Shown here one piece after another: positions 1 through 24,451 of a DNA stretch of 24,451 bases. The stretch's first letter is position 1. The number at the start of each line of letters is the position of its first letter. A program made the translations under genes and the position numbers. Source of the stretch: a virus (lineage: Duplodnaviria > Caudoviricetes); the IMG/VR virus record IMGVR_UViG_3300028844_000215, positions 1 through 24,451 of that record; one strand, given 5' to 3'. The notes beneath the pieces were generated by a model that worked only from the letters and a program-made list of their open reading frames with translations, did no database searches and had not been told where the DNA came from.

Positions 1-13
1 TTCATAATTTTTC

Positions 14-916
14 CTAACTAAATATTTTTCCGTACAATCCACCAATACCTAACGCTGTACTAAGTGCTGATTGTAAAGGATCTGGAGCTGCTTGCTCTTG
101 ATATTGTTGTCCTGATACACCACCCAATAAACCTGTTAATGTATTTCCGTATTGTGATAATCTTCCATAAGGTTCATAAGCTCCAGTTTGTGCTGCTTGT
201 TGATCAGCAGATAATAAAGCTTGAGATTGACCTTGTCTTAATGCACCAAGAGATCCTAATGCAGAAACGTCTTGACCCATAGATCCTCTACCAAAATCAG
301 ATAAACCAAATTGTTGATTCATTTGATTTCCGTATGCACCAGCTAAACCTTGTTGTGCTGTAGCAATAGATCCTTGATTCATAAAATTTTGTTGTGCTAA
401 TTGATTTGCTTGATTAAAACCTTGTGACAATAATTTTGCCTGAAGAGCTGCTCTGTCGCCCAATACATCTGATTGATATTGACCAAGTTGTGCACCTTCT
501 CTACCACCACCAAAATTACCAGACATAGCTGCTTGATCTCTAATTGCTTGAGCACCTGCTTGACTTTGTTTGTCATACTCTGCAAGTGTTGCATCAATTA
601 CTTGTGTTTGATAAGGGGACATAAATGATTGGTAAGCTTGTGGTCCTGTTAAAGCACCTAATCCACCAATTGTTGCTGCTGATTGTCCTAGAGCCCCGGC
701 TCCTGCTGTCTGTGCAGCTTGTGCTGCTTGCAAGAACGGTTGATAAGATCCAACACCTTGTTGTGCAAGATTGATAGCTTGTGTCTGTAATGGGTCCTCA
801 CCCGCAACAAAACTTCTACCTGTAAATTTCGATGTGTCTATTGGTGCAGAGTATGTGGCTTTCGCCTGATCTGCATAATCTTTTACCGCCGGTTCTAAAT
901 ATTCTTGTACTGACAT
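14..916 (-). CDS. Gln/Gly/Ala-rich putative DNA ejection (pilot/internal virion) protein
   Basis: 300 aa, Q/A/G-rich and probably helical. Has an 'FGGGRE' motif and a hydrophobic C-terminal helix (LQSALSTALGIGGLYGKIFS). Lies downstream of the nozzle gene, where podoviruses place ejection proteins. TAATG coupling at 916. Confidence 0.55.
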   Translation of the reverse strand: MSVQEYLEPAVKDYADQAKATYSAPIDTSKFTGRSFVAGEDPLQTQAINLAQQGVGSYQPFLQAAQAAQTAGAGALGQSAATIGGLGALTGPQAYQSFMSPYQTQVIDATLAEYDKQSQAGAQAIRDQAAMSGNFGGGREGAQLGQYQSDVLGDRAALQAKLLSQGFNQANQLAQQNFMNQGSIATAQQGLAGAYGNQMNQQFGLSDFGRGSMGQDVSALGSLGALRQGQSQALLSADQQAAQTGAYEPYGRLSQYGNTLTGLLGGVSGQQYQEQAAPDPLQSALSTALGIGGLYGKIFS

Positions 917-2484
917 TATATCATCCTTGATTGTAACATTTGTTGTTGTTCATACATAGCTTGTGCTCCTTCTAAACCTTGTGACTCTTCAGAAATTTCA
1001 CCGCCCTGTTCTAAATTATTCATTAAATTTTCCATAACTTCTGCGCCTTTGTCGATATCTCCGCCTCCAGCATTTCTAACAGCATCTGCTGTAAATACAA
1101 ATTCATTTTTAGATAGTCTAGCAGGCACATCATCAGCTCTTTCTTTTCTACCAAGATCTACAAAACCACCTGTTTCTCTGTAATCTTTTTCTTTGCCATC
1201 CATATCAAGTAAAGGCATTACTTCTTCTGCAACTTCAGTTTCCATTATACCGCCTTCTTGTCTACCTATTCTACCGCCATTAGCTTTCATAGTTAATATA
1301 CTTAACATACTAGTTATAATTTCAGGATCTTGACCAGTTAGAGTAGAAATTTCGTCTACTCCTGCTCCTCTATTTTTCATATCTACGATCATAGAAAGTG
1401 TTTCCTCATCCATATCTGGAAACATGTCTTGCACCATAAATTTATTTTTTTGTTCTTGGTTATCTCCTAACATATTTTCAGTTTTTCCAGAAAATATTTG
1501 TCCAACTGCACTAGGGAAAGATTTTATTACGTCTAAAATTCCGATATCGGACTCACCTGCATAACCAGGTCTTGAACCATCACTACTTGGACTTACTAAT
1601 TGTCCACCAGCGTAACCTATTCTTCCGCCATTAGCTGCCATAGCCATAGGTTGCTCCATACCCGCACCTTCTGGTGCTTGTTGTTGCATTACTGCTTTTA
1701 CAAATTGTTCAAAAGATAAATCTCCACCTTTGTTTTTGTATTTAACATATTCCATCATAAGCATTTGTTCTGCTTGAGCTTGACCTGCGCCACCACCCAT
1801 ATTTAAAAATGTTTTTGGTTGTCTTCTAGACATACCTGCACCTGATCTTATAAATTCTTCTTCATCATCTTCTTCGACCATCATGCCGTTGGCATAACCT
1901 GCACGACCACCGTCAGCAGCATAAAAATTTTGCATTACATATTTTTTCTCTGGCATAAAATCTAAACCAGCACCTGCCTCACCTTTACCACTGTAAAAAT
2001 CTTTAGCACGTTGAACTTGAAATCTTGGGTCCATAACTTCTACGTCTTCTTCTACTTCTTCATCACCACCACCCATTAAAAATGGTAAAGCTGTTGCTAG
2101 TGCACCACCAGTAAGAAACGCTCTCTTACCAGAAAATTCTCCGGCTTTTCCAAAGAGACCACCGCCTCCACCAAAAATACCACCGTCAGAACCTAAGAAC
2201 AATTTACCGGCACCACCCATGATATTTTTTAATCCAAAGTTTTTCATTCCACCACCTGCTAACTGTGATAAAAACTTACCTTTGCCTGCAGCACCTAAAG
2301 CACCTAAACCATATGCTCCAGCACCTAATAAAGCTAGTTTACCTATAGGACTTTTAACAACTTTCTTTACAGCACGACCAGCTTTCTTTACAAGTTTACC
2401 TAAGAAATAACCTTGTCTAGGGTCTTGTAGGGAACCTAATCCACCTTGCATTTGTTGGGGTTGTTGCATTCTAGATATAGCCAT
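916..2484 (-). CDS. Putative internal virion/ejection protein with repeated A-x-GGR motifs and a tape-measure-like C-terminal module
   Basis: 522 aa. N-terminal cationic amphipathic and Gly-rich hydrophobic segments; three (A/K)A(D/N)GGR(I/A)G repeats; C-terminal TGGFV...DDVPARLSKNEFVFTADAV module. Confidence 0.6.
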   Translation of the reverse strand: MAISRMQQPQQMQGGLGSLQDPRQGYFLGKLVKKAGRAVKKVVKSPIGKLALLGAGAYGLGALGAAGKGKFLSQLAGGGMKNFGLKNIMGGAGKLFLGSDGGIFGGGGGLFGKAGEFSGKRAFLTGGALATALPFLMGGGDEEVEEDVEVMDPRFQVQRAKDFYSGKGEAGAGLDFMPEKKYVMQNFYAADGGRAGYANGMMVEEDDEEEFIRSGAGMSRRQPKTFLNMGGGAGQAQAEQMLMMEYVKYKNKGGDLSFEQFVKAVMQQQAPEGAGMEQPMAMAANGGRIGYAGGQLVSPSSDGSRPGYAGESDIGILDVIKSFPSAVGQIFSGKTENMLGDNQEQKNKFMVQDMFPDMDEETLSMIVDMKNRGAGVDEISTLTGQDPEIITSMLSILTMKANGGRIGRQEGGIMETEVAEEVMPLLDMDGKEKDYRETGGFVDLGRKERADDVPARLSKNEFVFTADAVRNAGGGDIDKGAEVMENLMNNLEQGGEISEESQGLEGAQAMYEQQQMLQSRMI

Positions 2485-2506
2485 AATTTTACCTTAATTT
2501 CTATGT

Positions 2507-2674
2507 TTACTTGGTTTTGCTCATTAAATCAAGAGGCGGCATGACAACATTTACGTCCTGAGCCATGTCTTCATTCTTATACCCCTTGGCTTCCCAGTCT
2601 TTTCTTTCCTTAAAAAGCTCGCCTGTTTGCTTGTGTCTGTACGTAGTCTCTACTTTAGCTTCTTTTATTTCCAT
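2507..2674 (-). CDS. Small hypothetical protein (55 aa, not in ORF track)
   Basis: Hand translation: MEIKEAKVETTYRHKQTGELFKERKDWEAKGYKNEDMAQDVNVVMPPLDLMSKTK. ATG overlaps the upstream stop (TAATG) and GGAG lies upstream. Confidence 0.75.
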   Translation of the reverse strand: MEIKEAKVETTYRHKQTGELFKERKDWEAKGYKNEDMAQDVNVVMPPLDLMSKTK

Positions 2675-3033
2675 TAATCTAATCTCTCCTTTTTGATATT
2701 TAGATAACTAATAGCAATATCGAACGAATCGGCAGTGCTAGATGTTATTTTTAGGGTAGTGTCACCCTCTACTATTAACGGTTGAGTTAATAATTCTTGT
2801 GTCACGTCGGCTGTTAAAGTTGCTGTTTTAATGGTTGTAATATCATTATTTGCGATAGTCACGGTCGGTGTGCCTGCAGAAGTAACTTTAATAGATTTAA
2901 TAATATATGTTTCATTTATCAATGGGTTTTGTTTTGAAACTCCTTCTACAGTAGAGGTTCCAAACATAGTTTGTGCTGCAGTAGATGTTATATTGTCTAC
3001 CCCATAAAATTTATATATGTTAGATACTGTCAT
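2674..3033 (-). CDS. Hypothetical beta-rich virion protein
   Basis: 119 aa, Thr/Ile-rich, TAATG-coupled on both sides. Confidence 0.7.
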   Translation of the reverse strand: MTVSNIYKFYGVDNITSTAAQTMFGTSTVEGVSKQNPLINETYIIKSIKVTSAGTPTVTIANNDITTIKTATLTADVTQELLTQPLIVEGDTTLKITSSTADSFDIAISYLNIKKERLD

Positions 3034-3197
3034 TATTCTAGAAAGAAACTTTTAGCTTCTATTTCCTGTTTAATTTCTTCTTGAAATGAAGTGTTTAATT
3101 TTGTTATTACTGAATCTAGATCTCTAACTAAAGACTGTAAATTTTCTTGACTGTATTCACGTTCAGCTTTGGTTAATGAATTTACAATTTTTGCCAT
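3033..3197 (-). CDS. Small coiled-coil hypothetical protein (54 aa, not in ORF track)
   Basis: Hand translation: MAKIVNSLTKAEREYSQENLQSLVRDLDSVITKLNTSFQEEIKQEIEAKSFFLE. Fills the gap exactly with TAATG overlaps at both ends; GGAGGAG upstream. Confidence 0.8.
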   Translation of the reverse strand: MAKIVNSLTKAEREYSQENLQSLVRDLDSVITKLNTSFQEEIKQEIEAKSFFLE

Positions 3198-4297
3198 TAC
3201 TCTCCTCCACCTGGATCAAACGGATCACTGTAAGAAGTATCGTCGCTAGGGTCATAACTTCCAGAATAACCTGAGTCTTGTCCTGTTTGATTCTGATAAG
3301 CATCTTGAATAGTGTTATAATCTTTTCGTGATTGAGCCTGTTGTAGTGAATTTAATTCGGCTGCTTTTTCTTCTCTAAGTTTATCTAGTCTATCTCTTAA
3401 TACTTGAGAATCTTTTCGTTTTAATGTGTCTTGTATTGTGTTTATTCTTTTTTCATAAGCTCTTTGTAAACCATATTTTGTAGGGCTTCCAAATCTACCA
3501 CCTGTTATTGTATTTAAAAATCCACCAGACACGGGATTATAACCTGTCATTAATCCAGAGGCTATACTTCCTGTACTAGTTAAATTACCTTGGCCGCCGT
3601 AGTAGTCTCTTATAGATGTGGCTCTTGGATCGTTTTGTGGAAGTGCTTTTAAAATTCCTTGCATTATACTCTTGTCTCCAACAAAAGGTATGTAGTCCAT
3701 AAAATTAAATTTTTCATCTTCTTCATCTTCAAACATGCCACCTTTAAAATTTTGATTACCATACATATCAATCAATTCTTCATCTGTATAATTAGGTTTA
3801 AAACCTTTTAAACCTAGTTGAGTTATTTCTTCATCAGTATATCTATTATAGTCTGGATTATAATCTCTGTATTTTGCAATTAAATCTGCGGTTCCTTCAT
3901 TGGGATATGCAGCATCCATATCTGCTCTAAGCTTGTCTACTATTTTTTGATTTAAAGGATCCATCATAGGGTTTCTATTATAGTCTGTTAATTTTTGTCC
4001 ATACGGATCAGAGAAAGGACCTGTTTCAAACATCTGTTTATTAAAATCTGATTGACTCATATTTAAAAAAGGAGAAGCACCAGGAGCCCCTATCGTTTCA
4101 TCATAACCTGATCCATAAATATTGTTGAAGTTACCGCCACTATCCATACCACTACTATTCATAAAAGCATTTGTATTTACAATACCTAAATTAGTTACAG
4201 GTTCTTGATCTTGAGGTAATTCAAAAGGATATTTTAAATACTGTTGTTCTGGAATATATTTTAAACCTTGATCTCTTATCTCTTGGTCAGTAGCCAT
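3197..4297 (-). CDS. Hypothetical protein, possibly internal virion protein
   Basis: 366 aa, acidic and low-complexity with a C-terminal coiled-coil. Coupled to the nozzle gene by TAATG. Confidence 0.6.
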   Translation of the reverse strand: MATDQEIRDQGLKYIPEQQYLKYPFELPQDQEPVTNLGIVNTNAFMNSSGMDSGGNFNNIYGSGYDETIGAPGASPFLNMSQSDFNKQMFETGPFSDPYGQKLTDYNRNPMMDPLNQKIVDKLRADMDAAYPNEGTADLIAKYRDYNPDYNRYTDEEITQLGLKGFKPNYTDEELIDMYGNQNFKGGMFEDEEDEKFNFMDYIPFVGDKSIMQGILKALPQNDPRATSIRDYYGGQGNLTSTGSIASGLMTGYNPVSGGFLNTITGGRFGSPTKYGLQRAYEKRINTIQDTLKRKDSQVLRDRLDKLREEKAAELNSLQQAQSRKDYNTIQDAYQNQTGQDSGYSGSYDPSDDTSYSDPFDPGGGE

Positions 4298-6477
4298 TAT
4301 CTTCTTCCTCCTGGGGATATATCTAATCTAAACGTCCCTAACTTCCAATCTTCATTTGCACCCGTGTTTGCAACTTCTAATGCAATTTGTCTTGCTCTTA
4401 CTCTTACATCTTTTTTTGTTGTAGAGGAAGTACAATTGAAACTATTGGTAACTTGTGTGCTATTTGGATACAATCTTGTTTTAAATTTAATAGCTGTTGT
4501 TCCTGTTTGATCTATAAAATCTGGTATAAATCTGCTTATTCTCATTATGAACTCTCCGTCTCCTCTTAAATCTGGCATACCTACTGTCTGTCCCGTGCTG
4601 CTTCTACGTTGTGTAATATCAAAATCACCAGAAGATATGTTTGCTATTATAGCTGTAACAGCTCCACCGGCGTCAACTTGATCGGTCCCTGTTTCATGCT
4701 CATAGTATATTGTACAGCCATCGGTATTACCAACAACATCATAAGAACTATTGCTAGATGAATCATAAAAAGTTGCATGTGGTTTACCAAACAAGGCAGA
4801 ATCTTCCCACGCTGTTCTTGCTAATGTACCCGTTGTCCAAATAGGTCTGTTAGCGGATGAGTCTAAATAATTATATGTGACTACTTTATTAATTAGGTTG
4901 GATGCAGAGCCACAATAAAACCAATTAACTTCTCCGAATAAATTATTTAAACCACAGTTTATTAAATCTCTTGCCGTAGTATTAATATCGTCATATACAA
5001 AATCTTCTACTAGACAAGGTAATGATTTTAATTGTCCATCATAAGTAAAGAAACCATTTTCCGACATCCAATAAGCTTTACCATCTACTTCTACACAAGC
5101 ATTCTTACCTATGAGTCCACAGTTTGTACCTACTTGTTGAAAAGAGAAAGTAAAAGGCGCACCAACAAATTGCATTAAAAATAATGCTGTATCTGTCCAA
5201 ACATAAATTGCGTCTCTACCTTTAATGGCTCCCATGATCCGTGATCCATCAGCTAATCTTTGTGTACCGGCGGTATTGTTTGCAGTTACAGTATAAGAGT
5301 CTGTTTGATCAATACTTTCTTGGTCAGAGAATCTAATAAACATATCGTCTTGAGTAGCACTATTACCTACTGTTGTTTCTGTGCCAAAAAATACTAAGTG
5401 TCTATCTGGTGTAGATACTAAAACATGTCTCGATGCCGTAGGTGCGTTAGGTAAAAGAGTTGCTCTAACGTTAACAGCATTTGTTGGAGATCCATCCCAT
5501 TCAAAACAAGGACCGTTATAAATAAGTGCTATTAGTTTTTGACCGTAATTATCTAAAATCCATAGTCCAGGATCAATAGTAAAGTCTTCAGCTGTTGAAG
5601 ATTCTCCCCATGCAACGTATTCAGAAATATTTGTAACCGTAGCACCTAAAGTATGTGTAGCTGCGGTCGTTCCATTAACTCCTCTTGCTCCTCCACTTAA
5701 AGTGTTGGTGCTGGTGTCATTCGCCGTGTAACTTATATCTTCATTATCTATTCTAATTTCTCCCGATGTTGGAAAAGCTGAAGTGCTAGATAAAACTATG
5801 TTTGTAGTAGTGGTATCAGTTAACGCTGTAGCAAGAGTAGTGGTTGCTGCTCCACTTGTTTGACCGCTCCAGTTACCTGCTCCGTATCCAAAACCACCCA
5901 GTTGTTGAGAGGGACCAACATTGTAATAACATAAAACAGAAGCTGATCCACCATTTGTTACAGGAGTTCCTGCCTCTGCAGTGTTCATAGTAATTGTAAA
6001 TGTAGTTGCACTTGGAACTGAGGCAACCATAAATTTTACATCTTCAAAGGTTGCGTTGGTAAATGTAGATCCGCTTAATCCTGTTACACTATCAAATAAA
6101 ACAATATCATCTTCTAATAATCCGTGAGTCCCGGTGCATGTTACGGTAACCGTTGTAGATGAAGCGGTGCTTGTAAAATTAGCTCCTGTTAAAGTTGCTC
6201 GAATGGGGTGAATATCATAATACTGACCACCAACATAAACATATAAAATTTTATTAGTGCCTATAACAGAATACTTAACACTGGCTTTGTTTTCAAATTG
6301 ATGTATTGCTCTTGCAGAACCTGTTAATTTATCTTCACCTAATTGAGTCCAACCACCTATTTTCTCTGGTGTACCGTACCTAAAACGTACATTGTCCCCA
6401 TCAAACCATTGCCCTTCAGCTCCGGTTTCTGTGACTTGTTTATTAAATCCTGGTGCAAAGCCTAGTTTTTGTAGCAT
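4297..6477 (-). CDS. Tail nozzle / head-stabilisation protein (P22 gp10- or tail tubular B-like)
   Basis: 726 aa. N-terminal W-F-D-G-D-N-V-R-F...PEKIGGW, propeller-like motifs (IRFSDQE, VWTDTAL, YWMSENGFFTYDG) and C-terminal RVRARQ...WKLG...GRR, typical of podovirus nozzle proteins. Confidence 0.65.
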   Translation of the reverse strand: MLQKLGFAPGFNKQVTETGAEGQWFDGDNVRFRYGTPEKIGGWTQLGEDKLTGSARAIHQFENKASVKYSVIGTNKILYVYVGGQYYDIHPIRATLTGANFTSTASSTTVTVTCTGTHGLLEDDIVLFDSVTGLSGSTFTNATFEDVKFMVASVPSATTFTITMNTAEAGTPVTNGGSASVLCYYNVGPSQQLGGFGYGAGNWSGQTSGAATTTLATALTDTTTTNIVLSSTSAFPTSGEIRIDNEDISYTANDTSTNTLSGGARGVNGTTAATHTLGATVTNISEYVAWGESSTAEDFTIDPGLWILDNYGQKLIALIYNGPCFEWDGSPTNAVNVRATLLPNAPTASRHVLVSTPDRHLVFFGTETTVGNSATQDDMFIRFSDQESIDQTDSYTVTANNTAGTQRLADGSRIMGAIKGRDAIYVWTDTALFLMQFVGAPFTFSFQQVGTNCGLIGKNACVEVDGKAYWMSENGFFTYDGQLKSLPCLVEDFVYDDINTTARDLINCGLNNLFGEVNWFYCGSASNLINKVVTYNYLDSSANRPIWTTGTLARTAWEDSALFGKPHATFYDSSSNSSYDVVGNTDGCTIYYEHETGTDQVDAGGAVTAIIANISSGDFDITQRRSSTGQTVGMPDLRGDGEFIMRISRFIPDFIDQTGTTAIKFKTRLYPNSTQVTNSFNCTSSTTKKDVRVRARQIALEVANTGANEDWKLGTFRLDISPGGRR

Positions 6478-6511
6478 AATAATCCCTTATATATTGAGAT
6501 CTAATTAAAAT

Positions 6512-7018
6512 CTAGCCCTTATTACCATTCCAAACATCAAAGGAACAGTTGAAAGCTATCACAGTTTTACGCTTTTTAGAGTCATTTTTTTTAGAACGGT
6601 GATACTTATATGATGGAAATATTAATATATCCCCCTCTTTTGCTTTTATTTTAGAACCATCTAAAAATTCTGTGACCATAGATTTACTGGGCATTTCTAA
6701 ATAATAAACTCCTGCAAATTGAGATTCACCATGATTATGCCATCCATGAGTATCCCCTTGATGATATTGTTGAAACCAACTTGAATGAATCCTCCAATTT
6801 TTTGAATGAAAATTTTCACATAACATAAGCATATGTTGTTTAATGTTGTCATAAAAAATATCTAAATATTCTCTTTTTACGGAAGCAGATAAATAAAAAT
6901 CAGTATGAGATATTTTATTATTCTCATGTTCAGTTAATGAAAATTTAGGAACCTTGCTAATAGCTTCTAATAATTTATTTTTTATTAATGTATGATTCTT
7001 AAGAGGATGTACCCACAT
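6512..7018 (-). CDS. Putative 2OG-Fe(II) oxygenase (TIGR02466-like)
   Basis: W-F-Q-Q-Y...H-N-H, GVYYL, GDILIFPSYKYH and a terminal R-K-T-V-I-A-F-N strand: double-stranded beta-helix with HxH...H metal ligands. Confidence 0.8.
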   Translation of the reverse strand: MWVHPLKNHTLIKNKLLEAISKVPKFSLTEHENNKISHTDFYLSASVKREYLDIFYDNIKQHMLMLCENFHSKNWRIHSSWFQQYHQGDTHGWHNHGESQFAGVYYLEMPSKSMVTEFLDGSKIKAKEGDILIFPSYKYHRSKKNDSKKRKTVIAFNCSFDVWNGNKG

Positions 7019-7677
7019 TATATTTTATATTGTCCTACTGTTTCCCCATTCTTTATTATTTCTCCATATTTACCTCTTAATATTGCATCAAATGCAAGAG
7101 TTACTCTAGATTTATTGGAGGTGTTTGCATCTACATAGTGAAATAAATAAGATGGAAACAATACTAATTTATCTTTTTCCCATATTGATTCTAAGACATT
7201 ACAGTTTATTGGATTGTATTTTTCAATAATCGGTAAATTTGGTAAAGCGTATGGTCTTAGAAATTTTAAAGGAGCAAATTCTCCAGTCTCTCCACCTAAA
7301 TAAAATACACCACTTATGAAAGTATTCATGTGATTATGTGGAGGATGATTCATCTTTTTTTCGTTTGAATTTAACCACATAGACACGATGTCTACTTTAT
7401 ATCCTTTTTTAATCTTAAAATAATTTTCTGCTAATATAGAAACGCTTAACTTTATTTTTTTTGTAAGATCTTTAAAGAAAGGATCTTTTTGTAAGTTGAT
7501 AGTTTGACCACCTTTTGGATTATAATATTTTGTTTTTTTAATGTTTAATTTATCAGACATCCCTGGATAAACTACTTCAAAGGTAGGTGTCATAAAATGA
7601 CCACATAGTTTAGGATATAGCTCCACATGTTTTGGTAGAGGCACACTATACATAAATTGTTTAGCTTTTTTTGGCAT
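7018..7677 (-). CDS. Putative 2OG-Fe(II) oxygenase (TIGR02466-like)
   Basis: MWLN...HPPHNH...ISGVFYL...LVLFPSYLFHYV...RVTLAFD. Exact start uncertain. Confidence 0.85.
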   Translation of the reverse strand: MPKKAKQFMYSVPLPKHVELYPKLCGHFMTPTFEVVYPGMSDKLNIKKTKYYNPKGGQTINLQKDPFFKDLTKKIKLSVSILAENYFKIKKGYKVDIVSMWLNSNEKKMNHPPHNHMNTFISGVFYLGGETGEFAPLKFLRPYALPNLPIIEKYNPINCNVLESIWEKDKLVLFPSYLFHYVDANTSNKSRVTLAFDAILRGKYGEIIKNGETVGQYKI

Positions 7678-7686
7678 CTTTAAAAT

Positions 7687-8301
7687 TTATTTAAAAGGAG
7701 AACCTATCGTCCACATAACTAAACTCTTTCTAGTTCCTTTTGTTACTGGTGTTACTCTATGCCATACATAAGATGGAAATATTATCAAGTCACCTTGATT
7801 AGTTAATTCAGTGGCCTTTTTAATATTATTACCTTTTTTATTATTTCTAAAATCAAACTCAAAATCACCACCTTCATATTTACTTGTATCATTTAGAAGT
7901 AAAGTACAACTTAGTTTTCTTGTCTTACCATTAAAATTAATATCATCGCTTTTATACGGTTCACTTGATTGATCACAATGCCAATCGTAATGTTGGTTCT
8001 TTTTATATATAGTATATTGAGCTTCTTCTACCCAATCAAAGTCATAATTCCAATCGGCTGCTTCATTTGCTTTTCTAACATAATATATAATTTGATCATA
8101 AATAGCTTGATCTGAAAAAAATTTTATATCTGAATTTCTTTTTTTAAATAATTTTTCTTTTTCTTTTCCTTTTTTAGGGGTTTTTATTCCGGATATAGTT
8201 CCTTTTATTGGTTTTATTTTTTTTACAATATCCTCAATCTTTTTACAAAAATCTTTATTAACAGCATTTTTAAAATACCAATATCCATGTTTATGTATCA
8301 T
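7687..8301 (-). CDS. 2OG-Fe(II) oxygenase, prolyl-4-hydroxylase/PKHD-like
   Basis: YDWHCD (HxD), RKLSCTLLLND, YEGGDFEF, IFPSYVWHRVTPVTKGTRKSLVMW (distal His and 2OG-binding Arg). Confidence 0.9.
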   Translation of the reverse strand: MIHKHGYWYFKNAVNKDFCKKIEDIVKKIKPIKGTISGIKTPKKGKEKEKLFKKRNSDIKFFSDQAIYDQIIYYVRKANEAADWNYDFDWVEEAQYTIYKKNQHYDWHCDQSSEPYKSDDINFNGKTRKLSCTLLLNDTSKYEGGDFEFDFRNNKKGNNIKKATELTNQGDLIIFPSYVWHRVTPVTKGTRKSLVMWTIGSPFK

Positions 8302-8916
8302 CTAATCTAAATCCCAACTTATAATAATTCTATCTTTTAATTTATTATTTTTCAATTCTACTTTATGTACTAAATACGATCTAAAAATTAATAACATACC
8401 TTCTATTGGTTTATAAAAACATTCAGTAAAAGAATGGTCTTTTTGTAGGTGTTCTTTACTATTATTTGCAGTTACATCAAAAGGATTTTTCATGTCTACT
8501 GGAACAGGAGAATTAAAAACTACTCTAGAATCATTGGGATCACTTTGAAGATAGTAAATAACAGAAATAGTTCTACCTAAATGAACATGGGCGTCTGCTA
8601 GATTATTTTCTTTATACCAATGAAACCACGATTCAACTGGTTTATATTTTTTTGGAAAACCATAAAAACTTGTGTACTCATTTACTCTATTCTGAATCCA
8701 TGAATTTAAATTTTTTAATTTTTTATCTTTGTGACAAGGATGAAGAAAAAAACTAGATTGACCAATAGACTTAGGACAATTAGATTTAATTTTTTCTAAA
8801 TGTTTTATTATTTGTGGAGCGTCTTTATTATGATTTTTATAAAAACTAGCTCCTATCAATGTAGGAAACCAAGCATTTATTTCTAATTCTTTTGATCCTG
8901 AATTTAATTTAAACAT
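8302..8916 (-). CDS. Putative 2OG-Fe(II) oxygenase (TIGR02466-like)
   Basis: WFPT near the N-terminus; SWFHWY...AHVH...ISVIYYL...LLIFRSYLVHKV...RIIISWD. ATG at 8916 preferred over the TTG at 8931. Confidence 0.8.
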   Translation of the reverse strand: MFKLNSGSKELEINAWFPTLIGASFYKNHNKDAPQIIKHLEKIKSNCPKSIGQSSFFLHPCHKDKKLKNLNSWIQNRVNEYTSFYGFPKKYKPVESWFHWYKENNLADAHVHLGRTISVIYYLQSDPNDSRVVFNSPVPVDMKNPFDVTANNSKEHLQKDHSFTECFYKPIEGMLLIFRSYLVHKVELKNNKLKDRIIISWDLD

Positions 8917-8988
8917 CTTTCTGTAATACAAAATTCTTCATTCTGAATTACATATAGCATGTATAGGAAAATAATCAAGTTATAGCGA

Positions 8989-9846
8989 CTACTGAAACCT
9001 GTATTTAATGATCACTGTTCCAGAACCACCAGATGAACCACCAGGCGAATCACAAGATCCTCCAGATCCTCCACCTAATCCGTTAGTTCCACTTCCAACG
9101 CCTCCACCAATAGATCCAGCTCCATTACCGCCTCCACCAGCTCCTCCTGTTCCTGCAGGGGGACCAGATTGACGTGAACCTCCACCGCCTCCAGCGTAAG
9201 TAGTTGAATTTGGAGACCATTCTCTTCCAGCTCCTCCGTTACCAGGTGAGGATCCGTTTGCAGAAGCACCTCCGCCGCCGCCTGATACAGTAGTACCTCC
9301 AGATCCAGTTCCTCCGTTATTTCCAAAACCGGTTAATCCAGCACTATCACCTTGGTTTCCAGAACCTCCTCCAGCTCTAGCACCGCCTCCACCAGAACCT
9401 CCAGAGAGACCAGGGCCTGAACTACCGCCTCCGCCGCCTCCGCCGCCATTAGCAGTTGCTCCATTAAAAGTTGAATTAGATCCACCAGCTCCATTTTGGT
9501 TACCAGTTCTTGTAGCTCCACCTGAGCCAATACTTACTGGGTAAGAACCTTCTGTTAAATTTGTAAAAGTACCTTCTAAATAACCACCAGCACCTCCAGC
9601 ACCTCCATTTCCTGTACCATCTCCACCGCCGCCGCCTCCAGCAACAACTAAAACTTCAACAGGGTAGGCAGAAGGGTCACTGTATTCTGTAGTTACTTCA
9701 AATGTACCTGATGATGTGAATGTATGTATTTTAAAATCTCCTGAAGTAGCTATAGATCCACCTGTAGCTTCCATAAATGTTTCAGAACCTCCTGAAAATC
9801 CAAATCCTCTAGCTGCGGCTCCTCCTCTTGTTCCTAATAATGGCAT
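8989..9846 (-). CDS. Glycine-rich tail fibre / receptor-binding protein
   Basis: ATGG...HTFTSSGTF...VLVVAGGGGGG...GGSGTVIIKY: the common marine-phage Gly-rich (polyglycine II-type) domain. Confidence 0.75.
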   Translation of the reverse strand: MPLLGTRGGAAARGFGFSGGSETFMEATGGSIATSGDFKIHTFTSSGTFEVTTEYSDPSAYPVEVLVVAGGGGGGDGTGNGGAGGAGGYLEGTFTNLTEGSYPVSIGSGGATRTGNQNGAGGSNSTFNGATANGGGGGGGGSSGPGLSGGSGGGGARAGGGSGNQGDSAGLTGFGNNGGTGSGGTTVSGGGGGASANGSSPGNGGAGREWSPNSTTYAGGGGGSRQSGPPAGTGGAGGGGNGAGSIGGGVGSGTNGLGGGSGGSCDSPGGSSGGSGTVIIKYRFQ

Positions 9847-10235
9847 TATTCATCACCTCCTGTTTCCGGTAGTTCCCATGATTGCGTTGATTCCTGCCAA
9901 CGCCATTGTGTAATATTATTTGGTTTTGGAACTGGTGGGTTCCAATTAAAATCACTGTCTAACGTCCAAGAAGGCCACGGTTGTTCAATATAAAATCTAT
10001 CTGCATCTGGAGCCCAATTATCTCCTATTGATGGAGCTACCCCTCTCCATTCTCCTGTTCCTTCTTGATACATTCCTGCTGCTTTCCAAGTACCAGTAGT
10101 TTGTCTAACTTGATTAGCAAAAGCAGTAGTTAATTCATCACTGATACCGTTTTCATCAGAAATATCTGTTTCAGCTACAACAATAACATCGACTACAACA
10201 TTATTTTCATCTATTTTTGCTGCATTGTATAACAT
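9846..10235 (-). CDS. Trp/Pro-rich tail-fibre-associated protein
   Basis: AKIDENNVVVDVIVV...QPWPSWTLD...WNPPVPKP...WRWQE...W, a pattern I associate with neighbours of Gly-rich fibres. ATG at 10235 follows GAGGAG and is preferred over the TTG at 10298. Confidence 0.65.
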   Translation of the reverse strand: MLYNAAKIDENNVVVDVIVVAETDISDENGISDELTTAFANQVRQTTGTWKAAGMYQEGTGEWRGVAPSIGDNWAPDADRFYIEQPWPSWTLDSDFNWNPPVPKPNNITQWRWQESTQSWELPETGGDE

Positions 10236-10306
10236 ATAGTTTCTACTCCTCTTTATATCTTCTGAATTTTGTTTGGAATAATAATTCCATAAGCCCAAAA
10301 TTACCT

Positions 10307-11599
10307 TTACGCAAACTGCGCTTGTGAAGCAAACGCTGTAAATGCTGCATCACCAGTTTTTATAATTGTGTACTGGTACACGTCAACTGAGTTAACATTT
10401 CCCGCAGTAGGTGCTGCACCTCCCTGCCATTCAGGAGTCACCGTTGATCCATCAATTTGAAATACATTGTTGTAGTAAGCAGTACCACCTTGAGTTACTA
10501 AATGTGCAACTGTGATAGACTCACCAGTATCCATAATAGTATTTAAAGTTGTAGAACCGTCTCCTCTAACATTTAAAGTATAGTTGCCTGAAGCATTTGA
10601 AGTAAAATACCATACTGCTTGTGTAAGAACATCGTAGTTAACAGTTCCTGTAGCAGCCGTAGCTTCTACTGTAACTTTTTCTGCAACACTTTCAATTTTA
10701 CCTTGACCATCTACAGTAAATCTTCCGTAACCGTTAGGGGCTACAGTCATATCAGCGTTAGCGCCATCTGTAATAGTAACTGTTCCTGAGTTAGTTCCGC
10801 TGTTTGTACTTAAGATTAAATCAGTTGTTCCGCCAGTAGTTAATGTCAGAGTTCCAGCACCATTAGATGTTAAAACTGCTGCCGCTCCTGAGTCTCCAAC
10901 TTTTACAGTATCACCTGCAAGAACAACATCTCCAGTTCCTTTTGGAGTCACGTTGATGTCAATGTTTGAGTCATCACCAGTAGATGAAAGAGTAGGTCCT
11001 GCACCTGTCGCTGCGTTTGCAATTGTAAATTCATTAACTGCAGAACCCGTAGCTGTTAAAAGAGCTAGTTGGTTTCCGTTAGTATCTAAAATAGAAGTTC
11101 CTATTGCAGGAGACGTTAAAGTTTTATTTGTTAAAGTTTGAGTTCCAGTAAGAGTTACATCACCAAAATCTAGAGTGTAAATGTCTGGGTTAGTTCCATC
11201 GTTTGCTGTAGCAAACACAAGTTGATCACCTTTGTCTGTTGCACTAAAAGTAAATGAATCTCCTGATCCAGAAGCATATTTAAATTGTACTGTGTAAGCA
11301 CCTGATGTCGAATTTCTTAAAAAATAAAAAGTTTGTGCATCTAAAGGAATTGTTACGATTTGGTTTCCAGTAATAGAACCTGTAAACTCAATCATTCTGT
11401 GAGACATAACTGCCCCAGTTGCCCCATCAGATACAGATAAAGCTGTAGTTTGTGCACCACCTGCTATAGATTGTGCAGAATATCCACCAGCAATTTGCTC
11501 GATGATATTTAAATTCGTATTTGTTTTTGTTCCCCAAGTACCGGCATTTTCACCGGTTGCCATTAATTCTACGCCAAGCGCTGTGTATGTTGATGCCAT
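10307..11599 (-). CDS. Tail fibre protein
   Basis: 430 aa, Thr/Gly-rich. N-terminal MASTY...GENAGTWGTKTNTNL, TQTLTNKTLTSP motif, C-terminal WQGGAAPT...VDVYQYTIIKT domain. AAGGAG RBS. Confidence 0.75.
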   Translation of the reverse strand: MASTYTALGVELMATGENAGTWGTKTNTNLNIIEQIAGGYSAQSIAGGAQTTALSVSDGATGAVMSHRMIEFTGSITGNQIVTIPLDAQTFYFLRNSTSGAYTVQFKYASGSGDSFTFSATDKGDQLVFATANDGTNPDIYTLDFGDVTLTGTQTLTNKTLTSPAIGTSILDTNGNQLALLTATGSAVNEFTIANAATGAGPTLSSTGDDSNIDINVTPKGTGDVVLAGDTVKVGDSGAAAVLTSNGAGTLTLTTGGTTDLILSTNSGTNSGTVTITDGANADMTVAPNGYGRFTVDGQGKIESVAEKVTVEATAATGTVNYDVLTQAVWYFTSNASGNYTLNVRGDGSTTLNTIMDTGESITVAHLVTQGGTAYYNNVFQIDGSTVTPEWQGGAAPTAGNVNSVDVYQYTIIKTGDAAFTAFASQAQFA

Positions 11600-11622
11600 A
11601 ATTTTTTGTTCTCCTTAATCAA

Positions 11623-12654
11623 TTAAGCAGCATGATTTACATCTGTATAAGATGTATTGCCGGTTATGTCAATATCTTTGTAACCTATTGTTCCAAAGCC
11701 AGTTGTACCTATTTCTGCGGTTGCTTCAACCCCTGTTAATCCCACAACGTCCGCAGGAGCAATAGCTCCTACACTTGCTGTTACAGCAGATGGTGCTGTT
11801 AATATAACTCCTATTCCTGAAACAATAGATCCAACTGCAGAAGTTAAAATAGCCGGTGTAGTTACACCATCACTACCAATTATAATTAATTGTGTTTCTG
11901 TAACCTCTATTGATCCTACACTTGCTGTTGCTTCAACCCCTGTTAATCCCATAACGTCTGCAGGAGCAATAGCTCCTACACTTGCTGTTGCTGATACTCC
12001 TGTTAATGGAACACCTATAGCAGGTACAATTGCTCCAACACTTGCTGTTGCTGATTGCCCGCTTGGTACATATGAAAATTCTAAATTAATAGATCCAACA
12101 CTTGCTGTTGCTGCACTAGGTGCAGTTAGTCCTACGACGTCCGCAGGTAACAAAGATCCAACACTTGTTGTTGCTACTGGTAGTGCCGTTAATTGAACTA
12201 ATTTATTAAATGAGTCTCCATAAGGTTCTTCACCCCAACCATTTCTACCCCAACCAACTAAAGTACCGGCATTATCAAAGTCTCCGACTTGAGAAGTCAT
12301 TTGACTTGGAGCCGTTAAATCTGCAATTGAAAGTTGAGTTGTTGTTAAAGACCCTAATGAAGATGTTAAATTAGTAGGCGCAGTTAAAGGGGCATCTATA
12401 AATTGTTCAGCAATTAAAGATCCTAATGAAGTGTTTAAAGCAGCAGGTGCAGTTAAAGCGACAGCAAAGTTTACACCCCAACCATCATTACCCCATTGAG
12501 CTCCACCCCAACCGTTTTGATTAAAGGCTGTTAAAGAACCAACTGAAGTTGTTGATGCAGATGGTGCTGTTAAAGAAATTGAAACAGTATTTGATTGCCA
12601 GGAGTTATCTCCCCAGGCTACTGAAGGACTATCACCACCCCAGATAGATGCCAT
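11623..12654 (-). CDS. Repetitive virion fibre-like structural protein
   Basis: 343 aa with WG-rich motifs (GWGRNGWG) and ~21-aa repeats (LTGVEATASVGAIAPADV). GGAGG RBS. Confidence 0.65.
   Translation of the reverse strand: MASIWGGDSPSVAWGDNSWQSNTVSISLTAPSASTTSVGSLTAFNQNGWGGAQWGNDGWGVNFAVALTAPAALNTSLGSLIAEQFIDAPLTAPTNLTSSLGSLTTTQLSIADLTAPSQMTSQVGDFDNAGTLVGWGRNGWGEEPYGDSFNKLVQLTALPVATTSVGSLLPADVVGLTAPSAATASVGSINLEFSYVPSGQSATASVGAIVPAIGVPLTGVSATASVGAIAPADVMGLTGVEATASVGSIEVTETQLIIIGSDGVTTPAILTSAVGSIVSGIGVILTAPSAVTASVGAIAPADVVGLTGVEATAEIGTTGFGTIGYKDIDITGNTSYTDVNHAA
11720..11989. repeat. 63-bp intragenic direct repeat (11720-11782 and 11927-11989)
   Basis: The two copies match at 61 of 63 positions by eye. 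Shorter degenerate copies of cc(t/a)acacttgctgttgc continue to about 12180. Confidence 0.9.
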
Positions 12655-12668
12655 AAGGATTTACCTCC

Positions 12669-13109
12669 TTATGCTATTCTAACTATAGCCGTTGTCGCTG
12701 CTTTAGCTGGGAATTGAATAGTAAAAGTTCCACTTGAAACTGTTTTGTCTCCACCAAAAGCTACTGCACAAACAGCAGGATCACCTGTTGCAGTGTCATT
12801 GTAGATTAAACATCCATTCGCTGTGAATGATGCTGACGTAAAACTAACGTCATCAAAATCAGCACAAGCTGTTGATCCATCTAAAGATGGAGTAATGTTT
12901 GTTAAAGCTTTTCCGCCTGCAGTGTAAGCAGATCCAGAAGAGTTAGTGATTTCATTTGATGTAGAGTAAGCAGTAGTTGATGCACTTAGAGTTGCAGAAC
13001 TTGTGTATAATGCAATTTTAAAAGTATTTCCTGTAGACGCTGTAAAGTTATGAGTCGCAGTCATAAGTTCGTTTTTAAAACTGTTACATATTGCCGATGT
13101 TATTGCCAT
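12669..13109 (-). CDS. Conserved virion structural protein (tail/fibre attachment)
   Basis: 146 aa. FKIALYT...YTAGG...DFDDVSF...LIYND...FGGDKT...GTFTIQFP pattern. AAGGAG RBS. Confidence 0.6.
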   Translation of the reverse strand: MAITSAICNSFKNELMTATHNFTASTGNTFKIALYTSSATLSASTTAYSTSNEITNSSGSAYTAGGKALTNITPSLDGSTACADFDDVSFTSASFTANGCLIYNDTATGDPAVCAVAFGGDKTVSSGTFTIQFPAKAATTAIVRIA

Positions 13110-13125
13110 AATTTTTTCTCCTTAT

Positions 13126-13875
13126 TTATGGAGACGGTGACTTAACTGGTATTCTAACTGTTCCGTCAGTATAGTCGTCTCGTCTTCGTCTACCCAGTTG
13201 CATTCCTGCGAACTGTTGTAGTGCATTTTTATACTTATTTTCATACAGTGTCAACATATCTATTGGACCTTTTAAAAATCCATATGCCTCCACCAAACAA
13301 GCATACAACAAACCTTGTGGGAAATATGTGCTTAAATAAGTCTCCGAATTTCCATCACTCCCAGAACCTAATCCTGTAGGATATTTATTATAATATACTC
13401 TAAACATATAATTTGCGTCAGGTGTAGGAGCTAGATACATCCCTCCAGATGTTGTGCTAGATGTGCCAGTTGCCCCACCAAACATAGCATAATATTTAGG
13501 TAAACCGGTTACATCTTGTGATGTCAAATCCCCTTCTGGTCCTGTTAATCTATCTACATATTCTGATAAATACGTTTGATCCTTTTTCTCTAACCAAGTT
13601 CCTTTTCCTTGTGTGTTAGCTGTAGAATCAAAAACTTCTATACCTCTTATAAATAAAGCACCTGCTGGCGCATTAATCGTATTATCATCTGCAACTAAAG
13701 TCCCTTCTTGAACTTTTCTATCAGCGTCCATTGGAAGTTCTTGATTGATTCTCATTTCGGCTGCCATGATAATTCCATCTACAATAGTTGTAGATAAAAC
13801 ATCTGAACTTACTTCTGTGTAATCCCTAATCGCATTAGTTAATGTAGTATATGTATATTTTGAAATTCCTGACAT
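13126..13875 (-). CDS. Head-tail adaptor / tail tubular protein A-like
   Basis: TYTTLTNAIRDYTE...AEMRI...G-L-P-K-Y-Y...LAPTPDANY...LLYACLVEAYGFLK: adaptor-type signature. Confidence 0.65.
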   Translation of the reverse strand: MSGISKYTYTTLTNAIRDYTEVSSDVLSTTIVDGIIMAAEMRINQELPMDADRKVQEGTLVADDNTINAPAGALFIRGIEVFDSTANTQGKGTWLEKKDQTYLSEYVDRLTGPEGDLTSQDVTGLPKYYAMFGGATGTSSTTSGGMYLAPTPDANYMFRVYYNKYPTGLGSGSDGNSETYLSTYFPQGLLYACLVEAYGFLKGPIDMLTLYENKYKNALQQFAGMQLGRRRRDDYTDGTVRIPVKSPSP

Positions 13876-13877
13876 AA

Positions 13878-14699
13878 TTATGCTCTATCATTTATGGGTC
13901 CAATTGTACATTGAAAACCACCTCCCGTTTCTGTGCTTGATGCAGCGTTAGTTAGTGTAACATTTATACCATCAAATTGTGTAGTTGTAGATGGTTGACC
14001 TGTACTTGGAACCGATGTCTCATTTAAAGAAACAACCTTATAACAACCAAAAACTTTTGCTAAATTAGCATGAGATCCAGCAACTGTAGATACAGGAGCT
14101 GTTCCTCTATAGGGTGCACTTGTTCCTCTAGTACAACCTGTTAATTGATTCGTAGATCGTCCTGTATATTTTATAACTTCATTTTGATACATTCCAACTT
14201 TTAAAGGATCGTTTGTATCTTGAGCAGTTAATACTTTTTCAATTACTATAAATCCAGAAGTTGGAAATTCAGAACCATCTGTTAAATCAATTGTAGTAGC
14301 GCTATCTGTTATTGCTCCATTTAAGGTAGTAGACATTTGTAATGTTGAAATTGCTACACCACCTACAGGAGATTTAACATTTCTAAATCTTACAAAGTCA
14401 TTTACTTGTAAAGCGCCATTTGGAAAATTAATTTTTAAAGTAGTATTGGATGCAGTTACAAAAGGGTTTTCAGGTAAAAAATCTTCTGTTGGAAATTCTG
14501 TTCTTGCAGTTCTTGCTCTTTGTAAAGCTTGTGGATCTGCACTTGTTGGTTTAGGTTCTAATTGTGGTTGTTTAGGCTCGTATTCTGAAATATGAACCAG
14601 GGCGCCATTCCATTCTCTAACCATTTCGTTGTATGGAAAAGCCATACCAGATCTGTCTGAAATTGCTAAAGCGTATTTACCTTGTGAAAAAGTAGTCAT
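13878..14699 (-). CDS. Virion structural protein with inserted beta domain
   Basis: 273 aa. N-terminal GKYALAISDRSG.FPY...EW..G..V...EYEPK.PQL followed by Thr-rich beta domains. TAATG-coupled. Confidence 0.6.
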   Translation of the reverse strand: MTTFSQGKYALAISDRSGMAFPYNEMVREWNGALVHISEYEPKQPQLEPKPTSADPQALQRARTARTEFPTEDFLPENPFVTASNTTLKINFPNGALQVNDFVRFRNVKSPVGGVAISTLQMSTTLNGAITDSATTIDLTDGSEFPTSGFIVIEKVLTAQDTNDPLKVGMYQNEVIKYTGRSTNQLTGCTRGTSAPYRGTAPVSTVAGSHANLAKVFGCYKVVSLNETSVPSTGQPSTTTQFDGINVTLTNAASSTETGGGFQCTIGPINDRA

Positions 14700-15640
14700 T
14701 AACTAACACCGGGATAATATATTTTAGGAGAGATGTATGTGGAGTTAGAAGAACCATCTTCATCTTCTGCTCTTAATAACTCATCTTCATATAATAATTT
14801 TAATTCTTGAACTCTTTGTGGTGCATATTTTACAGCTAAGTAATATGACAGTCCTGCAATCATACATGGTATAAATCTATAAGGAACATCAGTTGCATTT
14901 GTGTAAGCACCCACATCATCAATTCTTTTTGTATAATAAAAATTTATAAAATCACCAGCTTGTGAAGTGCCCGGTGTTAAATATAAAGTAACAGTTGTTT
15001 TATCAATAAATCTTTGAACCCAATATTGTGTGGGTAAACCTTTACTTGTTTTATTAGAAAACCCTTGATACTGTGATCTACTAATTTTTGTCATAGGTGT
15101 ATCTACATTTGTAGATGCAACCCTGTAATTTAATTCTTGTATGTCAGTCATTCCGTTTGGAAACTGTAAAACAGTATCACCACTGCTGTGTGTAGCAGCT
15201 GTGCTTCCGTTAACACCTCTAACACATCCTGTTAGGTTCAATGAGGAGATTCCAGAATAAGTAATCTGTTCTGTTCCAATAATAATTATACCGCTTGTAG
15301 GCAATCCTGTAACCGAAGCAACACCAATAGTTGTTACAGTTGCATTTATACCTGCAGATAAAGTTGTGCTGATACCATCTGAAGAACCGTCAGATGGTGA
15401 TCTAAAAAATGTATATACTGCTTGACCATCTACTAAAGTTACACTTTGATTTTTAACTTCCCAAAAATGTAATCCTCTATTTCCCCATTCGGAAAATAAA
15501 ATATTTAAAGATCTCTTAGCAGTTTTTAACTGATAACCAGAGACACTTTGCATACCAATACGTTCGTATGCATCTTCAATAATCTCATCTATTCCAAGGT
15601 TTTTATCAAAAACATAAGAACTCGAAGTAACATTAGCCAC
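14699..15640 (-). CDS. Head-tail connector/adaptor protein (second adaptor-like gene)
   Basis: IIEDAYERIG...AKRSLNILFSEWGNRG...G-L-P-T-Q-Y...DVPYRFIPCMIAGLSYYLA. GTG start with GGAGG RBS. Confidence 0.65.
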   Translation of the reverse strand: MANVTSSSYVFDKNLGIDEIIEDAYERIGMQSVSGYQLKTAKRSLNILFSEWGNRGLHFWEVKNQSVTLVDGQAVYTFFRSPSDGSSDGISTTLSAGINATVTTIGVASVTGLPTSGIIIIGTEQITYSGISSLNLTGCVRGVNGSTAATHSSGDTVLQFPNGMTDIQELNYRVASTNVDTPMTKISRSQYQGFSNKTSKGLPTQYWVQRFIDKTTVTLYLTPGTSQAGDFINFYYTKRIDDVGAYTNATDVPYRFIPCMIAGLSYYLAVKYAPQRVQELKLLYEDELLRAEDEDGSSNSTYISPKIYYPGVS

Positions 15641-15649
15641 TCAGACCTC

Positions 15650-15967
15650 CTAGCTTAAGTTTGGACCAGAAAATTTGTCTGTCAATAAAGTATAAGCAGC
15701 GATATTTGTTTTAGTTTTACAAAAAATTCCTTTTGGAAATAAAATTCCATCTTCAGGAAAGTTAAAATTAATTACATCACCTGTTGGAACATCTGCAAGA
15801 AATAAAGTTGTTCCTGAATTCGATGTTGTTGTAAGTTCTAAAACACCTGCGCCCCCACCATCAGAAGCAATAATTATACCTCTTAATCTTATTGGTGGTT
15901 CTACAATAGCTGTTGCACCTGCAGCTGCATCGGATCTCGTTGCTTGTATATCATTTTTAAATCCCAT
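15650..15967 (-). CDS. Small beta-rich virion protein
   Basis: 105 aa with RLRGI...FPEDGILFPKGI. AAGGAG RBS. Confidence 0.65.
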   Translation of the reverse strand: MGFKNDIQATRSDAAAGATAIVEPPIRLRGIIIASDGGGAGVLELTTTSNSGTTLFLADVPTGDVINFNFPEDGILFPKGIFCKTKTNIAAYTLLTDKFSGPNLS

Positions 15968-15986
15968 TTGTTCTCCTTATATTTTA

Positions 15987-16006
15987 TGTGGGGCCGAAGC
16001 CCCACA
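15987..16006 (-). terminator. GC-rich hairpin with cUUCGg tetraloop (weak terminator or mRNA stabiliser)
   Basis: - strand TGTGGGGC-TTCG-GCCCCACA forms a perfect 8-bp stem. It is followed by TAAAAT rather than a U-tract. Confidence 0.55.
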
Positions 16007-16017
16007 CTAATTATTTA

Positions 16018-16551
16018 TTAAACTGCCGCGCTAAACGGAGTTGCTGGTGTACCAGTACAACCAGACTCTACATCAACTTTCCATTGAGTAGAACTAATTG
16101 CAGTACATGTAACTTTTGCAAAAGTTACACCACCAGTTGTACTACCGTTTAAAGTAATAGTGTCTGATGCTGCAACAGTTTCAAAACCAACAACGTTATC
16201 AGAAGAGTCGTCAATAAATTTTGCGCCTCCAACCATAACATCGTTAGCATTTGCAACTTGTACAACAAAATCTCCAGTCTTAGTAATTGATGCAAAAATT
16301 TCAAAACTTGCACCTATGTTACTTAGATTGTTTAGATCTGCTCCTGGTCCTGCAACTGCAGAATCAGCGTTAGCATTAATTGCTGGTAATGTGTAAGTTA
16401 CTGCACCTGCTGCATTATTGTGTACAATTCTACCCGCATGAGTAGCAACTGTTAATGAAACGCTAGCGTCAGCGTCTACAACATTAGCTGGACCTGTAGT
16501 AATAAATCCATTTTTAGATGTTACTGGTCCTTGAAACGTAGTGTTTGCCAT
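16018..16551 (-). CDS. Putative capsid decoration / minor head protein
   Basis: 177 aa. MANTTFQGPV.S.NGF...YTLPAI...TITLNGSTTGG...ATPFS. Has its own promoter and an AGGAGG RBS, suggesting high expression. Confidence 0.55.
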   Translation of the reverse strand: MANTTFQGPVTSKNGFITTGPANVVDADASVSLTVATHAGRIVHNNAAGAVTYTLPAINANADSAVAGPGADLNNLSNIGASFEIFASITKTGDFVVQVANANDVMVGGAKFIDDSSDNVVGFETVAASDTITLNGSTTGGVTFAKVTCTAISSTQWKVDVESGCTGTPATPFSAAV

Positions 16552-16559
16552 ATTATTAT

Positions 16560-16630
16560 CCTCCTAGTTATTTGAATACCGTCTCTAGGCCGTCGACTAT
16601 ACGCGTCGATATTCAATTTTATGTATAGTG
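16560..16630 (-). ncRNA. Structured 5' leader RNA (long hairpin plus two potential pseudoknots); candidate Mu-gpT-DE-like motif
   Basis: Stem UUGAAUAUCG/CGGUAUUCAA (16607-16616 with 16572-16581). The loop can pair with an upstream segment (ACUAUAC/GUAUAGU) and with a downstream segment (CCUAG/CUAGG) that overlaps the SD. Confidence 0.55.
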
Positions 16631-16635
16631 TGAGT

Positions 16636-16664
16636 ATTATATGTTATTTTTTAGTAGAGTGCAA
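16636..16664 (-). promoter_or_regulatory. Sigma70-type promoter
   Basis: TTGCAC (16664-16659), 17-nt spacer, perfect TATAAT (16641-16636), in an intergenic gap and oriented with the genes. Confidence 0.8.
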
Positions 16665-16712
16665 GAGAGCCTGTAGTGTGGAGTGGATTTTTTCCAACGA
16701 TGTAGCTTTTTA

Positions 16713-16922
16713 TTAAGTAGCTACTGAAACTTGTGGAGCTGATCCTTCGACAGTATTCTGTCTGTGGGCAATAGCTGCTTCTTCCAGCTTGATCTTTGTA
16801 ATGACTTCTCTAACTTTGTCATCAATTCTGACCATTTCAAGAGTATACTTATCATTAGATAGATGCTCTTGTTCCCACTTCAACTCCAAGGACCTTTTTT
16901 GTTTGTAAAGGTCTTGTATCAT
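16713..16922 (-). CDS. Small helical hypothetical protein
   Basis: 69 aa. ATG with GAGGT RBS. Overlaps the upstream ORF by 68 nt. Confidence 0.65.
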   Translation of the reverse strand: MIQDLYKQKRSLELKWEQEHLSNDKYTLEMVRIDDKVREVITKIKLEEAAIAHRQNTVEGSAPQVSVAT

Positions 16923-17109
16923 TTATAACCTCTTCATAAGTTATTCGATAAGGAAAGTTTCTAAACATTCCCGATTTTTCCCAAACTATACTATTTTCTC
17001 CTAGCTTGTCAACTATTGATTGCTCTAAAGAAATGGCATCATCTTTAGATTCTACTTCAAATCTACCGTGATGATCATAAGCATATATGTTTATTAGGAA
17101 TTTTTTCAT
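16855..17109 (-). CDS. Small hypothetical protein
   Basis: 84 aa. ATG lies just after the post-capsid hairpin; weak RBS (GAAAG). Confidence 0.6.
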   Translation of the reverse strand: MKKFLINIYAYDHHGRFEVESKDDAISLEQSIVDKLGENSIVWEKSGMFRNFPYRITYEEVINDTRPLQTKKVLGVEVGTRASI

Positions 17110-17132
17110 GGTTTTATCTTTCTATTTATTAA

Positions 17133-17159
17133 TTGTGGCGAGACTATGTCCCGCCACAA
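17133..17159 (-). terminator. Intrinsic terminator-like hairpin after the major capsid gene
   Basis: - strand TTGTGGCGGGAC-ATA-GTCTCGCCACAA: 12-bp stem with a G-U pair that forms only on the - strand, 10 nt after the stop codon, with a short AT tail. Confidence 0.7.
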
Positions 17160-17169
17160 AAATTAAGTA

Positions 17170-18078
17170 TTAAGCTCCTGGAGAACCGAAGATACCTCTA
17201 GGGTCAGATACGCCAAATACGTATCTTTCTCTAGCTTTGTATCTAACATTACCAGTATCGAAATCACCTTCCATTTTAGTAGTCAATGGAGATCTTTCGA
17301 AATGTTTCATACCATTTGGCACATCTGTAGTAATGAAAAACGCGTCAGTGTCTGTTAAGAAATTATTAACAGAGTATCCTTGAGGAATCATCCCCATAGA
17401 TCTGATTGCGTTGATATCATTATCAGCAGTTCCAACTCTACCAGCAGAAGCCATAAGTCTTTCCGCTGTGAATTGTAGTGCAGATGGGATGATCATCTTA
17501 ACAGCTTTTGCAGCGATCTTTAAACCTCTTTCATCAGTAAGAGCAGCAATGTCAATCATTGATTGCTCTAGTGAAGTTTCGTTTAAGTCCGCAGCAGTTG
17601 TCAACGTATTCTGGAAAGTTCCAGCAATAGTTGGGTGAGCTGTGTTGAAAAGAGTTACACCATCACCAGAAGTGAAAGTACCGCCAGGCATTCCATTATT
17701 TAGTGGGTTAACTGCTTTAACTTGTTTAGTTTGAGCCATAGATCTTGCTAAAGCTTTTGTGTATCTAGAAGCAAGTCTGTCATACAGGTTGTCTTCAATA
17801 GCTTCCTCAGTGATAGCAAACGCTAACGCAATTGTTTCGTTAGTGTATCTAGCTGTGAAAGTTTCTTGAGCTTGATCGTATCTTACACCAGAACCTTCCG
17901 GTTTAACTGATGCTTGAGCGAATCCTGATAACATAACTTCTTCTTCAAAAGCTCTGTCAGATGACTCAGTAGTATAAATTTCAGCTGACTGATTTTCATA
18001 CTGTTTATATTCCAGGCCGAATAAAGCATTCAAACCTGGCTCTAGTTCTTTAACTAGTTGATTACGTGATATAGCCAT
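17170..18078 (-). CDS. Major capsid protein (HK97 fold, Mu gpT-like family)
   Basis: 302 aa. MAISRNQLVKELEPGLNALFGLEY...SDRAFEEEV...ITEEAIEDNLY...DFDTGNVRYKARERY.FG.SDPRGIFGSPGA. GGAGG RBS and a downstream terminator. Confidence 0.9.
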   Translation of the reverse strand: MAISRNQLVKELEPGLNALFGLEYKQYENQSAEIYTTESSDRAFEEEVMLSGFAQASVKPEGSGVRYDQAQETFTARYTNETIALAFAITEEAIEDNLYDRLASRYTKALARSMAQTKQVKAVNPLNNGMPGGTFTSGDGVTLFNTAHPTIAGTFQNTLTTAADLNETSLEQSMIDIAALTDERGLKIAAKAVKMIIPSALQFTAERLMASAGRVGTADNDINAIRSMGMIPQGYSVNNFLTDTDAFFITTDVPNGMKHFERSPLTTKMEGDFDTGNVRYKARERYVFGVSDPRGIFGSPGA

Positions 18079-18090
18079 AGTTATTCCTCC

Positions 18091-18663
18091 TTATATCCCT
18101 GCTACGTTGTTCCCTAAGATATGTTCACAAATCATAACTCTAAGAGCAAAGCCCTCAGCAGTTGTATCAGAATGATCAGGATCTCTAGAAACACCGATTA
18201 TTTTTAATTGTGCGATACCTGCATCTGTTGTAGCCGAAATTTTTGATTTCGAAATAAACAGAGGAGATACCCCAACATCGTTAACTTGGTCTGCACACTC
18301 GCCTACTTCGTTCTGATTGAAAGCTGTATCAGCAGACATAACCTCATACATTTGTTGAGGATTGTCTGTAACATAAGCTACGATATCAGTCGCAGTATTA
18401 GACGCTGGTGAGAAGTTACTAAACGTTGGTTTGTTTGAAGTTGCATCAGTATAGAATACTCCATTCAGTGTACCGAGGTTATTCGCCCCTCCGTCTCCTG
18501 AAGCAAGTACAACTCCGTCTGCAGTTAATTGCACTAAACATGCGTGCGAAATTAAAGCAGAAGAAGCCGCAACACTGTACTCTGACATAGCAGCGTTGTT
18601 ATATGCCTGACCAACCATTTTAATGGGTCTGAATCCAAACCCAGTTGTTGACGCATTAGCCAT
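18091..18663 (-). CDS. Putative capsid cement/decoration protein
   Basis: 190 aa immediately upstream of the MCP. MAN...FGFRP...G...GVFYTD...KPTFSN...V.D.P pattern. AAGGAG RBS. Confidence 0.55.
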   Translation of the reverse strand: MANASTTGFGFRPIKMVGQAYNNAAMSEYSVAASSALISHACLVQLTADGVVLASGDGGANNLGTLNGVFYTDATSNKPTFSNFSPASNTATDIVAYVTDNPQQMYEVMSADTAFNQNEVGECADQVNDVGVSPLFISKSKISATTDAGIAQLKIIGVSRDPDHSDTTAEGFALRVMICEHILGNNVAGI

Positions 18664-18679
18664 ATTGTTTTCTCCTTAT

Positions 18680-18708
18680 GTGACCTACCCTTGCGGGCCT
18701 CCAGTCAC
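18680..18708 (-). promoter_or_regulatory. GNRA-capped leader hairpin adjacent to RBS
   Basis: - strand GUGACU-GGAG-GCCC-GCAA-GGGU-A-GGUCAC ends 2 nt before AAGGAG. Confidence 0.5.
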
Positions 18709-18748
18709 GGTTTAATGTTCAATCGCTGGTTTGATTCGTTAAAAATTT

Positions 18749-19243
18749 TTAACTTTTCTTGCCACCGAAGGTTGTACGAGTTTGCATATCGATATCGATA
18801 GGCATTCCCCTATGCTGTTCCTTCATAAGATCGTTGTCGATTGCGGTCTGTTGATCTTGAGCTTGTTTCTCAAAATACTCTTGTCTTGACCTTGCGATCT
18901 CTTCCGGTACCCTAGTCAGCACTAGGCCTCCGTGCCCGATAACCCCTGCGTATTTGCCGTCGGCGATTGCTGGAAAGTCCTCTTGAGGATATTCGTCTGC
19001 TCTTACTAACTCATACCCGGACCTTAAGCGTCCTTGTATGTTTTTCGTATCAACAAATCCTAAGACTTCTATTCTGACCCATCTGTGTCTGAATCCGTCT
19101 GGCGCGTTGGGCGTATCTAAGTACGATGGTGGAGTCCAAACTTTTGGTCTCTCTTTTGGAGCTACCGTTTTTGATTGTGTTTCAACTTTTGTCGAATCAC
19201 TTTTTCTTGTTTGGCTCGCACGAGTTGGTGTTTTATTTTCCAT
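18749..19243 (-). CDS. Conserved head-region hypothetical protein
   Basis: 164 aa. WTPPSYLD.P..PDGFRHRWVR...GYELVR...G.I..GGLVL..VPEE. Sits between scaffold and capsid genes; GGAGG RBS. Confidence 0.65.
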   Translation of the reverse strand: MENKTPTRASQTRKSDSTKVETQSKTVAPKERPKVWTPPSYLDTPNAPDGFRHRWVRIEVLGFVDTKNIQGRLRSGYELVRADEYPQEDFPAIADGKYAGVIGHGGLVLTRVPEEIARSRQEYFEKQAQDQQTAIDNDLMKEQHRGMPIDIDMQTRTTFGGKKS

Positions 19244-19247
19244 ATGC

Positions 19248-20306
19248 CTATACCTCCTTCGTGTTTATAAGTTGTTTCGCATACTCTTCTAGTGGCACAC
19301 CTAATTTTCTCGCTATTGCGACTTGAGAAGATGTGAGTCTCACTTGTTTGCGACCAGTCTTTGTACTACGCGTTGCAGAGGCAACGTTTTGTGTAGGTTT
19401 ACTAGTCTGTTTTTCTTCTACTGGTCTATCAAATTTTTGGGGAAATTCAAGTCTTATTCTTCTGTCAACTTCCTCATAATATTCGTCAGACTGAGGATCC
19501 ATACCTTCTTCTTCGGTAAGTTTCCTATGTAGATCGAAAGCTGTGTAGGTCATGGCATTATCTTTACCAAACCATTCATTTTTTTCAGCCCATGCTTCTG
19601 CTTTAGGGTCTCTAGCAGGAGGTGCGGCCTGTTGTACTGATTGTTGTCTAGATTGTGTAGGTTGTTCTTTTGCTGCAGTTTCCTGTACTTGATGTTGAGT
19701 TTTTAATTCAGCTAACTTACCTTGTTCATAACCTAATTGAGATATTTGGGTTAAAGCTTCTACTTCTGCTTTAGAATCTTCATTTTGTCTTGCTGCTGCA
19801 AGTTTAGCTTGCGCTGCTGCAATAGACGACGAAATTCTCCCTTCCATTTCATTAACATAGTTTTTATCTAAAGATGTTGCTTGAGTTTGAAATTGATCTC
19901 TTTCTTGTTTTACACTTTGAGCATAACGTAAAGCTTCTTCTTTTTGTCTTTCAGCTTCACGCATTTTCTTTGTGAGTTTAGCTATTCTTTTCTTAACTCC
20001 TTCAGAATATTCTTCAACTGCTTGACTGTTGTCTTGTTGTTTATCACTTTTTTTCTCGTCAGAGCTCTTCTCAACAGTTCCTCCCTCGGCACTGACTTCC
20101 CTGCTATCAGACTGCTCGTTAGGTTTCTCAATTGTGTCATCGGGCTCATTATCGAACGTAACACTTGCTTCATCTTTTTTTACCTCTTTTTCATAAGTCT
20201 TATCTGCTTCTTTTTCTACTTCTGGTAACTCTACTTTTGCACCCGGTCCGGATGTATCTAAATCAACCATTTGCTCATTAGATAATTTTTCTTCTTTGTC
20301 TGGCAT
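19248..20306 (-). CDS. Capsid scaffolding protein (putative)
   Basis: 352 aa: acidic disordered N-terminus, long coiled-coil (YSEGVKKRIAKLTKKMREAER), and C-terminal helix-turn-helix LTSSQVAIARKLGVPLEEYAK. Upstream of the MCP. Confidence 0.7.
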   Translation of the reverse strand: MPDKEEKLSNEQMVDLDTSGPGAKVELPEVEKEADKTYEKEVKKDEASVTFDNEPDDTIEKPNEQSDSREVSAEGGTVEKSSDEKKSDKQQDNSQAVEEYSEGVKKRIAKLTKKMREAERQKEEALRYAQSVKQERDQFQTQATSLDKNYVNEMEGRISSSIAAAQAKLAAARQNEDSKAEVEALTQISQLGYEQGKLAELKTQHQVQETAAKEQPTQSRQQSVQQAAPPARDPKAEAWAEKNEWFGKDNAMTYTAFDLHRKLTEEEGMDPQSDEYYEEVDRRIRLEFPQKFDRPVEEKQTSKPTQNVASATRSTKTGRKQVRLTSSQVAIARKLGVPLEEYAKQLINTKEV

Positions 20307-20324
20307 AGTTTTTCTCCTCTATGA

Positions 20325-20765
20325 TTAAAATTCGTGGAAGATATCTTCGGGGTTTTCCACGGTCGCTAAAACTTCATCATCATTGAGAAGTCTTATCTCA
20401 CCCCCATCTATTTTGATACGTGATCCGGCATATCTTGCGAATATAATCCAATCACCTTTCTTGCACCATGGACCTTCTGGATATCTCTCTTTGTCGTAAC
20501 AATGAGGACCCATGTCCAATACTAAACCACAAGTAGATGCAACTTGTGATCGTTCGATAGTGTCTTCTGCTAATATGATTCCACCTTTAGTTTTTTCTTT
20601 TTGTTTAAAAGGTAAAACTAAAACTCTCCAACCTGTTGGAGAAGGTAATTTTGATGATTCGTCAATTTCTTTTTTCTTAGTAGGTTCAACGCCTACTAGT
20701 TTTTTATTTGGTAACTCAATTTTCGGTTTTTGAGTTGATGTTGATAATGGTTCCGTCTTTGTCAT
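20325..20765 (-). CDS. groES: Phage co-chaperonin GroES (Cpn10)
   Basis: P.GWRVLV...KTKGGIIL (mobile loop)...G.V...G...KKGDWIIF.RYAG..IKIDG.E.RLLNDDEVLA. GGAG RBS. Confidence 0.9.
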   Translation of the reverse strand: MTKTEPLSTSTQKPKIELPNKKLVGVEPTKKKEIDESSKLPSPTGWRVLVLPFKQKEKTKGGIILAEDTIERSQVASTCGLVLDMGPHCYDKERYPEGPWCKKGDWIIFARYAGSRIKIDGGEIRLLNDDEVLATVENPEDIFHEF

Positions 20766-20952
20766 TTTGCTCCTTTTTATTTAGCAGGGTGGATATTTCC
20801 TGATTTAAATACTGATACGTTCGTATCTGACCTAACATATACTGATATTTCTCCATATTGTCAACACCACCTGATGCCATTGAAGATACAATATCGTCAT
20901 GTCTCATTTTTATTATTTTTCTTATCTTATCTATAAAAGTTAGTTCATCCAT
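20716..20952 (-). CDS. Small helical hypothetical protein
   Basis: 78 aa, GVDNMEKYQYMLGQI motif. TAATG-coupled and overlaps groES by 50 nt. Confidence 0.7.
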   Translation of the reverse strand: MDELTFIDKIRKIIKMRHDDIVSSMASGGVDNMEKYQYMLGQIRTYQYLNQEISTLLNKKEQNDKDGTIININSKTEN

Positions 20953-21071
20953 TATTTCTTTTTCCTTTTCTTTGGTTTTATTTTGCCACCATATTTTTTA
21001 GTCCATTTTTTTGCAATGGCAGGCTTTTTTGCAAATAAATATTTACGTTGTTTTTCAGATTTAAAGGGCAC
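20952..21071 (-). CDS. Very basic 39-aa protein (not in ORF track)
   Basis: GTG start after GAGGAG. Hand translation: MPFKSEKQRKYLFAKKPAIAKKWTKKYGGKIKPKKRKKK. Stop overlaps the next ATG. Confidence 0.75.
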   Translation of the reverse strand: MPFKSEKQRKYLFAKKPAIAKKWTKKYGGKIKPKKRKKK

Positions 21072-21276
21072 TTCTGTCTCCTCTATAATCTTTAATTGCT
21101 TCTAACTTTTCTTGAGCATCAGCAATTTTTTGAAACAACTTATCGATTTCATCTATGTGTTGTGGGTGTTCTCCGATGCCTACAGAATTTTCTAAATATA
21201 TTTTTATTGTAGCATCTGCTTCTGAAATTTGTGCTGCGTATCTATCTTCTAAAGCGTCTAGTATTGCATTTTTCAT
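21061..21276 (-). CDS. Small helical-hairpin hypothetical protein
   Basis: 71 aa, acidic, with a YLENSVGIGEHP motif between two helices. Confidence 0.75.
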   Translation of the reverse strand: MKNAILDALEDRYAAQISEADATIKIYLENSVGIGEHPQHIDEIDKLFQKIADAQEKLEAIKDYRGDRSAL

Positions 21277-21558
21277 TTAACATTTCCATCTTCTACGTGC
21301 CTGTCTCAGTCTTGAGTTAGGATCTTTTGCAGCTTTAGGAAATTGTTTCATTTGTCCTGCACTTCTTGCGCAGTATGATTTTCGCCTTTTAGCGGCAGCG
21401 GACCCTTTTTTAACTTTACCAGTCACAGCTGTTTTTAGTTTTGAACCGGGATTTTTTCTTTTATAGGCAGCGACACCGGCTCGTGTCATACCTGCGCCCT
21501 TTTCTGTAGGACGAAAATTTTTTTTATTTCTTGCTGGCATGTTATCTTGCTTCCGCAT
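21277..21558 (-). CDS. Basic hypothetical protein (DUF6321-like)
   Basis: 93 aa. NPGSKLKTAVT...RRKSYCARS.G...DPNSRLRQARRRWKC. Family name recalled, not searched. Confidence 0.65.
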   Translation of the reverse strand: MRKQDNMPARNKKNFRPTEKGAGMTRAGVAAYKRKNPGSKLKTAVTGKVKKGSAAAKRRKSYCARSAGQMKQFPKAAKDPNSRLRQARRRWKC

Positions 21559-21833
21559 TATACCCTGCCTCCCATACTCATTTTTTTTCTTTTAGTAAAT
21601 GTTGAAACGTTAGTTGGCTTACCGCCTGGATTACCGGCTGCTCTTTTTCGTTTGACAGCAGAGGCCTTTTCGCCTTTTGTCATCCGAGTGGCTTTTGCAA
21701 GTGGAACGCACTTGGGGTACTTGCGTTTCGATCCGCTCGCAGATTTCCTTCCACAAGGTTGATATTTTCCATCTTTCTTTGGAGCGCCAATGTCTACCCA
21801 TTTTTGATTGACCCATTTTTTTAAATCACCCAT
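21558..21833 (-). CDS. Basic hypothetical protein
   Basis: 91 aa. LKKWVNQKWVDIG...CGR...YPKCVP, ending in MSMGGRV. Confidence 0.7.
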   Translation of the reverse strand: MGDLKKWVNQKWVDIGAPKKDGKYQPCGRKSASGSKRKYPKCVPLAKATRMTKGEKASAVKRKRAAGNPGGKPTNVSTFTKRKKMSMGGRV

Positions 21834-22033
21834 TAGACTTCTATAATTGTAGACATGTCCTCGATAACCATGCCACCTACACGCATTGGTTTTCTAATTT
21901 TACCACCGTTTGCAGCAGATGCTCTTACTTTGCCCTTGCATACTTTTGAAGCATACATATTGGCATAGGCCGATGGATACACTTTAAATTTACGCTTCGC
22001 TGCGGCTTTACCTTTTGGACAAAGCTTTGCCAT
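21833..22033 (-). CDS. Basic hypothetical protein
   Basis: 66 aa. LCPKGKAAAKRKFKVYPSAYAN.Y...C followed by AANGGKI. Confidence 0.7.
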   Translation of the reverse strand: MAKLCPKGKAAAKRKFKVYPSAYANMYASKVCKGKVRASAANGGKIRKPMRVGGMVIEDMSTIIEV

Positions 22034-22173
22034 TATTTTTTCTTCCTTGCTCTACCACCTTTTTTAGCAACCATTCTTTTTGGATTGTATCCAAATTTCT
22101 TTGCTAACTCAGGTTTCTTTTTAGCTAGTTTAGCTAGACCAGGATTTTTACTTTTACTTATCGCTTTCGCCAT
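22033..22173 (-). CDS. Very basic 46-aa protein (not in ORF track)
   Basis: AAGGAG RBS. Hand translation: MAKAISKSKNPGLAKLAKKKPELAKKFGYNPKRMVAKKGGRARKKK. Stop overlaps the next ATG. Confidence 0.8.
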   Translation of the reverse strand: MAKAISKSKNPGLAKLAKKKPELAKKFGYNPKRMVAKKGGRARKKK

Positions 22174-22182
22174 AACTCTCCT

Positions 22183-22512
22183 TTATTTATTGATCTTGCC
22201 TTTTTTCTTCATTGCAGAACCAAACTTACCATAAGACTCATCTCTAGAAGCTTTTAATTGCTTTTTAGTTCTTTTCTTTTTGATTCTCATAGCGATTGAT
22301 TCATCTTTTCTATCTTTGTAACCTTGTTTCTTTTTTTTAACTCGGCCACCTTTTTTCATCATAGCACCACCTTCCATGCCCATGTCTGATGGATAATAAC
22401 CAGATCTCATATCTCTTCTCATCATTCCACCACCCATAGCTTTTGTTCTTCCGCCAGAAGCTAGTTTTTTTCTTGGGTTAGTTGTTTGTGTATTATAGTT
22501 TGGATTTGCCAT
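22183..22512 (-). CDS. Basic Met/Gly/Lys-rich hypothetical protein
   Basis: 109 aa with LASGGR, AMGGGM and MKKGGRV motifs. GGGAGA RBS. Confidence 0.75.
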   Translation of the reverse strand: MANPNYNTQTTNPRKKLASGGRTKAMGGGMMRRDMRSGYYPSDMGMEGGAMMKKGGRVKKKKQGYKDRKDESIAMRIKKKRTKKQLKASRDESYGKFGSAMKKKGKINK

Positions 22513-22513
22513 A

Positions 22514-23174
22514 TTATTTTCTCCCTTTTTTTAATGCTCTTCCGAAGCCACGTTTTGCAGCTCCGCAACCTACACGGCCACCTTTTTTCATTTTTGCACG
22601 TCCCACCTTTTTTCATTTTTGCACGTCCGCCATCTTTAGCTGCAAAATCATTTTGACCTATTCCAGACATCATACTATAATCTGGTACAAAGTTATTTCG
22701 TTCAGCTATCTTAGCTGCTCGTTCAGCTTTCTTAGCTGCTGAGTAAGCTGCTTTATTTGGATATGTAGTGCCACCACTTTGAATGCTACCATCACTTAAA
22801 ACATTAATAGATTTTTGATTTAAACCACTGATTTTTTTACCACCTTGATAAATTCCAGCACCGTCGCCTAAGTTTTTATTTGTATTTCGAAACTTAGTGT
22901 TAGTGTTTCCAACACCAGTGTTGACTCCTTTTTTATAAACTTGACCTATTGAGTCTACTTTTAATCTTGGAATTGGATTAACGTCAGGTTTAGGTTTAGG
23001 TACAGTAACAATTTTTTCTTTAAACTCCATCATATCAGAACCTTTGTCATCTTCTGCTGATCTAATTCCAGCATCAATAGCCGCGTTTCTTTTATTTCTT
23101 GCAGCTAATCCTAATCCACCTAATAGAAGTGCTCCTAAAATTTTTTTATTTCGTCTTCTAGATTTTTTGCTCAT
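22514..23174 (-). CDS. Basic hypothetical protein, frameshifted near the C-terminus by a 25-bp duplication
   Basis: Removing one repeat copy gives ...AKDGGRAKMKKGGRVGCGAAKRGFGRALKKGRK-stop at 22514-22516, 1 nt before the next ATG. As written, the ORF runs on to 22461 and overlaps the next gene. Confidence 0.65.
22578..22627. repeat. Exact 25-bp tandem duplication
   Basis: ccaccttttttcatttttgcacgtc occurs at 22578-22602 and again at 22603-22627. Confidence 0.95.
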
Positions 23175-23560
23175 TATTTTTTACCACCGTTTTTAAATAT
23201 TTGTGTTCCCTTTATACCATAAATACTCGCCACGACAAGGATCCAGAGATTTGTGAACCATGACGGGAGCGACTGGAAATGCTCGAAGAAGACTTTAATC
23301 TTGTCCATCGCCTGTACGTCGTCTGAAAAGACTCCATATGCAAGCACCAAAATGGGCAGTGTCAATATTATGAGAACTGCCTCGTCCTTATAATCCGATT
23401 GACGTGCTTCTAGCAATTTACCCTGGTAAGCTTCCTCACCTCGAGCTTGACGCTCTGCATGTAACAGTTGTGCGTCGGACATTGCTACTTTCGCCTTCTG
23501 CTTGTTAGCATAAATTTTACTTCCAGCAGAAACGGCTAATTTAATTGCCGAGAACCACAT
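23174..23560 (-). CDS. Holin-like membrane protein
   Basis: 128 aa. N-terminal amphipathic helix, two hydrophobic segments (AVLIILTLPILVLAYGVF; WFTNLWILVVASIYGI) and a basic C-terminus. Confidence 0.55.
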   Translation of the reverse strand: MWFSAIKLAVSAGSKIYANKQKAKVAMSDAQLLHAERQARGEEAYQGKLLEARQSDYKDEAVLIILTLPILVLAYGVFSDDVQAMDKIKVFFEHFQSLPSWFTNLWILVVASIYGIKGTQIFKNGGKK

Positions 23561-23561
23561 G

Positions 23562-23741
23562 TTAGTACCAAGTAGCCTTTACAGGTTTTTTGTCAGCTCT
23601 AAGTCTTTTAGTGCCTCTTACATCCACAACTTGTGATTCAAAAGGTTTAGTTGCTTCAATAACGATTCCGCCTTGTTGCATACCATCTTTATCAGCACCC
23701 AGCTCTGGAGTAACATTTGGGTTTTTATTTTTTTTAGTCAT
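23562..23741 (-). CDS. Small hypothetical protein (59 aa, not in ORF track)
   Basis: AAGGAG RBS. Hand translation: MTKKNKNPNVTPELGADKDGMQQGGIVIEATKPFESQVVDVKGTKRLRADKKPVKATWY. Confidence 0.75.
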   Translation of the reverse strand: MTKKNKNPNVTPELGADKDGMQQGGIVIEATKPFESQVVDVRGTKRLRADKKPVKATWY

Positions 23742-23755
23742 AGTTTCTCCTTATA

Positions 23756-24451
23756 CTATCTTTTAGGACCTTTCAAGATCCTAACATCTGTTTGTTTAAT
23801 CATGTCATTGACCATTTTTGAGTCAATTCCCATTTGTGTTTTTGTTAGCGATGTATCGGCTCTTAGTTCTGCCAATTCTTCGTTCTGTTGTAACTTCTCA
23901 TCAAACTGCTGTTGACCCATTAATTGCTTAGATCTATCTAAATTAATCTTTTCTTGTGCTTGATCACGTTTTGCAGCGTCATCCATAGCTCTTAAATCAA
24001 GTTCTCTTGCTTTTAATGCTGCAACAGGGTCTCCGTTAAAGCCACCCATGATTTTATTTTCTTCATTTTTAAATTCTTCAGTCATTTCTGCAATTAATTT
24101 AGCTTTTCTAGACTCTAAACTCATAGACATTTGCATAATTTGTTGTTGATACTGCGGATCTTGCTGTAACATTGGGTTTTGTTGCGCCATTTGTTGCATT
24201 TGCATCAATTGTTGTATCTCATCTCTAAATTCTACCTCTAATTGCTCTTGTGCCATCAAAGAAATGTGCTCAAAAATGTTTTTTTCAAGTGCAGCCATCA
24301 CAACTGGACTATTTCTAGCAATATTTGTTGCCATAAAGTTTAAATGAGTCGTAATATGCGCTTGATGGTCCTGTCCTTTGAAAGCTTGGAATGGTTTGTT
24401 GCTCATTGCAAGAATATTTTCAGTTGCAGGGTCCATTGGTTGTGGTTGTTG
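23756..24451 (-). CDS. Portal protein, C-terminal part (5' end outside window)
   Basis: The frame is open to the window edge (QQPQPMDPA...). AF.GQDH.AHI..H motif and a long Gln-rich helical tail, like P22-type portal barrels. Position upstream of scaffold and MCP fits. Confidence 0.65.
   Translation of the reverse strand, partial: QQPQPMDPATENILAMSNKPFQAFKGQDHQAHITTHLNFMATNIARNSPVVMAALEKNIFEHISLMAQEQLEVEFRDEIQQLMQMQQMAQQNPMLQQDPQYQQQIMQMSMSLESRKAKLIAEMTEEFKNEENKIMGGFNGDPVAALKARELDLRAMDDAAKRDQAQEKINLDRSKQLMGQQQFDEKLQQNEELAELRADTSLTKTQMGIDSKMVNDMIKQTDVRILKGPKR

Follow-up and report, generated by a model that had tools for sequence, protein, structure and literature searches.

A leader RNA with a three-GAC junction before a putative capsid decoration gene of HTVC023P-type pelagiphages, and its probable kinship with Mu-gpT-DE

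The gap upstream of one structural gene in a 24,451-nucleotide (nt) viral DNA stretch (IMG/VR record IMGVR_UViG_3300028844_000215, referred to here in its full length as the window) carries a leader RNA absent from Rfam, an uncatalogued relation of the orphan motif Mu-gpT-DE. Its core, as read from sequence comparison, is a pseudo-three-fold three-way junction in which arm 1 is a long stem and arms 2 and 3 are mini hairpins. The RNA displays unusually strong covariation, and it belongs to a group of phages, the HTVC023P type, for whose structural genes RNA-level control has hardly been described.

Capsid identity and gene order mark the window as a fragment of an HTVC023P/HTVC027P-type pelagiphage; an HTVC010P-like identity was rejected. 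The major capsid protein, of the Mu-like gpT family (17170–18078, minus strand; PHROG 371, E 5e-27; Pfam Mu-like_gpT, 25.5 bits, above the cut-off), is 83% identical to the capsid protein of HTVC027P and 75% identical to that of HTVC023P, and the order of genes is that of these two cultured phages. PMC9599517 describes HTVC023P-type pelagiphages as among the most abundant marine phages. The capsid gene lies upstream of the leader RNA, and in the window genome two small ORFs separate them. The leader itself fills the gap before the gene for a 177-aa all-beta protein (16018–16551, minus strand, with its AUG at 16551–16549), a predicted trimeric capsid decoration or spike protein in which a conserved N-terminal peptide is set on a swappable C-terminal domain. 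The corresponding products in the cultured phages are HTVC023P gp41 and HTVC027P gp62. All leader features described below are on the minus strand.

A double pseudoknot on a three-GAC junction

An earlier note, made from the letters of the window alone, had read three helices in this gap, and all three are present. The 5' tail (16623–16629) pairs with the loop of arm 2 as the 5' pseudoknot, ACUAUAC (16629–16623) with GUAUAGU (16602–16596), in seven Watson-Crick pairs. The long stem P1, which is arm 1, joins its 5' strand (16607–16616) to its 3' strand (16572–16581) in ten pairs, one of them U-G, and ends 21 nt before the AUG. The 3' pseudoknot pairs CCUAG (16589–16585), in the loop of arm 3, with CUAGG (16567–16563) in the 3' tail, and thereby covers the first three bases of the Shine-Dalgarno sequence AGGAGG (16560–16565); this helix is weak (−4.7 kcal/mol as a duplex). 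None of 5,000 mononucleotide shuffles of the 81-nt leader contained all three helices. The plain folding energy of the leader is unremarkable (z −0.12 to −1.12), because ViennaRNA cannot fold pseudoknots, and the evidence is comparative.

What that earlier reading lacked, and was found here, is the core. Three GAC triplets (triplet 1, 16605–16607; triplet 2, 16592–16594; triplet 3, 16581–16583) form a ring: the first triplet pairs its G with the C of the third and its C with the G of the second, and the C of the second pairs with the G of the third, so that an A is left unpaired at each corner. Arm 2 (16594–16605) is a mini-stem of C16605–G16594 and G16604–C16595 around the loop 16602–16596, and arm 3 (16583–16592) is closed by C16592–G16583 around the loop 16589–16585. 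The triplets are the invariant letters of the leader RNA; triplets 2 and 3 are each unchanged in 68/68 aligned sequences.

Homologues were collected as 80 loci by way of the downstream protein and with two degenerate DNA patterns, at 120 loci each; the patterns are estimated to match ~2,000 and ~3,000 stored stretches, some share of them by chance. A descriptor search over this material yielded 148 distinct instances, 138 with both pseudoknots perfect, and removal of four repeat or chance matches left 144 for an alignment-free test. The complement of an instance's own loop strand was found in its own flank in 141/144 cases on the 5' side and 140/144 on the 3' side, with 16 and nine different loop strands tested, respectively. 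Foreign loop strands matched in 55/2,160 and 25/1,152 trials (about 2%). When 68 representatives out of 143 are aligned by sequence only, changes on both sides are seen in 18 of the 21 pairs; the covariation score is 0.717, compared with 0.232 after shuffling and no more than 0.131 after sliding. This covariation spans the three helices of the earlier note: in P1, eight of nine counted pairs change on both sides and 95.8% of cells are paired, and in the 3' pseudoknot three of five pairs change on both sides and 99.7% of cells are paired. The 5' helix is lower in this alignment (74.5% paired) because MAFFT misregisters ~17 sequences. The junction-adjacent pair of arm 2 is paired in 68/68 aligned sequences (U-A 55, G-C 13), and over 221 leaders it occurs as U-A 114, G-C 43, A-U 34 and C-G 30 times; the closing pair of arm 3 rests on invariance and one compensatory case (U-A in phage 023Pt_psg01). 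At P1 positions 2–7 of the 144 instances, G-U oppositions outnumber A-C oppositions 85 to 3, which points to a single strand of this sense.

To keep the search patterns from biasing the result, a descriptor that fixed only the middle A of each triplet (N-A-N, three times) was run on 131 distinct leaders, which came from 253 loci selected through the protein alone. The junction is present in 113 of these leaders, 111 times as GAC/GAC/GAC and twice with compensatory letters: AAC/GAU/AAU in phage 023Pt_psg01 and UAC/GAC/GAA in phage DSL-LC04, both fully compensatory. In the shuffle control, three GAC triplets were found in 1/655. The same descriptor found no junction in the other 18/131 leaders, all from one capsid clade; in 17 of them the gene stands close behind the capsid gene without such an element, and in one (L430) the triplets are present and the stem is weak.

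The 221 leaders fall into subtypes: 171 with long P1 and both pseudoknots, 29 with short P1, and the rest lacking one pseudoknot. The 5' pseudoknot is absent in about 45/221 leaders that keep the junction, and the junction persists in copies where both pseudoknots are lost. In two loci (L097 and L134) the 5' pseudoknot is degenerate, and junction, P1 and 3' pseudoknot are intact. The two pseudoknot helices also trade sequence between subtypes, a CUAG-type helix being 5' in most (as in L085) and 3' in the window's subtype (16629–16563), which is in keeping with the junction's pseudo-symmetry. Swapped pairings within one leader occur in 0 and 3 of the 144 instances, and no conserved alternative pairing was found among them. 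The competing hairpin that the earlier note pointed out does exist in the window (five pairs, 16609–16605 with 16597–16593), but it is not conserved: across 221 leaders, five pairs form in five, four pairs in four and three pairs in 36. Hence there is no conserved, family-wide switch of this kind, and since the swapped pairings are absent and the competing hairpin is private, any switch would be between folded and unfolded states rather than between two folds.

Our covariance model, R2, finds one copy in the window. It scores 63.8 bits in HTVC023P, 50.7 in HTVC027P and 64.3 in DSL-LC04, the cultured carriers of the double-pseudoknot leader, and gives no match in Roseobacter phage CRP-902. The model misses the GC-rich and short-P1 subtypes and therefore under-counts the family. 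Three pattern matches were set aside as chance: L616, and also L572 and L663, each within a long reading frame resembling a terminase gene.

Promoter, ribosome-binding site and downstream protein

The earlier note had also placed the first base of the RNA at a predicted transcription start, and the promoter-like sequence seen by eye agrees with this. A −35-like hexamer TTGCAC (16659–16664) is followed after 17 nt by a −10 hexamer TATAAT (16636–16641), which ends 6 nt before 16629; transcription is predicted to start at this position, and the 5' pseudoknot strand begins with it. The promoter was not listed by a consensus scan, because its −35 hexamer matches at only 3/6 positions. Among double-pseudoknot leaders, 81/160 have a −35-like hexamer 29–30 nt before the first paired base, in a sharp peak, and 92/160 combine a −10 hexamer 5–9 nt before that base with TT[GC] 16–18 nt further up; A/T richness makes the −10 signal on its own less sharp. 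We infer that transcription starts at the first paired base. Metatranscriptome contigs, which carry no strand, start or level, cover the leader locus among the 4 runs compared of 23 listed, one exact contig spanning 16137–16602. In three other loci (L094, L102 and L321) and many of their relatives, the promoter is built into the terminator of the capsid gene, 30–40 nt before the RNA, with the −35-like hexamer within the terminator hairpin and TATAAT after the T run, at 17 nt spacing.

The overlap with the Shine-Dalgarno sequence seen in the earlier note holds for the window, but only for part of the family. The last helix overlaps the Shine-Dalgarno in 79/171 double-pseudoknot copies and lies 0–6 nt before it in the other 92, and it ends 6–19 nt before the AUG. 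In the short-P1 subtype, which is RF03012-like, P1 itself covers the Shine-Dalgarno in 29/29. As far as these sequences tell, the two subtypes keep the link to the ribosome site by different means.

Every true copy of the RNA precedes a gene of the capsid decoration or spike type. Bacterial genome assemblies contributed 59 pattern matches, of which 12 show the fold; each of these 12 is followed by a decoration-type gene, and they are probably phage contigs in metagenome bins. The exceptions in the viral scans come down to chance matches or to divergence of the conserved N-terminal peptide. When the first 18 residues are removed, the 161 complete proteins behind the junction fall into 23 groups. 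The codons of the shared N-terminal peptide vary synonymously, which indicates constraint on the protein. The downstream gene thus behaves as a cassette, with one N-terminal peptide and 23 groups of C-terminal domains of about 60–300 aa, and its locus is a hypervariable capsid-surface locus. Among these groups, the second in size has a match to a cement protein of known structure (7EEL chain H, E 1.1e-5), which we take to be that of phage Pam1. Pam1-type cements, as described in PMC9698820, form trimers that sit on three-fold axes and have an extended N-terminal loop.

The window's own 177-aa protein has no match in Pfam, PHROGs or PDB sequence searches. Its AlphaFold monomer is all-beta and modest (pLDDT 61), and Foldseek finds no PDB match for it at E≤0.001, the best match being a Pseudomonas phage capsid spike (E 3.6e-3, TM 0.34). 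Modeled as three copies, a number that was imposed, it scores 0.95, whereas the best control reaches 0.00; at least 94% of contacts are reproduced between runs, pLDDT is at least 91, and residues 1–24 are in the interface. In calibration, the 0.95 mark was reached by 20/30 proteins solved as self-pairs and by 1/23 solved as single chains. The window's product is thus predicted to be a trimer. N-terminal peptides behind the junction more often carry basic residues (91/129 versus 9/34), an excess to which we give no weight because the second set holds false pattern matches and kin share sequence; 38 of the 129 distinct peptides behind the junction have neither K nor R at the tested positions.

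Relation to Mu-gpT-DE and other known RNAs

The earlier note had suggested that the RNA might be Mu-gpT-DE, a motif reported downstream of gpT-like capsid genes. No Rfam family matches the window at its gathering score, and over 16450–17200 only chance matches appear at E≤10. The Mu-gpT-DE model itself (RF03012, gathering threshold 49 bits) has no match in the window at E≤10, and likewise none in 20 related loci and 49 records, whereas positive controls match at 52–72 bits. Of 12 regions it matches one, in Roseobacter phage CRP-902 (72.3 bits), and it matches 9/20 loci chosen to span subtypes, and RF03012 and R2 do not find each other's RNAs. The window RNA is not a member of RF03012 as modeled, but very likely a homologous sibling at the same locus; the lead is supported in kinship and corrected in membership.

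The likenesses are considerable. RF03012 has the three GAC triplets with the G1–C3 and C1–G2 pairs, two of the three closing pairs being in the Rfam structure; in CRP-902 the motif likewise has a gpT-type capsid gene in front of it, and the gene that follows it encodes the shared N-terminal peptide; and forms intermediate between RF03012 and the window RNA exist. The differences are in what surrounds the core. RF03012 is 53 nt long and ends at the AUG; it has two helices, its Shine-Dalgarno lies in an outer stem of 4 pairs, and its arm 2 is longer. In the window RNA, by contrast, P1 has 10 pairs, the other arms are mini hairpins and each tail takes part in a pseudoknot; the short Shine-Dalgarno-holding outer stem is lacking, and the ribosome site is reached by a pseudoknot. 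The tail pseudoknots and the third closing pair are missing from the annotation of RF03012; the original description of the motif (PMC5737381) may note them. On the sequence comparison, then, the catalogued Mu-gpT-DE covers one narrow subtype within a broader family of three-GAC junctions.

Other known leaders resemble it less closely. In phage T4, gp32 is a repressor of its own mRNA and acts by way of a pseudoknot in the leader (PMC535899). Like the window RNA, the gene 32 operator is a phage mRNA leader pseudoknot upstream of a ribosome-binding site, and the window shares with autogenous translational operators of this type a structured leader in cis before the putatively regulated gene. It differs in that the T4 operator consists of one small pseudoknot and an A/U tract without structure, and its ligand is a nucleic-acid-binding protein, whereas the window has a three-way junction before a virion structural gene and a partner that is putative. 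Translational riboswitches with pseudoknots, of the preQ1 and SAM-II/V types, act through a ligand-stabilized helix at the Shine-Dalgarno. Such a helix in the window RNA would work likewise, but this RNA matches no Rfam model of these, has a different fold and lacks a metabolic gene context. Models of small self-cleaving ribozymes in Rfam (HDV-like, twister, pistol, hatchet and hammerhead) gave no match.

In the literature on Mu-gpT-DE, HTVC010P, the HTVC023P capsid and the junction, we found no description of this leader RNA, although its double-pseudoknot form may be among the unnamed of the 10,000 viral RNA candidates in PMC10690425. In Synechococcus phage MinM2 (L324:1530–1632), the position upstream of a homologous cement-like gene is taken by a different GC-rich stem-loop, and a stretch of its loop is complementary to the ribosome site.

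A possible translational operator and its alternatives

Comparison of homologues argues firmly for five helices, three unpaired A residues, a fixed place before one class of gene, and a last helix near the AUG. The reading that we favor, with a probability of roughly 45%, is that the leader RNA is a translational operator bound by surplus, unassembled trimer, which would shut its own ribosome-binding site. The junction with its two pseudoknots would form at the predicted 5' end of the spike mRNA, and the weak helix at the ribosome-binding site would stay open unless something stabilizes the junction. Because that helix would need a stabilizing partner, binding would mean OFF, and the three-fold form of the junction suggests a partner that is itself three-fold. 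This could be the gene's own trimer, acting through the shared N-terminal peptide. The same peptide might otherwise dock on the capsid, in which case spike synthesis would track the supply of empty capsid sites. T4 gp32 and its leader pseudoknot (PMC535899) offer a precedent for such self-repression.

Several observations speak against a trimer operator. As the proteins form 23 groups beyond their first 18 residues, only a short peptide could be a shared reader. This N-terminal peptide is not an obvious RNA-binding motif, given the 38/129 that have no K or R where tested, it also occurs behind 17 leaders without the junction, and some junctions precede strongly diverged N-terminal peptides. 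The two compensatory junction variants do not clearly track peptide changes, and in 92/171 double-pseudoknot copies there is no overlap with the Shine-Dalgarno. The want of a conserved alternative pairing and the imposed number of copies in the complex prediction weigh against it as well. A more specific idea, which we regard as doubtful, is that the junction mimics the three-fold vertex of the capsid, so that a trimeric decoration protein would read the message by symmetry and count free capsid sites; this would also give Mu-gpT-DE a function.

Alternatively, the junction may fold by itself and need no ligand, shielding the 5' end from nucleases and setting a fixed, lowered translation that tunes the ratio of spike to capsid. 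The coincidence of the first paired base with the predicted transcription start is in line with this, as are the want of a conserved alternative fold and the frequent absence of the RNA from leaders without a promoter of their own. We nevertheless consider it unlikely, since it leaves three invariant unpaired A residues unexplained while every helix varies freely, and the 5' pseudoknot is dispensable in the junction-keeping leaders counted above. Improbable, too, is an operator read by some other protein, be it the major capsid protein, a scaffold or a host factor, that would couple spike synthesis to head assembly. The junction does stay constant while the downstream protein swaps, and the capsid gene is the constant neighbor; however, close capsid relatives within one clade occur both with and without the RNA.

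A riboswitch, in which a small molecule or metal ion in the three-A pocket would close the helix at the ribosome-binding site, would account for a compact multi-helix junction with pseudoknots adjoining the Shine-Dalgarno at the 5' end of a message. It seems less probable again, given that in the 59 genome matches and the viral scans the RNA occurs only before phage structural genes and never before metabolic ones, that no Rfam riboswitch matches, and that few bases beyond the triplets are invariant. The small ribozyme raised in the earlier note, which would process the 5' end of the message, has in its favor a double pseudoknot at the transcript end, as seen in several small ribozymes. It is very improbable: no Rfam ribozyme model matches, the strand order departs from the familiar topology of HDV-like ribozymes, both pseudoknots can be lost with the junction staying, and cleavage at a transcription start has little to cut. 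A DNA-level element (an extruded junction, or a recombination or packaging signal) bordering a swappable gene cassette would suit the hypervariability of the downstream gene beyond its first codons, but is scarcely credible in view of the 85-to-3 ratio on the sense strand and the tight spacing to promoter and ribosome site.

If the junction does mimic the capsid vertex, it would be an assembly-sensing switch common to some of the ocean's most abundant viruses. The role of the orphan is directly testable, as cultured carriers exist (HTVC023P, HTVC027P and DSL-LC04, and CRP-902 for the sibling), and the symmetric A-triad junction is a compact target for structure work.

Some further features of the window were recorded, all on the minus strand. 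Immediately before the promoter is a conserved 40-aa ORF (16713–16835), a homologue of HTVC027P gp61. Its tail is near-invariant, small and hydrophobic, ending …VSVAT, or …HLYAG in a second group, and presumably resembles a C-terminal protease degradation tag. A strong sigma-70-like site (17012–16985, 11/12 matches) is located inside an 84-aa ORF (16855–17109), ~150 nt before the 40-aa ORF, and may drive that small gene. Farther along, four successive ORFs of 168–219 aa (6512–8931) have motifs suggestive of 2OG-Fe(II) oxygenases.
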